Of a DNA stretch of 64,000 bases, positions 1 through 64,000 are shown one piece after another. The first letter of the stretch is position 1. Each line of letters starts with the position of its first letter. The DNA lies in contig CAZMSC010000002.1 of assembly GCA_964568845.1 (NCBI GenBank), positions 3,283 to 67,282 on the forward strand, written 5' to 3'. The notes under the pieces are model-generated. The model was not told where the DNA came from, did no database searches, and worked only from the letters and a program-made list of their open reading frames with translations. The DNA comes from an uncultured Candidatus Bathyarchaeia archaeon. GTDB lineage: Archaea; Thermoproteota; CALKCG01; B24. Both the position numbers and the translations under genes were made by a program.

Positions 1-165
1 ATGGAACGTCAAGGCATAATGGTTGAGGCAGCAAGCCTAAGCGTTCTAAGCGAAGAGGCATCTGGAGCATACAAACCATGCGATTTAGTAGCTGAAGTAA
101 GCCATAGAGTAGGAATAGCAACAAAAGTCGCCAGGTTAGTTCCAATAGCTGTAGTAAAGGGTTAG
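1..165 (+). CDS. rtcB: RNA-splicing ligase RtcB, C-terminal fragment (gene begins upstream of the window)
   Basis: Frame 1 is open from nt 1 to TAG at 163-165. The translation ..LSEEASGAYKPCDLVAEVSHRVGIATKVARLVPIAVVKG resembles the conserved RtcB C-terminus (AP.AYK..., VARL.PI.V.KG). Too short to appear in the ORF track. Confidence 0.7.
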   Translation: MERQGIMVEAASLSVLSEEASGAYKPCDLVAEVSHRVGIATKVARLVPIAVVKG

Positions 166-267
166 ATTTGGCTACAGAGAGTTGACTTGCGATATTTAGA
201 CCGTAAGCTTCTAACCTTTTAAAACACTTATCTCTTGCTTCAACGTTAATTATTCAAACATGCGGAT

Positions 268-489
268 TTATGGTACTCTTATCTTCGCGAGTTTCTCTGA
301 ATCCGAATGTAGCTCCCCACCAGATGCCCAGTTTGTTTTAGGTGTCTCATATATGATTATTTCCACAGCCTCCCTCGGTATCCCTACCTCCTCAAATGCC
401 TGAGTAATCCCCTTAACAATTTTACGTTTACTCTCAATACTCATGCCAGACCAAACGGAGACTTGAACCACTGGCAGAACTATCACCAT
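268..489 (-). CDS. 4-oxalocrotonate tautomerase family protein
   Basis: The ORF 268..504 translation (LPVVQVSVWSGMSIESKRKIVKGITQAFEEVGIPREAVEIIIYETPKTNWASGG) has the typical beta-alpha-beta tautomerase pattern. The start is uncertain: ATG at 487-489, while the family normally needs Pro at position 2. Confidence 0.65.
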   Translation of the reverse strand: MVIVLPVVQVSVWSGMSIESKRKIVKGITQAFEEVGIPREAVEIIIYETPKTNWASGGELHSDSEKLAKIRVP

Positions 490-560
490 TAAAAAGAAGA
501 ACATTTAGACTATTTAAGACTACAACTGCTTCGGGCGTCGTCATTTCATCTATCTCTTGC

Positions 561-1330
561 TTATAAAGTAAGCCATGGTTTTAAATACTCGAAGAATACT
601 ACTTTAACCTCCGGGTACTCCTGCTTTAGGATTTTGGAGAATCTTCTAAGACCTATGTTCTCACTTACGCTATGACCAACCTCTATCATATCTACCCCCG
701 CATTTAGAACGTAGCATTCAGGGTATTCATCCATTTCACCAGCTATTAAAACATGGGGTTTATAGCTTAGAAGAGTCTCTACGAAGCCTATGTTAAGGCT
801 TAACCCTAAACCACTCCACGCAAGTCCAATTCTCTTAACCTTATGCTCCCTCCCACCAGTCAACCTCACGTTTTCCAGGTTAAGCCTCCTCTTAACTTCT
901 AAGGCTAATTTTTCCACAGTAGTTTCAGCTACATCGTAATCCTAACATAGCCATGTCTCACAGACGGCTCAGGTAATTCTAAGGCTTCGGCAAAGCAGTC
1001 TAAAATACACATTCTATCTAATGTTCCATGAGCCCTAAAGACCGTTATATCATGCTCTGAAAGCATTTTAAACCTCCTACGGTTGACGCTCCAAGTTAAG
1101 TAAGACTCAAACTCCGTGTCTCTTTGAAAACTATAAGGGTAGAAGAGATCTTCATGAACAACCATAAGGTTACAATCCTCCACAGCCTTCTCTATAGCCT
1201 TCAATGTGGCCATCCGCGATACTAATATGCCTCTAACCTCTACATCCGGATTTCTAAACCGAAACCCCTCTTCAGACCCCAAACTTCCAGCAGACTTCTC
1301 AAGAAACTCTTTAACCTCTAAAGCCTTCAT
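561..1330 (-). pseudogene. NIF3-family (GTP cyclohydrolase 1 type 2 homolog) gene split into two ORFs by a frameshift
   Basis: ORF 929..1330 is the N-terminal half (MVVHEDLFYP, VFRAHGTLD). ORF 561..917 is the C-terminal half (IAGEMDEY, IEVGHSVSEN). The frames differ by one nt and both are open only across 929-944. There ..HGYVRIT and DVAETTVEKLALEVK.. can be joined by restoring a single base. Confidence 0.65.
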
Positions 1331-1414
1331 GAAAGATAGTAAAGTAAGCTTTGAAAATAATCTTTTCGCAATAGATTGTAGGCTTCAGCTGTACTCGTCA
1401 GTCAATATTAACTA

Positions 1415-2422
1415 TCACATCAACGGCAATCTAACAGCTCTCCTTTCGCTATTGCTTCTATATACAGCCTCCACCAATTCCTGTGCTTTAACAGCGTCAT
1501 CAACCGTTATGGAAACCTCTCCTCCGCTTTTCACAGCATCTATCAATTCGTCAAGGGAGTTTTTACCTATGCGTTCAAGATTCGGCTTAATCCAACCCTT
1601 CAAACCCCTACTGTAGTATATTAACCCGATGGAAGTCCTTATTAACGAGCCCCTATCCCCATAGATCTCTAATGGAGACCATGAAATGCCCTCAATCAAC
1701 TGCGTCCATCCGCCATCAAGTATGCCTATAGCTCCCCTAGAGAACCTTATTACGCCGATCCCCTGATCGTCCACCTCATAATTTGACGTGAAATTCTCTA
1801 TAAACCCCGTCACTTCAAGAGGTTCATCTCCAAGAATGTATCTGAGCAGGTCGGCTCCATGGATACATAAGTCGAGAAAACCTCCACCACCAGCCATATC
1901 CTTAACAGCAAACCACTCGCTCCATCCCTTAAACCACCGATCTATGGCTGCTGAATGAGCCACTCTAACTCTAACCATACTTATTCTACCGAGCTCACCG
2001 CTGAGTACTACTTCTCTAGCTTTAGCATTTTCAGGGTTAAACCTCGCATTAAAGCCTGTAGTGAATTTGACTCCACTACTCTTCACAACATCTCTTATTT
2101 CCAATGCATCCTTAAGATTTACACCTATAGGTTTCTCACAGAAGACGTGAATACCATTCTCAGCAGCCAACTTAACATAAGTTAAATGCTTCACTGTTTC
2201 AGTGTTTATTACAAAAATATCAGGCCTCTTCCTAACGGCTTCCTCAATCTTTCCGAAGAACTTTAAGCTGTATCTGTTCGCATAATATCTACCCCTCTCT
2301 TCATCATCGTAAACACCTACTACTTCAACGTCGCCGATTTCCATCCCCCTCTTCAAAAGTTGCTCAGTATAGCTTAATGCATGCCCGTGAGCATAACCAA
2401 CTATTAACACCTTTACAACCAT
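1415..2422 (-). CDS. Gfo/Idh/MocA family NAD(P)-dependent oxidoreductase
   Basis: 335-aa ORF with an N-terminal Rossmann pattern (KVLIVGYAHGH..), an EKP motif (FCEKPIG) and a C-terminal alpha/beta domain typical of the family. Confidence 0.8.
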   Translation of the reverse strand: MVVKVLIVGYAHGHALSYTEQLLKRGMEIGDVEVVGVYDDEERGRYYANRYSLKFFGKIEEAVRKRPDIFVINTETVKHLTYVKLAAENGIHVFCEKPIGVNLKDALEIRDVVKSSGVKFTTGFNARFNPENAKAREVVLSGELGRISMVRVRVAHSAAIDRWFKGWSEWFAVKDMAGGGGFLDLCIHGADLLRYILGDEPLEVTGFIENFTSNYEVDDQGIGVIRFSRGAIGILDGGWTQLIEGISWSPLEIYGDRGSLIRTSIGLIYYSRGLKGWIKPNLERIGKNSLDELIDAVKSGGEVSITVDDAVKAQELVEAVYRSNSERRAVRLPLM

Positions 2423-2467
2423 CTAACAGTCCCCCATCGACAGTCTGAATTGCCCTCTTTAACTTGT

Positions 2468-2680
2468 TCAACAATAATGGTTATAACTTTTTGCACAATT
2501 TACTCTTCGATCTATCAGTTTGACAGCAGTTTTGTAAACTTGCCCACTCTCAACCTTTCCTAAGAATAAAACTTCAAGTCTTTTCAGTAAGACATCTCCA
2601 TAGACGTTATTCTTTAAAAATTGTGACACGTATTTACGGTGAGTTGCAAGCTTCAAAGTTAACTTTAATACGGTCAACAT
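2468..2680 (-). CDS. hypothetical small protein (doubtful)
   Basis: 70-aa ORF in the gap between the oxidoreductase and the MFS gene. I recognise no motif. Confidence 0.2.
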   Translation of the reverse strand: MLTVLKLTLKLATHRKYVSQFLKNNVYGDVLLKRLEVLFLGKVESGQVYKTAVKLIDRRVNCAKSYNHYC

Positions 2681-2704
2681 AATTCTAGCTTATACAAGTC
2701 TAAT

Positions 2705-3913
2705 ATGAAACATGCCTCTGAATTCAGAACAGCATACGTCAGCATTTTACTTCTAGGAATCGTAAGTTTGATGGGCGATATTGTTTATGAAGGTTCACGC
2801 GGCCTAATACCGGACTATCTCAAGTTTTTAGGTGCTACTGCTTTCATTGTGGGTCTTGTCAGCGGGCTTGGAGAATTTATAGGCTACGCTATGAGACTGG
2901 TCAGTGGTTTTCTAGCTGACACCACACGCGCTTACTGGTTTTTCATGTTTCTAGGCTATGGGCTAATCGTTTCAATACCGCTTCTAGGATTTTCAAACAT
3001 CTGGGAAATGGCTGTAATACTGGTTTTACTTGAAAGGCTAGGGAAAGCGTGCAGATCTCCATCTAGAGATACCATATTGTCGATCGTAAGTGAAGGTGTT
3101 GGAACTGGTAAAGCATTCGGTATACATGAGTTTCTAGACCAGGTCGGCGCTGTGACGGGCCCTCTTGTAGTATCAGGCCTGATGTTCTACAGTAGCAACA
3201 ACTATAACTTGACTTTCAGCCTCTTATCAATACCGTTTACAATGCTTCTCATAGCCTTAGTCTCTACATACTGGAAGATAAGATCCAAAGTAGTGGTTGA
3301 GTCGAAGACGACGCATATGAGAAGTAGGTTTCTTGGAAGACCCTTCTACATTTACACGTTAGCAGTTATGTTGAATACCATCGGTCTTATACCAGCCTCG
3401 CTAATACTGTACAAAGCCTCAGCAATCCTCCAGCCTGAGCAACAGCAATGGATAGTTCCTCTTATATACTTGCTGATCCAGGGGATTGATGCACCAGCAG
3501 CCCTGCTCTCGGGATATCTATATGACAGGTTTGGTATTAGAATTCTAATGCTACCGTTCATCCTCTCAATATTTCCACCAATATTTACCATGCTCAACAC
3601 CGATTTAACGACGTTGATAATAGCCTCCATATTCTTCGGAGTAGTCCTTGGAGTGCAGGAATCGACGTACCGTGCGGCGGTCTCAATATTCACACCCGTC
3701 TCCTCTAGGGGGACGGCTTATGGGATTTTCAACGTAGCCTATGGAATAGGCTTCCTGATAAGCGGCGGAATTTACGGTCTAATAATGGACCTTCATATTC
3801 CTCTGATTACAACCCTACTCTTCGCAGTTTTAACTCAGACTGTAGCTTTAGTTGCTCTATTATACGCTCATCGAAACCTAAGTGGAGTTGAACTGGTGAA
3901 ACAAACGGCTTAA
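2705..3913 (+). CDS. MFS-type transporter
   Basis: 402-aa ORF that is hydrophobic throughout, with about 12 predicted TM segments and a central loop. A charged loop motif (LERLGKACRSPSRD) is typical of the major facilitator superfamily. Confidence 0.7.
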   Translation: MKHASEFRTAYVSILLLGIVSLMGDIVYEGSRGLIPDYLKFLGATAFIVGLVSGLGEFIGYAMRLVSGFLADTTRAYWFFMFLGYGLIVSIPLLGFSNIWEMAVILVLLERLGKACRSPSRDTILSIVSEGVGTGKAFGIHEFLDQVGAVTGPLVVSGLMFYSSNNYNLTFSLLSIPFTMLLIALVSTYWKIRSKVVVESKTTHMRSRFLGRPFYIYTLAVMLNTIGLIPASLILYKASAILQPEQQQWIVPLIYLLIQGIDAPAALLSGYLYDRFGIRILMLPFILSIFPPIFTMLNTDLTTLIIASIFFGVVLGVQESTYRAAVSIFTPVSSRGTAYGIFNVAYGIGFLISGGIYGLIMDLHIPLITTLLFAVLTQTVALVALLYAHRNLSGVELVKQTA

Positions 3914-3967
3914 GCAAGCTGAAACATACTCTACGTTTAAGTTAAACCTAATAGCTAGTTATATTAT

Positions 3968-4453
3968 GTGTGTAGGTTCAAACTCGTTGCCATAGGAGGC
4001 ACGTTCGACATTATTCATAAGGGTCATATAGAGCTTCTACGTACCGCTTTTGAAATTGGAGATAAAGTTATCATAGGGCTCTCAACGGATGATTTTGTAA
4101 AAAGAATGGGGAAGCACCATGAAGTTAAACCGTACTTTGAAAGATTAGAAAACTTAAGAAAGCTGTTAATCGATATGCGGGTGGACTCTAGGGCAATTGT
4201 CACGCCTATAGAAGACCCATATGGTCCAGCCGCATCAGACTCGGCTATAGAAGCAGTAGTTGTCAGCGATGAAACTCAACATAGAGCGTTTGAAATAAAC
4301 AGGCTTAGAGAGGTTAAGGGTTTGAGAGCCCTCGAAATCGTAAAAATCTCTATGGTTTTAGCAGAGAATGGGAAGCCAATATCATCCACTAGGATAAGGC
4401 TTGGCGAAATAGATGAGAGTGGTAGACTGCTGAGAAAAAATAAATCTGTCTGA
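3968..4453 (+). CDS. archaeal-type phosphopantetheine adenylyltransferase (cytidylyltransferase-like fold)
   Basis: GGTFDIIHKGHIELL (HxGH nucleotidyltransferase motif) and ISSTRIR near the C-terminus. Size of about 160 aa fits archaeal PPAT. GTG start. Confidence 0.7.
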   Translation: MCRFKLVAIGGTFDIIHKGHIELLRTAFEIGDKVIIGLSTDDFVKRMGKHHEVKPYFERLENLRKLLIDMRVDSRAIVTPIEDPYGPAASDSAIEAVVVSDETQHRAFEINRLREVKGLRALEIVKISMVLAENGKPISSTRIRLGEIDESGRLLRKNKSV

Positions 4454-4471
4454 TAGGTACAGTATAGACAC

Positions 4472-5842
4472 GTGGGATACATCTACGATCTAGTGGTTGT
4501 AGGTGCTGGGACAGGAGGGTGTCTAGCCGCAAAAACCGCTGCGAAAAACGGTTTAAATGTATGCCTTGTAGAATCTAAGTCTGGCGAAAAAGTTGGGCTT
4601 AAAGCTTGTGGAGACGCCGTTGGAAAGCACCATTTTGACAACATAGGGTTGGCATATCCTACAGGTTCAGAGCTCTGCTGGGAGCTTGAAGGCGTTGAAG
4701 TAGTTTCACCAGACTTTGAAACATCTTTTAGAATAGCGGGTTTAGGCGCTAAAGCCTTTATGGTTGATAGGGTTGAATTCGGAAGAAGACTTGTTAAAGA
4801 GGCTTTAGATGCCGGTGTGGAATTTATGGATAAGACCACGGTCTTAGAACCAGTTATTGAAAACAACCATGTAGTAGCTGTTAAAGTTAAAAGCAACGTT
4901 TCCAATGGAATTTTAAGGGGCAGGGTTTTCATAGACGCCTCAGGCGTATCCGCGGTTCTTCGGAGAAATGCGCCTGAGGTTCCGGGGTTTGAAAAGACTG
5001 TGGATAAGGAAGACTTTGAAATAGCATATAGAGAGATCAGGGTTTTAGAGAATGAGATTGATGATAAAACGTTCGGCTTTATATACTTAAACCAGGAATA
5101 TGCCCCAGGAGGATACTTCTGGCTATTCCCTAAAGGTTTAAACATAGCCAACATAGGGTTGGGCGTTCAATTTTCAAGAGCAAGTATGGAGATTAAGAAC
5201 TACTTCACGCGGTTTATTAAGGAGAAACTTCCGTGGCTCAATAAAGCTGAGGTTTTAGATGGAAGAGGAGCGCCCGTCCCAACTAGAAGGCCGCTGGACA
5301 ACATGGTTTCAAACGGTTTAATAGTCATAGGTGATGCTGCTTGCCAAGTCAACCCAATTCACGGTGGAGGTATGGGGCCATCCATGACTGCTGGTAAAAT
5401 CGCTGGTGAGGTTGCTGTGAAGGCTTTGGAGAAGGATGATTTAAGCTACAGGGGGCTTTGGGACTACAATGTAGCATACATGAAGGGTTACGGTACTAAA
5501 CAAGCATCCCTTGACGTTTTCAGAATTTTCCTTCAAAACATTTCAGATGATGAGTTAAACTATGGTATGAGCCGAAAGTTGATAGCTGAGGAGGATGTTT
5601 TAAAAGCTAGCCTCTATGGCGAAGTTAAATTATCGATAACCGATAAAACCTTAAGGTTTCTACGTTCAGTGGGTAAGATTAACCTCGTTTTGAGACTTGG
5701 AAAAGTAGCAGAATTGATGAAAACCGTTAAACTACATTATCAGAATTTTCCGGAAAACCCCGAAGACTTTCCGAAGTGGTTGGAGAAGACGAGGAAGTTG
5801 GTGGAAGAGTATAAAATGGTCGTCGGTATGGGAAACGTTTAA
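4472..5842 (+). CDS. geranylgeranyl reductase family flavoprotein (lipid/prenyl reductase)
   Basis: N-terminal FAD fold DLVVVGAGTGGCLAA..VCLVESK and the motif VIGDAACQVNPIHGGGMG, both typical of archaeal GGR. Confidence 0.8.
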   Translation: MGYIYDLVVVGAGTGGCLAAKTAAKNGLNVCLVESKSGEKVGLKACGDAVGKHHFDNIGLAYPTGSELCWELEGVEVVSPDFETSFRIAGLGAKAFMVDRVEFGRRLVKEALDAGVEFMDKTTVLEPVIENNHVVAVKVKSNVSNGILRGRVFIDASGVSAVLRRNAPEVPGFEKTVDKEDFEIAYREIRVLENEIDDKTFGFIYLNQEYAPGGYFWLFPKGLNIANIGLGVQFSRASMEIKNYFTRFIKEKLPWLNKAEVLDGRGAPVPTRRPLDNMVSNGLIVIGDAACQVNPIHGGGMGPSMTAGKIAGEVAVKALEKDDLSYRGLWDYNVAYMKGYGTKQASLDVFRIFLQNISDDELNYGMSRKLIAEEDVLKASLYGEVKLSITDKTLRFLRSVGKINLVLRLGKVAELMKTVKLHYQNFPENPEDFPKWLEKTRKLVEEYKMVVGMGNV

Positions 5843-5875
5843 CAATTCGCATGAGCTATTAAACGTAGTGCAAAC

Positions 5876-6600
5876 ATGTCTTCCGAGGAATTTGAAAGGG
5901 AAAAGGAGAGGCTTATAGAAATATACGTCAGAGAAGGTATTCTAAAGACGAAATCTGTCATAGAGGCGTTCAGAAGAGTCCCGAGAGAGAACTTCATACC
6001 CGAATACTTGAAAGAGTACGCATACGTCGATACACCGTTACCTATAGGCTATGGTCAAACTATATCTGCACCACACTTCTAGCCTGGCGGCTAGAGGGGT
6101 GATACATGGTCTGTATAATGAATGAAGCTCTTGAGCTTGAAGTCGGTTTGAAAGTGTTGGAGGTTGGAGCTGGCTCGGGATACCATGCATGTACGATAGC
6201 TGAAACAGTCGCGCCATCAGATGCTCCTAGGGAGAAGTGGGGTCACGTCTGGACGATTGAGATAGTGTTTGAACTCTACAAGATGGCTGAAGAAAATGTA
6301 CGTAGAAACGGATATTCAGATAGAGTTACAGTTATACATGGTGACGGGTCCTTAGGCCATCCCGAAAACGCCCCCTACGACCGTATCCTAGTTACAGCCG
6401 CAGCTCCTGAGATTCCTGATACGCTAGTCGAGCAGCTTAAAATAGGTGGAATAGTGGTTATCCCTATTGGAGCGCCCGGCGGTTTCCAAGAACTGGTTAA
6501 AGCGTACAAGCGAAGCGACAGATCTGTTGAAACATTACATCTGGGAGGTGTAGCATTCGTACCTTTGAGGGGTAGGAAAGGCTGGAGAGGATGGTGGTGA
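5876..6600 (+). CDS. pcm: protein-L-isoaspartate O-methyltransferase, interrupted by a 29-nt BHB-type intron (exons 5876..6074 and 6104..6600)
   Basis: ORF 5876..6082 ends ..[14 protein letters not shown] 6106..6600 starts [28 protein letters not shown] (SAM motif I). PIMT proteins have the contiguous motif TISAPHMVA.M.E.L, and removing 6075..6103 yields exactly ..[15 protein letters not shown].. in frame (231 codons). Confidence 0.85.
6075..6103 (+). other. predicted bulge-helix-bulge (BHB) intron within the pcm mRNA
   Basis: Central 4-bp helix 6069-6072 (CACC) pairs with 6098-6101 (GGUG). The 3-nt bulges are 6073-6075 (ACA) and 6102-6104 (AUA), on opposite strands. The inner helix is 9 bp, 6076-6084 with 6089-6097 (one G-U), with loop UGGC. 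The outer helix is only 2 bp (6067-6068 with 6105-6106). Cleavage after the 2nd nt of each bulge removes 29 nt. Confidence 0.7.
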
Positions 6601-7034
6601 CGGGGCCTCAAGTCAGAGAGTTTATACTGGCTAGAGGTCATCCAAACATAACGGCTAAACATAAAACCACGTTCGAAATAACTAAAGACCCTTATGTAAC
6701 GCCCAGGGGAGATTGCATAATAGCTGTTTCAGCGTCGAAAGCAGCCTACGATTTAAGTCGGGAATTTAAACATCTTATTAAAAACGAGAATACACTTGTA
6801 GCATTCAAGCTTGAAGTCGGACCGTTTACTTGGACAGTTAGAGGATATGGATCCGAGAGAATGACTTTGACCGATGTAAAATCCATGGTTTTTAGGAGAA
6901 GCCAGTACATATGTCCTAGAACTGTTATGACCAAGGCCAACGCGTCAGCGTCCAATGTACCTAGGGAAATACTGCCACTTTTAAAAAACCCAGATACGGT
7001 TATACGTATAACCCTTGAAGCCTCCAGACAGTAG
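6591..7034 (+). CDS. DUF371-family protein (conserved archaeal, function unknown)
   Basis: ARGHPNITAKHKTTFEITKD...PRGDCIIAVSA matches the DUF371/COG2090 pattern. The start overlaps the pcm stop by 10 nt (ATGGTGGTGA). Confidence 0.65.
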   Translation: MVVTGPQVREFILARGHPNITAKHKTTFEITKDPYVTPRGDCIIAVSASKAAYDLSREFKHLIKNENTLVAFKLEVGPFTWTVRGYGSERMTLTDVKSMVFRRSQYICPRTVMTKANASASNVPREILPLLKNPDTVIRITLEASRQ

Positions 7035-7073
7035 TCTTATTCAGCGGTGCACATTTAAAGCAATTTTCCGACT

Positions 7074-8129
7074 TTATTCAACTATAGCATCAATAACTAT
7101 ATGATACCTCCTAGGTGCAACCTCTCTAACAATTCTCATTTTAGCGGATTTTACAGATCTCCCAAACTTTTCAACGTTTTTATGGAAATCCTCTAAAACA
7201 CCATATTCCAAATCGCTTTCTGGACGAAACTCATAGTAGTGTATTGCTCCACCTGTTCGTTTAAGTGCGTCGCATGCGGTTTTGAGAAACATTCCGGCGT
7301 AGGAGGGATTATCCATTATAACTCTATCGAACATACTCTTTAAGCCGGACTCTACGATTTTAGTAACATCTCCTTCAATCGGTATCACCTTATTCTCAAC
7401 TTTATTCTTCTCAATATTATGCTTGAGATATTTAACGGCGTTAGGGTTTAAATCGACAGCGTAGACTTTACACTCTCTAACCCTTTTAGCGATTAAAATC
7501 GCATAGCATCCAACACCTGTAAACATGTCCAGTATCACCTCATTCGGTTTAACCATAGACGCAACCCTTAAGCGTTCATAGCTCAACCTAGGGCTTACAT
7601 ATACTTTAACAGGATCCACTAGATATACACATCCATGCTCTCTGTAAATTGTCTCCGTTTCACCGGAGCCCGCTATAACCTCATAACCTCCAACCCTGAA
7701 AGCTCCAGCTATCGGGCTACTTTTCACTAAGACTGTTTTAATATGTGGGTGGATTTTGAGAACAGCCTCCCCAATGGTTTTTACGAACGGCCTCAACTCG
7801 TCTCGAACCTGTATGACAGCAACTTCACCTATTAAATCCATTGAAGATGGTACCAGGTTGAGCAATTCATCTGGAATTAAGTTCTTCAAAGCATCTCTAA
7901 CGCTGGCTGTTTTAAACCTAGGTTCGAATACATCTACCTGCAGGATTGACTTAACGCGGCTGAGCTTTTCAATCTCTTCAATCGTCGGTTTTCTTAAAAG
8001 TGGAACTACTATAGAATCGTCTGTCTGCTTAATCTTAAAATCCTCATCTAAAAGCCTTATGTCTCTGAGAAGCTTAATCAGAAGGTTAAATTCCCGCTTA
8101 TCGACTCTTAAAGCTGGTTTTTCAGACAT
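7074..8129 (-). CDS. trm5: tRNA (guanine37-N1)-methyltransferase Trm5/Taw22-like (Met-10+ family)
   Basis: 351-aa ORF with SAM motif DMFTGVGCYAI, DLNPNAVKYL and VIMDNPS, and the N-terminal D1/D2 domains typical of archaeal Trm5. Confidence 0.75.
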   Translation of the reverse strand: MSEKPALRVDKREFNLLIKLLRDIRLLDEDFKIKQTDDSIVVPLLRKPTIEEIEKLSRVKSILQVDVFEPRFKTASVRDALKNLIPDELLNLVPSSMDLIGEVAVIQVRDELRPFVKTIGEAVLKIHPHIKTVLVKSSPIAGAFRVGGYEVIAGSGETETIYREHGCVYLVDPVKVYVSPRLSYERLRVASMVKPNEVILDMFTGVGCYAILIAKRVRECKVYAVDLNPNAVKYLKHNIEKNKVENKVIPIEGDVTKIVESGLKSMFDRVIMDNPSYAGMFLKTACDALKRTGGAIHYYEFRPESDLEYGVLEDFHKNVEKFGRSVKSAKMRIVREVAPRRYHIVIDAIVE

Positions 8130-8159
8130 TTAAATTAAAAAATAAAATTTGGTTGATTT

Positions 8160-9164
8160 CTACTTTTCTATACCGGCCATTTTACGTATACTTCTACCGA
8201 CCACTTCAAGAGGATGCTGTTCAATCTTCATAAGAAGACGTTTAAGATTGGGTCTGCCAGCAGCGTCTTCCCTAATCCACTCTTCAGAATATTTCCCACT
8301 TATAACTTCTTCAGCAATTCTACGCATATTCTCTTTAACCCTCTCATCTAAAACCCTCGGCCCTCTAGTTAAACCTCCATGTTTAGCGGTATCTGAAACA
8401 GCTTGAAGCATACCAGTTATACCGCGCTCGTATATGAGATCCATTATAAGTTTAGCTTCATTGCATGCTTCAAAGTAGGCGAGTTCAGGTGGATAGCCGA
8501 ACTCAACGAGAACTTCAAAACCCTTCATAATAAGCTCAATCAATCCACCTACCAGTACGCACTGCTCACCTATCAGATCGCTCTCCGTTTCATCCTTGAA
8601 GGTGGTTTCTATAACTCCTGCTTTAGTGCAACCTAAAGCCTTAGCCATGGCTAGAACAATTTCTCTAGCATTTCCACTATAATCTTGGTATACTGCTGTA
8701 AGTGCTGGGACTCCAAACCCATCCAAATACATACGTCTCAAAAGATAGCCTGGGCTTTTCGGAGCAACCATTATGACATCTACGTTTGAAGGTGGAATTA
8801 TCCGTTTAAAGTGTATGTTGAAGCCGTGGCTGAAGCCTAAGGCTTTCCCCTCTGAAATGTTTGGAGCAATATGCTTCGCATATACTTCAGGTTGAGTTGT
8901 ATCCGGTATAAGTATGTGAACGATGTCACCGAGCTTAGATGCTTCAGCTATCTCATACACTTTGAAGCCGTCTTCAGAAGCAAGCTTCCAAGACTTTCCA
9001 TCTCGTCGAACACCTATAATCACGTCTAAACCGGAGTCTCTGAAGTTTAAAGCTTGATTCCTCCCCTGACTTCCATAACCTATAATCGCCAGGGTTTTAC
9101 CTTTAAGAGGTTCTAGGGATGTATCCTCATCGTGGAAAATCTTAACCACAGATGACACCCTCAA
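8160..9164 (-). CDS. ilvC: ketol-acid reductoisomerase
   Basis: [19 protein letters not shown], the class I KARI length (334 aa), and position in the ilv operon. Confidence 0.95.
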
Positions 9165-9677
9165 CTATTCTTCTACTTTCAAAGATTTAAGCCCTCTTGA
9201 CATAGCTACGACCCCTGTTCTAGCAAACTCTTTAATACCATATGGTTTTACTAGCTCTACAAAGGCATCTATTTTCGTGGGCGAACCTGTTATTTCAATT
9301 ATCATGGAGTCTCTAGATACGTCAACTATTCTACCTCTAAATATGGTGGCGTAGTTTACAACATCGCTTTTGGCTTTAGAATCGGCTGTGTAAATTTTTA
9401 CAAGGGCGAGCTCCCTAACAACGCTTCTACCTAGTTCAAGCCTACTAACTTTTATAACGTCTACGAGCTTTTGAAGTTGTTTTACGACTTGTTCAACCGT
9501 AGCTTCATCGCCTTGAATGGTTATAGTCATTCTCGCGATATCTCTAGTTTCACACGCACCCACAGTTATACTCTCTATGTTGAAATTCCTCTTTCTAAAC
9601 ATGTTTGAAACCTTATGTAGGACTCCCGGCTTATGTTCAACAAGAGCTGCCAAAATATACTCTCCCATACTCACCAC
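9165..9677 (-). CDS. ilvN: acetolactate synthase small (regulatory) subunit
   Basis: ACT-domain N-terminus (LVEHKPGVLHKVSNMFRKRNFNIESITVG). Lies immediately downstream of ilvB. Confidence 0.9.
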   Translation of the reverse strand: MVSMGEYILAALVEHKPGVLHKVSNMFRKRNFNIESITVGACETRDIARMTITIQGDEATVEQVVKQLQKLVDVIKVSRLELGRSVVRELALVKIYTADSKAKSDVVNYATIFRGRIVDVSRDSMIIEITGSPTKIDAFVELVKPYGIKEFARTGVVAMSRGLKSLKVEE

Positions 9678-9680
9678 CCT

Positions 9681-11354
9681 TTAATAGATCATATCCTTTA
9701 AACTCTTACCAGGAGGGACAATCGGTAAAACATCCTCCTCCCTAGGTATTGGGACATCTATCACAACAGTCACATCCGATTTTACAGCTTCATGTAAAAC
9801 TTGCTCAAGCTCGTTCAGAGAATTTACTCTAACACCTCTAGCTCCAAAAGCTTCAGCAAGTTTAGCAAAATCAGGCACACCCTTTAAGTCCGTGTGGGAG
9901 TACCTTCTTCCAAAGAAGAGCCTCTGCCATTGAGCGACCATGCCTAAGCTTGAGTTATTAAGAATCATAACTGTAACTGGTATGTCTTCAACGACGCTTG
10001 TAGCCAAATCCTGTTCAGTCATTAGAAAACTTCCGTCACCAGCAATATCTACAACGGGTACATCCGGCATTGCTACTTTAGCGCCTAAGGACGCTGGGAA
10101 GCCGAAGCCCATGGTTCCCAAACCACCTGATGAGATGAAAGTTCCAGTCTTCAAAACTCTAAAATGTAGTGAAGCCCACATCTGATTCTGCCCAACCTCC
10201 GTAGCTACTATGGCGTTTTCAGGTAAGACCTTACGTAGAAGCTTAATAGCGTTTACGGCTGTAAGCTCCTTACTTGGCTCTGAATCTTCACACTCCTTCT
10301 TAAACATTCCGATACGCTTAATCCACTCAGACCTCTCCCCCTTAAAACTTCTCCTGATCAGCTCATCTATTATGGCTTTAAGAGCCATCCTAGCGTCTGC
10401 AACTATAGGCAGATGCACTGGGACATTCTTCCTGATTTCGGAGGGGTCTATGTCTATATGTATTATCTTAGCATCATGGCAAAACTCATCAACCTTACCA
10501 GTGCTTCTATCTGAAAACCTAACACCCACCGCTAGAATAGCATCAGCGGCCATTATAGACTTATTGGCTTCAATTCTACCGTGCATACCTATACAGCCCA
10601 ACGCCAACGGATGATTTTCAGGTATCACGCCTTTACCCATGAAAGTCGTTGCTATAGGAGCCATCAGCAATTCGGCTAAGGTCAGTAGTTCCCCGTAGGC
10701 TTTAGACCAGTGTACTCCTCCACCGGCGAGTATTATGGGCCGTTCACTGCTCACCAATATGTCTACAGCCTTCTTAACCTGGAGGGGATGGGGCTCAATA
10801 TTAGGCTTATAACCTCTTATATCAATCTTAACATTAAAATCAACTTCAGCTACACCAGTCTGCATATCCCTAGGTACATCTATCAAGACTGGCCCAGGCC
10901 TACCAGTTGATGCTATGTAGAATGCCTCCTTGACAATCCTAGGTATGTCCTCCACCCTTCTAACTTGGTAATTATACTTAGTTATAGGTGTAGTTATGCC
11001 GATTATGTCGGTTTCTTGGAACGCGTCCTTACCTATAAGATGCGTAGCAACTTGACCAGTTATCGCTATAACGGGGCTTGAATCCATATAGGCATTGGCA
11101 ATACCAGTGACAAGGTTCGTGGCTCCAGGTCCGGAAGTAGCCATACATACGCCAGGTCCACGTGTGGCTCTTGCATACCCATCTGCTGCGTGAGCTGCAC
11201 ACTGCTCATGACGCATGAGAATATGCCTTATCTCCTTCTCATCGTATAACACGTCGTATACGGGCATTATGGCTCCTCCAGGTATTCCGAAAATTACTTT
11301 AACCCCCTCCTTCTTCAAAGACTCCACCAATACTTGACTCCCACTCATCTTCAA
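9681..11354 (-). CDS. ilvB: acetolactate synthase large subunit (ThDP-dependent)
   Basis: GIPGGAIMPVYD, and the ThDP motif GDGSFLMTEQDLAT..NN. 557 aa. The start overlaps the leuA stop by 4 nt. Confidence 0.95.
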   Translation of the reverse strand: MKMSGSQVLVESLKKEGVKVIFGIPGGAIMPVYDVLYDEKEIRHILMRHEQCAAHAADGYARATRGPGVCMATSGPGATNLVTGIANAYMDSSPVIAITGQVATHLIGKDAFQETDIIGITTPITKYNYQVRRVEDIPRIVKEAFYIASTGRPGPVLIDVPRDMQTGVAEVDFNVKIDIRGYKPNIEPHPLQVKKAVDILVSSERPIILAGGGVHWSKAYGELLTLAELLMAPIATTFMGKGVIPENHPLALGCIGMHGRIEANKSIMAADAILAVGVRFSDRSTGKVDEFCHDAKIIHIDIDPSEIRKNVPVHLPIVADARMALKAIIDELIRRSFKGERSEWIKRIGMFKKECEDSEPSKELTAVNAIKLLRKVLPENAIVATEVGQNQMWASLHFRVLKTGTFISSGGLGTMGFGFPASLGAKVAMPDVPVVDIAGDGSFLMTEQDLATSVVEDIPVTVMILNNSSLGMVAQWQRLFFGRRYSHTDLKGVPDFAKLAEAFGARGVRVNSLNELEQVLHEAVKSDVTVVIDVPIPREEDVLPIVPPGKSLKDMIY

Positions 11355-12940
11355 CTTCTACTTCCTCCTCTAATCCTCTCATAATCTACCAAAAGCGTAT
11401 TCATACCGTTTAAAACGGCTTCCACACTCGCCATAACTATATCCCCTCTAGCACCCATAGCTGTAACGACTTTAGCTCCTTTTCTAAGCCTCACTAAAAC
11501 CTCAACCACAGCATCAGTCCCCCCCGTTATAGCTTTAACATGGTATTCCTCGAGTTGGATAGGCTCTACCGCTGAAACGGCTTTCCTGATGGCGTTTATA
11601 GCAGCGTCTACAGGGCCTACACCTGTAGCAGATTCTGTCATAATTTTACCGTTTAAAGCGAGTTTAACAGAAGCCGTAGGTGTAACCCTATTGCCAGTTA
11701 CGACCGTAAGCTCTTTCAGATGTATAGGTCTGACTTTAGGTAGTCCTAGAACAGCCTCAGCTATGGCTTGAAGATCTGCGTCTGTGATCTGCTTCCCCTT
11801 ATCGCCCAAGGTTTTAACCCTTCTAAGGATTTCTGAAAGTTGTTCTTTCGTCACGGTTAAACCCATACTTCTAAGTACCGCTTCAATGCCATGTGAACCC
11901 GCATGTTTACCTGCAACTATACGTCTAGATGCACCTACGAGCTCTGGTGAAATAGGCTCATAGGTTGCCGGGTTCGATAAGACGCCATGCGTATGTATTC
12001 CGGATTCATGGGTAAATGCATTATCACCTACTATAGCCTTGTTTGGTTGGAGAAATATGCCTGTGAGCCTTGAAACAAGCCTGGACGTTTCATATATTAG
12101 CTCCATACGGATATTAAGCTTGCAACCATATAGGACGTTTAAAGATACCGCTAGCTCCTCTAAAGCGGCATTTCCCGCTCTCTCCCCCAGACCATTCACT
12201 GTAACATGGGCTTCCTGAGCGCCGCTTTTAAGAGCAGCTATTGAATTTGAAACGGCTAATCCAAAATCGTTGTGACAGTGGATGGCTAAGGGCGCCTTCA
12301 AATTCGCTGAAACTCTGCGGACGACTTCACCCGTCTTCTCAACAGTTAAAACCCCCACTGTATCACATAGACATACCCTATCTGCTCCGCACTCTACCGC
12401 TTTAGTGAAGACTTTCTCAAGAAAATCTAAATCGCTTCTACTTCCATCTTCTGCGAGAAATTCTACAGTTAATCCCCTACTTTTAGCATAAGTTACACAT
12501 TCTTCGGTGCTTCTTAAAATGTAATCTCTATCCTTTTTGAGCTTGTAGGTTATATGTAAGTCTGAAGTCGGTAGAGTTAAAGTTATGCCGTCTGCACCAG
12601 CATCCGCGGCGGAATCTATATCCGATTTAACCCCTCTACTGAAGCTGTAGACTTCAGCTCTCAATCCTTGAGAGGATACAAGCTTTACCGCTTCAAACTC
12701 TCCTTGAGATGCAGCGGCGAAGCCAGCCTCTATAAAGTCTACTCCAAGCTCATCGAGTTTAACGGCTATTCTAAGTTTTTTCTCAGGGGTTAGAGATACA
12801 CCGGGTGTCTGCTCACCATCTCTTAATGTAGTGTCTAGAAGAAGTATTTTTGAAGGGAAGCCACTACAGTTTGATGATAAAGTACCACCCCATCGCGTCA
12901 CCTCTAAGGGAACACAAGCCTTTAATAGGCTTACCTCCAA
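11351..12940 (-). CDS. leuA: 2-isopropylmalate synthase / (R)-citramalate synthase
   Basis: LDTTLRDGEQTPGV, HCHNDFGLAVSNS, and a C-terminal LeuA-dimer-type regulatory domain. The exact start is uncertain (TTG at 12938-12940 or an internal GTG). I cannot resolve LeuA versus CimA specificity. Confidence 0.85.
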   Translation of the reverse strand: MEVSLLKACVPLEVTRWGGTLSSNCSGFPSKILLLDTTLRDGEQTPGVSLTPEKKLRIAVKLDELGVDFIEAGFAAASQGEFEAVKLVSSQGLRAEVYSFSRGVKSDIDSAADAGADGITLTLPTSDLHITYKLKKDRDYILRSTEECVTYAKSRGLTVEFLAEDGSRSDLDFLEKVFTKAVECGADRVCLCDTVGVLTVEKTGEVVRRVSANLKAPLAIHCHNDFGLAVSNSIAALKSGAQEAHVTVNGLGERAGNAALEELAVSLNVLYGCKLNIRMELIYETSRLVSRLTGIFLQPNKAIVGDNAFTHESGIHTHGVLSNPATYEPISPELVGASRRIVAGKHAGSHGIEAVLRSMGLTVTKEQLSEILRRVKTLGDKGKQITDADLQAIAEAVLGLPKVRPIHLKELTVVTGNRVTPTASVKLALNGKIMTESATGVGPVDAAINAIRKAVSAVEPIQLEEYHVKAITGGTDAVVEVLVRLRKGAKVVTAMGARGDIVMASVEAVLNGMNTLLVDYERIRGGSRS

Positions 12941-13028
12941 TATTTAAGCTTTTGCATCGGAAAGATAGTTTATGTTAAAGCTTATAGGTTTTCCACGCAT
13001 TGAACTATTACGTGATTTGAAGTTGAAC

Positions 13029-14678
13029 ATGTTAAAGAGCAGTGAAATTAAAACTGGTTTGAATAGGGCTCATCATAGAGGGCTATTATATGCGTTAGGG
13101 GTTGATGTGGAGGATTTGGGAAAACCATTCATAGGTGTTGCAAACAGTTATACGGACATAGTTCCAGGTCATATACATCTCAGACGCTTAGTGGAAGCCG
13201 TTAAAGAAGGGGTTTGGAGGGGAGGAGGGGTTCCGTTTGAATTCAATACGATAGCTGTATGCGACGGATTGGCGATGGGCCACTTTGGCATGAAATACTC
13301 CCTCCCATCTAGAGAGCTTATAGCAAACAGTATTGAAGTTATGGTTGAAGCCCATAGATTAGATGGACTTGTGCTTTTAACAAACTGTGACAAAATAACG
13401 CCTGGAATGTTGATGGCAGCTGCTAGGCTCAACATACCGAGCATAGTTTTAACGGGTGGACCCATGGGCTCTGGAAGATGGAGAAATAGGAAGACGGGAA
13501 TACTAACAGTTGTTGAAGCGGTTGGTGAAGTGTTAGGGAAACGTTTGAGTGAAGGAGAGCTTAGAGAACTTGAAAGAATAGCCTGTCCCACATGTGGCTC
13601 ATGCAATGGGCTATTTACGGCAAATACTATGGCATGTCTATCTGAGGCGTTAGGTATCGCTTTACCATATACCGCCACCATTCCAGCATACTATTCAAGC
13701 AGGATTTCATTAGCTAGGAAAGTCGGTGAACAGATAGTTAAACTGGTTCGTGAGAATTTGACGCCGTCTAAAATTATGACTTCAAAGGCCTTTGAAAACG
13801 CTATAATGGTTGATATGGCTCTAGGTGGTTCTACAAACACCGTGCTCCACCTCCCAGCCATAGCTGAAGAACTCGGCATAGAGATATCTCTGGACATGTT
13901 TGATTATATAAGTCGTAGGGTTCCTCATTTAGCTAACCTAATAGGCTCTGGTGGGGAGATGGATATGGAGGATTTCCATAGAGCTGGAGGCGTTCCAGCG
14001 CTTATGAGCGAATTGAAGGAACTGTTGCACTTGGATGCTTTAACAGTCACGTTTAAAACAATTGGAGAAAACTTGACCGATGCTAAGGTTTTAGACTATA
14101 GAGTCATAAGACCCGTAAGTAACCCCCTGAAGACTGAAGGCGGAATAGCAGTACTTAAAGGGTCGTTAGCCCCCCAGGGTGCTGTCATCAAAGCCTCAGC
14201 TGTCTCCGAAAGGGCAAAGGTTTTCATAGGCCCTGCCGTGGTTTTCAATGGACAGGATGAAGCTTTAAAAGCCATAGAAAGCGGTGAAATAGAAAGGGGG
14301 TCAGTCATAGTGATAAGGTATGAGGGAGTAGTGGGTGGGCCAGGTATGCAGGAGATGCTTATACCAACTGCTCTAATATACGGTATGGGTTTATCGGATG
14401 ACATAGCCCTTGTAACGGATGGGCGCTTCTCAGGTGCAACAAGAGGACCATGTGTTGGACACGTATCACCTGAAGCCTATGAAGGAGGTCCCATAGCTCT
14501 AGTTGAAAATGGAGATGAAATCGAAATAAACATACCTGAAAGAGTCCTTAATTTAAACGTCGATATGGCTGTTCTTGAAAAGCGTAAGCGTAACTGGAGG
14601 AGACCGGAGAAAAAGCTGAAAGGTTTCCTAGCCGATTATGTAACCGTTAAAAGGTTTAAAGGACGAGTTGAAGACTAG
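13029..14678 (+). CDS. ilvD: dihydroxy-acid dehydratase
   Basis: MLKSSEIKTGLNRAHHRGLL, CDGLAMGH, TNCDKITPGM and VTDGRFSGAT. I prefer ATG 13029 over the track start 12972 because IlvD N-termini begin at this motif. Confidence 0.93.
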   Translation: MLKSSEIKTGLNRAHHRGLLYALGVDVEDLGKPFIGVANSYTDIVPGHIHLRRLVEAVKEGVWRGGGVPFEFNTIAVCDGLAMGHFGMKYSLPSRELIANSIEVMVEAHRLDGLVLLTNCDKITPGMLMAAARLNIPSIVLTGGPMGSGRWRNRKTGILTVVEAVGEVLGKRLSEGELRELERIACPTCGSCNGLFTANTMACLSEALGIALPYTATIPAYYSSRISLARKVGEQIVKLVRENLTPSKIMTSKAFENAIMVDMALGGSTNTVLHLPAIAEELGIEISLDMFDYISRRVPHLANLIGSGGEMDMEDFHRAGGVPALMSELKELLHLDALTVTFKTIGENLTDAKVLDYRVIRPVSNPLKTEGGIAVLKGSLAPQGAVIKASAVSERAKVFIGPAVVFNGQDEALKAIESGEIERGSVIVIRYEGVVGGPGMQEMLIPTALIYGMGLSDDIALVTDGRFSGATRGPCVGHVSPEAYEGGPIALVENGDEIEINIPERVLNLNVDMAVLEKRKRNWRRPEKKLKGFLADYVTVKRFKGRVED

Positions 14679-14689
14679 GCTGGCTTCGA

Positions 14690-15904
14690 TCATAAGCCTG
14701 TTAAAGCCCATTGAATAGCACTCCTCAAATATTTTTCTATACTTATTGGTAGCTCTGATAATCCAGATTCTAGGAATCCCCCAACGATTAAAGACACAGC
14801 CTCCTCTCTAGTAAATCCTCTAGTTTGCAAGTAGAATATTTCTTCCTCCGATATTCTGCCTATGGCGGCTTCATGTGTAAGCTCAACGTTTTTAGCTTTA
14901 GCCTTCAACTCTGGAATGGCTACTATTGAAGCGTTATCTGAGACTACTATGCCGTTACATTCTGTATGTCCTTTAACGTCGTCAACTAAAGCATCTATTC
15001 TACTTCTAGTTATGGTTTCGGAAGACCCTCCTCCAACAATCCTGGATACTATTCTACAGTTTGACCCTTTAAACTCTAAGCTAACACTTGAACCTACGTC
15101 TATCTTCGAGTCTTCAGATCCCAAAACTATGGATGTGGATACAGCCGAAGCTCTCTCTCCGATCAATCTAATGGATGGGTACGTCTGTATGGATGTTGCA
15201 GGTTTAAGAACTACGTAATTACTTATGAAACGTCCCCCCTCATCTACTAAAACCGCCGTCCTAGGTCTAACGTGTGAAGCTTTACTCCAGCTATGTATCA
15301 TGGTAAATGTAACCGTTGCGTTTCTTCCCACGTAAAACTCTGAAATTCCAACGTGAAGTCCGAAGCTTTCAGGAGCGGTTGTACAACCAGTTAATATGTG
15401 TAAATTCGAATTCTCTCTAGCAATCACTATGTTGTGGGGGGTTTGAAGACTTTTAGGGCTTCTAATCAGCAGACAGGCTTGAACTGGCTTATCGGATTTA
15501 AACCCTTTATCAGCGATTACTACATAGCCGCTTTCCTCATAGAGGGCCGCTAAGGCTGTAAACTTATCTACATCCACCGGGATAAGTCTCCAGTAAAAGT
15601 CTCTTAGGAAGTCTAATTGGTTAAGTGCCTCTCTAAGATTTAGAATAGTTAAGCCGCTTCCAAGGCTTTGACTATAGACAGCCGTCTGATCGATTTGAAC
15701 GTAGCTTCCTGGAATATTCTTCTCATCTACGCTTAAGCCTACAGATTCCATACTACTTCCCAGCTCATCGTTTAAAGCTTCAAGGTCCTTGCCGCTTAAA
15801 TTCATATACTTAGGTACGTATTCAGATACATCCAGGTCGATACCGTAGGCAGCCTTCTTACTTAAAGCTACTTCAGCCTTCTTTCTCAACTCTCCAGTCA
15901 ACAT
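14690..15904 (-). CDS. Fe-S cluster assembly scaffold protein, SufB/SufD family
   Basis: 404-aa ORF downstream of sufC with the C-terminal motif ISEEEIFYLQTRGFTREEAVSLIVGGF. I cannot assign it to SufB or SufD. Confidence 0.8.
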   Translation of the reverse strand: MLTGELRKKAEVALSKKAAYGIDLDVSEYVPKYMNLSGKDLEALNDELGSSMESVGLSVDEKNIPGSYVQIDQTAVYSQSLGSGLTILNLREALNQLDFLRDFYWRLIPVDVDKFTALAALYEESGYVVIADKGFKSDKPVQACLLIRSPKSLQTPHNIVIARENSNLHILTGCTTAPESFGLHVGISEFYVGRNATVTFTMIHSWSKASHVRPRTAVLVDEGGRFISNYVVLKPATSIQTYPSIRLIGERASAVSTSIVLGSEDSKIDVGSSVSLEFKGSNCRIVSRIVGGGSSETITRSRIDALVDDVKGHTECNGIVVSDNASIVAIPELKAKAKNVELTHEAAIGRISEEEIFYLQTRGFTREEAVSLIVGGFLESGLSELPISIEKYLRSAIQWALTGL

Positions 15905-15913
15905 CTTAAAAGG

Positions 15914-16669
15914 TTATCCCCCTCTAAACTTCTCATAACAGGATTTACACTTCTCAAAGCCGTCTCTGAAAACCCTCTTAATGACATCTTCACCCTTCCC
16001 ATAGCAGACGATTTCACCATTCAACATTATATATGCGCGTGACGGGTTGATGTATTTGGCTAAAGCACCGGTATGAGTTACTATAAGCATGGATCTTCTC
16101 GTACTTAAAAGGTCGTCATCTTCGTGGAGGAACTCATCTAGAGTCTTACCTATTACAGCCAGATTTTCGACATCTACTCCGGAGTCTGGCTCATCCAGAA
16201 GAATAAGTTTAGGCTTCTGTAAAAGTGTCAGTAAGATTTCAAACCTTTTCATCTCCCCCCCGCTAAAACCTACGTAAAGCTCTCTATTCATGAATTCTTC
16301 AAGTTTAAAGTTTGAAATAAGCTTCTTCACGTAGCTTTCATGAACGTTAAACCTTTTAGAGACTTCATCTAGAAGTCTGCTGGCTTTAAGACCCTTTATC
16401 TTGGGAGGTATCTGAAACGATGCAGCTATGCCCATTTTAACCCTCTCCTCAGGTTTAAAAGTGGTTATGTCGAAGCCTTGTGATATTATGCTACCCTTCA
16501 AAACCTTGTAGGATGGGTTTCCAAGAACAGACTGGATGAGGGAGGTTTTACCTGAACCGTTTGGTCCGAGTAAGAATACGGTCTCACCAAACCCTATCGA
16601 TAGACTTACGTTTTTTAAAACGAGTCTACCGGAAACTTCAACGTTTAAATCCTTAACTTCTAAAATCAT
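15914..16669 (-). CDS. sufC: Fe-S cluster assembly ATPase SufC
   Basis: Walker A GPNGSGKTS, ABC signature FSGGEMKR, Walker B ILLDEPDSGVD. I prefer ATG 16667-16669 (MILEVKDL) to the upstream start at 16693. Confidence 0.9.
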   Translation of the reverse strand: MILEVKDLNVEVSGRLVLKNVSLSIGFGETVFLLGPNGSGKTSLIQSVLGNPSYKVLKGSIISQGFDITTFKPEERVKMGIAASFQIPPKIKGLKASRLLDEVSKRFNVHESYVKKLISNFKLEEFMNRELYVGFSGGEMKRFEILLTLLQKPKLILLDEPDSGVDVENLAVIGKTLDEFLHEDDDLLSTRRSMLIVTHTGALAKYINPSRAYIMLNGEIVCYGKGEDVIKRVFRDGFEKCKSCYEKFRGG

Positions 16670-16699
16670 AGCTTCACATCTATTGGGCGTCACCTGGCC

Positions 16700-16707
16700 T
16701 ATTTAAC
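16700..16707 (-). promoter_or_regulatory. candidate TATA box for the sufC operon
   Basis: TATTTAAC (minus strand reads GTTAAATA), about 34 nt upstream of the sufC ATG. It forms an inverted pair with 16734-16741. Confidence 0.35.
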
Positions 16708-16733
16708 CATTACTATCTTCAGCCTGGGAGATA

Positions 16734-16741
16734 GTTAAATA
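16734..16741 (+). promoter_or_regulatory. candidate TATA box for the DegT-family aminotransferase gene
   Basis: GTTAAATA about 36 nt upstream of ATG 16774. It mirrors 16700-16707. Confidence 0.35.
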
Positions 16742-16773
16742 CTCCTTTAAGTAAACATTTTTTAGGTGTATGC

Positions 16774-18006
16774 ATGAGTAAGCTCGCCATTAATGGTGGA
16801 GAGCCTGTTAGGAGGAAACCCTTTCCAAAGTGGCCCATATTTGACGAGAAGGAGTATAAAGCTTTGAAAGAGGTTCTTGAGAGTGGAGTTTGGGGTATAG
16901 GAGGGTTAATGAAGTCCAAGTTTGAAAAGGTTTTTGCAGAATATCAACATGCAAAGTACGGTGTAGCCGTTACAAACGGTACAGCTGCACTGTTAATTTC
17001 CCTCAAAGCTTGTGGGATTGGATGTGGAGATGAAGTTATAGTACCACCCTACACCTTCATGGCTACTGTTACAGCCGTTTTAGACGTTAATGCCATACCG
17101 GTTTTTGCTGATATTGAGTCTGACACTTACACGTTAGATCCGATTAGAGTTGAAGAGCATATTTCAGAGCGGACTAAAGCCATAATACCTGTCCACATCG
17201 GTGGAAGGCCAGCTAATATGGATGAACTAACCCGCATAGCTAGAAAATACGATCTTAGAGTAATTGAAGATGCCTGCCAAGCATGGGGATCTGAATGGCG
17301 TGGTAAAAGGGTTGGCTCTATAGGGGATTTAGGAGCGTTCAGCTTCCAATCCAGTAAAAACATAACAAGTGGTGAAGGAGGCATGATAACTACAAGCGAT
17401 AGAGACCTGTATGTTAAGGCCTGGAGTCTCCATAACTGCGGTAGACTGCCTAGCGGGGAATGGTATGAGCATCATCTACCTGGTGGGAACTACAGGATGA
17501 CAGAGTTTCAAGCAGCCATACTGCTTGTACAGCTTTCTAGGTATGATGAGTACGTTAAGCTTAGGATGGATAATGCCTCCTACTTGGATAGTAAGCTTTC
17601 GAAGATCGATGGCTTAAAAACCATGAGAAGGGATGAGAGGGTTACGAGAAACGCCTACCACCTATATATTTTAAGGTATAACTCTGAAGCCTTTAACGGT
17701 TTACCTAAGGCAAGATTCGCCGAGGTTTTGAGGGCTGAAGGCATACCTTTAAGCCCAGGCTACAGTAGGCCTCTTTATAAAGAGGCCTACCTAAACTACT
17801 ACGTTAAATGTCCCCTCTCATGTCCATTCTACGGTAAGAGTATAGATTATTCAAAGGTTCATCTACCTAACGCTGAGAAAGCCTGCTATGTTGAAGGGGT
17901 ATGGCTTCCTCAATACGTCTTATTAGGCTCGAAAGAAGATATGGATGATATAGTGGCTGCTTTTGAAAAGGTCAGGGAAAATATTGGCGAAGTGAAATGC
18001 TTTTAA
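16774..18006 (+). CDS. DegT/DnrJ/EryC1/StrS family PLP-dependent sugar aminotransferase
   Basis: INGGEPVR N-terminus and FSFQSSKNITSGEGGM (PLP lysine context). 410 aa. Confidence 0.85.
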   Translation: MSKLAINGGEPVRRKPFPKWPIFDEKEYKALKEVLESGVWGIGGLMKSKFEKVFAEYQHAKYGVAVTNGTAALLISLKACGIGCGDEVIVPPYTFMATVTAVLDVNAIPVFADIESDTYTLDPIRVEEHISERTKAIIPVHIGGRPANMDELTRIARKYDLRVIEDACQAWGSEWRGKRVGSIGDLGAFSFQSSKNITSGEGGMITTSDRDLYVKAWSLHNCGRLPSGEWYEHHLPGGNYRMTEFQAAILLVQLSRYDEYVKLRMDNASYLDSKLSKIDGLKTMRRDERVTRNAYHLYILRYNSEAFNGLPKARFAEVLRAEGIPLSPGYSRPLYKEAYLNYYVKCPLSCPFYGKSIDYSKVHLPNAEKACYVEGVWLPQYVLLGSKEDMDDIVAAFEKVRENIGEVKCF

Positions 18007-18875
18007 GGTGTTAGAAAATTCAATATTGCCAGGGTTGCGTATAGGGCTTCTTCTGTTCTAACGGTTACAGAGCCCTGATGCGGAATGAAGTTTACAGCTA
18101 AATCTACGTGCTCCTTGAGATTCAACCCCTCTCTAAGTAGTATGTCCGCCAAACCCTCTCTAGGGGAGCCGAATAAGACCAAGGTGCTCGTACTGTTCCT
18201 GAGACGCGTAGCCAATTCTCCATAAACCTCGGTTATAGGCAGTCCGTATTTTGAAGTAGCGATTTTGAGAGAACCTCTATACGCGCTGAGGACGCTTCCA
18301 AGAGAACGGTTGATGTTTAAAACTCTATAACCCCAGTAGACTGAGACGTCTCTTTTAGAAGACAATTCACCAATTAGCCCATTACCTTTCTTGAAGACTC
18401 TAACTGTAACCCTTAAACCCGGTTTAAGTCTACCAGGGATCTTAACCAGTTCATTCAACCCGACGTCTATGAAGCTTGAAGAGCCATCATGAGATACTAC
18501 TAAACCCTCTCTAAATTCGCCGTCTACGATGTCTTCTACTTTTGCAACGGTTGGATGGTGTGGCGTTCTCAAAGGTGGAAGTAGCCCGGCGTATAGTAGA
18601 TTTTTCCCTATGGGGAATATTTTAACACGTAAATATTGAGGGGTCTCCATGTAAGATAGTAGGGATGATATGAGGGACGCTTCTCTCTCTTGGTCTTTTA
18701 AACCGTATAGGTCTCTGTAGATTATAACTTCTTCGACTCTAAATACTGCTAAAGCCCTACCTATAAACCCAGCTTTAATAGTCTTATCTCTTAGGTTTTT
18801 GGTTTCGCCGAAGATCGACGCTGGTAGGGCTACGGAAAGCTTAAACTCCCTCTTTAAAGGAGCGGTTATAGACAT
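18003..18875 (-). CDS. putative SPOUT-class RNA methyltransferase (DUF171 / COG2106 family)
   Basis: LSVALPASIFGETKNLRDKTIKAGFIGRALAVFRVEEVIIY, and a C-terminal GSPREGL knot-like region typical of the family. Confidence 0.6.
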   Translation of the reverse strand: MSITAPLKREFKLSVALPASIFGETKNLRDKTIKAGFIGRALAVFRVEEVIIYRDLYGLKDQEREASLISSLLSYMETPQYLRVKIFPIGKNLLYAGLLPPLRTPHHPTVAKVEDIVDGEFREGLVVSHDGSSSFIDVGLNELVKIPGRLKPGLRVTVRVFKKGNGLIGELSSKRDVSVYWGYRVLNINRSLGSVLSAYRGSLKIATSKYGLPITEVYGELATRLRNSTSTLVLFGSPREGLADILLREGLNLKEHVDLAVNFIPHQGSVTVRTEEALYATLAILNFLTP

Positions 18876-18910
18876 GGGTTCAAGTAAATCTAAGAGCTCT
18901 TACAACTTAA

Positions 18911-19522
18911 CTATTCTCTCAAGTTGAGCTTAAATTTTTCGGATTTAGGCATAATCATATATCCTTCAGATGGATCTCCAAGGGCTAAATATTTACCTAT
19001 ATGGTAGAGGTAACCTACGTAGGCCGCAGTTGCTGCATCAAGCTCATGTATCGATGAGTTGTCTCTCAATCCCTTCAAACCTAATCTGATTAAACCGTTT
19101 TTTAACCCTTCCAGGTCGTATTTAGCTCTAGGTATTCCAAGGGCATCTTGTGCTCCGCCTGGATACACTTCAATAACTTCCAAGCCAGCAGCCTCAAGCC
19201 TCATCTTAAGAGACATCCCTCTAGATGTAAGCTTCCTCATAGGGCCTAGTGTTATCGGGAAAAATCTTATGCCACTATTTAACAGAATCCTGTCGCATAC
19301 TCTTAAATGGGGCCCAGCTCGATCCTCCAGCGAAGATCGACCCTTTGGCAGAAACAACGGTGCATCTATAGCCGTTACAAAAGGCTTGTACATTAAAATG
19401 AGCTTCATGGCCTCTTCATCCGTATATATAAGTCTAGTTTCAACTACTAGGTTATCCTGTAATATGCAGAAGCCCGTCGGTCTACTCTCAACACCAGCTA
19501 AATCTAAACCTATTACAACCAC
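18911..19522 (-). CDS. DUF429 / COG2410 predicted RNase H-fold nuclease
   Basis: MVVIGLDLAG..RPTGFCIL...AIDAPL pattern. 203 aa. Confidence 0.55.
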   Translation of the reverse strand: MVVIGLDLAGVESRPTGFCILQDNLVVETRLIYTDEEAMKLILMYKPFVTAIDAPLFLPKGRSSLEDRAGPHLRVCDRILLNSGIRFFPITLGPMRKLTSRGMSLKMRLEAAGLEVIEVYPGGAQDALGIPRAKYDLEGLKNGLIRLGLKGLRDNSSIHELDAATAAYVGYLYHIGKYLALGDPSEGYMIMPKSEKFKLNLRE

Positions 19523-19557
19523 GTCTATCTAGAAAGACAGGTTGTAAAGATAAAAGT

Positions 19558-20166
19558 TTAGGATTTCACTGGTAGCGATTCTTCCCAAGAGTTTTCACTT
19601 GTTATAGTAAGTACATCTATACCGTCTCCGCTTGTAGCATCTCTAGCCATCGCCGCTCGCATGCTTTTAATAACTAGGCTTCTAGCATCATCCTGCAACA
19701 TACTTGGTCTATACTCAGCCTCTAAAACACCTAGAGATATCTCAGCTCCAGATCCCACAACGGCATACTCGTCTTTTATCACCGAGCCCAGCGGGTCTAA
19801 AATGTAGAGACTTGCCCCTTCTTCATCTACACCTGCGACTAAAGTCTGTGTTAAAAGTGGGAAGAGCCTCCTGTAGAATAGGATTTGAGATGTAAGTTTC
19901 GCAAGAGCCCTAACGGAGCACGGCCTCCCGGTATCCAACTCGTAAAGCTTCATATTGGCCGCTATGAGCTGAACTATGGATTGCATATCTGAAACCAATC
20001 CTGCACACGCCACACCGATCCTATCAGACACTTTGAAAACCTTCTTAACGGCTTTGCTTAGAACGTAACGACCGTATGTGTATCGCTTTTCAGAAGCTAA
20101 GATGGTCCCATCTTTAAACACTAAACCGACTGTTGTGGCACCGGGTATAAGTAGCTCCGTAGACAT
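19558..20166 (-). CDS. psmB: proteasome subunit beta
   Basis: Propeptide followed by the catalytic Thr context GATTVGLVFKDGTILASEKR. I chose ATG 20164-20166 (MSTELL..) over the upstream start at 20199. Confidence 0.9.
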   Translation of the reverse strand: MSTELLIPGATTVGLVFKDGTILASEKRYTYGRYVLSKAVKKVFKVSDRIGVACAGLVSDMQSIVQLIAANMKLYELDTGRPCSVRALAKLTSQILFYRRLFPLLTQTLVAGVDEEGASLYILDPLGSVIKDEYAVVGSGAEISLGVLEAEYRPSMLQDDARSLVIKSMRAAMARDATSGDGIDVLTITSENSWEESLPVKS

Positions 20167-20646
20167 ATGATATCGTAAGTATAGAGTGAGCAAGAACATT
20201 AATAAACGTTTCAGTAGCCTGAAATAATCAGGCCCGTCTAGTATGTGTAGAAGTTCCTGGCTCCGAAATAGTGGAGACCAAGCTGGGATGACGAATAAAA
20301 ATGGGGTTCACTAATCAATGTGACAAGTTAAGGCTTCCCAGTTAAAAAGGTAGGAGGTTGTACTTAAAGAAGTGGCTCTATAAGTGGCTGAACTCATGAT
20401 TGAAGCTGAGAGGTTTAAGCTTCCCGTATTCATCCAAGTGAGCTTAATGGATGTGAGGCACCACCCGGAGTGTTGCTTCGTGGCGGGGCTCTAGTACTAG
20501 AAGTGGTAAGGCGACCTTGAACGTCTATGGCTTTCATTGAAAGTTTAGAAGAATGCTTCGAAATCCTCAGATTATTGGCGATTGAAGATTGAGATGGGAA
20601 AAAAGAGTTAAATAGTGAATGTTTTTCTCGCTTAGATCATTAACTG

Positions 20647-23600
20647 TTGTGGGAGGTGATTTATCTGAATTATAAGGGTGTCAAAGTTTGGAAGAGAGGC
20701 GTTATTAAACCTACTTATAATGTGATCGAGGATTCTTTACCCTATTTTGAAAGCAAACACTATCCTTATACTAAGCTTAACATGTTCAGCTCTGAACAAA
20801 TACGCATCCGATATGGTGAAGTGGTTATGGAAAACGATTTTCTCCGGTTAACCTTCATACCTGACCTTGGAGCACGCATATTCTCAGCATTCGATAAAAC
20901 CTCTAAACGCCATATTTTCAACTATATAGATTTGATCAGACCGACGTTGATAGCAGCTAGGGGTGCATGGATAGCTGTTGGTTTAGAGTTTAACCTCTGT
21001 TCTTTTCCCTCTCATACAGTGGATAACTTCTCACCGGTAGATTATGCTGTAAGGGAGAATCGTGATGGAAGCGCATCAGTAATTTTAGGCAATTTAAACC
21101 TCACAAACAATATTGAGTATAACATAATTATAACATTGAAGTCAAATTCTTCAAGGATTGAAACTGAAATAAGAACGTTTAACATAAGTTTAATCCCGGA
21201 GAGATACTATTTTTGGTCAAACGCAGCTATACCTGCAAGCTATGGTTTGAAGATATTCTATCCTGGCCGTCGGACTAATATCGGCTCTTTTCCGATAGAC
21301 GAAAACGGAGTTGATTTAAGCTTATATAAAAACTACGTTAGACCTACAAGCCTCTTCATGCTGGATTCTGAAGAGGACTTTTTTGCAGCATACAATTATG
21401 ACCACGGTATAGGCGTAGTTCATGTTGCAGATCACAATATGGTTCCTGGAAAAAAGTTTTGGACGTGGGGGGTCTCCGAAGATGGATTGTTCTGGAAAGA
21501 CCTCCTCTCAGATAGAGGGGTCCCCTATATTGAAATACAGAGTGGAAGGTTCTTAACGCAGGGGATAGTGGGTCTCGTAAATCCTTTAAGCTTTGAATCG
21601 TGGACTGAATACTGGTATCCTATTAAAGGGCTTAATGGTTTAACGTTTGCAAATAAGAATATAGCCATAAACGTAGAGAAGATTGGAAAGGAAAAGATTA
21701 AAGTCGCAATTTCGCCAGCAGTCAAATATGAGAATGCTAAACTTGAGGTTTTAGATTTAAAGAGAGGAATGAAAGCATACGAAGAAACCATAAATCTATC
21801 TCCTGACGTTACAGTAGTTAGGGAGTTGGATGCAGAAATAGAACAACCTATGCTTAAAATAATATCTTCTAATGGGGATGAGATACTATCATGGGACTTC
21901 AGGGATTATAAAACGGGCCTTCCTGAAACTCCATCGTGGGAAGGTGAAGTAGAGGATTGGGGTTGGAAGAGTAGTGCTGAAGAACTCTGGTTGAAGGGAG
22001 TAGACTCGTTTAAGAGGGAGCACTTTGAAATAGCTAAGAGGTTTTTTCAGAGGTCGCTGGAGAAAGACTCAGATTTCTCTAAAAGCTTAACATGGCTTGG
22101 GCTAATATCATATATCTCAGGTCTCTATGCTGATGCAGAAGCCTATCTAAGGAAGGCGTTGAGGAGAAACCCCTACGATGAAGATGCGCGATACTACCTA
22201 TGCCTAGCATTAATGGCTTTGGGCAGGGATTACGATGCTGAAAGGGGTCTTTGGAAGCTCTACAATTTTGCGAAGAATAGGTCTTTAGTCTTCTATCTTC
22301 TAGGAGTACTAAAAACGAGGTTAAATCTCTACGCGGAAGCTGAAGAAATGTTCAGAAAATCTATTGTGGAGAATGGATCTAACTTGAGGGCTTTTACGAT
22401 GTTATCTGCTGTTTTAAGAAAACAGGGGAAGCATAGAGAGGCTTTAGAGGTTTTAGAGAAGTGTTACGAGCTCATGTCACTAGACTATCTGGTCCTTGCG
22501 GAGAGTTGCCTATTATTATCCGACGAGATGCTTGAAAGTGCTCTGTTCGCTAGCTATCAGAAGGTTCTCGAAGCTTCAAAAGAGTACATTTTCGCTGGCT
22601 TGTTTGATGATGCCGTAAAAATACTCGAAGAGACTTTAAATCGTAGAGTTAAAAACCCGCTGATATACTATTACCTAGGTTATGCTCTTAGGAAGATGGG
22701 ATGGATTGAAGAGGCTAGAAAATGCTATGAAAATGGTGAGAAAGAAGGGATTGAACGCGTTTTCCCGCACAGACTAATAGAAATTGACATATTGAAAGAT
22801 GTCGTTGATGCTCTTCAAGAATGCCAAGTGGCGCACTACCTAATGGGCAATGTTCTATTCTACAGAGGTAGATGGGAGGAAGCCCTTAAAGAGTGGGAAA
22901 AAGCTCTGCAAAATGGATTGCAAAATGCCATTCTATACCGTAATATAGGTCTTTCCTACAGCATTTTGACAAATGAATGGGCGAAAGCTATTGAAGCCTA
23001 TGAAAAAGCCATCGAACTATCTCCTAAAAGCCAGATGCTATATGTTGAGCTAGATGACATATACTCGCGAATTGGCTTATTTAGTGAAAGGATAGGTCTC
23101 TTAGAGAAGGCTCCTGCAGAAGCTAGAGGGTATGCTCTAATAGCTAGATTGTGCTCAGCGTATGTGGATGTTGGAGAGCCAGATAAAGCCTTAAATATAT
23201 TGGTTAATACGTTCTTCGAGCCCTCAGAAGGATATTACGGCTTTTGGGAAATATACGTTGATACTCTCCTAGCTAAAGGTCTTAAGATGCTTAAAGAAAA
23301 TGGGGCGAAGGATGCTCTACAGTATTTCATTGAAGCAACAAAGTATCCTAAAAACCTCGGCGTAGGAGCCCCTCACCCAAATTACAGAAGTGATGTACTC
23401 CAAATGTACTATATTGGGCTCATACATGAAATCTTAGGTGACAAAGAATCCGCTGAAAAGGTGTGGAATGAAGCACTTCAAAGATATACTGATTTTGTGA
23501 GCGAGCACAAGGTCTTCCAAGCTTTAATACTCAAGAAGCTTAAGAGAGATGCTGAGGCAAAGACGTTATTGGAGAAGATAATTGCTGAAGCAAAATCTAG

Positions 23601-23820
23601 AGCGAAAGATATCTGTGAAAAAGTCGATGCGGCAGAAAGCGCTATAGCGCGTCTATCCTCATATGACAAGGCTCTCGCGTATATACATTATGTAATTGGT
23701 ATTGCATTGATCGTGTATGGCGATATAACTGATGGACTAGCAGAGATCGATAAGGCTTTAAAGATAACCAGTGCTGTTAGACATGCACGCTGGGTTAAAG
23801 AAGGTTTTCTCACATTTTAG
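20647..23820 (+). CDS. DUF5107-domain protein with a long C-terminal TPR-repeat region
   Basis: The N-terminal ~420 aa (KVWKRGVIKPTY.., LRLTFIPDLGARIFSAFDK.., AARGAWIAVGLEFN) resemble DUF5107. The remainder is repeated TPR-like helices (..AEAYLRKALRRNPYDEDARYYL..). An SD-like GGAGGTGAT overlaps the TTG/GTG start region. Confidence 0.65.
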   Translation: MWEVIYLNYKGVKVWKRGVIKPTYNVIEDSLPYFESKHYPYTKLNMFSSEQIRIRYGEVVMENDFLRLTFIPDLGARIFSAFDKTSKRHIFNYIDLIRPTLIAARGAWIAVGLEFNLCSFPSHTVDNFSPVDYAVRENRDGSASVILGNLNLTNNIEYNIIITLKSNSSRIETEIRTFNISLIPERYYFWSNAAIPASYGLKIFYPGRRTNIGSFPIDENGVDLSLYKNYVRPTSLFMLDSEEDFFAAYNYDHGIGVVHVADHNMVPGKKFWTWGVSEDGLFWKDLLSDRGVPYIEIQSGRFLTQGIVGLVNPLSFESWTEYWYPIKGLNGLTFANKNIAINVEKIGKEKIKVAISPAVKYENAKLEVLDLKRGMKAYEETINLSPDVTVVRELDAEIEQPMLKIISSNGDEILSWDFRDYKTGLPETPSWEGEVEDWGWKSSAEELWLKGVDSFKREHFEIAKRFFQRSLEKDSDFSKSLTWLGLISYISGLYADAEAYLRKALRRNPYDEDARYYLCLALMALGRDYDAERGLWKLYNFAKNRSLVFYLLGVLKTRLNLYAEAEEMFRKSIVENGSNLRAFTMLSAVLRKQGKHREALEVLEKCYELMSLDYLVLAESCLLLSDEMLESALFASYQKVLEASKEYIFAGLFDDAVKILEETLNRRVKNPLIYYYLGYALRKMGWIEEARKCYENGEKEGIERVFPHRLIEIDILKDVVDALQECQVAHYLMGNVLFYRGRWEEALKEWEKALQNGLQNAILYRNIGLSYSILTNEWAKAIEAYEKAIELSPKSQMLYVELDDIYSRIGLFSERIGLLEKAPAEARGYALIARLCSAYVDVGEPDKALNILVNTFFEPSEGYYGFWEIYVDTLLAKGLKMLKENGAKDALQYFIEATKYPKNLGVGAPHPNYRSDVLQMYYIGLIHEILGDKESAEKVWNEALQRYTDFVSEHKVFQALILKKLKRDAEAKTLLEKIIAEAKSRAKDICEKVDAAESAIARLSSYDKALAYIHYVIGIALIVYGDITDGLAEIDKALKITSAVRHARWVKEGFLTF

Positions 23821-23969
23821 TTCAAGTCTGTCTGAAAAATGTTTGAATTGTTCAACACCGTACCAGTACGGCTGGTTTAGGCATTGGTATGACAGAGCCG
23901 TAAAATTAGGGAAAACAATCCAACAGACTTACAACAGTAAGTCTGCTCACAAAGTTTTAATCATCCCCC

Positions 23970-25220
23970 ATGATAATATGTACATGTGGGAGGTTGGAGC
24001 GAGGCTTTTACATAGGGGAGGCTTTAATAGGTTTAGGTTATGAAGTTGCTCACGTTGACATAGTGATTGGGGAGAAAAATGGACCGGCTGGCTTAGCGTT
24101 TACAAACGCTTTATCAAATCCCTCTGCTGGCCACACGGCTATGCTCGCCGTACTAAGACCCAATCTACCAGTTAAGCCTAGTACTTTGATAGTGCCCAAG
24201 GTCACGGTTAAAAGTATGGAGGATTCTGAGAAGGTCTTCGGTCCTACTCAGGCGGCCGTTGCTAAGGCCATAGCCGACGCCGTTGAAGAGGGTATTATTC
24301 CAAGAGATAAATGTGAGGATTGGGTTGTAATAGTCTCAGCTTTCGTACATCCTAAGGCTAAAGATTATAGGAAGATCTACCAGTTCAACTATGCTGCTAC
24401 AAAGCTGGCTATTAGGAGAGCGTTAAAAGGGTATCCGAGTGTTGAGAAGATTCTCAGGGAAAAGAATAAAGCGGTTCATCCTATTATGGGCTTTAGAGTT
24501 AAAAGGCTCTGGAGTCCGCCGTATTTGCAAGTCGCATTAGACCTGAGTAATCTCGAGAAGGCTTTAGAAATAGTTAAACAGTTGCCTAAAAGTGAAAGAG
24601 TTATTCTTGAAGCTGGTACTCCTCTCATAAAAGCCTACGGTGTTGGAGTCGTCGGGAAAATAAGGGAGATCTGGAAAGATGCATTTATAGTAGCAGATTT
24701 GAAGACGATGGATGTTGGTAGGGTTGAAGTTAAAGAGGCCGCCGACGCCACCGCCGATGCCGTCTGCATACTTGCCGCTGCGTCAAAGACTACTATAGAT
24801 AAAGCTATACTTGAAGCTCAAAAACAAGGGGTCTACTCAATATTGGACATGATGGAGGTTTCAAATCCAATAGCTAAAATCGAAGCGTTAGAGTATAAGC
24901 CTGACATCGTTCTCCTACATGTTAGTGCCGACGTTGAAAGGAGAGCCGTAGAATCTGGTAAACCAGTAGAGTTTAAATGGAATGAGATATCCGAGGTTAA
25001 AAGCAGTTTTAAAGTCCTCGTAGCGGTTGCTGGAGGAATAACACCATCTTCAGCTATTGAAGCCTTAAAAAGCGGAGCGGATGTGATAGTTGTTGGAAGA
25101 TACATAGTTGGAAGCGGAGATCCCAGGCGGGCTTCTGAGCAGTTTCTAAACTTAATGCCGCCGGAACCAGATGTTATGAGACTTACATTAGATGAAGATG
25201 AATCTATCGGTGAAATTTGA
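23970..25220 (+). CDS. fae-hps: bifunctional formaldehyde-activating enzyme / 3-hexulose-6-phosphate synthase (Fae-Hps fusion)
   Basis: The N-terminal half, [27 protein letters not shown]..., fits Fae. The C-terminal half, [17 protein letters not shown]...[11 protein letters not shown]...DLKTMDVG, fits the OMPDC-fold HPS. The true start may be TTG 23994, preceded by GGGAGG. Confidence 0.85.
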
Positions 25221-25267
25221 CATCTAAGTACTACTGGGAATACTAATGGGGATTAGGGGTAACTCGT

Positions 25268-26446
25268 ATGTCTATGACGTCTAAGGAAAGAGTGTTGGCT
25301 ACGTTCGAGTTTGAGCTGGTAGACATGGTACCTATACACCACATAGGCTTCTCCGGAGACGCGGCTTCAAAAATACTGAGACGTGAAGTCTATGTTGGAG
25401 GTGGAATACAGCAGTGGAGGGAAGCAAAGGCACTATGGGAGGGTGAGGAGGCTCACCGGGAATTTTTGAGGAAATCGATTGAAGACGCTTTTGAACTAGC
25501 TAAAGCAACAGATCAGGATACCATACGGTTTCATTATTGGCGTCTCCCTATAAAACCTAAGATGAAGATCGATGAATATACCTTCCTTTATGGAGACCCG
25601 AAGGGGGAATACGTAATCAGACGCTATAATCCATCTTCCGAACTCTTTAACATCATCAAAGAGCATCCTCCAAAGGAGAAGATGAGTCTAAGCGTTCGAC
25701 TTAGGAGAGCGGAGGAGCATCTCACTAAGATGGAGGAGTGGTTGGAGAGCTACCATCCGAGAGCCGAAGAATTCCAAGAAATACGTAGCTTGACGGAAAA
25801 ATATGGTGGAGAATACGCTATCAGGGTAAACGGTGGGTCTGTAGGCATCGGGTTAAGCACGGAAGATCTCATATGGCTTATAGCCGTGAAGCATAGACCA
25901 GATCTAGCCGCCCGCTACCTAGATGTACAAGCGGAAGTAGCTGTAAGACAGATAAAGTATCTTGCAGATGCGGAGGTGAAATTGCTATTCAGCGGGGTAG
26001 ATATCGCTGATAATAAAGGCCCTTGTCTTCCCCCTAAAATTTTTCGTGAGCTTGTCTTACCTAGAATACGTAGAGTTACTGAGGAATGCCATAAATACGG
26101 TATATATTACTTATACGGTAGCGACGGAAATCTTTGGCCAGTCGCCGATGACCTTTTCGGAAAATCTGGAGTTGATGGGTATTTTGAGATAGATAAGAGA
26201 GCTGGTATGAACCTCAGGAAGCTTAGAGAACGTTTTCCCAACCTCATACTCATAGGAAACATAAGCTCCCACACACTATACTGTGAAAGCAGAGAAGACG
26301 TGGAGGCTGAAGTTCGGTCGTGCCTTGAAGAAGCCAAGAGAAGCAGAGGGATCATAGTCGGAGTTTCGAACTACATAGTCCCAGGGACTCCAAAAGAGAA
26401 TATAGACACTCTAATTAAAACAATTAGAAAACACAGGAAGATATAG
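25268..26446 (+). CDS. uroporphyrinogen decarboxylase (URO-D) family protein, function unclear
   Basis: SKERVLATFEFELVDMVP N-terminus and a C-terminal GNISSHTL..GTPKENIDTLIKTI pattern typical of the URO-D/MtaA-like fold. The HxC zinc motif of MtaA-type methyltransferases is not evident. Confidence 0.6.
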   Translation: MSMTSKERVLATFEFELVDMVPIHHIGFSGDAASKILRREVYVGGGIQQWREAKALWEGEEAHREFLRKSIEDAFELAKATDQDTIRFHYWRLPIKPKMKIDEYTFLYGDPKGEYVIRRYNPSSELFNIIKEHPPKEKMSLSVRLRRAEEHLTKMEEWLESYHPRAEEFQEIRSLTEKYGGEYAIRVNGGSVGIGLSTEDLIWLIAVKHRPDLAARYLDVQAEVAVRQIKYLADAEVKLLFSGVDIADNKGPCLPPKIFRELVLPRIRRVTEECHKYGIYYLYGSDGNLWPVADDLFGKSGVDGYFEIDKRAGMNLRKLRERFPNLILIGNISSHTLYCESREDVEAEVRSCLEEAKRSRGIIVGVSNYIVPGTPKENIDTLIKTIRKHRKI

Positions 26447-26464
26447 AATCTTGTAATATGATAA

Positions 26465-26863
26465 AGAGGTCATGCTGTTATTGAGAAATATGGTCTTACA
26501 CAAGTTGATGTAGCTAAGAAACTTGGAATCACTCAGGTAGCTATAAGCCAGTATTTAAGGCTCAAGCGTGGAGATAAAGGCTTAGAGGGCTTCGAGGAAT
26601 TTATCCCCTTAATACAGTCAACTGCAAGTGAAGTAGCTAATCATATAGCTTCTGGAAAAATAGATTCTGAGAGGGTAATGCTGAAATTCTGCGAGATATG
26701 TCTCTTGATACGGAAAAGTAAATTATTGAAGCAAAGCAATTGTAGAAATAATACACTAAAAATTAGCTACTCTATTAGAGAAAGAATTTCCTCAGCATTC
26801 TCCCCCAATATCTTCCTCTTATCACTTTCACTGATATCTGCGTACTTGACTTTAGCCAGCTGA
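26465..26863 (+). pseudogene. HTH (XRE/COG2522-like) transcriptional regulator lacking a recognisable N-terminus and start codon
   Basis: The frame is open from the TAA at 26462-26464. It encodes ..EKYGLTQVDVAKKLGITQVAISQYLRLKRGDKG...FCEIC... There is no ATG/GTG/TTG before the HTH. An out-of-frame ATG sits at 26458. The 3' end overlaps the convergent amidohydrolase by about 97 nt. Confidence 0.4.
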
Positions 26864-27567
26864 GATATATAGCTCCGACCAGGCGCATCGGAACCGAACA
26901 ATATTCTGTCGGCTCCTATCATCTCTACAGCACTTTCTATAACGCCTCTTTCAGGGTCAAAACCAGATGTGTCGAAATATATGTTTGGATAAGGTCTTGT
27001 AGCGTCAAGAGTCTTCGCCTACATACCCCCCATGTGAGCAAAAACAAACTTAGTATCAGGGTATCTTCTCCCTAGTTCCGCAATTATGCGCACTGGAAAG
27101 GAAAAACCCTCTGACACGATGAGAGTTCTCGCCTCATGTGTTAAACCCTCCTCATCATGCCAGCTATGTATAACCACAAGGGCATCGAGCTCCGTTGCCT
27201 TTAAAAAGATGGCATGGGCACTAAGTAGGCCTGAGAGAGACCAGTTTGGTTCGGCATGAATCTTCACTCCCCTAAAACCATACTCCTTTACAAATCTCTC
27301 TATAATTACTGACGCCTTTGGGTCAGTACAGCATCCCCTAACGAATCCTACTAATTTACCTCGATGCTTATCCACAAGCTCTCTTATAAACTCATTATTA
27401 CTGGAGAGACCTAGAATCACCTGTCTGTCAATACAAGCTTTTTGAGCCGCAATTAGCATCCTCTCAAATTTCTCTCTCCACCATACCTCCACATCTTCAA
27501 GTCCACGAAAAGGTATGTGGGTATGCATATCTATAATAAACTTAAATCTCCCATCAATATTCGGCAA
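26767..27567 (-). pseudogene. amidohydrolase-2 family (COG2159-like) metal hydrolase with an in-frame TAG
   Basis: ORF 27019..27567 (IIDMHTHIP.., ..FAHMGGM*) continues in the same frame after TAG 27019-27021 as AKTLDATRPYPNIYFDTSGF..ADRILFGSDAPG.. to TAG 26767-26769. Together this makes 266 codons, matching the intact paralog at 40361..41158. Confidence 0.7.
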
Positions 27568-28003
27568 CTAATTTTATCTTTATGCTTTGTGGTTTAATTT
27601 TTTGTTCGGTTCATTTTCCTTATGTATTGGAAGTGTGTTGATGAAAGAACTTATTAGGTGTTATAGCATCGTCTACTATCAGCTTCTTCTGACCTGCCAC
27701 GGGGTCTGTTACGTTTGAATATTTCGTTATGATGCTGAACTTGAAGTAGCTCTAGATATAAAAGAGCCGCCTACACCCGTACCTACTACGCTAAACTTCA
27801 AACGAGTCGACAACTCAACAACCAATACGATATAATCGCCTGACAGAGGCATACAGATCTATAGCGAAAAATATATGGTATGGAATTTCAACCTTGGAAA
27901 AGACCGAAGTCTAAAGGACTTTCAGCGACTATAAGCAGTATGTAGACTTCGACATGGTTAAAGCCTTTATTCCATATTTTCCTTATAGGCCTCTCAGCCT
28001 CTA

Positions 28004-29026
28004 CTAGGCTGTTATATCGTATAGATTCATGTCTAATGCGTCTTCTACAGGTCTCCCTGCGAAGAAGTCTTCTAGAGATTTGACGACGGTTTTACCTATC
28101 ATATGGTAGCCGTAGTATCCCGCCCCAGCCACATGAGGGGTGATGTAGACGTTTTTAAGATCTCTAAGCGGACTGTCAGGGGGTAGAGGCTCAGGCTCTG
28201 TGACGTCTAGGAAGGCTATTATGCGTCCTTTCCTACATTCCTCAATAAGGGCATCGTGGTCTATTATCCCCCCTCTAGCGGTGTTTATCACTACAGCTCC
28301 ATCCTTCATTCGTCTAAGCTGATCGCGGCCTATCATATGGTAGGTTTCACTCGTCAAAGGGGCATGTATGCTTACAACGTCAGATTTTTCGAAAAGCTCG
28401 TTTAACCCCACTCTTCTAACGCCTAGCCTACCCGCCTCCCATTCTGAAAGATACGGGTCATAGACGAGAATCTTAACGTCGAAAGGTTTGAGAAGCCTTA
28501 CAACTTCTCTACCAACCACGCCTACTCCAACTATACCCACGGTAGCACCCATGAGAAACTGGCCGTTTTCCGATATTTCTCGGCTTCTCCAAACGCCCTT
28601 CTCTCTGTAAGCTTGTATATGATCAAACCAACGCCTCAAAGTCATGATCATCATGCCCATAGCAGACTCAGCCACGTTATAGGCTATAGCCCTCCTACAG
28701 CTTACAACGCATATACTGCGGGGTATAACATACTTCTCGACCACGGGTTTAGCCAGTATGGGTCTAACAGATCCGGCGGAGTGGACGATTATCTTAAGCC
28801 TATCTGCCTTCTCGAAAACCTCATCCGTCAACCCTGGGCTTCCCCAGCCTGTTACAAGCCCATCCATACCAGTTATGAGCTCAGCGACTTCGCTTGAAGA
28901 TAGGTCGCGATCCTTAACATTAACCGTCACGTCGAAAAGCCTGAGAAACATTTCAAAGTCTTCTTTAGTGAAGACCCTCTCCGTATGGGCTCTAGTCGGA
29001 ATATAGAGTATCCTACGCTTAGACAT
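28004..29026 (-). CDS. D-isomer-specific 2-hydroxyacid dehydrogenase family (glyoxylate/hydroxypyruvate reductase-like)
   Basis: NAD motif GIVGVGVVGREV, NTARGGIIDHDAL, and the catalytic-His context TPHVAG. Confidence 0.85.
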   Translation of the reverse strand: MSKRRILYIPTRAHTERVFTKEDFEMFLRLFDVTVNVKDRDLSSSEVAELITGMDGLVTGWGSPGLTDEVFEKADRLKIIVHSAGSVRPILAKPVVEKYVIPRSICVVSCRRAIAYNVAESAMGMMIMTLRRWFDHIQAYREKGVWRSREISENGQFLMGATVGIVGVGVVGREVVRLLKPFDVKILVYDPYLSEWEAGRLGVRRVGLNELFEKSDVVSIHAPLTSETYHMIGRDQLRRMKDGAVVINTARGGIIDHDALIEECRKGRIIAFLDVTEPEPLPPDSPLRDLKNVYITPHVAGAGYYGYHMIGKTVVKSLEDFFAGRPVEDALDMNLYDITA

Positions 29027-29041
29027 GACGGGTCTCCCCCT

Positions 29042-29848
29042 CTAAATAGACTTCAAAACTTCCTTAACGTAATTTAGGTCTCTCCTAGCTTGCTCTATTA
29101 TCTCTCTAAGAGGCATCTCCTCGTACTCGCAATGTACTGATACAGGTCCTTTAAACCCTATACGTTTAAGTATTTCAAACACTCTCCTCCATGGGACCAA
29201 CCCCTCGCCCATCGGGACGACGCGTGCAATCCATCTCCCGCCTTCTTTAAACCATCCAAAGTCTTTAACAGCCACCATGCGTATGTGATCCGTCAATATA
29301 TCCATGCCCATAAGCCATCCGGCTAGTCCGCCTTCAACAGCCATGTGACCCGGGTCTATGTAGGCTCCGATGAGGTTTGGATCGAATCCTTTTAAAATCT
29401 CCCATAGGATGGCTGGTTCAGCTGACATGTACATTCCTGAGTGTATGTGTACACCCGCGGTTACACCATACTTTCGGCTCAGCTCTTGAATCTTCTCCAG
29501 TTTTGCACGTACATCCTCTATCTGGCTTCTAAGGAAGCCGAAGCCTTTATACATCCAGTATCCAAGCTTCAGATACTTGACGCCGCACTTCGACGCCACT
29601 TTAAACGTCTCCTCAGCATAAGGCTCATTCGCATCTGTTACAGACGTCGTTATCATCGGAACAGACAAGCCTTTAGACTTCAATACTTCTATAGTTTCTG
29701 GAAGCTTCTCCTTAACCTCTTCCGGGGTTATGTAGCCTCCAGGTCTAACCGTTAAATCCACGCCTTCGAAGCCGATGTCAGCCATGATTTCGCCGAACTC
29801 GGAGAGCGGGAGCTTCTGAAACATTTTAGCGAAAACTATAAGCTTCAT
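29042..29848 (-). CDS. sugar phosphate isomerase/epimerase (xylose isomerase-like TIM barrel)
   Basis: 268-aa ORF with FEGVDL, VKYLKLG, GVHIHSG and DPGHM motifs typical of the AP-endonuclease-2/IolE-like TIM barrel family. Confidence 0.8.
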   Translation of the reverse strand: MKLIVFAKMFQKLPLSEFGEIMADIGFEGVDLTVRPGGYITPEEVKEKLPETIEVLKSKGLSVPMITTSVTDANEPYAEETFKVASKCGVKYLKLGYWMYKGFGFLRSQIEDVRAKLEKIQELSRKYGVTAGVHIHSGMYMSAEPAILWEILKGFDPNLIGAYIDPGHMAVEGGLAGWLMGMDILTDHIRMVAVKDFGWFKEGGRWIARVVPMGEGLVPWRRVFEILKRIGFKGPVSVHCEYEEMPLREIIEQARRDLNYVKEVLKSI

Positions 29849-29857
29849 AAAACCACC

Positions 29858-30865
29858 TCAAAACGTAGAAGCCCTTATATGTTCTACAAGCTCCATCGTT
29901 TTAACAGCGTCTTCGAAGCTCGTCTCAGGCATCCTATCTTCCCTTATACAGTCTATGAAATGTCTATTCTCCTGGAGATATCCATAGATTACGTGGAGGT
30001 CTCTACAGCCTCCGGCAAGGTCGAGGTTTCTCATGGTCTCAGCCTCCCCGTAGGTTTTATCGTCTTTCAATATTAAGGCCTCCTGCTTTTCAGGCTCAAA
30101 TGGGACGTTTACAAATGCATATACGCCTTTCGAGTGCATTTCAAAGTAGTGTACCCGTCCGCCTGAAGAGTAGTTTGAGCATAAATGCCCTACACATCCG
30201 TTTTTAAACCTTATAAGGGCGTTGAAGCTGTTCATGTAGTCCGCATAGAAGCTTGCAACATGGCTGACAACCTTCTCAGGCTCCCCACCCATAAACCTCA
30301 AAGCGTCAACGGCATGTATAACGTCCGCCACCAGGTGGCTCACACGACCCCAAGGCTCAGGTTGACCTATCATATTCTTATGGAATACGGCTGTACAGTG
30401 CGTTATAGGGCCATGCTCTTCAACTACACGTTTAGCCTCTCTGAAAACTGGTATAAACCTCCTGTTGAATCCGACCATGGTCTTACAACCGTATTTCCTA
30501 GCGGCTTCAGCCATCCTCCTAGCCTCCTCAATTGATGCACCCGGAGGCTTCTCTATGAAGACGTGGAGACCACGTTTAAGGCAGTTTACGACGACGTTGG
30601 CTAAAGGTTCGGCATCTGCATAGTGGCCAGTGGGGACAGGCGCCATAATAGCGTAAACAGCGTCTAAAGACACCTCCTCAAGCATAAGCCTATAGTCTCT
30701 GAAACGCCGCTCAACACCATACCTGTCAGCAGTCCTATTAAGCCTACCCTCATCCAAATCGCATACAGCAACTACCTCAACATCTCTAAAACTCGCCAGC
30801 GACGGATAGTGAACCCTATTAGCCATACCTCCAGCACCTATAAAACCCACTCTAACACGATCCAT
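29858..30865 (-). CDS. Gfo/Idh/MocA family oxidoreductase
   Basis: RVGFIGAGGMANRVH and FIEKPPG motifs. 335 aa. Confidence 0.85.
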   Translation of the reverse strand: MDRVRVGFIGAGGMANRVHYPSLASFRDVEVVAVCDLDEGRLNRTADRYGVERRFRDYRLMLEEVSLDAVYAIMAPVPTGHYADAEPLANVVVNCLKRGLHVFIEKPPGASIEEARRMAEAARKYGCKTMVGFNRRFIPVFREAKRVVEEHGPITHCTAVFHKNMIGQPEPWGRVSHLVADVIHAVDALRFMGGEPEKVVSHVASFYADYMNSFNALIRFKNGCVGHLCSNYSSGGRVHYFEMHSKGVYAFVNVPFEPEKQEALILKDDKTYGEAETMRNLDLAGGCRDLHVIYGYLQENRHFIDCIREDRMPETSFEDAVKTMELVEHIRASTF

Positions 30866-30974
30866 GTCATTTAAAACCTACTGTAGGAGAATATAAAACA
30901 TTCTTTGCGAACTACCTACAGCCTCCTGTCTACGATGTTAAAGTTTTTACGTTACTGGTATAGTATCAAGAGTT

Positions 30975-33146
30975 GTGAAAGCTTTGGATGTGTATGAGGT
31001 TTTATCTTCAGCCAAACCCGAAGAGCTGAAGCATCCATGTGAAAGCCTAGACTATGCCGATCACGTCGTTAAAACAACCATGATAGGTTATCCTCAATTG
31101 GCTGCTGATAGCCTACTGAACCCGGATTTAATCGGTAGACTGGCTGATATTGTCGGCTCCATAGTTAGACAGTTGAACCTGATCTTTATGGAGGCGAAGT
31201 GGATTATAGAGAAAAGGGAGGACGTTATCGTTCAGAGAGGACGGGCATACGATGTCCTCATTGAGATAGCTATAAATCTATTCGGTTTGGAAAGGGAGTG
31301 GGTCGGCTTTACAGATAGAGACGTTGAAGAGACTTTAGAAATCATAAGGAATGCATTGTCTACCTGGGAGTCTGTTGAACGTGAAGAATGTGGAAGCGCT
31401 GAAGTAGCTAGGGCAGTTGTCAGGTTGAAGATCGATGATATGAAGAAAGTTATGCGCGGAGATCCCAAAGGCGTGAAGAGCATGGTTGCTATCATGGGTG
31501 AAAACGTCGAGAAGAAGCTTGACGAGCGCAAGATTATGCTGAGCTTCCTAGACGCTTTGAAGGAGGAGATTCAAGGCAACATATATTACGTTATGTCTAA
31601 GAGGGGTATGTGTAGGTTTGGGAACGATTACGCTTTAGGTCTTAGGTGGCTTAGAAGGCTGGGCTATGTACAGGTTTCGACAAACCCCGTCTTAGCGGCT
31701 ATAGCCTATAGGGATGACCCAAGCCTATGGGGTAAGTTTGAAGGCTATCTCAAGAAAAACCCGGGTTACTTGAAGAATATAGACGGTCGTCAGGACGAGC
31801 TTGCGATGTTAGCCACCATGTTAGCGCTCTGGCCTAACATGGAGGTTTTTAGACCGGTCTTCTATTTAAAGGGCTTCTCAGACGGTATGATAAGCTACCA
31901 GTTGAATCCGAACGTAGCTGATGACGTCAATAGGAGTATTGAAGACGCTTTAAAAATCTACAGGGCCACTCAAGACTACTTCATGAAATACGACGAATAT
32001 CTCCTGTGGGGTTGGTCAAGAGACGTTGAAAGGGGAAGACCGAACATCGTGTTTAAAGTAGCTGGAAGTAGCCCCGCGGCTATAGAAATCACAAGCATGC
32101 TTGAAAGTCTAGGGATAGGTACAAACAACACGATAACATTCACAGTATCCCAGGAGGCTTCACTAATACTTGCTAAGATCCGTGGGAGAGCTAAAGCCGT
32201 TAAAATGGGTATTAAAACAACCAAGGTTTATGAAACCAATATGGGCGGCCGACTAGAGGGACACCTTAGGGAGGTTAAGGCCGCACAATTGATAACAGAT
32301 GCTTTAAGGCGTTTCGGAGACCCGGAAGCTAAACTCATTGAATTCTGCAGGAAGCTAGGCGTACCAGTGGCTGATAGAGCTGAAGCGTGGGTCGGCGCTA
32401 CTGGATGGGGGTACAACTACACGGCTAAAACGTTTGAGGAGAAGATTGTTTTAGTGTCTTTCAACCAGTATTTGAAAACTTTAACAAATGAGCATTTAGT
32501 AGCTCTCCTAGTAGAAGCAAAGATGTTCAACTCTAGAGAGGAAGCGTTGAACTACTTGACAAATTGGGAGAAGGCCATAGGGCTTGCCGGGACTCTAGTA
32601 GCTCAAAGGGTTTGGTGGATATTCTTCAGCTCTGAAAATAAGGTTAAGTGGATTAACTACCTAACTTCCGAGTATGGTTTAACAAGAGAAGAGGCTGAAG
32701 ACGTCTTAAATGGCATAGACGTGTTGCCAGCTTCCAAGAGAAAACCTATGGACACCTTCCTTACATTAGCTAGGTGGAATATGACGAATACTGAATTTCC
32801 AGACCATCAGCTTAACGTTTTAAATGAGTCTAAGAGTTTAAATTTCAATCTTTCAAACTATGATAACGCTATAATGATGAAGCATGATCCTAAAACCATT
32901 GAAACGCTCAACCAGCTGGGCGATTTCGTGAAAGCCTATGAGTTGACGTCTGATCTATTGGAGCTGCTTAGGAAAGTCGGTGTAGAAGTTAAAGAGCTAG
33001 GTAGTAGAGGGCTCTCATGCGATGAGTGGGCGGTCTTCGGATCTACTGTTAAAACGATGACAGGTTTTACTGAAGCGTATAATAGCTTCAGGAGTAGAGT
33101 TGTTGAAACGGCTAAAAGAGTAGCTAAAATGCTCAGTGTTCAATAA
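30975..33146 (+). CDS. large (723 aa) protein with a transaldolase-like TIM-barrel core and uncharacterised N- and C-terminal extensions
   Basis: The core (~aa 215-420) contains YVQVSTNPVL (cf. TTNPS), NIVFKVAGS (cf. the Schiff-base Lys in IKLAST), GIGTNNTITFTVSQEA (cf. GINCNLTLLFSFAQA) and TNMGGRLEGHL (cf. SPFVGRILDW). I do not recognise the flanking ~215 aa and ~300 aa. Confidence 0.55.
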   Translation: MKALDVYEVLSSAKPEELKHPCESLDYADHVVKTTMIGYPQLAADSLLNPDLIGRLADIVGSIVRQLNLIFMEAKWIIEKREDVIVQRGRAYDVLIEIAINLFGLEREWVGFTDRDVEETLEIIRNALSTWESVEREECGSAEVARAVVRLKIDDMKKVMRGDPKGVKSMVAIMGENVEKKLDERKIMLSFLDALKEEIQGNIYYVMSKRGMCRFGNDYALGLRWLRRLGYVQVSTNPVLAAIAYRDDPSLWGKFEGYLKKNPGYLKNIDGRQDELAMLATMLALWPNMEVFRPVFYLKGFSDGMISYQLNPNVADDVNRSIEDALKIYRATQDYFMKYDEYLLWGWSRDVERGRPNIVFKVAGSSPAAIEITSMLESLGIGTNNTITFTVSQEASLILAKIRGRAKAVKMGIKTTKVYETNMGGRLEGHLREVKAAQLITDALRRFGDPEAKLIEFCRKLGVPVADRAEAWVGATGWGYNYTAKTFEEKIVLVSFNQYLKTLTNEHLVALLVEAKMFNSREEALNYLTNWEKAIGLAGTLVAQRVWWIFFSSENKVKWINYLTSEYGLTREEAEDVLNGIDVLPASKRKPMDTFLTLARWNMTNTEFPDHQLNVLNESKSLNFNLSNYDNAIMMKHDPKTIETLNQLGDFVKAYELTSDLLELLRKVGVEVKELGSRGLSCDEWAVFGSTVKTMTGFTEAYNSFRSRVVETAKRVAKMLSVQ

Positions 33147-33156
33147 AAACACAATC

Positions 33157-33167
33157 TTTTATTTTTT
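33157..33167 (+). terminator. T-rich tract (TTTTATTTTTT), candidate archaeal terminator
   Basis: Lies 11 nt after the TAA of the 723-aa gene. Oligo-T tracts act as archaeal termination signals. Confidence 0.4.
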
Positions 33168-33189
33168 ACATAGATTTAATAGCTGGGTT

Positions 33190-33212
33190 TTCTTCTAAAA
33201 TTCTTAGAAGAA
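33190..33212. promoter_or_regulatory. perfect 9-bp inverted repeat (TTCTTCTAA-aattc-TTAGAAGAA) abutting the start codon of the ChlI/ChlD-like gene
   Basis: Read directly from the sequence. The right arm ends 1 nt before ATG 33214. Confidence 0.4.
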
Positions 33213-33213
33213 G

Positions 33214-35646
33214 ATGCCTCCGTCAACGCTTAAGGATAAACGTACCGTTTTCCCGTTTACTGCTTTTGTTGACCAGGAAGATTTGAAGCTTTCCCTCATA
33301 CTCAACGCTATAAACCCTCAGATAGGTGGCGTCTTAATAAGAGGTGAGAAAGGCTCAGGTAAGAGTACCATAGTACGGGCCTTAGCCGATCTACTGCCGG
33401 AGATAAAAGTCGTGGATGGTTGTATTTTCAACTGCGACCCAGATAATCCAGCTGAAATGTGTGAAGAGTGTTTTAGAAGGTGGAAGGAGGGAGATATTAA
33501 AGTCGCCTTTAGAAAGATGAAGGTTGTAACAATCCCCTTAGGCGTTACCGAAGATAGGCTTATCGGGACTTTAGATATAGAGCGAACGCTTAGAGAGGGT
33601 GTTAGAGTTTTCCAGCCTGGTCTGCTGGCTGAGGCCAATAGAAACATCATGTATATAGATGAAGTAAACCTTCTTCCAGATCACATAGTAGACGATATTT
33701 TGGACGCGGCGGCCTCAGGCTGGAACATAGTCGAGAGGGAGACGATATCCGTAGCTCACCCTTCGAGGTTTCTACTTGTTGGTACGATGAACCCTGAAGA
33801 AGGTGAGCTTAGACCACAGCTTTTAGATAGGTTTCCGCTATCGGCTACATCCACGTCTGTTAGAGATGAAGAATTAAGAGCTGAAGTAGTTAAGAGAAAT
33901 TTGGAGTTTGAAGAAGACCCTAAGGGATTTAGAGCGAAGTATGAACCCATGCAGGAGGAGCTTAGAAGAAGGATAATTGAAGCGCGGAGTATATTTTCGA
34001 AGGTTTTAATACCAAATTCCATAGTTAGACTCGTGGTGAGGCTTTGCATAGCGTTAGATGTCGATGGCCATAGACCCGACATAGTTATCCTCAAGACTGC
34101 AAAAACCCTAGCGGCTTTTGAAAACAAGTCGACAATCGAGGTTTCTCACGTAAGGAGGGCGGCACTTTTAGCGCTTATGCATAGGACGAGAAGCGGTGGT
34201 TTTAGAGAACCAGCCTCCCGCGAAGAGATTCTCAAGACTTTTGATCAATTGTACAACGAACTCTCTTGGGAGATAGTACGAGAAATCTCTCAACTCGCTG
34301 GTAGTAGGGAGTCCTGTGTGAAAGATAGTCCATCCGGTTTAAACTCTAAATTCGAGAGTAGCGGCTTAGGGGAAGCCAAATCCTCCACTGGCAGAGAAGA
34401 GAATGGAACAACCAGCCTACGCTCTCGCAATTTGGAAAAGCGTGAAGTATCCGATGGCAAAGTTTCTAGAAGGAAGAACATTAGCCGGTTTTTTCAGCTG
34501 GTGAAAACCCCGCCTAAGGATGGAGTTAAGGTAAAGACTAAGCCTTCAGACGGTTTTAGGTCTGAAGAGCTAAAGGAGGTTAAAGACCTTATCACAGTCC
34601 TAGGAAATAAACCTATGGGTAAAGGGTTTTTCAGAGAGCGTATGTATGAAAGTGTTGGAGAGGTTAAAACTATAGCCTTACCGTTAACTTCTCAAAAATA
34701 TGCTAGAAGAAAGACATTCTACCTCTCAGGTAGGAGAGCTCGAATGCTGATGTATGCTACAGTAGGTAGGTATGCTGGTTATGAAAGTTATAGGCGGGAT
34801 TCTTCCACGAATTTGGCTCTAATTCCAACTGTTCAAACAGCCGTAGCGAATGCGCACATACGTAGTGGGCAAACCGGACGGTTGACTATAGACGTTGAAC
34901 CTGAAGATTTAAAAGTTAAACTTCTATCTTCAAGATCCACTTTGACGATAATCTTCCTCTTGGATTTGAGCGATTCTATGGCCGACTACCTGCCAATTGT
35001 TTCAAAAGTTATACTTGGTCTCCATAGAGAAGCATACACTAAACGTGATAAAGTCGGCGTTGTGGCGTTTCAAGGGTTTAATGCCAACGTTGTCTCCCAC
35101 CCGACTAGAAACCTTTTAGTTGTTGCTAGAAAAGTTAGACGTTTGAGGGCAAGCGGATACACTCCGCTCGCTAGGGGTCTTCAATCTTCTCTTGAGCTAA
35201 TCAAGACCGAAAAGAGGAGAGATAAGAGTGCCCTTCCCATCGTAGTTCTCATAAGCGATGGAGCGGCAAACGTTCCTCTAAGTACGACCTTTGTAAGTCC
35301 ATTCTATTTGGATAGTTTAAGGAGGGCATATGAAGATTCTATATCTGTTGCTAAAAACTTGGCTAGAATGCGTATACCCATAATCGCTATAACTCCTTTT
35401 GGAGAGTCACTCTACCAAGGGTTAAGTAGGTCTGGAGTCGAATTGCTCAGAACAATTGCGGATATAACTGGTGGAGGCTTTTACGTAGTTTCAATGCCCA
35501 AGCCTAAAGAGCTTGTGGAGCTTGTTAAGAAGAACGTTTTCCCCAGCTATACAACCGATGATGAAGTTAAAACGATGTCTAAAGTTGTTAAAGACGCCAT
35601 TACACTGTTTAGAAGAGTAAATCTCAAGGAAGGATTAATTTATTAG
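33214..35646 (+). CDS. ChlI/ChlD-type chelatase-like fusion protein (N-terminal AAA+ module, C-terminal von Willebrand A domain)
   Basis: N-terminus: FPFTAFVDQEDLKLSLILNAINPQIGGVLIRGEKGSGKST (Walker A), YIDEVNLL (Walker B), and the Cys-rich insert CIFNCDP...CEEC. C-terminus: IFLLDLSDSM (MIDAS DxSxS) in a VWA fold. A Ser/Glu/Lys-rich linker joins them. Confidence 0.8.
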   Translation: MPPSTLKDKRTVFPFTAFVDQEDLKLSLILNAINPQIGGVLIRGEKGSGKSTIVRALADLLPEIKVVDGCIFNCDPDNPAEMCEECFRRWKEGDIKVAFRKMKVVTIPLGVTEDRLIGTLDIERTLREGVRVFQPGLLAEANRNIMYIDEVNLLPDHIVDDILDAAASGWNIVERETISVAHPSRFLLVGTMNPEEGELRPQLLDRFPLSATSTSVRDEELRAEVVKRNLEFEEDPKGFRAKYEPMQEELRRRIIEARSIFSKVLIPNSIVRLVVRLCIALDVDGHRPDIVILKTAKTLAAFENKSTIEVSHVRRAALLALMHRTRSGGFREPASREEILKTFDQLYNELSWEIVREISQLAGSRESCVKDSPSGLNSKFESSGLGEAKSSTGREENGTTSLRSRNLEKREVSDGKVSRRKNISRFFQLVKTPPKDGVKVKTKPSDGFRSEELKEVKDLITVLGNKPMGKGFFRERMYESVGEVKTIALPLTSQKYARRKTFYLSGRRARMLMYATVGRYAGYESYRRDSSTNLALIPTVQTAVANAHIRSGQTGRLTIDVEPEDLKVKLLSSRSTLTIIFLLDLSDSMADYLPIVSKVILGLHREAYTKRDKVGVVAFQGFNANVVSHPTRNLLVVARKVRRLRASGYTPLARGLQSSLELIKTEKRRDKSALPIVVLISDGAANVPLSTTFVSPFYLDSLRRAYEDSISVAKNLARMRIPIIAITPFGESLYQGLSRSGVELLRTIADITGGGFYVVSMPKPKELVELVKKNVFPSYTTDDEVKTMSKVVKDAITLFRRVNLKEGLIY

Positions 35647-35724
35647 ACCCGAATCGGCGCGTCATGTTAAACCTGTTAGAAAAACATTTTAACATAGGTT
35701 TACTGGAGTATTTTCTGAGCATTT

Positions 35725-36708
35725 ATGGAGTATGGTATAGCCGTAGATTTAGGTGCAACAAATATTAGAGTTGCCGCTGGTACTGCTAAAGGTGAATTCC
35801 TAGCAAGAGTTTCCGCACGTACGAATCTATTTGAAGGTGCCGAGGCAATAAGTCTCCAAGTAATATCGATGATACGGAGGCTTCAAGATGAAGCTGGACT
35901 TGATCCCAGGGATATGGTCGGCATAGGCGTTGGTGCTTTCGGCCCTCAGGATCCCGTGAGGGGTGGTATTGTAAAACCTGCCAATGCGCCCTACGAGTTC
36001 ATACCAATTAGAAAGCCTCTGGAGGAGGCTTTTAAGGTTCTGGTAGAGGTCTACAACGACTGCGTAATATCTGTTATCGGGGAGAAGTTTTACGGTTTAG
36101 GTAGAGGTGCAGATAACATCGTCTATATAACCATAAGTACAGGGATAGGTGCTGGTGTTTACGTTGACGGCCGCCTGCTCTTAGGTAAAGATGGAAATGC
36201 CCATGAAATAGGCCACATAGTAGTAGACTGCGAGAGAAGACTTATCTGCGGATGTGGTAAACGTGGACACTGGGAGGCCTATTGCTCAGGGCGCAACATA
36301 CCGAACTTTGCAAAGCTTATAATTGAAACTCAAAAAAGATTTGAAGATTTCAGGAAAAGCTACCTATGGGGGGCTTCAAATAACAGTTTAAACGGTATAA
36401 CCGCTAAGTCCGTCTATGATGGGGCTAAAATGGGTGACGAACTTTGCATAGACATAGTGGAAAGTATCGGCGTTTTAAACTCTATGGGTGTAGCCTCTGC
36501 CATAAACGTTTACGACCCAGACCTCGTGACGTTGGGCGGGGCGGTTACGCTTAACAATATTGAGCAAGTTTTAAATCCGATAAGACAGCACTTTAAAGAA
36601 TACATAGTCAATAGGGAAGCTGAAATAGCTGTAACACCTTTAGGTGATGAGATAGGGCTTTACGGTGCATTAGCCACGGCTTTCAGACTTCATAGAGATA
36701 AAGTCTAA
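35725..36708 (+). CDS. ROK family sugar kinase (glucokinase-like, no HTH domain)
   Basis: GIAVDLGATNIRVA, ITISTGIGAGVYVDGRLLLGKDGNAHEIGH, and the zinc motif CGCGKRGHWEAYCSG. Confidence 0.8.
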   Translation: MEYGIAVDLGATNIRVAAGTAKGEFLARVSARTNLFEGAEAISLQVISMIRRLQDEAGLDPRDMVGIGVGAFGPQDPVRGGIVKPANAPYEFIPIRKPLEEAFKVLVEVYNDCVISVIGEKFYGLGRGADNIVYITISTGIGAGVYVDGRLLLGKDGNAHEIGHIVVDCERRLICGCGKRGHWEAYCSGRNIPNFAKLIIETQKRFEDFRKSYLWGASNNSLNGITAKSVYDGAKMGDELCIDIVESIGVLNSMGVASAINVYDPDLVTLGGAVTLNNIEQVLNPIRQHFKEYIVNREAEIAVTPLGDEIGLYGALATAFRLHRDKV

Positions 36709-37634
36709 ACTTTAAGCTTCACTAAAATTTCGCAGGCTTTACATAGATCGCCTGTAGCTGGGCTTCCGCAGATTCTGCACTTTCTAACTTGTGGGAATTC
36801 TAAACTCCGCTTAAGATTATTGGCTATTTCTTCAAAACTCTTTAGCAAAGTGAACATTATACCTGGGTGTCTACTTTCCAACCGGTTGATTAAAACTCTA
36901 ATGTCAGATCTGAGAGATGAGCCGGTGTAGGGGCATTGCGTAGGTTGGAATTTAAAGTCCATGAGAGCGGCGTAAAGCGACACCTCTCTTTCAGGTATTA
37001 GAACCATCGGCTTAACCCGAGTAGGAATTTCTGAAAACCTACTTTCCGTCACTGAGCCTGAGGTTATAAACCTGTATAAGTCTCCGTGAGCTAGGTTGAG
37101 CATATACGTCTGAATGACGTCGTCAAGATTGTGGGCTGTGGCTATTTTATTAAGATTAAGTTCTTCAGATGCTATATTCAATGCTTTACGTCGTAAAATA
37201 CCGCAGTAGATGCATGGTCTAGGTTTAAGGTTCTTCTCTGAAGCTATTTTAACAAGTTCGTCAAGCGTTAAGCCGAAGAGCTTTTTGAAGCTGTAGATGT
37301 AGTGTGGAATTTTAAGCTTTCTACATGCTTCGGAAGCTATTTTTAAAGCCGCTCTTCTATAGCCTTTTATACCTTCATCTATTGTGATCGCTATGAGCTC
37401 AGCCTTTGGAAAACCAGCCTCAACCTTGGACAAGATGTGTAGCAGTGTTAAACTGTCTTTCCCTCCCGAGATGGCCAATCCTATCTTATCGTCTGGATTA
37501 AACATTTTATAGCGTTTTATCGCTAGACGTACCCTATCCTCTATGGATTTTGAGAAGTGCTTACGACATAGGGCTTCACCAGAATACATCCTCCTGTAAA
37601 CTGCTGCTTCACCGCACCTCTGACATTTAAGCAA
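36705..37634 (-). CDS. ttuA: tRNA 2-thiolation PP-loop ATPase (TtuA/NcsA/Ctu1 family)
   Basis: N- and C-terminal CxxC pairs (CQRCGE..CRKHF; CRICG..CKAC), the PP-loop ISGGKDS, PCIYCGILRR and ATAHNLDD. Confidence 0.8.
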   Translation of the reverse strand: MLKCQRCGEAAVYRRMYSGEALCRKHFSKSIEDRVRLAIKRYKMFNPDDKIGLAISGGKDSLTLLHILSKVEAGFPKAELIAITIDEGIKGYRRAALKIASEACRKLKIPHYIYSFKKLFGLTLDELVKIASEKNLKPRPCIYCGILRRKALNIASEELNLNKIATAHNLDDVIQTYMLNLAHGDLYRFITSGSVTESRFSEIPTRVKPMVLIPEREVSLYAALMDFKFQPTQCPYTGSSLRSDIRVLINRLESRHPGIMFTLLKSFEEIANNLKRSLEFPQVRKCRICGSPATGDLCKACEILVKLKV

Positions 37635-37653
37635 TAGCGCTCACCAATTCATG

Positions 37654-38826
37654 TCAACTTAAAATTCTAAAACTTAGAAACGTTAAACCTATGTTTAATA
37701 GTAGGAGGCCAAGTGCAAAGGCGTTTAAGCATAATGTTGCGGTTTTACGTAGTACACGGTTTTTTACTTTAGCTAAAAATACGTCTACGAATCCATATCC
37801 ATCCAAGGGGTATACTGGTAACATATTGAATATCGCGAATGCGATGTTTATATTACACATATACATTAAAATCAGATATCCCGTAAATGTTACGGGTCTG
37901 GGTAATAGGTCTCCGAAGATTGATGGACTATAGGGATATGCGTAGAACCTCACGTTTAAACTCCTGTTGGACTCACCTATGGAAACGTTAAAAACACCTT
38001 TATCGGTTTTAATGATCAGGTTATCTGTTATATTCAATCTGCTGAGTTCTTTCAGCGGATTCTGATATGGCGTTATGAACGGTATTGAAGGCTTAGTTAA
38101 CCCCAATCTAACGCCATTTATCTCACTTATGATGCTCCAGCTGTCTAAGCCGAGCTTATACAATGGGCTGTCTGGACTTACACTGTAGACTAGAAGGCCC
38201 TGAGGCTGTTGGAAGAGCACGTTCAAAACTATAAGTGTTATGAACGCTACTGCTAGGTTTGCTGAAGGGCCTGACGACACTATCCTAAGCTTAGATAGAG
38301 ATTTAGACTTCTTGAAAGCCTCTTCATTCGGTTCAACAAATCCTCCAAATACTATTAATGCTAAGAGTAGTCCAGAAGATTCAACTGGTATGTTTTCAAG
38401 TCTGGCTACGACTCCATGCATCATTTCATGTACGGTGAGTCCTACGAGAATTGCTGGTAGAATGTAAAGTAGAGGCTCAAAACCCACTGTTATACCCGGC
38501 AGTATTGGCACCAATCCTATAGCTTCCTCAGACCTTATGAGTAGTTTAAATATGTTTCCTGTGAGCGTATAGGTTGAAAACAGCATCAGTCCAAATGCTA
38601 AAAATACGCTGAGTGTCGAATAATACCTCCAGAACTCTTTAAACTCATTTGACAGGTCGTCGAGGAGTTTGTTGAATTTTGCCGTCCTATATATGATTAT
38701 GAAGGGTTTAACGTAGAGATTTTTCCTATCCAACCTCAATACCTTAGCGATCACATAAACCGCAAGCCAAAACGCTACAATGAGCACCAAATACATTCCG
38801 GTGCGTATGTATATGTTTAAGCTCAA
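37654..38826 (-). CDS. site-2 protease family (M50) intramembrane metalloprotease
   Basis: Polytopic membrane ORF with HEMMHG (HExxH), a PDZ-like insert, and a distal NMLPVYPLDG motif. Confidence 0.75.
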   Translation of the reverse strand: MSLNIYIRTGMYLVLIVAFWLAVYVIAKVLRLDRKNLYVKPFIIIYRTAKFNKLLDDLSNEFKEFWRYYSTLSVFLAFGLMLFSTYTLTGNIFKLLIRSEEAIGLVPILPGITVGFEPLLYILPAILVGLTVHEMMHGVVARLENIPVESSGLLLALIVFGGFVEPNEEAFKKSKSLSKLRIVSSGPSANLAVAFITLIVLNVLFQQPQGLLVYSVSPDSPLYKLGLDSWSIISEINGVRLGLTKPSIPFITPYQNPLKELSRLNITDNLIIKTDKGVFNVSIGESNRSLNVRFYAYPYSPSIFGDLLPRPVTFTGYLILMYMCNINIAFAIFNMLPVYPLDGYGFVDVFLAKVKNRVLRKTATLCLNAFALGLLLLNIGLTFLSFRILS

Positions 38827-39539
38827 AACCTCAACCTCCTCCTAGCTGGAGGGTTTTTAGAGACAATTTCCTCAAAAACGCTTTCAAAATTATCCCCCTC
38901 GGTTAAAAGCCTTTTGACGAATAAACCTGTCCTACCATGTTCATCCCTCTTCTTTAAAACCCTCACCCGTTCTTTAACGACGTCTATGCTTACGCCGAGT
39001 TCTCTAGCCACTTCAGACTCAAACCCCTCAATCGGATATTCAAGATGACCATTAGCTGTAGGTTTGATGAATGTAAGCCTTTTAGTGCATCCGGGCACTC
39101 TCAAGTCTTCCCTCAATTCTTTAAGCCCCATCATACCGCCGAATCTGTAGAATTCAAGCTCCCTAGCTCTAAAACTCAGAAGTGGAAACGTTACAGAGGT
39201 CTTCTCTCGAAAGTCCAAATATATGTGGGCTTTAGGAGTATTGCTTGGGGTTGCCTGCGTTAAAACCCTACTGAAAATATTAAAGCCTCTAATAAGTAGG
39301 CACGTTTCTACGACATGACTTGAAACAGGCTGAAGGATAACGACATCAACATCGCTGTCTTCATCAACATCCCCCCTAGCCACACTTCCATGAATAAATC
39401 CCCTGATATTAAAGCTTTCTAAAGCTTCAAGTAGCTTAATAGCCTCTACTCTAAGCCTTCTCAGAATCAGCCACCTTTCAGCCGAATATAAAACCTCTAG
39501 GACTTCCCTTAGTTTAAGAGGCTTCTCAGCCATTTCCAA
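38823..39539 (-). CDS. nucleotidyltransferase-domain protein (Pol beta superfamily), function unknown
   Basis: GSVARGDVDEDSDVDVVIL (GS..D.D motif). Overlaps the downstream protease gene by 4 nt. Confidence 0.55.
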   Translation of the reverse strand: MEMAEKPLKLREVLEVLYSAERWLILRRLRVEAIKLLEALESFNIRGFIHGSVARGDVDEDSDVDVVILQPVSSHVVETCLLIRGFNIFSRVLTQATPSNTPKAHIYLDFREKTSVTFPLLSFRARELEFYRFGGMMGLKELREDLRVPGCTKRLTFIKPTANGHLEYPIEGFESEVARELGVSIDVVKERVRVLKKRDEHGRTGLFVKRLLTEGDNFESVFEEIVSKNPPARRRLRF

Positions 39540-39788
39540 AATTAATTATGATAAAATTCTCCTAATAAGGTTAGCCTGTACACATACGTTTAAGATGCTT
39601 TTTTCTATTTATAGGATGAAGAGTTTTTCGAATAAAGCCTCACTGATTAAACTCTAAATGTAGAAACTCAAGTAAGCTTTAAAGTGAAGCCCATCGTCCT
39701 ATCAGCCCCCCCGTCCTTTCCCCTTTTCCGTTATGGGAAAGGTATAAAGCTTCGAGTTTTCTCTTTTAAAGGGGGAGTGTTAAGAGTT

Positions 39789-40355
39789 ATGGGCGTCTTC
39801 AGGGTGAGGATTCCGATTAGTAGAGTTGGCGTTTTGATAGGAGCTAAAGGTGAAGTTAAACGTACTATTGAAGAAAAGTGTCATGTTAAACTTAACATAG
39901 ATAGTTCATCTGGTGATGTTGAAATATCGTCTATTGACAATGGAGATATTTTAAGCCCGCTTGTGGCTAAGAACGTGGTTTTAGCCATAGGCCGTGGCTT
40001 CAGCCCTGAGAGAGCGCTCAGACTTTTAGAGGAGGATACGATGTTTGAGATTGTAGATCTTCGAAATGATTTTGGTTTGAATGAGAATGCCGTTAGAAGA
40101 ATTCAGGGTAGAATCATAGGACGTGAAGGTAAGGCTAGAAAGATGATAGAAGAACTCACGGGTGTATATGTATCCGTTTATGGTAATACTGTCGCTTTAA
40201 TAGGTAAAAGCCCTTGGTTTGAACTCGCTAAAGAAGCCATTCAAATGCTCATAGACGGTCGTCAACACAGCACAGTCTATAAACACCTTACTAAGGAGCG
40301 TAGGAGAATTAAAAGACTTGAAATGGATATTTGGAAGAAACCGGGCGAAGAGTAA
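39789..40355 (+). CDS. KH-domain RNA-binding protein (aDim2/Pno1-like)
   Basis: Two KH-like modules (RVGVLIGAKGEVKRTIEEK; IQGRIIGREGKARKMIEELTG). I prefer ATG 39789 to the GTG at 39684 because family members begin just before the first KH motif. Confidence 0.7.
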   Translation: MGVFRVRIPISRVGVLIGAKGEVKRTIEEKCHVKLNIDSSSGDVEISSIDNGDILSPLVAKNVVLAIGRGFSPERALRLLEEDTMFEIVDLRNDFGLNENAVRRIQGRIIGREGKARKMIEELTGVYVSVYGNTVALIGKSPWFELAKEAIQMLIDGRQHSTVYKHLTKERRRIKRLEMDIWKKPGEE

Positions 40356-40360
40356 AAAAC

Positions 40361-41158
40361 CTAGATTTTCAATATTCTAAGTATGTTCTTCCCCAGGATA
40401 TTCTCCTCATCCATCGGATTTAACTTTAGAGCCTTTATTTTTTCAAGTTCTCTCTTCGCGAAACTTACGGTGTCCGGCTCTTCATGCGGTCCATCTGTAC
40501 CAAATATTATACGATTTGAACCTACCTTTTGAACAGCTTCCCTTATCTTATGGGCCAGTAGAACCCCGCTCGTATCCAGATATATGTTTTCATATGTGGA
40601 TGCCAAGTTTATGAACTGGTCTATGAGTTTTTCATCCGTAGATAGGTACTTTCCGAAGTGTGCAACTATCATCTTGACCTTTGGAAACTTTTCAACCATA
40701 CGTTTGACATCTGAATACCTTCCTACGCAATCTATTAGACAGGGCACTTCAAGCTTCTCAGCCAATTCTATAACAGGATCTACGACGTATTCAGCTATCG
40801 TATACTCTCCAGCGTGAACTTTGATTCCTTTAAATCCAAGCCTCACCACGGCGTCTACAATCTCATCGTTGACAGCTTTCTCAAAACTTGGAATAGCGTA
40901 AACGTAGGGTATTAATCTACCTGGAAACTTTCTACAGGCTTCAAGAGCCATCTCTATCGAACGTTTGGTTGAGGTGCTCATTGCGAAAACCACGGAAACA
41001 TCTATACCGACAGCATCCATAGTATAGACTATTGTTTCGGGACTATACTCGGTCCTGCTGACGTCACCATGTTTCAAATGAACATGGGAATCTACGATCA
41101 GAACAATCCCCTCAAGTATAAGTAAAATGTGACGCTTAAAGATAATCTTAACCGTCAT
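40361..41158 (-). CDS. amidohydrolase-2 family metal-dependent hydrolase
   Basis: VDSHVHL, IKVHAG, VAHFG, IYLDTSG and IIFGTDGP motifs. Intact paralog of 26767..27567. The start is uncertain. Confidence 0.75.
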   Translation of the reverse strand: MTVKIIFKRHILLILEGIVLIVDSHVHLKHGDVSRTEYSPETIVYTMDAVGIDVSVVFAMSTSTKRSIEMALEACRKFPGRLIPYVYAIPSFEKAVNDEIVDAVVRLGFKGIKVHAGEYTIAEYVVDPVIELAEKLEVPCLIDCVGRYSDVKRMVEKFPKVKMIVAHFGKYLSTDEKLIDQFINLASTYENIYLDTSGVLLAHKIREAVQKVGSNRIIFGTDGPHEEPDTVSFAKRELEKIKALKLNPMDEENILGKNILRILKI

Positions 41159-41440
41159 AGATCAGAACCTTCGCAGAAGGCTCCTGGCTAATCTGTATAA
41201 CTTATTAACGGGTTTTCGACTTGCATGACTCTGAGGATTTTTGAACCATGTAACGTTTTAATTTGACGGTATTAGAAACTGTCCCTTTCGTTGGAGGTAT
41301 AAAGGCTTTATATTTGTCTTGACATGAAAAAAGAATTATAAGCTTCCAATACAAATACCAAATGCTATTGACGAAACCATTTGGGAAGTAAAAACAAACT
41401 TATCAGGTAGAAATTTTCCCTCAGGATTTCACAATAGTGC

Positions 41441-41806
41441 TCAGCTAACCCCTTCAAAGTCATTCTTACTCCCTATTTTTACAAGGTATATCCTACCCTT
41501 CTTGAGATGTATTCCGATTTTGTTTTTAAGTTTCAAGTAGTTTCGTGCGGAAGATAATAGTGGAGCCATCTGTCTAGGGCTCAGCTCTAACCCCTCTATT
41601 TTCAACTCGACAAACGACTCCTCTGAATTTAGAAAATCGTTTAACAACTTTTTCCAGAATCCCCTAGGCACTTTTCTTTTAACAAACGACTTCTTCAGCA
41701 TTTGCTTTGTCTCCTCGTCTACTGGTACAAATTTGTACTGTAGATTTAAGTTATATATCTGCTCTTCCTTATTTTTCAATTTCATATTTCCCCCTTTGCC
41801 TGTCAT
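41441..41806 (-). CDS. hypothetical protein
   Basis: 121-aa Lys-rich ORF in an AT-rich stretch. I recognise no motif. An alternative start is ATG at 41783-41785. Confidence 0.35.
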   Translation of the reverse strand: MTGKGGNMKLKNKEEQIYNLNLQYKFVPVDEETKQMLKKSFVKRKVPRGFWKKLLNDFLNSEESFVELKIEGLELSPRQMAPLLSSARNYLKLKNKIGIHLKKGRIYLVKIGSKNDFEGVS

Positions 41807-42074
41807 CTAGTCTAGGGTATAGAACCCCTTTAATAGGAGGATCCCCTTTAAATGTAAATGGGCTAATTCGGTAACATACATCCTATACATATTGGTGAAA
41901 AACTTCCATAAAAGTTTTGTAAGGAATTTTCACAATCTTTTCTAGTTTAAATTGGAAAAAATCTAAAATTTACATATAAACCCTACAAGCTTCTATTTTA
42001 CAGAAAATTAACACTAAAGATATTCCTGTGATGTCCTTGAAAATACTTGGTTAAATGATAGATTTCGAGAAATA

Positions 42075-42764
42075 CTAATCTTCTATGTAGATATACCCCG
42101 TTTCAGTTCTCCCCATTCTCATATAGCTAGTTATGAAACCCCAGTGCATATAGTTCGCCTTACCATATACTGTCCAGTAGTTTATGTAAACCCCCTTTAT
42201 ACCGTTCTCAAGCATGACTACAACAGTGTAGGTTTTCCCAATCCTAACGCCTGTGAATATGGCTTGAGAATGCCATTGATTTGGAGCTATTGGAACTTCT
42301 ACCAAAGGCTCAGCCACTCCAAGCTCCCAGATCATTGCAAACCCCTTCGGAGCTAGTGTAGGCTTGTCATAGAATGCTAAATCCACAATTAGGTAGCCAG
42401 CCTCCCAAGCTGTAGGAGCCTCTACGAAGACTGCTGTAATGTTTGCATCTCCTTCGAGTGTTAAAGTCGTGAAGGGTGATGAGCTGTAGTTTATGAAGTT
42501 TATATGCCAATGGTCAAACTCAAAACCGTTGTAGACGTCTGCAACCTGGAGCGTTATGGTTGTTCCCCGCTTCACAGTATAAACTCCGGGAAGAGGAAAC
42601 GTAAGACCACCTGGCGTAGCCTCGATCTTGAGAGTTACATATTCTTCAGATGTTGAGCTAAACCATGGGACGAACGGTTCTTCTCCGAAAGAAGCGGAGG
42701 CCACAATTAATCCTAGTGTTACTACGATCAGAAGTCCGACTGTGGATTTCAAATTCATAACCAC
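42075..42764 (-). CDS. hypothetical secreted or membrane-anchored protein
   Basis: N-terminal hydrophobic segment (VGLLIVVTLGLIVASA) followed by a beta-rich region. The segment PGVYTVKRGTTITLQVADVYNGFEFDHWHIN resembles InlB-B-repeat-like domains. Confidence 0.5.
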   Translation of the reverse strand: MVMNLKSTVGLLIVVTLGLIVASASFGEEPFVPWFSSTSEEYVTLKIEATPGGLTFPLPGVYTVKRGTTITLQVADVYNGFEFDHWHINFINYSSSPFTTLTLEGDANITAVFVEAPTAWEAGYLIVDLAFYDKPTLAPKGFAMIWELGVAEPLVEVPIAPNQWHSQAIFTGVRIGKTYTVVVMLENGIKGVYINYWTVYGKANYMHWGFITSYMRMGRTETGYIYIED

Positions 42765-42977
42765 AAGATGTTAATGTGATCTTCCTATATATACTTTAAC
42801 ATTCTCCAGACATATGGCACACGACATATTACTGCTATATTTTCAAAAAAGTAGTTTCCCTGTTAAAATAGTGATATGTATCATGTTAAAAGGTTTATCT
42901 GGTGGCATGTACTGTTGTTATACAACTCCAACTAAACTATGAATCGCTTCTATGGAGGATTGAAAGGAGGCTTAAAC

Positions 42978-44567
42978 ATGGTTGAATTTCAAGAGATAAG
43001 TCCAGCAGACTTCTTCTATAGAAATAGAGATATCGCTGGCTTCACAAACCCTGCTAGAGCATTATATAGTACTGTAAGAGAACTGGTTGAAAACTCCTTA
43101 GACGCATGCGAATCGGTTGGGGCTCTACCAAATATATACATAAGACTTACATGCGTGAGCGGGCCGCTTGATGGAGCGGCGGTCTTCAAGATTAAAGTCT
43201 TAGATAATGGGTCTGGGGTTCCAGAGCATAACATCCCCCTGGCGTTTGGCAAAGTACTCTACGGTTCAAAATATAAGCTTAAACAGACACGTGGAGCCTT
43301 CGGCTTAGGAGGGAAAATGGCAATACTTTACGGTCAGATAACCACAAATAAATCTGTCAGGGTAGTCTCAAGTACAGGTAGCTCGCATATACATGAGTAT
43401 GTGCTTAACATAGATATTCGGAAGAATGAACCCAAAATATTGAGTAGAAAAAACTACGAAAACGTGAACAATTGGAGAGGGACTCTCGTAGAATTTTACA
43501 CAGAAGGGGACTACTACAGGTCTTCGTCTAGAATAGTAGATTACCTTAAACAGACGGCCATGGTAAACCCATATGCAGAAATAACCTTCGTTGACCCCAA
43601 AGGCCACCTGTATTTGTTTGAAAGAGGTGTCGGTGAAATGCCTCCGGCTCCTAAGGAAACTCTTCCGCATCCATATGGCGTAGATGTTGAAGCATTGAAG
43701 AGGATTATAGCGGATACTAAGGCTAAATCCCTGCTTGAATTCATGACTGAGCATTTCCATAGGGTTGGAAAAGCTATAGCATACAAGTTCCTCGGTGAAG
43801 CCTCTTTAAACCCAGACATGAACCCTAAGAAGCTAAGCCAGGATGATATAGTTAAACTCGTAAACCACATGAAAAACTTTAAAGGCTTCCTTCCGCCAGA
43901 CGCGTCATGCCTGTCGCCTCTAGGTGAAAAACTGCTTAAAGCTGGTATAGAGAAAGAGCTTAAACCAGAGTTTGTAGCGGTTATTCAGAGGAAGCCCTCC
44001 TCATACTCAGGGTATCCATTTATAGTTGAAGTCGGCATAGCCTATGGTGGAAGCATACTTAAACCTGGTATAACCTTATACAGGTTTAGCAATAAAATAC
44101 CCCTTCTATACGATGAGACAAGCGACGTAAGCTGGAAAGTCGTAAATGAGCTGATAGATTGGAGTAGGTATAAGGTTGATGTGACAGCGGACCCCGTAGC
44201 TGTTATAGTCCACATATGCTCAACGAAAATCCCCTATAAGACAGTTGGTAAGGAGTTTATAGCAGATAGACCTGAAATCGAACATGAAATACTCAACGGT
44301 GTTAGAATAGTAGCTCGTCAGCTCATGCTTCACCTATCTAGGAAGAAGCGCGTTCAAATGGAGCGGGCGCGTTTAGAAGTCTTCAGCAAATACCTGAATA
44401 AACTCGCATTATTCAGTGCTAGGCTAAGCGGTAGGAAGAAGCCTCCAGATTTGAAGCCGCTTCTTTTGAAAATTGCTAAGCTCAACCTGGCGGAGGAAGA
44501 GGAGAGCGTTGGGGAAAAACTTGAAAAGCCTCCAGTTATAAAGGTGAAGAGTTATGAGAAAACGTAG
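42978..44567 (+). CDS. top6B: DNA topoisomerase VI subunit B
   Basis: ISPADFFYRNRDIAGF, Bergerat ATP-binding motifs ELVENSLDA and GAFGLGGKM, and position upstream of top6A. ATG 42978 is preceded by AGGAGG. Confidence 0.92.
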   Translation: MVEFQEISPADFFYRNRDIAGFTNPARALYSTVRELVENSLDACESVGALPNIYIRLTCVSGPLDGAAVFKIKVLDNGSGVPEHNIPLAFGKVLYGSKYKLKQTRGAFGLGGKMAILYGQITTNKSVRVVSSTGSSHIHEYVLNIDIRKNEPKILSRKNYENVNNWRGTLVEFYTEGDYYRSSSRIVDYLKQTAMVNPYAEITFVDPKGHLYLFERGVGEMPPAPKETLPHPYGVDVEALKRIIADTKAKSLLEFMTEHFHRVGKAIAYKFLGEASLNPDMNPKKLSQDDIVKLVNHMKNFKGFLPPDASCLSPLGEKLLKAGIEKELKPEFVAVIQRKPSSYSGYPFIVEVGIAYGGSILKPGITLYRFSNKIPLLYDETSDVSWKVVNELIDWSRYKVDVTADPVAVIVHICSTKIPYKTVGKEFIADRPEIEHEILNGVRIVARQLMLHLSRKKRVQMERARLEVFSKYLNKLALFSARLSGRKKPPDLKPLLLKIAKLNLAEEEESVGEKLEKPPVIKVKSYEKT

Positions 44568-45720
44568 CAAAACTGTTAAAAGTCCAATTAAGCTTTCAGC
44601 TTTCAAAAGCAGATCTAAAACCGTAGAACAGAAGCTTAAGCCTCCAAGAGGGGAGGAGAGGAGGAGAATAGTTGTTGAGAAGTTTCGGAGGCTAGGTGAA
44701 GACATCTACTATAGGCTTGAAGCCGGAGAGTTTCCATATCTCAAAATTCCAAGTCGTTCAACTAAAAACATAATATATGATCCTACGCTTAGACAGTTCG
44801 TACTTGGAGAACGTTTCTTCGTGAGAAGCGCTAAAAACGTTAGACACTTAAGACCGTTAACCCAACTCGTATGGGTTGCATACACGGCCAACACGCTCTG
44901 TACCATGGATAAGACTTCAACTCTTAGAGACATATATTACATGGCTCAGGCAGATGGTATAGACTTCAACGATCAACAGGAAAGCGATGAAGTAATCACA
45001 GAGCTTGAAACGGTTTTAGGCGTACCTAGGGAAGAGTTCAACATATTCCCAGAAGAAAGGTCTGCCATATTCGGCGATTTAACCATAGAGTACACAGTTA
45101 GAGAGTACAAAGGGGTTAGAGTAAATCTTACAATGCACCCCGACGGGTTGGTAATTGGTCCAACTCTTACAAGTGCAGACTTCATCCACTGTGAAGCAGA
45201 TAAAGCCATAGTTATTGAGAAAGGAGCTATGTTTACAAGGTTCATCGAGGAGAAAGTGCATAAAAAGTTTAAAGCAATACTCATACATACAGCTGGTCAA
45301 CCTCCCAGAGCAACTAGACGTTTAATAAGGAGGTTGAATCTAGAGCTCAACCTGCCAGTTTACGTTTTCGTAGATGGGGATCCCTGGGGTATGCACATCG
45401 CCCAAGTCATACTTTCAGGCTCCGCTAGAGCTGGGCATATACCTGAACTTGCAACGCCGGATGCCTTATGGGCTGGGGTATACGCTTCAGACATAGTGAA
45501 GTATAAACTTCCAAGCGACCCGTTGACTAAAGTAGACCTTAAACGTCTCGAAGAGCTTAAGAAAGACCCCAGGTATAAAGACGAATTATGGCAGAAGGAG
45601 ATAGCTACGTTTCAGAAGATTAAAAGAAAGTCTGAACAGGAGGCTTTCAGTAGATACGGCTTAACATTTATAGTCAGTAATTACCTGCCTCAGAGGCTTA
45701 AAGAGCTAAGCCATAGATAA
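44554..45720 (+). CDS. top6A: DNA topoisomerase VI subunit A (Spo11 family)
   Basis: Winged-helix region with TLRDIYY (catalytic Tyr context) and Toprim motifs VIEKGAMF and VFVDGDPWG. Overlaps top6B by 14 nt. Confidence 0.92.
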   Translation: MRKRSKTVKSPIKLSAFKSRSKTVEQKLKPPRGEERRRIVVEKFRRLGEDIYYRLEAGEFPYLKIPSRSTKNIIYDPTLRQFVLGERFFVRSAKNVRHLRPLTQLVWVAYTANTLCTMDKTSTLRDIYYMAQADGIDFNDQQESDEVITELETVLGVPREEFNIFPEERSAIFGDLTIEYTVREYKGVRVNLTMHPDGLVIGPTLTSADFIHCEADKAIVIEKGAMFTRFIEEKVHKKFKAILIHTAGQPPRATRRLIRRLNLELNLPVYVFVDGDPWGMHIAQVILSGSARAGHIPELATPDALWAGVYASDIVKYKLPSDPLTKVDLKRLEELKKDPRYKDELWQKEIATFQKIKRKSEQEAFSRYGLTFIVSNYLPQRLKELSHR

Positions 45721-45799
45721 CTGCTCTATTAGTTTGATTCGTAAGGATGAGTTTAAACCTTTATACTCTCTAAGCTATACTTCTTAATGGCGTCTAAAA

Positions 45800-48778
45800 T
45801 TGGATAAGCGTGTCTTCAGAAACCCGGGTAAGGAGTTTAGAGGGGCACCATTCTGGTCTTTAAACGATAAACTTGAAGGTTTAGAGCTTTCCAGACAGAT
45901 AGGTTTGATGGATGATGGATGGTTTGGAGGCTTCTTTCTCCATGCTAGGGAGGGGCTGGTAACTCCCTACATGAGTGAAGAATGGCTTAATATGATTGAA
46001 ATATGCGTGAGGGAGGCTGAGAAAAGAGGTATGTACGCTTGGCTTTACGATGAAGATAAGTGGCCTAGCGGCTTCGCTGGGGGCGTTGTTCCAGCTTTAA
46101 GCCTAGACTACAGGGTTAAAGCATTAGCCATGATGGTTAGCGGAATGATAATAAGGTCTCCCGAGCTTCTGAAGGTCTTCGAATGTGATTTTACAGAAGG
46201 TAAGCCAGTGAATTTGAGAGCTGTGGAGGCGGGCGAAAAGCCTAAGACTAGTAAAAACTACATACACTTCTACGTTTGGTCAGCTCCAATTGGAAGTAAG
46301 TGGTTTGACGGTTTCTCCTACATAGACGTGTTAAACCCGGAAGCTGTTGAAAAATTCATAGAATCCACATATGAGAAGTACTGTCAGCGTTTTAGAAGGT
46401 GGGTTGGCAACACAATACCGGGCATATTCACAGATGAACCCAACTATCTATCTGGACATGAGTCTTTAAACTATCCAGCAGTACCTTGGACGACTAGGTT
46501 TCCAGAATTCTTCAAATCTAGATGCGGATACGATATTACAGGTCATCTGCCAAGCCTATTCTTCGATATAGGCGACTACAATAAAGTCAGGTACGACTTC
46601 TGGAGGACTTTAACGGAACTTTTCGTTGAAAGCTACAGTAAACAGGTCTATGAGTGGTGTGATAGGCATGGTTTGAAGTATACTGGACACTATCTCTCAG
46701 AAGAATCTCTTACAAGTCAGATAAGGGTTGCAGGAGCTGTTATGCCCCACTATGAGTACATGCATATGCCGGGTATAGACCATTTACGTAAAGACATAGA
46801 TGAGATTTTAACAGTTAAACAGGTTGCAAGCGTGGCTAATCAGCTCGGCAGGGAGAGGGTGCTTTCGGAGACTTATGGGTGTAGCGGTCAAAACTTATCC
46901 TTCGAAGATAGAAAGTGGATAGGTGATTGGGAGTATGTATTGGGTGTCAACTTCCTAAATCACCACCTATCGCTATACTCCATGAGGGGTAGGCGTAAGA
47001 GAGACTATCCGCCTAACATATTTTACCAGCAACCCTGGTGGAGGTTTAACAGCCTCATAGAATCTTACTTTACAAGGCTCAGCTATGCGCTGTCAAGAGG
47101 TATGAGAATTGTCGACATATTGATATTGCATCCAATTGGAAGTGGCTGGGCTATGTTCACTCCTCTAAACACGTCTAAGGTTGAGAATTTACATAGAGAT
47201 TTTGAGAAAACCCTTAGAACTTTTCTTGAAAAACACTGGGACTTCGAACTTGGAGATGAATCTATAATAGCTAAATACGGTAAAGTGGACGACGTCTCCT
47301 TCATAGTTGGAAGATGCCGTTACAGTGCAGTCGTCATACCGCCCAGCTTAACGCTTGCAGAATCCACTGTTAAACTCTTAGAGAACTACGTAGCTAACGG
47401 TGGGCTTCTTATAGCAATTGAGCCAACGCCTAAAATGGTTGATTGTAAACCGTCTAGTAGGATTGAGGCGGTTTTAAACATGGCTGTTAAAGTTAAAGAC
47501 GCCTATGAAGCCGTCAATATTCTAAATGAGAGAGTTAAAAGGAGGGTTTTAATCAACTGTTTGAAGAACGATGCTTCCAACGTATGGTACCATTTAAGAA
47601 GAGACGGCTCTCAGCAGATACTTTTCCTAGCCAATCTTAGTAGAACGCAGGAGGTAGACCTCGAACTTGGTTTACTCGGTAGCGGTAGACTTGAGGAGTA
47701 TGATCCATTCACTGGTGACTCGAAAACTACAAATCAGGAGACTAGAGGTGAATACGTCTACACTAGAGTCATACTTCCACCCGTAGGCTCTAAACTGCTC
47801 GTCTTAGACGAGACACAGAAGTCTAAAACAATCGAATTTAAATCGTTCAATGTTGTAGAGGAGTTGATCGTTGGAAAGCCTTGGAAAATTTCAAGAGCGA
47901 CATTAAACGCGTTAACTTTAGACTATTGTAGGTTGGGGTTTGATAATTCATGGACGGCTAAAATCCCAACCTGGAGGGCTCAGAGGATTCTAGAGAGGCT
48001 CGGCTATGGGAAGCAATTCACGGTAAAATACGAGTTTATAGTCGATTTAGACAACTTAGACAGAGAAATCTGGCTTGTTTTAGAAAGTCCCGATAAATTT
48101 AAGATCAAGGTCAACGGTTTCGAGGTCTCCTACAAACCTGAATACGGCTGGTGGATTGATGCTAGTTTTAAACGTATCCCGATTAGAGGACTTGTTAAAA
48201 ACGGGCTTAACACGATTGAACTTGAAGGCGTAAAGCTCTTTACAAAATACATGGTTTCAGGTACAGATGCACACGTCCTTGAAACTGAAGTAGAACCCAT
48301 ATACATAGTGGGAGAATTCGCAGTTGAAAATATCGAAAATAGAGAGTTTAAAATAATTAGAGAATATGACTCTTACGTAGGAGGCGACCTCACAAGACAA
48401 GGATATCCATTTTACGCCGGAGAAATGTCAGTAGAATGCGACTTCAACTTTGAAAAAGAACCTAAAGGTAGAATATTCCTTGTTCTAAGTGGATTACATG
48501 CAACAGTCATAGAAGTTAAAGTAAACGGTTGTAACGCCGGATACATGTTCTTAAAACCACATGAAATCGAAATCACAGACTTCATAAAACCTACGCAGAA
48601 TAAAATTGAAATAAAACTCGTAAACACTCTTAGAAACCTTCTAGGACCGCATCACCATAAAGCTGGAGAGCTTACAGCAGTAGGACCATACAGCTTCCAA
48701 GACGAACTAAACTGGACTGACAACTACAATTTTGTACCCTACGGACTGGACGAAATCAAGATCCAGCTGAGAGCTTAG
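45800..48778 (+). CDS. putative glycoside hydrolase (large multidomain, family not assigned)
   Basis: The N-terminus FRGAPFWSLNDKLEGLELSRQIGLMDDGWFGGFFLHAREGL..WLYDEDKWPSGFAGG resembles a widespread uncharacterised glycosidase-like family. The C-terminus is a beta-sandwich-like region. TTG start. Confidence 0.55.
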   Translation: MDKRVFRNPGKEFRGAPFWSLNDKLEGLELSRQIGLMDDGWFGGFFLHAREGLVTPYMSEEWLNMIEICVREAEKRGMYAWLYDEDKWPSGFAGGVVPALSLDYRVKALAMMVSGMIIRSPELLKVFECDFTEGKPVNLRAVEAGEKPKTSKNYIHFYVWSAPIGSKWFDGFSYIDVLNPEAVEKFIESTYEKYCQRFRRWVGNTIPGIFTDEPNYLSGHESLNYPAVPWTTRFPEFFKSRCGYDITGHLPSLFFDIGDYNKVRYDFWRTLTELFVESYSKQVYEWCDRHGLKYTGHYLSEESLTSQIRVAGAVMPHYEYMHMPGIDHLRKDIDEILTVKQVASVANQLGRERVLSETYGCSGQNLSFEDRKWIGDWEYVLGVNFLNHHLSLYSMRGRRKRDYPPNIFYQQPWWRFNSLIESYFTRLSYALSRGMRIVDILILHPIGSGWAMFTPLNTSKVENLHRDFEKTLRTFLEKHWDFELGDESIIAKYGKVDDVSFIVGRCRYSAVVIPPSLTLAESTVKLLENYVANGGLLIAIEPTPKMVDCKPSSRIEAVLNMAVKVKDAYEAVNILNERVKRRVLINCLKNDASNVWYHLRRDGSQQILFLANLSRTQEVDLELGLLGSGRLEEYDPFTGDSKTTNQETRGEYVYTRVILPPVGSKLLVLDETQKSKTIEFKSFNVVEELIVGKPWKISRATLNALTLDYCRLGFDNSWTAKIPTWRAQRILERLGYGKQFTVKYEFIVDLDNLDREIWLVLESPDKFKIKVNGFEVSYKPEYGWWIDASFKRIPIRGLVKNGLNTIELEGVKLFTKYMVSGTDAHVLETEVEPIYIVGEFAVENIENREFKIIREYDSYVGGDLTRQGYPFYAGEMSVECDFNFEKEPKGRIFLVLSGLHATVIEVKVNGCNAGYMFLKPHEIEITDFIKPTQNKIEIKLVNTLRNLLGPHHHKAGELTAVGPYSFQDELNWTDNYNFVPYGLDEIKIQLRA

Positions 48779-48825
48779 AAACATTAAAAAACCACAGCGT
48801 ATTTTTTATTCTAGTCTCTCCCAAA

Positions 48826-48912
48826 GCCGGGATGGCCGAGCGGACTAAGGCGCAGGCCTGGAGAGCCTGTGGGCCCTCCGGGCCCTCGTGGGTTCAAATC
48901 CCACTCCCGGCG
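48826..48912 (+). tRNA. tRNA-Ser (anticodon GGA)
   Basis: Manual cloverleaf. Acceptor GCCGGGA/TCCCGGC. Anticodon arm CAGGC-CTGGAGA-GCCTG. Long variable arm GGGCC-CTCCG-GGCCC. T arm GTGGG-TTCAAAT-CCCAC. Discriminator G. No encoded CCA and no intron. Confidence 0.92.
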
Positions 48913-49153
48913 TCAATACCCCTCTGTAAATTCCTTATTTTCAATAACCCCTTCTAGCTCTAACAGCTTCCACTATGGCATCTTGAATTTTTTTTTTTAA
49001 ACGGACTTGTGACAGAATATAGCTTCACCGGAGATTTCCATACCACTTGAATTACTATAGCGCTGGCATCGTATGACTTATCCCGCACTCCTCTATCCAC
49101 GCTACGTGTAGTTGTTAAATGCGTAAACTTTTATATGATAAGTTTGTTGCAGA

Positions 49154-50071
49154 TTGCTGTTAGTGAGGGGTAAAGCTGTGGACAAGTTAATGTTTAATCT
49201 AAATGATGTACTTGTAAAGAAAGCCACCACCTTCATTCTAATAACATATTCTTCCGCCCTACTTATAGACATCGCAGCTCTATATGGACTACTACCATTA
49301 ATTCCATGGGGTTTTCTAAGGATGTGGAGCGTCGCAATATCCTCCGTAGTTTGCTCAGTACTATTCAGAGAAGACTTTTTCTCGCCGCTTAAGAAATACT
49401 TGAAGTTCTCGGTTAAATTACTCAAACTCTACTTGCTATCACCATTTATAGTATACGTAGCCTTGGGAGTTTACATAATTATAGCCTTCTCCCTAGGACT
49501 CTTTGATTTCTCCGCTTACATAGAACTAATAGCCATAGAGATTGCTAAGACATCCAATATGACCAAGGAGCAAGCGGTGCATTTAGCTACAACTTCAGCC
49601 TACGCTCAAATAGCATCAGCATACGTGGCCGCGATAACAGTAAACGCTATATTTGCTCTAGGTGAGGAAGTCGGATGGAGAGGCTACCTTTACGATCTTC
49701 TCGGCTCTAAATCTTCAACTAAAGCCGTCTTAACAATAGGGACTGTATGGGGACTTTGGCATGCGTCAGCAACGTTCCTCCTAGGATACAACTATCAATT
49801 TAATAGATCGACTGGAATAGCTCTTTTCACGCTGATCACGCTACTTTTCACATACTGTCAACTAATATTGACAAGTAGAGCTGGTGGAAGTGTTTTACCA
49901 GCATCGTCATTTCACGGCGCGGTAAATTCGATATGGGATCTGACCGTAGTTGCAACAAGGCTGTCTAAAGAGCTTGGAGAAGTGGTGTTAGGGCTCGGTT
50001 TAACAGGAGTAATAGCATGGATAATAGTGGATATATCGCTTTACATAATCATAAAGATACGTCTCTGGTAA
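49154..50071 (+). CDS. CPBP family intramembrane glutamic endopeptidase (CAAX protease-like)
   Basis: Polytopic ORF with EEVGWRGYL (EExxxR), WGLWHA and FHGAVN motifs. Confidence 0.75.
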   Translation: MLLVRGKAVDKLMFNLNDVLVKKATTFILITYSSALLIDIAALYGLLPLIPWGFLRMWSVAISSVVCSVLFREDFFSPLKKYLKFSVKLLKLYLLSPFIVYVALGVYIIIAFSLGLFDFSAYIELIAIEIAKTSNMTKEQAVHLATTSAYAQIASAYVAAITVNAIFALGEEVGWRGYLYDLLGSKSSTKAVLTIGTVWGLWHASATFLLGYNYQFNRSTGIALFTLITLLFTYCQLILTSRAGGSVLPASSFHGAVNSIWDLTVVATRLSKELGEVVLGLGLTGVIAWIIVDISLYIIIKIRLW

Positions 50072-50210
50072 AAGCGAAAATCAAAACCAGCCTTCCATTT
50101 TTATAGAAGGGTTAAAATCGATCTTTTGTAAATTAACCGTTATTGAAAGTTTAAATCTACTTAGTATTTGAAGCAGTTGTCGATATCTATCCATATCTCT
50201 TAAAAAACTC

Positions 50211-50861
50211 TCATGTTGTTCCAAGCCATACACCTATTTGTCCTCCGAAATAAACTAAAACTGTGAATACGACAAGTCTTGTGGTGAATGTTAAAACCAG
50301 GAAGATATCAAAACGTGCCTTCAAAAGCCCACATAAGAGAGATAGCACTTCTACTGGTAGGATTGGAATGAGCCCGAAGATTATGTAGATAATCCACCCC
50401 CGTTTAACCCATAAATTTGAGGCGCTCTTAAGTTTATTCTCGCCGAGCTTTTTAACAACGTATGGTCTTCCAAATCTATAAGCTAAGCCGTAATTAATTG
50501 CCATGCCTATTGTGAACCCTACCGTTGCAATAATAATTAATAGTATTGGAGGGAGGCCGAAGGAAGCTGCTACCACTACCAGAGCCGGGCTTCCAAGAGG
50601 TATCACTGTACCTGCGAGTATTGTTGCGATAAAGATTCCTAAAAGACCATAGCTTTCAAAGAATGCCTTCACGTCTAATAGAAGATACCTTATATTAAAA
50701 TCTAAAGCCTTCAAAGTTAGAACAATTATTAGGCAAACAACCGCTACTACCGACCCTAGAGTGACTGGCTTTTTAACCCACGGGATCCTAACGACGTCTG
50801 AAAGCTTCTCCTCAGACTTTCCGTTGACCGTAGTCGTGTAAACCTCGTGATTTGACATCAT
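50211..50861 (-). CDS. DedA/TVP38 (SNARE-associated) family membrane protein
   Basis: Membrane ORF with ...VIPLGSPALVVVAASFG...YRFGRPYV... typical of the VTT/DedA domain. Confidence 0.7.
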   Translation of the reverse strand: MMSNHEVYTTTVNGKSEEKLSDVVRIPWVKKPVTLGSVVAVVCLIIVLTLKALDFNIRYLLLDVKAFFESYGLLGIFIATILAGTVIPLGSPALVVVAASFGLPPILLIIIATVGFTIGMAINYGLAYRFGRPYVVKKLGENKLKSASNLWVKRGWIIYIIFGLIPILPVEVLSLLCGLLKARFDIFLVLTFTTRLVVFTVLVYFGGQIGVWLGTT

Positions 50862-50956
50862 ACACTCCTCTGCTCACTTTAAACTTTTCAAATTCTGCTA
50901 TTTCCATATTTTAGGGTAAAAAGAGTGTTGACGGTATTTCAGCGGAATGGCTAAAG

Positions 50957-51193
50957 TTACGGTAGTCGAAGCAGGATCTGTATGATCATGAATATGGTGA
51001 AAGCTACGAGTATCGCTATCCATATCTTCCTGAACCTCTCCATGGATTTTCTCTCTTTAACGGCTTTCTCCTCACATTTAGGGGAGCAGTATTTTTCATT
51101 AGGCGGGACAACCCTTCCACAGATTTCGCAGTGTCTATGGTCTGGAACGTCGGCAACTTCAACCTCTTTCCGCCTTTTAGGTTTTTGGGTCAA
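50957..51193 (-). CDS. DUF2116-type zinc-ribbon protein with a C-terminal TM helix
   Basis: HCEICGRVVPPNEKYCSPKCEEK followed by a hydrophobic tail. Confidence 0.6.
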   Translation of the reverse strand: MTQKPKRRKEVEVADVPDHRHCEICGRVVPPNEKYCSPKCEEKAVKERKSMERFRKIWIAILVAFTIFMIIQILLRLP

Positions 51194-51247
51194 AGATTAC
51201 ACCTAAAGTTTAATTTTTTCAAGCTCCTTTTAAACTAAACGTTAATT

Positions 51248-52165
51248 ATGGGTTTTAAAAAGTTCGGCTGGTGGGGTTTTGAAGTAACGATACCCGATAA
51301 CTGGGATATAAGCATAGATAGAGGGGGGTATAATAAAGGTTACGTTAGAATAGATGATCCTAAAGTGCCGAGGCTGGAGATTTCATGGGAGCCGTATAAG
51401 AAAGATAAAATCAAGTCTCTCGACGAAATCTCCGAAGGCATCAAAAAAGAATTGCAGAAGAAGAGTAAGGATGTTAAGTTTATAGGTAAAGGTGGGTCGG
51501 CGAGAATAGCAAAACATACGGCTAAGTATCTCCATTGGAGGATAGATGAATTTGAAGGATATGTCGTTTTCTGGTATTGTGATGAAAATTTAAAATTTTA
51601 TCGTGTTCAAATGCTATTTAAACGTGATGAATATTGGAGTTTTAAGAAAACAATTTTAGATGTTTTAAAATCCTTTAAATGTCATGTTAAAAGTGATATT
51701 TATAGTTGGACTGTTTTAGACTTCGATTTGAAACTTCCCAAGGATTTTAAACTTATCAGTAGAAGCTATAAGCTGGGCAATATTACACTTGCCTTCGAAT
51801 CTAAAGATTCATATGTATTCATAAACAGGATAAGCGTCGCCGACGTCCTCCTCGAAGAGAAATATGAAGGCGACCTTATGAACGTATTGGAAAACGAGCA
51901 TTTACCCAATATTAGAACGAGGCTTAAAATATCTAAGTTTAAGTCTTCTAGAAGTTTTCAAGACGAGTTTCACAGAGGACTTGTAATAAGCTCCTCTTAC
52001 AAAATTGGTCTAATAATGCCTAAAGAGTTTTACTTGAAGACGAGAATATGGCTCTGCAAGAAAACCAATAAAATATACGCCGTCACAATAGCCGTTAGGA
52101 AAAGTCTAGAGTCGGATAAGTTTAGAAGACGACTGGAAACTTTATTATCTACATTATGCCCATAA
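51248..52165 (+). CDS. hypothetical protein
   Basis: 305-aa ORF with good coding appearance and no motif I recognise. Lies 20 nt upstream of the PqqD-like gene on the same strand. Confidence 0.5.
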   Translation: MGFKKFGWWGFEVTIPDNWDISIDRGGYNKGYVRIDDPKVPRLEISWEPYKKDKIKSLDEISEGIKKELQKKSKDVKFIGKGGSARIAKHTAKYLHWRIDEFEGYVVFWYCDENLKFYRVQMLFKRDEYWSFKKTILDVLKSFKCHVKSDIYSWTVLDFDLKLPKDFKLISRSYKLGNITLAFESKDSYVFINRISVADVLLEEKYEGDLMNVLENEHLPNIRTRLKISKFKSSRSFQDEFHRGLVISSSYKIGLIMPKEFYLKTRIWLCKKTNKIYAVTIAVRKSLESDKFRRRLETLLSTLCP

Positions 52166-52185
52166 ATTGGTAGAGGTTTCCACCT

Positions 52186-52617
52186 TTGAAGCTTCCAGGC
52201 GTCTTCTCTAAGATTTTAGGTAGAAAAAAGCCTGAAGAAGTACCGAGCATAGATAAAGACGTCGTATTAAACTTAGCACCCATAAGAAACCCAGCTATAA
52301 CCTGGAGAAGATACAAGAGCGGTGAAGTTGCTCTAGTAGTTTCCATTAGAAAGAAGGGTTTAATGGCACGTAAAGATAGGTCTGAGAGGGAGAAAAAGAT
52401 AATACTTGATAAAATAGGTTCATATGTTTGGACTCTATGCGATGGAGAACATACGTTTAAAGAGATAGTTGACGCTCTGGTTGAAAATTACAAACTACAT
52501 AGACGGGAAGCCGAAATATCTCTCGCAAAATACCTAGATGTCCTCTCCAAGAAGGGTGTGATAAGCTTCATGCCAAATAAACTCTCCCTACTTAAAGAGG
52601 AGAAGCCAGAGTCATAG
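52186..52617 (+). CDS. PqqD-family (RiPP-recognition-element-like) protein
   Basis: LDKIGSYVWTLCDGEHTFKEIVDALVENYKLHRREAEISLAKYLDVLSKKGVISF matches the PqqD winged-helix pattern. TTG start. Confidence 0.6.
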   Translation: MKLPGVFSKILGRKKPEEVPSIDKDVVLNLAPIRNPAITWRRYKSGEVALVVSIRKKGLMARKDRSEREKKIILDKIGSYVWTLCDGEHTFKEIVDALVENYKLHRREAEISLAKYLDVLSKKGVISFMPNKLSLLKEEKPES

Positions 52618-52649
52618 AACTCGCAAAGCCACCCTTAGAAAAGGAGCCC

Positions 52650-53579
52650 TCATCTGAAGATTTTAAACAACGGATGACTTCTATCTATTCGAACCTGTTT
52701 GAAACGCATGTTGTAGGCTATGTAGCTTGATATTACTGCACAAGCAGGATACACGTATTTGGCGTGTGAAATGGGGCCGTAGAGTATGAAGTTGGCACCC
52801 ATAGCTATCGGTAGCGCTTGTGAAACGGCATCACAACATTTCAAAACCTCTGGCTGTACATCTTTCACTTTTTTCCACAGTGAAATAGCGTTGGCTGGGC
52901 CGCAGCCAGTCGGTAGACCTGTCTCAGCTTTAACACCATAGACCGTTTGAGAAGCTAAGCCTATATCTGGCATATCAAGAACACATACGTCTACTAGTAT
53001 TTTCTCAGCGCCAGCCTTCCTAGCGGCTTCAAGTAAACCCGGCTTATCGCTCAATCCAGTTAGGGTCTTTAATCTCCCTCTGGGTGTAGGGTCTCTTGGA
53101 TTGAACAACTGGAGGACGACATTTTTCATACCAGAATCTTTTATTGCGACGAGCTCCTCCTCCTTGTAATTTATGTCTAAGGAATTGTATATGGCTCTAC
53201 TGGATAAGCCAGCCTCAGCTATGTACTTAGCGGCTTGCATTCTAACTTCAGCAGTTACTCCGTCTAGTAGAAATGGGCTGTCGGTTTTATCCGCTACAAA
53301 TTCTACAAAGCGTATAAGTGCTTCAGATGTATGCCCTACGACGTCTATAATCCTCGGAAGACCATACTCGTCGGATACTTCTGCTTCTTCGTTGAGCAGT
53401 TTCTCAGCTCTAACTTCATCGAATATTCCTCTAGACTCATCTAAGACTAACTTATGACCCTTGTAGAATATGCTTCCAATCATAACTGGTGGTAGTTGAC
53501 CTGGTTGACCGCCGATTTTAACACCACCTATTTCAAAAACCGCTTGATCCCTATCAAACTTAAACATCGTGCTCCCCAT
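52650..53579 (-). CDS. mtrH: MtrH-family methyltransferase (tetrahydromethanopterin S-methyltransferase subunit H homolog), stand-alone
   Basis: MFKFDRDQAVFEIGGVKIGGQPGQLPPVMIGSIFY is the characteristic MtrH N-terminus. 309 aa. No other mtr genes are adjacent. Confidence 0.8.
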   Translation of the reverse strand: MGSTMFKFDRDQAVFEIGGVKIGGQPGQLPPVMIGSIFYKGHKLVLDESRGIFDEVRAEKLLNEEAEVSDEYGLPRIIDVVGHTSEALIRFVEFVADKTDSPFLLDGVTAEVRMQAAKYIAEAGLSSRAIYNSLDINYKEEELVAIKDSGMKNVVLQLFNPRDPTPRGRLKTLTGLSDKPGLLEAARKAGAEKILVDVCVLDMPDIGLASQTVYGVKAETGLPTGCGPANAISLWKKVKDVQPEVLKCCDAVSQALPIAMGANFILYGPISHAKYVYPACAVISSYIAYNMRFKQVRIDRSHPLFKIFR

Positions 53580-53666
53580 CTTATGTGATAGAGGTTTAAG
53601 GTTAAATTAATATATTAAGTTGCTGTTAGAAAATATCTATAAATCAACTGGCGGTGAGTTGTAGAC

Positions 53667-53972
53667 ATGTGCTCTCGTCCTAAAGTCAGAAAGCTTCAGG
53701 GGATAGTTGAATCGATTGAGCGTACAGGTGAGAAGAAAGTCGATGAGAACGGTGTAGAGTGGGAGAAATGCATCTTCAACGTTAGACTAACGGGGTTCTC
53801 TAAGAGGACTCCGGATGAAGTGCTTCCTGAACACCTTAAAAGTAAGGTCGTTAAACTCGTCCGATGGGCTGCCTTCGACTGGCATTTTAAAACAGGTGTA
53901 AGGAAGACGCTTGAACCCGATGAGACGGAAGCAGTCTTAGAAGGTAGAAAAACCAGTACTGTTTATTGGTAA
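53667..53972 (+). CDS. hypothetical protein
   Basis: 101-aa ORF. I recognise no motif. Confidence 0.4.
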   Translation: MCSRPKVRKLQGIVESIERTGEKKVDENGVEWEKCIFNVRLTGFSKRTPDEVLPEHLKSKVVKLVRWAAFDWHFKTGVRKTLEPDETEAVLEGRKTSTVYW

Positions 53973-54069
53973 TACGTGGAGAATTGAAAAGAGAGCTATT
54001 TGCCGTGGAAAAATAGCGTGACCACGGGAAGATTTATATTTACAGTTAAAGTTCTCACACCTAGAGACT

Positions 54070-54543
54070 ATGAGTGCTTCAACTTTTGAGAAAGTCTTCT
54101 TGAATGCTATGAGGAAGACTATAGGCGAGGTCATGAACTACGATAGAGACTTTGAAGAAGTAAAGAGTGAACTTAAGAAGCTTATAAAATCCAATCGTAT
54201 AGATGCGAGAGATGTTCAGCAGATATTGGATCAAATACCGTCTTACGTATTCGGGTCGCTTGTCACAGATATAGCGATAGGCGCCATATTTGAAGGATCG
54301 TCAAAGGAAATGAGGCTTCAGAAGATGATAGCAGACGTCTTCATTAAAGTGTTCGAAGAAAAAGGCATTCAAATTCTCCTAAACCACTGTAATATAGAGA
54401 CTGCCAGAAATATTCTTGGAGAAGAGAAAGTTGAAGAAATAGCCGAGAAAATAACAACGGAAGACATATTTCAAACGGAAGAATGTGAAAAATTCTGCAA
54501 TAAAATTATCAAAGTCTTAGAAGAGGCGCTTAAAGCTAAATGA
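54070..54543 (+). CDS. hypothetical protein (its 3' region contains direct-repeat copy A)
   Basis: 157-aa helical, charged ORF. I recognise no motif. Confidence 0.45.
   Translation: MSASTFEKVFLNAMRKTIGEVMNYDRDFEEVKSELKKLIKSNRIDARDVQQILDQIPSYVFGSLVTDIAIGAIFEGSSKEMRLQKMIADVFIKVFEEKGIQILLNHCNIETARNILGEEKVEEIAEKITTEDIFQTEECEKFCNKIIKVLEEALKAK
54439..54476 (+). repeat. direct repeat copy A (38 nt, 34/38 identical to 55721-55758)
   Basis: ATAGCCGAGAAAATAACAACGGAAGACATATTTCAAAC versus ATTGCCGAAAAAATAACAACGGAAGATATATTTCACAC, aligned by eye. It encodes IAEKITTEDIFQT within ORF 54070..54543. Confidence 0.85.
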
Positions 54544-54562
54544 AGACTCAGATGGCCGGCAA

Positions 54563-55047
54563 TCAGCCTCCTACAAATGTATCAAGAATTACAGCCTCGC
54601 TATCCGCGTAATGCGTGAGTAAAAGTTCGATCAACTTAAGAGAGAAATGTCCACACTTTGAAAAACACCTCTACGTTTCAACTTCTGTTAAGTCTAAAAG
54701 CTCTTATAACTTGGGCCTATCTACAGAATATTTATAAGCTTTGATGGTGGGCTCGAATATGTTCATCCGTATTCACTTATACGCCAAGGCGCTGTTAAAT
54801 TGATGTTTTCACGTTAATCCTCTTCTAACGTATTTGTTTAAGCTAGCTATTTTTGTTAGTCACTTTCCTTGTTACACTGGAAGTACCTATTTGAATAGCT
54901 CGCGGCTCAACTGTTGCTGAACTATACGATCTTATGCATGTCTAACCTCCGTTCGGCCTTTGTCCTTTGGATTCTACCCCGTTTTTCTAATCTATAAGTT
55001 CGCCTTTGAGATGTAAAAAGCCCTTAGGTTATAGGGGAAGATTTATA
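54563..55047 (-). pseudogene. decayed internal fragment of an N4/N6 DNA methyltransferase gene (hypothesis)
   Basis: No ORF of 60 aa or more on either strand. Minus-strand fragments read ..KCGHFSLKLIELLLTHYADSEAVILDTFVGG* (cf. HPTQKP..LLERII....GD.VLDPF.GSGTT) and, about 130 codons upstream, IFPYNLRAFY (cf. DPPYN). The fragments are separated by several stops and frame changes. Confidence 0.35.
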
Positions 55048-55061
55048 TTGTAAAACTTATA

Positions 55062-55080
55062 GTAATACTTTGTAATACTT
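55062..55080 (+). promoter_or_regulatory. tandem GTAATACTT repeats abutting the vapB start (candidate operator); TATA-like ATTTATATT at 55041-55049
   Basis: aGTAATACTTtGTAATACTT-ATG, read directly from the sequence. Confidence 0.35.
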
Positions 55081-55326
55081 ATGGTTAAACTTAAGTTGAA
55101 GGTTGGGCCAAAAGGGCAGATAGTGCTCCCGAAGATAGTTAGGGACAAACTTGGAATTAAGCCTCGTAGCTACGTGATAGCGGTTCTCAAGGAGAACGAG
55201 CTAACTTTGCAGAGAGGGACAGACATCGACGAGTTTCTAGATTGGCTGAAAAGGTCTAGGAAGCCCATAGTGAGGCTCGTCTCCAGGTTCAGCTTGGAGG
55301 ATGAGGTTATTGAGGCTCTTCCTTGA
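55081..55326 (+). CDS. vapB: AbrB/SpoVT-type antitoxin VapB
   Basis: KVGPKGQIVLPKIVRDKLGIKPRSYV swapped-hairpin motif. 81 aa. Overlaps vapC. Confidence 0.8.
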   Translation: MVKLKLKVGPKGQIVLPKIVRDKLGIKPRSYVIAVLKENELTLQRGTDIDEFLDWLKRSRKPIVRLVSRFSLEDEVIEALP

Positions 55327-55720
55327 CTCCTCCTACTTAATATATCTCAGATACTCTGAGAATGATGAAATATTCAACTACGTGATAAGTTTCTTAGAAA
55401 GGGCCTTCAAACGTGGAGACAATCTGTTTATTAATATGGTCGTTGTAGATGAAGTATTATGGATTTTGACAAGGAAATACAGAGTTCCATTAGGCGAAGT
55501 CTTTGAACTGATGGATCAATTAATGCCTCTTCTAAAGGTAGTTCCAATAGACTACGCTGACTATGACGTTTTGAGGAAAGCAATGGTAAACTATGGATTA
55601 AAGCCCTCAGATGCGCTTCACATAGCTTCCATGAATAAAGCTGGAATCAAGCATATAGTCTCAGAAGACAATGAATTCGACAAGATACCGTGGGTGAAGA
55701 GAATCTGGATAAGCACATGA
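55301..55720 (+). CDS. vapC: PIN-domain toxin VapC
   Basis: Acidic residues in the usual PIN positions (LFLDSS, VVDEV, PSDALH, SEDNEFD). 139 aa. Confidence 0.8.
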   Translation: MRLLRLFLDSSYLIYLRYSENDEIFNYVISFLERAFKRGDNLFINMVVVDEVLWILTRKYRVPLGEVFELMDQLMPLLKVVPIDYADYDVLRKAMVNYGLKPSDALHIASMNKAGIKHIVSEDNEFDKIPWVKRIWIST

Positions 55721-55777
55721 ATTGCCGAAAAAATAACAACGGAAGATATATTTCACACTCAAATTTTTCGACGCTGA
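55721..55777 (+). repeat. direct repeat copy B (55721-55758), part of a 19-codon gene fragment homologous to the 3' region of ORF 54070..54543
   Basis: Begins the nucleotide after the vapC stop and reads IAEKITTEDIFHTQIFRR*. Three of its four differences from copy A are synonymous. Confidence 0.8.
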
Positions 55778-55942
55778 GGGATATATTATCGCCTTGGTTC
55801 CAATTTTCTTTTTGAAGCGTATTCATGTTAGTAATTTTTTAAGGAAGTATGAAGTAAGCGAAATCGATTTGTTGTCAATGATTGGCAATAGGATTAAAGT
55901 AAGTGGAGAAATAATCTTTAAGAAAGTTTGTAATCCGTTGTT

Positions 55943-56641
55943 TTATATCAAGTTATCCATTTCCCAAATTCTCTCGCAGAATAGGCATCCCTCTCCCTTT
56001 TCTCCTGTTTCACGGTCGCTTACGATGATGCGGATCTGACTGTAATCTGAGTTTTTTAAGTTTGTGGGAATAGTCGTCTGGATTAGATACCCGTATATCG
56101 ACTGATTTCCGCCTGCCGTCTCCCTCACCTTATTTACTTCAAGAATCTTCATGGTTTGATCATCTATGATGACTTCAATATCGTCCTTAGCTAGGTTTGG
56201 TGCGATATCAATTATGCTGAGATTATGGCTTACGTTGCGTAATTCATCCGGTGATAGTGGGAATCCTATGCCGAGACGTTGCGAAAATTCTTTTGCTCTT
56301 TTGAGGCTCATAGGTCGAAAATATATTTGTATGGAGGGTAATCCGCCTTGAGGTATCCATGCGTTTATCGCGTAAACTTCAAGGCCGTTGATACGGGGAT
56401 TAACTTCTAAGTCCTGATAAGCTGGGATATTCCATGCCCAATATTCAAGGTTTTTTATGGCGTAATCCTTGCATGCCCATAAGGCAATGTAGTTACCCTC
56501 GCTAACTTCAAGGCTGTATTTGCCATCTGCGTCGGAGAACGTCTGGTAAATCGCTTTAAATTTTTTGCTTAAAACTACAATTTCCACTCTCTCCATCGGG
56601 TTACCGTTGAAATCTGTCACCTTTCCATGTATTCTAATCAA
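55943..56641 (-). CDS. carboxypeptidase-regulatory-like (Ig-like beta-sandwich) domain protein
   Basis: IHGKVTDFNGNPMERVEIVVL....TFSDADGKYSLEVSEGNY is the CarboxypepD_reg-like pattern. The rest is unknown. Confidence 0.55.
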   Translation of the reverse strand: MIRIHGKVTDFNGNPMERVEIVVLSKKFKAIYQTFSDADGKYSLEVSEGNYIALWACKDYAIKNLEYWAWNIPAYQDLEVNPRINGLEVYAINAWIPQGGLPSIQIYFRPMSLKRAKEFSQRLGIGFPLSPDELRNVSHNLSIIDIAPNLAKDDIEVIIDDQTMKILEVNKVRETAGGNQSIYGYLIQTTIPTNLKNSDYSQIRIIVSDRETGEKGEGCLFCERIWEMDNLI

Positions 56642-57015
56642 AACCGTAGCCTCAGCATTTTAGTATGACCTCCTGTTAATAAGATTTTCCAGGTTGATAA
56701 TTCTTAACAGACTTCTAAGTTATTTTAGCCAGCTTCCAAAGTTTACCTCTATCAGTTTATATTGCTAGTTTCCAGCCCAACCTCTTCAGCCACATTCAGC
56801 ATGATTTTTCAGCCTGGCGTTACATGTACCCATCCAATTGACTTTCTAGTGAAGTCTTTACAAGGGTAAATTTTCAGTCCCTTTCCATTATGCATACTAT
56901 CTCAGTCATTGAGTTGAGGCATCCGAGGAATTATCTGCCACGTCTATACATACTATATCGACTGTCGCGGGCGCGTTGGATTTAAAAGGTGGAAAATATT
57001 TAATCCGAATACTGG

Positions 57016-57104
57016 CGCCGGGGGTGGGATTTGAACCCACGAGGGCCCGGAGGGCCCACAGGCTCTCAAGGCCTGCGCGTTTGTCCTAGCTCCGCAACCC
57101 CGGC
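57016..57104 (-). tRNA. tRNA-Ser (anticodon UGA); CCA is encoded immediately 3' (57013-57015)
   Basis: The reverse complement folds as acceptor GCCGGGG/CCCCGGC, anticodon arm CAGGC-CTTGAGA-GCCTG, and a variable arm and T arm identical to the other tRNA-Ser. Discriminator G, then CCA. Confidence 0.92.
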
Positions 57105-57239
57105 TTTAGTGATTTCTTTGGTGTTCTAAGTAGTAGTTTGCTAACCTTTATGTTAAACGTTTCTTTAAAGATTGCTGTATAGTAATTCCCTATGGCATGG
57201 GGTGGTGTTTATTTTGGCTCTGTTGGCGAAAAATTAGGT

Positions 57240-58158
57240 TTAGACAATTAACTCTTGTAAGTATACTTCTCTTGAGTTTTCTACGGTGGATTTCAACGAG
57301 GCTTCTAGAAAAGCGATTATTTCAATGGTTTCCTCCGGGTTTATCGGCATTTTACGGGTTTGAAACATTTCAACAGCCTTCTTCAATAACTCTCTGTAAA
57401 TGTGCTGTGTATCTATGCTTGAGCATACTATGCTACTCTCGTAGAAGGCCGTGAAGCCATAACTATGTGGGCCTCTTCTCATTCCTCTGAATACTCCTAT
57501 ACGTTCGTCGCGCCATATGCCGACGACCACGTCCCAGCCATCCTTATGGAGACATCTGACGGATTCACATCCAACTCCCATAATTGTGTATAGCATTTCT
57601 ACACCATGAATACCGTAGTTGAAGAGACCTGGGTTTTTCGGATGTAGAATAGCTGGCGAGTAGGTTTCAGCCCCTAAGACTTCACCTAAGTCTCGCCTGG
57701 ACTTTAAACTTTGAATTTCAAGAGCATATCTTAGGGACGAAGCTGAAAAAACCGGTGTATTGTAAGAGCGAGCTAATTCGAAAATTATCTCAGCATCTGC
57801 TACACTGCAGGTAAATGGTTTATCTATAAACAGTTATAAACAGTGGTATTCCGTTTTCTATGAATGGCTTGGCGCTCTCAAAGTGTAGTCCTCCCTCCTG
57901 TTGCTCCAGCATTACTGCGTCAACCTCACCGATAATCTCTTCAGCCGAACCGACGATTTCGACCCCAAACTCTTTAAGAAGCTGTGTTCTCTGTAAGATT
58001 ATTTTTTTATCGGCGAAATTTGAAGACCCACCTGGATAACCCACTGTCACCCTCGCACCATAAACCCATTGTTCTTCAGATATATCTACATGGTTTATAC
58101 GCTTAGTGAATTCAATGGCATGGGAGGTATCAAAACCGATTATTCCAATTCTTATCAA
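57240..58158 (-). pseudogene. Gfo/Idh/MocA-like oxidoreductase disrupted by a 10-bp tandem duplication
   Basis: ORF 57820..58158 (MIRIGIIGFDTSHA...ENGIPLFITVYR*) and the downstream frame (FIDKPFTCSVADAEII... to 57240) join perfectly if one copy of TATAAACAGT (57825-57834 / 57835-57844) is removed. This gives ..GIPLFIDKPFT.., the family EKP-like motif. Confidence 0.75.
57825..57844. repeat. perfect tandem duplication, 2 x TATAAACAGT
   Basis: Read directly from the sequence. Confidence 0.95.
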
Positions 58159-58464
58159 GAGCGGTCACTACGACATTTAAATCCAACATTTTAACTAGAA
58201 GAATATTTCGCTATATGGAAGAGAATAGTTGATGGAGATTATACAACCTTAGATAATCGTCTGAAAAATTGAAGAATATCCATAGGGTTTAGACATGTTC
58301 ATTCAACGTTTCGTACGATTCGAATAAACCTATTTTTGAATTTAAGGCTTGACGTGGTGTTGGAGGATTTATTAATAGATATCTATGGTATGGGATTCTG
58401 AAAGATTTAGAAGAAATACATTTATTTTCTTACACCTCAATTTCTAACTGTTAAGGTGTAGAAT

Positions 58465-60603
58465 TTGAGTGAACCGATCATTAACGTGGGGAATATACAG
58501 TTAAATATAAAGTCTGTTACGGTTACATTTACCGATAAATCGAAGTCGATATGTGCATATGAAGGTTTACGTAGAGAGGATGGCTATGTACTCTACAAGT
58601 ATGGTTGTAGAGATGCAATAGTAGACGTATATACATCATACAACGGTAAATCGTACATCCTAGGCTTCTCAATAACGTCTCTGAAAAACCTGGATTCTGA
58701 AAGACCGTTGGAGATCGAATTTACATCGAGCAGACCACGTAAAGCTTTAGTATTAACAACCCATAGGGATGCCGCTAAATGCTACTCGAACGCCTTCGGA
58801 TACTACAATCAATATGCCATAGGTAAGAATCCGGAAAGCCCCAAACCCCCCGATGACCCCAGTTATCCTCCTAAGCTAGGCTATATTGAGCACGATGAAT
58901 ATGCCCGTGGTTATCCATGCTGGTCTTATCCGGTGCTATCTGAAGGCTTTGAACAGATACCACATTATAGCATTTTCCTACTAGCTGATTATGACGGCGA
59001 ATATTTAGCGTTGCTTACGCTCACAGATGGATATGCTACAACGTACATTGAACCTGAATTAAAGCTCAGAGCCTTTCTAGGTAAAACTGTAAAAAGTGTC
59101 GAATTAAACTGGATTGCATCGATCAGCGTAGATTACGACCCGTACAACGCTGTGAAAGCCTGCGTTGAATACGCCTCCTCATACGTTATGTTTAAGCCTC
59201 GAAGGTTAAAGAAGCGACCTATGTTCATAGATAAAATCGGATGGTGTTCGTGGAATGCTCTACTCACAGATGACCTGTCCCACGAAAACATTGTTAGAAT
59301 AATTGGAGGTTTACTGAAAAAGGGATTGCGTTTAGGCTGGGCTGTAATAGATGATGGATGGCAGGATGAAGTTAAGAGAGAAGGTTGGCCTCGCAGGATC
59401 TTGAGAAGGTTATCTGCGAATGAAAGGTTTCCCGAAGGCTTAAAGGGTGTCGTTGGAAGTCTGAAGAAGCTTGGCATAGACCTAGTAGGTTTGTGGCATA
59501 CTATAAATGTCCACTGGAGCGGGTTTGAAAAAACCTTGGCCAGAGAGTTAAGCGTTAAAAGCTACTTCTCCAGGTTCAATGAGAGTTATGTTCCACCACC
59601 TACGTTAAACGAAGCGCTTGAATTTTATGAGAAGTTCTATTCCTGGTTAAAAGATAACGGAGTAGATTTTGTTAAAGTCGACAATCAGTGGGTTATCCAT
59701 ATACTGTATGATGGAGATCATACTGTAGGTGAAGCTTCCAAAAACGTGGAGCTGGCTTTACAGGTAGCTGTCTATGCTAAAGGCTTAGATCTGCTAAACT
59801 GCATGTCCATGGCTCCTGAAAACTATAGCAATTTCCTACTTAGTAATGCTATGAGGGTCTCCATGGACTATATACCGTTCTGGAAGGCTGATGCTAAACT
59901 CCACACAATCTTCAGCTTTTACAATGCTTTACTATTCGGACATATAGCGTATCCGGACTACGATATGTTCATGTCATACGATCCATATGCGAAGGTGCAC
60001 GCCGTAGCTAGGGTATTTAGCGGCGGGCCTATCTACATAACGGATAGGGAACCGGAGAAAACGGATATGGATTTACTTAAACGTTTCGTACTATCAGATG
60101 GGAGGCTTATCAGAGTAGATGAACCTGCTTTACCTTCAAAAGACGTCTTGTTTAAAGACCCGTATAATGAGCCTATACTGTTGAAAGTGGCTTCGAAAGC
60201 TGGAGGAAGTGTAGCGGTTGCAGTATTCAATGTAAATAGAGAAGGTAGGAGGATAGAAGAATCTCTAACGCTTGACATGTTACCCTTCAAAGTTAAGCGT
60301 GAGGAGTATGCTTACTACAAGGTGTTTAAGAATGAGTGTGGCTTGCTGAAAACAGATGATAAATTGGACTTCTCTCTTGGAGAGCTTGACGTTGAAGTTG
60401 TTACGTTAGCTCCGATTAAAAATGGTAAAGCGGTGATAGGGTTAAAAGAGTATATTCTTCCATCAGCTCTCGTAGAAGTCTTAGAGACGGTCAACGACAA
60501 GATTCTTGTTAAAGCCGAAGCCTCAGGTACACTCATATATTATGCAAACGGCGCTTTTAATGAAGTGAAAGTTGAAGAGGGGTCTATAGTAGAAGTAGAT
60601 TAA
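58465..60603 (+). CDS. GH36-like alpha-galactosidase / raffinose-synthase (Sip1) family protein
   Basis: WCSWNA, AVIDDGWQ and FVKVDNQ motifs. 712 aa. TTG start. Confidence 0.75.
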   Translation: MSEPIINVGNIQLNIKSVTVTFTDKSKSICAYEGLRREDGYVLYKYGCRDAIVDVYTSYNGKSYILGFSITSLKNLDSERPLEIEFTSSRPRKALVLTTHRDAAKCYSNAFGYYNQYAIGKNPESPKPPDDPSYPPKLGYIEHDEYARGYPCWSYPVLSEGFEQIPHYSIFLLADYDGEYLALLTLTDGYATTYIEPELKLRAFLGKTVKSVELNWIASISVDYDPYNAVKACVEYASSYVMFKPRRLKKRPMFIDKIGWCSWNALLTDDLSHENIVRIIGGLLKKGLRLGWAVIDDGWQDEVKREGWPRRILRRLSANERFPEGLKGVVGSLKKLGIDLVGLWHTINVHWSGFEKTLARELSVKSYFSRFNESYVPPPTLNEALEFYEKFYSWLKDNGVDFVKVDNQWVIHILYDGDHTVGEASKNVELALQVAVYAKGLDLLNCMSMAPENYSNFLLSNAMRVSMDYIPFWKADAKLHTIFSFYNALLFGHIAYPDYDMFMSYDPYAKVHAVARVFSGGPIYITDREPEKTDMDLLKRFVLSDGRLIRVDEPALPSKDVLFKDPYNEPILLKVASKAGGSVAVAVFNVNREGRRIEESLTLDMLPFKVKREEYAYYKVFKNECGLLKTDDKLDFSLGELDVEVVTLAPIKNGKAVIGLKEYILPSALVEVLETVNDKILVKAEASGTLIYYANGAFNEVKVEEGSIVEVD

Positions 60604-60760
60604 CAGTGCTATAGATTCCCTCAACTATTTAGCGTTTTTACATTTTTCCAATGAAGACGTTAAGTTTGTTTTACGTGGCCCATCTATTATAGAATTTTCA
60701 CGGCTTAAATCTGAGACAAACTAGATTAATACGCTACTTTTATAAATCCGTTCAGCTTAG

Positions 60761-61588
60761 ATGCTAGGATATTTGAAGAGAAGTCGAATATTGTTGAAAA
60801 CCTGCCTATCAACTAGCAGAACACTAACGGCATTTTGCTTAGGAGCTTTACTAGGGTTTATTGCTGGATTGATAGGCGTTGGTGGAGGAGAATTCAGAAT
60901 TCCAATACTTATCTATGTTCTCAGGCTTCCAGCCGTAACAGCGGTTGCTGTAAACCTATTTATAGGTCTATTGACGGTAGTTTTCTCGTTTCTAAGGCGC
61001 TTTCAACTCGGACTACTAACTAGACATGGTTTAAAAATTGCAATAGCCATGGTTCCCACTTCGATCGTAGGAGCCTACATGGGAGCAGTATTAACTGGTA
61101 GAATTTCAGAAAAGCCTTTGAAAAAAGCCTTAGCAGTCCTCTTAGTAATCGTAGGGTTTAAAATCGGACTAGAACCTTTCACAGGCGGCTTTGCTATGCT
61201 CAACGTAGAATTAGGGTTCTTAGAAGAGGTTGTCCTAGCAACCCTAGCTGGTTTGGTTATAGGGATTGTATGCGGGTTATTGGGAGTTGCAGGTGGTGAG
61301 TTTAGAATCCCAGTCTTAATATATGTCTTCAGCTTAGATATTGTTGAAGCTGGAACTGCAAGCCTCCTAGTCTCTATACCTGCAGTGGCGTCAGGTTTTC
61401 TAAAACACCAAACCATGGGTCATATGGACAGGGAAACCACTACAGTAGCAGTTGTGATGGGTTTAGGCTCTATTCTAGGAGCACTTACTGGGGCTTCATA
61501 CGCTGGAACCGTTGAGAAAGACCTCCTCAAAATACTTTTGGGTATGATTCTAGTCCTCGCAACAGTGAGGATGATGACTAAACCATAA
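60761..61588 (+). CDS. TauE/SafE (TSUP) family anion exporter
   Basis: Two homologous halves, each with G(V/L)(G/A)GGEFRIP(I/V)LIYV, and about 8 TM segments. Confidence 0.8.
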   Translation: MLGYLKRSRILLKTCLSTSRTLTAFCLGALLGFIAGLIGVGGGEFRIPILIYVLRLPAVTAVAVNLFIGLLTVVFSFLRRFQLGLLTRHGLKIAIAMVPTSIVGAYMGAVLTGRISEKPLKKALAVLLVIVGFKIGLEPFTGGFAMLNVELGFLEEVVLATLAGLVIGIVCGLLGVAGGEFRIPVLIYVFSLDIVEAGTASLLVSIPAVASGFLKHQTMGHMDRETTTVAVVMGLGSILGALTGASYAGTVEKDLLKILLGMILVLATVRMMTKP

Positions 61589-61951
61589 GACAATGAAAAT
61601 TCCAACAATGGTATCCTCACTTCAACAGCACCATCGAAAATTGCGATATCTCTTTTTGACAGAGATTAGTTGGAAGTTTCTGCGTTGAATGGTGGTCTGT
61701 AGATATCACTTAGACTTTATGAGCTTTTTGGAATTTCTGGAGAGGTTTGCTAATATTCTATTACTGAAATAGTTTAACATGATGTTGTAAAACGTTTGGG
61801 GTTTGACTATGGAAATTTCCCTATTTTTTGAATGAGGAAAATAAGTTCCTCAGAAGATTTGCATAAAAGCGGTTTGGAAAGAACTCCTCAATCGTTAGAC
61901 TTTAAATTTAACGTTTTTATTCTATATCTCTACTCTTTTTAGTAGAAATAG

Positions 61952-64000
61952 TTGACTGAAGAAAACGTCTACGAACTTTTATCTAAACCGATTAGAGACC
62001 TATTAAAGGAGAAAGGTTTTTACAAGCCTACAGAGCCTCAGGTCAAAGTCATACCTAAGATTCTAGAAGGTAAAAACGTTCTACTCATAGCTCCAACTGG
62101 TACGGGTAAAACTGAAGCCGCAGTCTTACCTATTCTCGACATGCTCATAAGACATTACAGGGAAGTACCTGGTATAAAGTTCCTCTACATAACTCCTCTC
62201 AGAGCATTAAACAGGGATATGCTTGACCGATTCCTATGGTGGTGTAGTAAGCTGGATTTAAACGTCGCCGTAAGACATGGAGATACGGAGTCTAAAGAGA
62301 GGGTATTGCAGGCTAAGAAACCACCCGACATTCTAATTACAACTCCTGAAACACTTCAAGCCGTTTTAACTGGCAGGGTCTTAGGAAAGCATTTGAAGAC
62401 TGTTAAGTGGGTTGTAGTAGATGAGGTTCACGAACTTGCTGAAGATAAGAGGGGTAGTCAGCTCTCAATAGCCTTAGAGAGGCTTAGATGGCTTAAAAAG
62501 GGAGACTTTCAAATAGTAGGTTTATCTGCCACTATAGGAAGCCCGGAGGAAGTGGCAAAATTTCTAGTCGGAGTAGGCAGACCTATTGAAATAGTCCATG
62601 TTCCAGTAGCTAGGATGATGAGGCTTGAAATAGTCTACCCTTCTTCTGAAACTGAAGACTACGAGCTTTCTACGAAACTCTATACGCATCCGGAAGTTGC
62701 ATCAAGGTTGAAGTTTATGAGAAATCTCATAGAGCAACATCGCTCAGTTCTACTATTCACAAACACGAGGCCAATAGCTGAGGTGTTGGCAAGTAGATTT
62801 AAAGTCTGGGATGTTGATTTCCCGGTAAGTATCCACCACAGCTCGCTCGCAAAGCCCGCTAGAATAGCGGCTGAGAGAGGGTTGAAGAATGGTGAATTGA
62901 AGGGGTTAGTGTGTACCAGCAGTCTTGAGCTAGGCATAGACATAGGACATATAGATCTAGTGGTCCAGTATATGTCGCCTAGGCAAGTCACTAGGCTCGT
63001 TCAGAGGGTCGGTAGAAGCGGTCATGGTGTGGGTAGAGTTGCTAAGGGCATTGTGATAACTATGGATTCAGATGATACATTGGAAGCCGCTGTGATAGCC
63101 TATAGAGCTAAAAGGGAAATGCTTGAGCCTGTAAATATCCCTGAGAAGCCGCTGGACGTTTTAAATCATCAAATCGTAGGGCTCCTTATACATAAGCGTA
63201 GATGGGATTTTCAAGAGATACTCGACCTCGTCAGGTCAAGCTATCCATATAGAAATCTATCTAAGGAAGAGCTTGTAAGGGTTTTCGAATATATGCATAA
63301 TAGGTATCCTAGGCTTGCATGGGTTTCATTTGAAGATGAAGTCGTTTTAAAGCCAGCTAGAGTTAGAAAAATGTACGAATACTACTTTGAAAGACTTTCT
63401 ATGATACCTGATGAGAAACAGTACCTTATCATAGATGAGTCTACCGATACGGCTGTTGGAGTGCTTGATGAAGCGTTTGTAGCTGAGTTCGGTGAGCCTG
63501 GTACTAAGTTCATATGCCGTGGAAGTCCGTGGAGGATAGTGGGTTTAATGGGTGATAGAATATACGTTAAACCCATAGATTCACCTACTGGTGCCATACC
63601 GAGTTGGGTTGGAGAGGAAATACCAGTCCCCTTTGAAGTAGCTGTTGAAGTTGGATCAATAAGAAGAAAATGCGAAGAGATGTTTAGAAGAGGTTTAACC
63701 TTAGAGGAGATTGCTAGTAGACTTTCTAGAAAGTACCCCGCTAGCGTTGAAACGTTTACCAGAGCCCTCAGTGAAGTTTACGAACAGTGTAGAATGGGTT
63801 TACCAGTTCCAAGCGATAGAACAATAACCATAGAAAGTTGGGATAACTTCATAGTGGTAAACTGCTGTTTCGGAACACTTGTCAACAGGACTTTAGCTAG
63901 ACTGTTAGGCTTTCTGCTGTCTGAACAATATGGTGTAACTGTAGGTGTCCAATATGACCCCTACCGGATAATACTTGACACGGGCGGTAGCTTCTCAGTA
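61952..64000 (+). CDS. lhr: Lhr-type superfamily-2 ATP-dependent helicase (3' end beyond the window)
   Basis: Not in the ORF track because no stop falls within the window. The frame is open from the TAG at 61949-61951, with a TTG start at 61952. Motifs: APTGTGKTEAA (I), VVVDEVHEL (II), LSATIG (III), VCTSSLELGID and QRVGRSGH (VI), followed by an Lhr-like winged-helix region. Confidence 0.85.
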   Translation, partial: MTEENVYELLSKPIRDLLKEKGFYKPTEPQVKVIPKILEGKNVLLIAPTGTGKTEAAVLPILDMLIRHYREVPGIKFLYITPLRALNRDMLDRFLWWCSKLDLNVAVRHGDTESKERVLQAKKPPDILITTPETLQAVLTGRVLGKHLKTVKWVVVDEVHELAEDKRGSQLSIALERLRWLKKGDFQIVGLSATIGSPEEVAKFLVGVGRPIEIVHVPVARMMRLEIVYPSSETEDYELSTKLYTHPEVASRLKFMRNLIEQHRSVLLFTNTRPIAEVLASRFKVWDVDFPVSIHHSSLAKPARIAAERGLKNGELKGLVCTSSLELGIDIGHIDLVVQYMSPRQVTRLVQRVGRSGHGVGRVAKGIVITMDSDDTLEAAVIAYRAKREMLEPVNIPEKPLDVLNHQIVGLLIHKRRWDFQEILDLVRSSYPYRNLSKEELVRVFEYMHNRYPRLAWVSFEDEVVLKPARVRKMYEYYFERLSMIPDEKQYLIIDESTDTAVGVLDEAFVAEFGEPGTKFICRGSPWRIVGLMGDRIYVKPIDSPTGAIPSWVGEEIPVPFEVAVEVGSIRRKCEEMFRRGLTLEEIASRLSRKYPASVETFTRALSEVYEQCRMGLPVPSDRTITIESWDNFIVVNCCFGTLVNRTLARLLGFLLSEQYGVTVGVQYDPYRIILDTGGSFSV

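What the first reader, a model, noticed from the sequence alone, without database searches (positions are those of the whole stretch)
5876..6600. Predicted 29-nt bulge-helix-bulge intron in the pcm (protein-L-isoaspartate methyltransferase) mRNA
The pcm coding sequence is broken exactly inside the universally contiguous motif TISAPH-MV..M.E. Exon 1 ends ..ACT ATA TCT GCA CCA CAC and exon 2 starts ATG GTC TGT ATA ATG. The intervening 29 nt is not a multiple of 3 and carries an in-frame TAG.

The region folds into the archaeal splicing-endonuclease substrate:
- central 4-bp helix 6069-6072 (CACC) with 6098-6101 (GGUG)
- 3-nt bulges 6073-6075 (ACA) and 6102-6104 (AUA) on opposite strands
- 9-bp intron helix 6076-6084 with 6089-6097 (one G-U), capped by UGGC
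- a weak 2-bp outer helix (6067-6068 with 6105-6106), i.e. a relaxed hBHBh' form

My recollection of the tRNA 37/38 intron layout is that cleavage falls after the second nt of each bulge. Applied here, that excises 6075-6103 and gives CCA CAC|ATG GTC, a 231-codon canonical PIMT. Cutting at any symmetric position in the two bulges also removes 29 nt.

BHB introns in protein-coding genes are very rare. The established case is cbf5 in Crenarchaeota, and I know of no description for pcm. The RtcB ligase that would rejoin the exons is partly encoded at 1-165.
Basis: partly seen in the sequence, partly recalled or inferred. Interest (0 to 1): 0.9.

Follow-up and report, generated by a model that had tools for sequence, protein, structure and literature searches.

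The report
Short archaeal-type intron splitting pcm gene
A protein-repair gene (pcm) of an uncultured hot-spring archaeon is interrupted by a 29-base insert that folds into the cutting site of the archaeal tRNA-splicing enzyme. The insert is kept at the same spot, with compensating base changes, in about a dozen related genomes, so it is very probably only the second known kind of intron inside an archaeal protein-coding sequence.

Summary
Removing 6075-6103 (29 nt) gives a 231-aa PIMT that matches Pfam PCMT end to end and aligns without a gap to solved PIMT structures.

The insert folds into a relaxed bulge-helix-bulge (HBh') motif. It has a 4-bp helix CACC/GGUG, a 3-nt bulge, a 9-bp intron helix stacked on the central helix, and a second 3-nt stretch closed by only 1-2 outer pairs.

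Comparative data decide the case.
- Thirteen distinct Bathyarchaeia sequences (61-92% protein identity) carry an insert at the same site.
- Insert lengths are 29, 30, 31, 32 and 34 nt, so every class modulo 3 occurs.
- 97% of helix cells are paired and 7 of 13 pairs show compensatory changes.
- In the divergent clade the His codon exists only after cutting behind the second nucleotide of each bulge.
- Both exons are under strong purifying selection (dN/dS 0.03-0.07).
- The RtcB ligase is encoded at the window edge.

Still missing are RNA evidence and the type of EndA in this lineage. I found no publication describing it, and databases annotate the two halves as separate proteins. Verdict: a real, new member of a known and very rare kind.

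The parts
5876..6074 (+). pcm exon 1 (66 codons plus the first base, C, of the His codon)
   Evidence: ORF list and translation. Pfam PCMT profile 2-60. dN/dS 0.03-0.05 against relatives.
6067..6068 (+). 5' strand of a weak 2-bp outer helix (pairs with 6105-6106)
   Evidence: Read from the sequence. G6068-C6105 is invariant in 13 sequences, but U6067 varies to C or G, so the helix is not conserved.
6069..6072 (+). Central 4-bp helix, 5' strand (CACC, exon 1), pairs with 6098-6101
   Evidence: MFE fold. 100% of cells paired in 13 sequences. The second pair is A-U in 10, G-C in 2 and G.U in 1.
6073..6075 (+). 5' bulge (ACA). Predicted 5' cut between 6074 and 6075.
   Evidence: Unpaired in the MFE and RNAalifold structures. 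It is UCU in L017-19, where only this cut restores His. Cut rule from PMC2738675.
6075..6103 (+). Predicted 29-nt intron
   Evidence: Its removal gives the 231-aa PIMT. Homologous inserts of 29, 30, 31, 32 and 34 nt occur in relatives. The covariance model scores 57.7 bits here and nothing else in the window exceeds 12.1 bits.
6076..6084 (+). Intron helix h', 5' arm (pairs with 6089-6097)
   Evidence: 9 bp, 95.7% of cells paired, 6 of 9 pairs with changes on both sides.
6085..6088 (+). Intron loop (UGGC)
   Evidence: Hypervariable in sequence and length among relatives (4 to about 11 nt), while the stems are kept.
6089..6097 (+). Intron helix h', 3' arm
6098..6101 (+). Central 4-bp helix, 3' strand (GGUG, intron)
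   Evidence: U6100 becomes C where the exon partner A becomes G (L018, L019).
6102..6104 (+). 3' bulge or loop (AUA). Predicted 3' cut between 6103 and 6104.
   Evidence: AUA or AAA in all 13 sequences. The cut restores the C|AC His codon.
6104..6600 (+). pcm exon 2 (the AC of the His codon, 164 codons, then the stop)
   Evidence: Pfam PCMT 61-209. dN/dS 0.03-0.07. The last 10 bases, including the stop codon, overlap the start of the DUF371 gene at 6591.
1..165 (+). C-terminal end of the RtcB RNA ligase gene (the enzyme expected to join the exons)
   Evidence: Pfam RtcB 373-426/426, E = 5e-11. Contigs that carry the window's NIF3 N-half product identically, with the same neighbouring genes, show a 963-aa RtcB with an intein.

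Best explanation
The 29 nt at 6075-6103 are an archaeal bulge-helix-bulge intron inside the pcm coding sequence of a Bathyarchaeia genome.

Proposed mechanism:
- In the pre-mRNA, the last bases of exon 1 (CACC) pair with GGUG near the 3' end of the insert to form the 4-bp central helix.
- A 3-nt bulge (ACA) and a 9-bp intron hairpin follow on the 5' side.
- On the 3' side, three nucleotides (AUA) follow the central helix and are closed by only one or two pairs. This is the relaxed HBh' form.
- The tRNA-splicing endonuclease EndA cuts after the second nucleotide of each bulge (6074|6075 and 6103|6104).
- RtcB joins the 2',3'-cyclic phosphate and 5'-OH ends. The joined mRNA reads ..CCA C|AC AUG.. 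and encodes a normal 231-aa protein-L-isoaspartate O-methyltransferase.

Shown here:
- The structure, its conservation and its covariation.
- The exact restoration of the protein.
- Selection on both exons.
- Presence of RtcB.

Inferred:
- That EndA of this lineage accepts the relaxed 3' site.
- That splicing actually occurs in vivo.
For: 1. Exact repair. The joined product matches Pfam PCMT 2-209/210 in one stretch, with the exon boundary at profile 60|61. It aligns without a gap to PIMT structures 2yxe and 1jg1.

2. Structure. The MFE fold gives the motif and RNAalifold on 13 sequences gives the same helices. The geometry is rare: 2 sites in 128 kb, and this is the only one at an ORF junction.

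3. Conservation. The same split occurs in 9 GTDB species-representative MAGs and in several metagenome contigs, all Bathyarchaeia.

4. Covariation. 97% of cells are paired, against 85% in shuffles (0/500 reach the observed value) and 32-54% in slid registers. 7 of 13 pairs have changes on both sides, including the central helix (A-U, G.U, G-C).

5. Insert lengths are 29, 30, 31, 32 and 34 nt. The 30-nt insert (L087) is in frame but carries two stops.

6. In L017-L019 the genomic sequence has no His codon at the site. Only C|AC joined at the predicted cuts gives ..SAPHM...

7. Selection. dN/dS is 0.03-0.07 for both exons, with dS 0.7-1.6 in the seven comparisons where it could be estimated.

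8. Phylogeny. Intron-bearing pcm genes are monophyletic in an NJ tree (82/100) and sister to intron-less Bathyarchaeia pcm.

9. Machinery. RtcB is in the window and full length in contigs of apparently the same organism. Published work found EndA and RtcB in all near-complete archaeal genomes studied, Bathyarchaeia among them, and reported BHB-dependent circular rRNA in archaea including Bathyarchaeia (PMC12918454).

10. Rules. The cut rule and the use of relaxed motifs in mRNA are documented for cbf5 (PMC2738675; PMC10485636).
Against: - There is no RNA-level evidence. No spliced full-length protein or cDNA-like contig of this clade exists in the collections searched. This is uninformative rather than negative, because those collections are mostly DNA assemblies.
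- The outer helix is only 1-2 bp and not conserved, so the 3' site depends on a broad-specificity EndA.
- The EndA gene is not in the window and its subunit type in this lineage was not determined.
- Three of the four central-helix pairs never vary, partly because the 5' strand is coding sequence, so they say little.
Confidence: 0.85

Rival explanations
1. Genuinely split gene. The two halves are translated separately (exon 2 has its own AUG) and assemble into an active enzyme. The conserved hairpin between them would serve something else, such as mRNA stability or translational coupling.
For: - Exon 2 begins with ATG in all sequences.
- Gene callers and GenBank annotate two proteins.
- No spliced product is found in the databases.
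Against: - The ATG is the conserved Met of the SAPHM motif, so it is expected anyway.
- A generic hairpin does not explain the invariant spacing of 4-bp helix, 3-nt bulge and stacked helix, nor the pairing between exon-1 coding bases and the insert with a compensatory A-U to G-C change.
- In L017-19 the N-terminal ORF would lose the conserved His, and in L017 it would run about 16 codons on, into the start of exon 2.
- The break lies inside a motif that is contiguous in every other PIMT compared here, including intron-less relatives and solved structures.
Confidence: 0.07
2. Recoding at the ribosome. This would be a programmed frameshift or a translational bypass (hop) over the insert, as in phage T4 gene 60.
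For: - A stop codon shortly after the take-off region, followed by a stable hairpin, resembles the gene 60 arrangement.
Against: - Insert lengths of 29, 30, 31, 32 and 34 nt rule out a fixed frameshift. The 30-nt insert is in frame yet has two stops.
- No matched take-off and landing codons exist. In the window, landing of a His-tRNA on CAU 6105-6107 would give the wrong frame. In L017-19 there is no His codon in the DNA at all.
Confidence: 0.03
3. Inactivated gene (pseudogene) or an assembly or sequencing artefact.
For: - The window contains three other disrupted genes.
- These are a NIF3 frameshift, an in-frame TAG in an amidohydrolase, and a 10-nt tandem duplication in a GFO/IDH/MocA gene.
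Against: - The same interruption is seen in independent assemblies from NCBI, JGI, ENA and Logan and in several species.
- Both exons have dN/dS of 0.03-0.07 at dS near 1.
- The insert evolves by compensatory changes.
Confidence: 0.02

Closest known systems
cbf5 pre-mRNA intron of Crenarchaeota (Desulfurococcales, Sulfolobales; Watanabe et al. 2002; Yokobori et al. 2009, PMC2738675)
   Same: - A short intron inside a protein-coding sequence.
- A relaxed BHB motif.
- Cuts predicted between the second and third bulge nucleotides.
- Lineage-restricted distribution with intron-less relatives.
- Gene prediction is confused into two ORFs.
   Different: - A different gene (pcm, a protein-repair methyltransferase, rather than an RNA pseudouridine synthase).
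- A different class of archaea (Bathyarchaeia).
- cbf5 splicing is experimentally confirmed, whereas this one rests on comparative sequence evidence only.
HVO_1309 5'-UTR intron of Haloferax volcanii (Schwarz et al. 2020, PMC7714728)
   Same: An mRNA substrate of the archaeal splicing endonuclease with a BHB motif.
   Different: It lies in the 5' UTR and does not interrupt the reading frame. The host is a euryarchaeon with an alpha2-type enzyme.
Non-canonical tRNA introns with hBH / HBh' motifs (Marck and Grosjean 2003; review PMC4090602)
   Same: The same structural grammar: the 5' exon supplies one strand of the 4-bp helix, 3-nt bulges carry the splice sites, and the outer helix is dispensable. 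The intron size range is the same.
   Different: The substrate is an mRNA with no tRNA body to help recognition.
HAC1 / XBP1 unconventional mRNA splicing in eukaryotes (Ire1 plus a tRNA ligase, RtcB in animals)
   Same: A spliceosome-independent excision of a short frame-changing intron from an mRNA, followed by sealing with a tRNA ligase.
   Different: A different endonuclease (Ire1) and different stem-loop splice sites. That splicing is known to be regulated by stress. No regulation is shown here.

Membership tests
Archaeal BHB (EndA/RtcB-dependent) intron | 4-bp central helix with a 3-nt bulge on the 5' strand, followed by an intron helix h' that stacks directly on the central helix on the 3' strand | tested here: met
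   MFE fold, RNAalifold, and pair counts of 100% and 95.7% paired in 13 sequences.
Archaeal BHB (EndA/RtcB-dependent) intron | Second 3-nt bulge on the opposite strand, closed by an outer helix h (strict hBHBh' form) | tested here: inconclusive
   Three nucleotides (AUA or AAA) always follow the central helix. Only G6068-C6105 is invariant, and the second outer pair is lost in 6 of 13 sequences. This fits the relaxed HBh' form described for crenarchaeal tRNAs and cbf5, not the strict form.
Archaeal BHB (EndA/RtcB-dependent) intron | Cutting after the second nucleotide of each bulge yields the functional mature RNA | tested here: met
   It gives the 231-aa PIMT with Pfam 60|61 contiguous. In L017-19 it is the only cut that gives His. 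Rule from PMC2738675.
Archaeal BHB (EndA/RtcB-dependent) intron | Helices maintained by compensatory substitutions in homologues, while loop length is free | tested here: met
   7 of 13 pairs have both-sided changes and 0/500 shuffles reach the observed values. Loops range from 4 to about 11 nt and intron lengths from 29 to 34 nt.
Archaeal BHB (EndA/RtcB-dependent) intron | The host encodes the RtcB ligase | tested here: met
   RtcB C-terminus at 1-165. A 963-aa RtcB with an intein is on contigs that carry the window's NIF3 N-half product identically.
Archaeal BHB (EndA/RtcB-dependent) intron | The host encodes a splicing endonuclease able to cut relaxed motifs ((alpha-beta)2 or epsilon2 type) | not tested
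   No EndA domain is found among the window's ORFs. The literature reports EndA in all near-complete archaeal genomes studied, Bathyarchaeia among them, without giving the type (PMC12918454).
Archaeal BHB (EndA/RtcB-dependent) intron | Spliced RNA and excised (often circular) intron detectable in vivo | not testable with these tools
   No transcript data could be queried. The exact spliced proteins of the window and of L001 are not in the protein collection, and the search with the spliced query found no full-length relative above 67% identity.
cbf5 intron family | The intron is located in the cbf5 gene of Desulfurococcales or Sulfolobales | tested here: not met
   The gene is pcm and the organisms are Bathyarchaeia.
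Programmed ribosomal frameshift or translational bypass | Constant frame offset, or matched take-off and landing codons | tested here: not met
   Insert lengths fall in all three classes modulo 3, and there is no His codon in L017-19 DNA.
Self-splicing group I/II intron or other curated RNA family | Match to a ribozyme or Rfam model | tested here: not met
   An Rfam scan of the window finds only two tRNAs. The insert is only 29 nt.

The most novel reading that the evidence does not exclude
The pcm intron may not be a passive passenger. It could be a splicing-gated switch, analogous to HAC1/XBP1. Full-length repair enzyme would be made only when EndA/RtcB activity, or the folding of the BHB at a given temperature, allows it. 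Otherwise the unspliced message would yield a 68-aa fragment. More broadly, short BHB introns in protein-coding genes may be common but systematically mis-annotated as split or hypothetical ORFs in Bathyarchaeia and other uncultured Thermoproteota.
Probability: 0.15. Interest if true: 0.8.

Novelty: new member of a known kind. Interest (0 to 1): 0.65.

Why it matters
Reviews up to 2023 count only two archaeal mRNAs cut by the tRNA-splicing endonuclease. These are cbf5 (coding sequence, Crenarchaeota) and HVO_1309 (5' UTR, Haloferax). The same reviews say more probably await discovery.

- This would be a second, independent intron inside a coding sequence. It lies in a different gene and in a different, uncultured class.
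- It appears old enough for the host protein to have diverged to about 61-66% identity while the site and the fold were kept.
- It shows that protein-based mRNA splicing is not a curiosity of one gene.
- It gives a well-defined substrate for testing how EndA recognises relaxed motifs outside a tRNA.
- It corrects an annotation error: a 68-aa 'hypothetical protein' plus a truncated 164-aa PIMT in GenBank, JGI and ENA records.
- It suggests a simple search strategy, adjacent ORF halves of one family joined by an HBh' motif, for finding more such introns in metagenome-assembled archaeal genomes.

Tried and rejected
- **EndA or a split cbf5 in the window.** I ran Pfam on all 60 greedy ORFs plus the RtcB fragment. 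Neither is present.
- **tRNA introns as a proxy for EndA specificity.** The window has two tRNA-Ser genes reported without introns. The 18 related loci scanned have no tRNA at all. Uninformative.
- **A spliced product in public data.** The exact spliced proteins of the window and of L001 are not in the 15-billion-protein collection. The homologue search found no full-length relative above 67% identity.
- **A second mRNA intron at the split NIF3 gene (561-1330, minus strand).** Rejected. The two frames overlap on the same bases, so it is a 1-nt frame change with no insert.
- **Other BHB-like motifs at ORF ends.** With h' of at least 5 bp there are 243 motifs. A dozen of them lie near ORF ends, but none except the pcm site joins two halves of a family.
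- **The MFE register in L017-19.** It gives a 5-bp central helix with bulge CUU. Rejected because cutting there gives ..APLTW.., whereas the equally stable 4-bp register restores ..APHM...
- **Literature on a pcm intron.** Searches for isoaspart* with bulge-helix-bulge, and for isoaspartate with intron, archaea and splicing endonuclease, found nothing. Searches for Bathyarchaeota plus BHB or splicing endonuclease found only rRNA work.

Full report
**1. What is in the sequence**

- The window carries a protein-L-isoaspartate O-methyltransferase gene (pcm) in two pieces on the + strand. These are 5876-6082 (68 aa..GQTISAPHF*) and 6106-6600 (164 aa, [10 protein letters not shown]..), in different frames.
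- Deleting 29 nt restores one 231-codon ORF reading ..TISAPHMVCIMNE... Because AC is repeated at both borders, 6075-6103, 6076-6104 and 6077-6105 are equivalent deletions.
- In Pfam PCMT, exon 1 covers profile positions 2-60 and exon 2 covers 61-209. The joined protein covers 2-209 of 210 in a single stretch (E = 1e-64).
- The joined protein aligns without a gap across the junction to solved PIMT structures. The matching segments are 2yxe ..GQTISAIHMVGMM.. and 1jg1 ..GQTVSAPHMVAIM...
- The insert therefore sits exactly between two residues that are adjacent in every other PIMT compared here: intron-less relatives, solved structures and the Pfam profile.

**2. The fold**

It contains a CACC(6069-72)/GGUG(6098-6101) helix, a 3-nt bulge ACA(6073-75), and a 9-bp helix 6076-84/6089-97 capped by UGGC.
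- On the 3' side the hairpin stacks directly on the 4-bp helix. Three nucleotides, AUA(6102-04), then follow.
- Only U6067-A6106 and G6068-C6105 can close this second bulge.
- The order on the 5' strand is outer region, central helix, bulge, intron helix. [quoted passage not shown]
- Published cbf5 work places the cuts between the second and third bulge residues (PMC2738675). Here that means 6074|6075 and 6103|6104, which gives CCA C|AC AUG.
- My own scan for this geometry found two sites with an intron helix of at least 9 bp in 128 kb of both strands. Only this one lies at an ORF junction.

**3. Relatives**

- A protein search with the spliced product returned three truncated hits of 160-164 aa at 80-91% identity. 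The best full-length hits reached only 67% identity.
- Their contigs show the same 68-aa plus 160/164-aa arrangement in the same operon context: cytidylyltransferase-like gene, geranylgeranyl reductase, pcm, DUF371.
- A scan of one genome per GTDB species showed that the window belongs to Bathyarchaeia. It yielded nine species-representative MAGs with the interruption (L007-L010, L013, L015, L017-L019). It also yielded intron-less Bathyarchaeia pcm genes at 58-67% identity (L011, L012, L014, L016).
- A metagenome scan added L087 and L088.
- Insert lengths vary:
  - 29 nt in the window, L001-4, L007-10 and L013;
  - 30 nt in L087;
  - 31 nt in L018 and L019;
  - 32 nt in L005 and L017;
  - 34 nt in L006 and L015.
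- All residue classes modulo 3 therefore occur. The 30-nt insert is in frame but contains two stop codons. That excludes a fixed ribosomal frameshift and fits removal at the RNA level.

**4. Covariation**

- Thirteen distinct junction sequences align without gaps in the helices.
- For the 13 pairs of the proposed structure, 97.0% of cells form standard pairs. Column-preserving shuffles give 84.8% (0 of 500 reach the observed value), and sliding the 3' partners by 1-3 columns gives 32-54%.
- Seven pairs show changes on both sides (2 of 500 shuffles).
- The second pair of the central helix is A-U in ten sequences, G.U in one and G-C in two. Its exon partner is the third base of an Ala codon, so a silent exon change is matched by a change in the intron.
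- RNAalifold independently predicts the same central helix, 3-nt bulge and stacked intron helix.
- The loop differs in sequence and length between close relatives, while the stems are kept.
- A covariance model of the motif scores 57.7 bits at 6067-6106, and the next hit in the window scores 12.1 bits. In 400 kb of other pcm loci it finds only the two intron-bearing loci that were left out of the model.

**5. The divergent clade fixes the splice sites**

- In L017-L019 the sequence is ..GCG CCU C|UU.. ..GA(A/U)|AC AUG.. . There is no His codon in the DNA.
- Only joining C to AC, that is, cutting after the second nucleotide of bulges UCU and AAA/AUA, produces ..SAPHMVCIM...
- The MFE register for these sequences has a 5-bp central helix. 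It would give a wrong peptide, while the 4-bp register is equally well paired.
- This removes the AC/AC ambiguity of the window and matches the BHB rule.

**6. Both exons are functional**

- Against seven relatives with measurable dS (0.7-1.6), dN/dS is 0.03-0.05 for exon 1 and 0.03-0.07 for exon 2.
- The gene is therefore not decaying, and the recurrence in NCBI, JGI, ENA and Logan assemblies rules out an artefact.
- In a neighbour-joining tree of PIMT proteins the intron-bearing sequences form one clade (82/100). Its sister is the intron-less L011/L012/L014/L089 group.
- A single gain in an ancestor is the simplest reading. This tree is a quick distance tree of one short protein and should be treated as indicative.

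**7. Machinery**

- Positions 1-165 encode the C-terminus of RtcB (Pfam 373-426/426).
- Contigs that carry the window's 133-aa NIF3 N-half product identically, with the same neighbouring genes, show a 963-aa RtcB containing an intein.
- No EndA is encoded in the window, and I could not determine its type for this lineage.
- A 2026 study found EndA and RtcB in all near-complete archaeal genomes examined, Bathyarchaeia among them, and reported circular rRNAs formed at BHB motifs in archaea including Bathyarchaeia (PMC12918454).
- Cleavage of relaxed motifs outside a tRNA context is documented for heterotetrameric crenarchaeal enzymes (PMC2738675). Whether the Bathyarchaeia enzyme shares this property is inferred.

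**8. Rivals**

- Split gene with separate translation. This does not explain pairing between exon-1 coding bases and the insert, the fixed 4-bp and 3-nt spacing, or the loss of His in clade B.
- Translational bypass. It lacks matched take-off and landing codons.
- Pseudogene or artefact. This is contradicted by selection and recurrence.

I put the BHB-intron explanation at 0.85. The remainder goes mostly to the split-gene reading, because no RNA data exist.

**9. Comparison with what is known, and novelty**

- Papers from 2020 and 2023 state that only cbf5 (coding sequence) and HVO_1309 (5' UTR) are known archaeal mRNA targets that are spliced at BHB motifs. The 2023 review adds that more are likely to exist (PMC7714728; PMC10485636).
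- Full-text searches combining isoaspartate terms with BHB, intron or splicing-endonuclease terms returned nothing. Searches for Bathyarchaeota with BHB or splicing endonuclease returned only rRNA studies.
- Public annotation lists the halves as a 164-aa PIMT (for example MEM2848676.1) and a 68-aa hypothetical protein (MEM2848675.1).
- The finding works like the cbf5 intron and meets the structural and comparative criteria of a relaxed BHB intron. It is not a member of the cbf5 intron family itself.
- I classify it as a new member of a known, very rare kind. The library searched does not include most subscription-journal papers, so an earlier description cannot be fully excluded.

**10. Other observations in the window**

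- Three more genes are disrupted, in ways unrelated to BHB introns. These are a NIF3 frame change, an in-frame TAG in an amidohydrolase, and a 10-nt tandem duplication in a GFO/IDH/MocA gene.
- They are listed in the separate section of things noticed in passing.

Noticed in passing
window 561-1330, minus strand: The NIF3/DUF34 gene is split into 1330..929 (133 aa, Pfam 13-120) and 917..561 (118 aa, Pfam 145-251). The two frames overlap on the same bases (..AGGATTACGATGTAGC..), so this is a 1-nt frame change with no inserted sequence, not an intron. The same split is called in the six places shown (L167-L172) of the ten contigs that carry the identical N-half (JGI, ENA, Logan). It is therefore not a read error in one assembly. 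It could be a fixed pseudogene or a programmed frameshift. Other species were not checked.
   Followed up: partly
window 27019-27021, minus strand (amidohydrolase gene, about 26700-27567): An Amidohydro_2 gene has an in-frame TAG (..FAHMGGM[TAG]AKTLDATRPYPNIYFDTSGF..) and continues in the same frame for about 90 more codons. It could be a nonsense mutation, stop-codon readthrough, or conceivably pyrrolysine decoding. No Pyl genes were looked for.
   Followed up: no
window about 57240-58158, minus strand (duplication near 57824-57843): A GFO/IDH/MocA-like oxidoreductase is broken by a 10-nt tandem duplication: CTGTTTATA occurs twice, 10 nt apart. Removing one copy restores ..GIPLFIDKPF.. . It looks like a slipped-strand frameshift, that is, a pseudogene or an assembly error.
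   Followed up: partly
L167-L170, 2666-3402 (contigs carrying the window's NIF3 N-half product identically; continues upstream of window position 1): The RtcB ligase gene of this organism is 963 aa and contains an intein (Pfam order RtcB, Intein_splicing, RtcB). The enzyme proposed to ligate the pcm exons would therefore itself need protein splicing.
   Followed up: no
L087 1501-2223 (JGI Ga0209225_1000020): In this 88%-identical relative the pcm intron is 30 nt (loop GUCAA). Both exons are in the same frame but are separated by two in-frame stops. It is a useful natural control against frameshift models.
   Followed up: yes
window 51913-51950, plus strand: This is the only other H + bulge + 9-bp-helix motif in the window (TAGA ACG AGGCTTAAA..TTTAAGTCT TCTA). 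It is AT-rich and lies inside the uninterrupted ORF 51248-52165, which has no Pfam hit. Excision would remove 31 nt and break the frame, so it is probably a chance hairpin.
   Followed up: partly
window 3968-7034, plus strand: There is a conserved operon-like arrangement: cytidylyltransferase-like gene, geranylgeranyl reductase, pcm, DUF371. The last 10 bases of pcm, including its TGA stop, overlap the start of the DUF371 gene at 6591. The same order occurs in L001-L005.
   Followed up: partly
window 23970-25220 and 52650-53579: A fused Fae / OMP-decarboxylase-family gene (probably Fae-Hps) and an MtrH-family methyltransferase gene are present. This is consistent with the methyl and C1 metabolism reported for Bathyarchaeia.
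   Followed up: no
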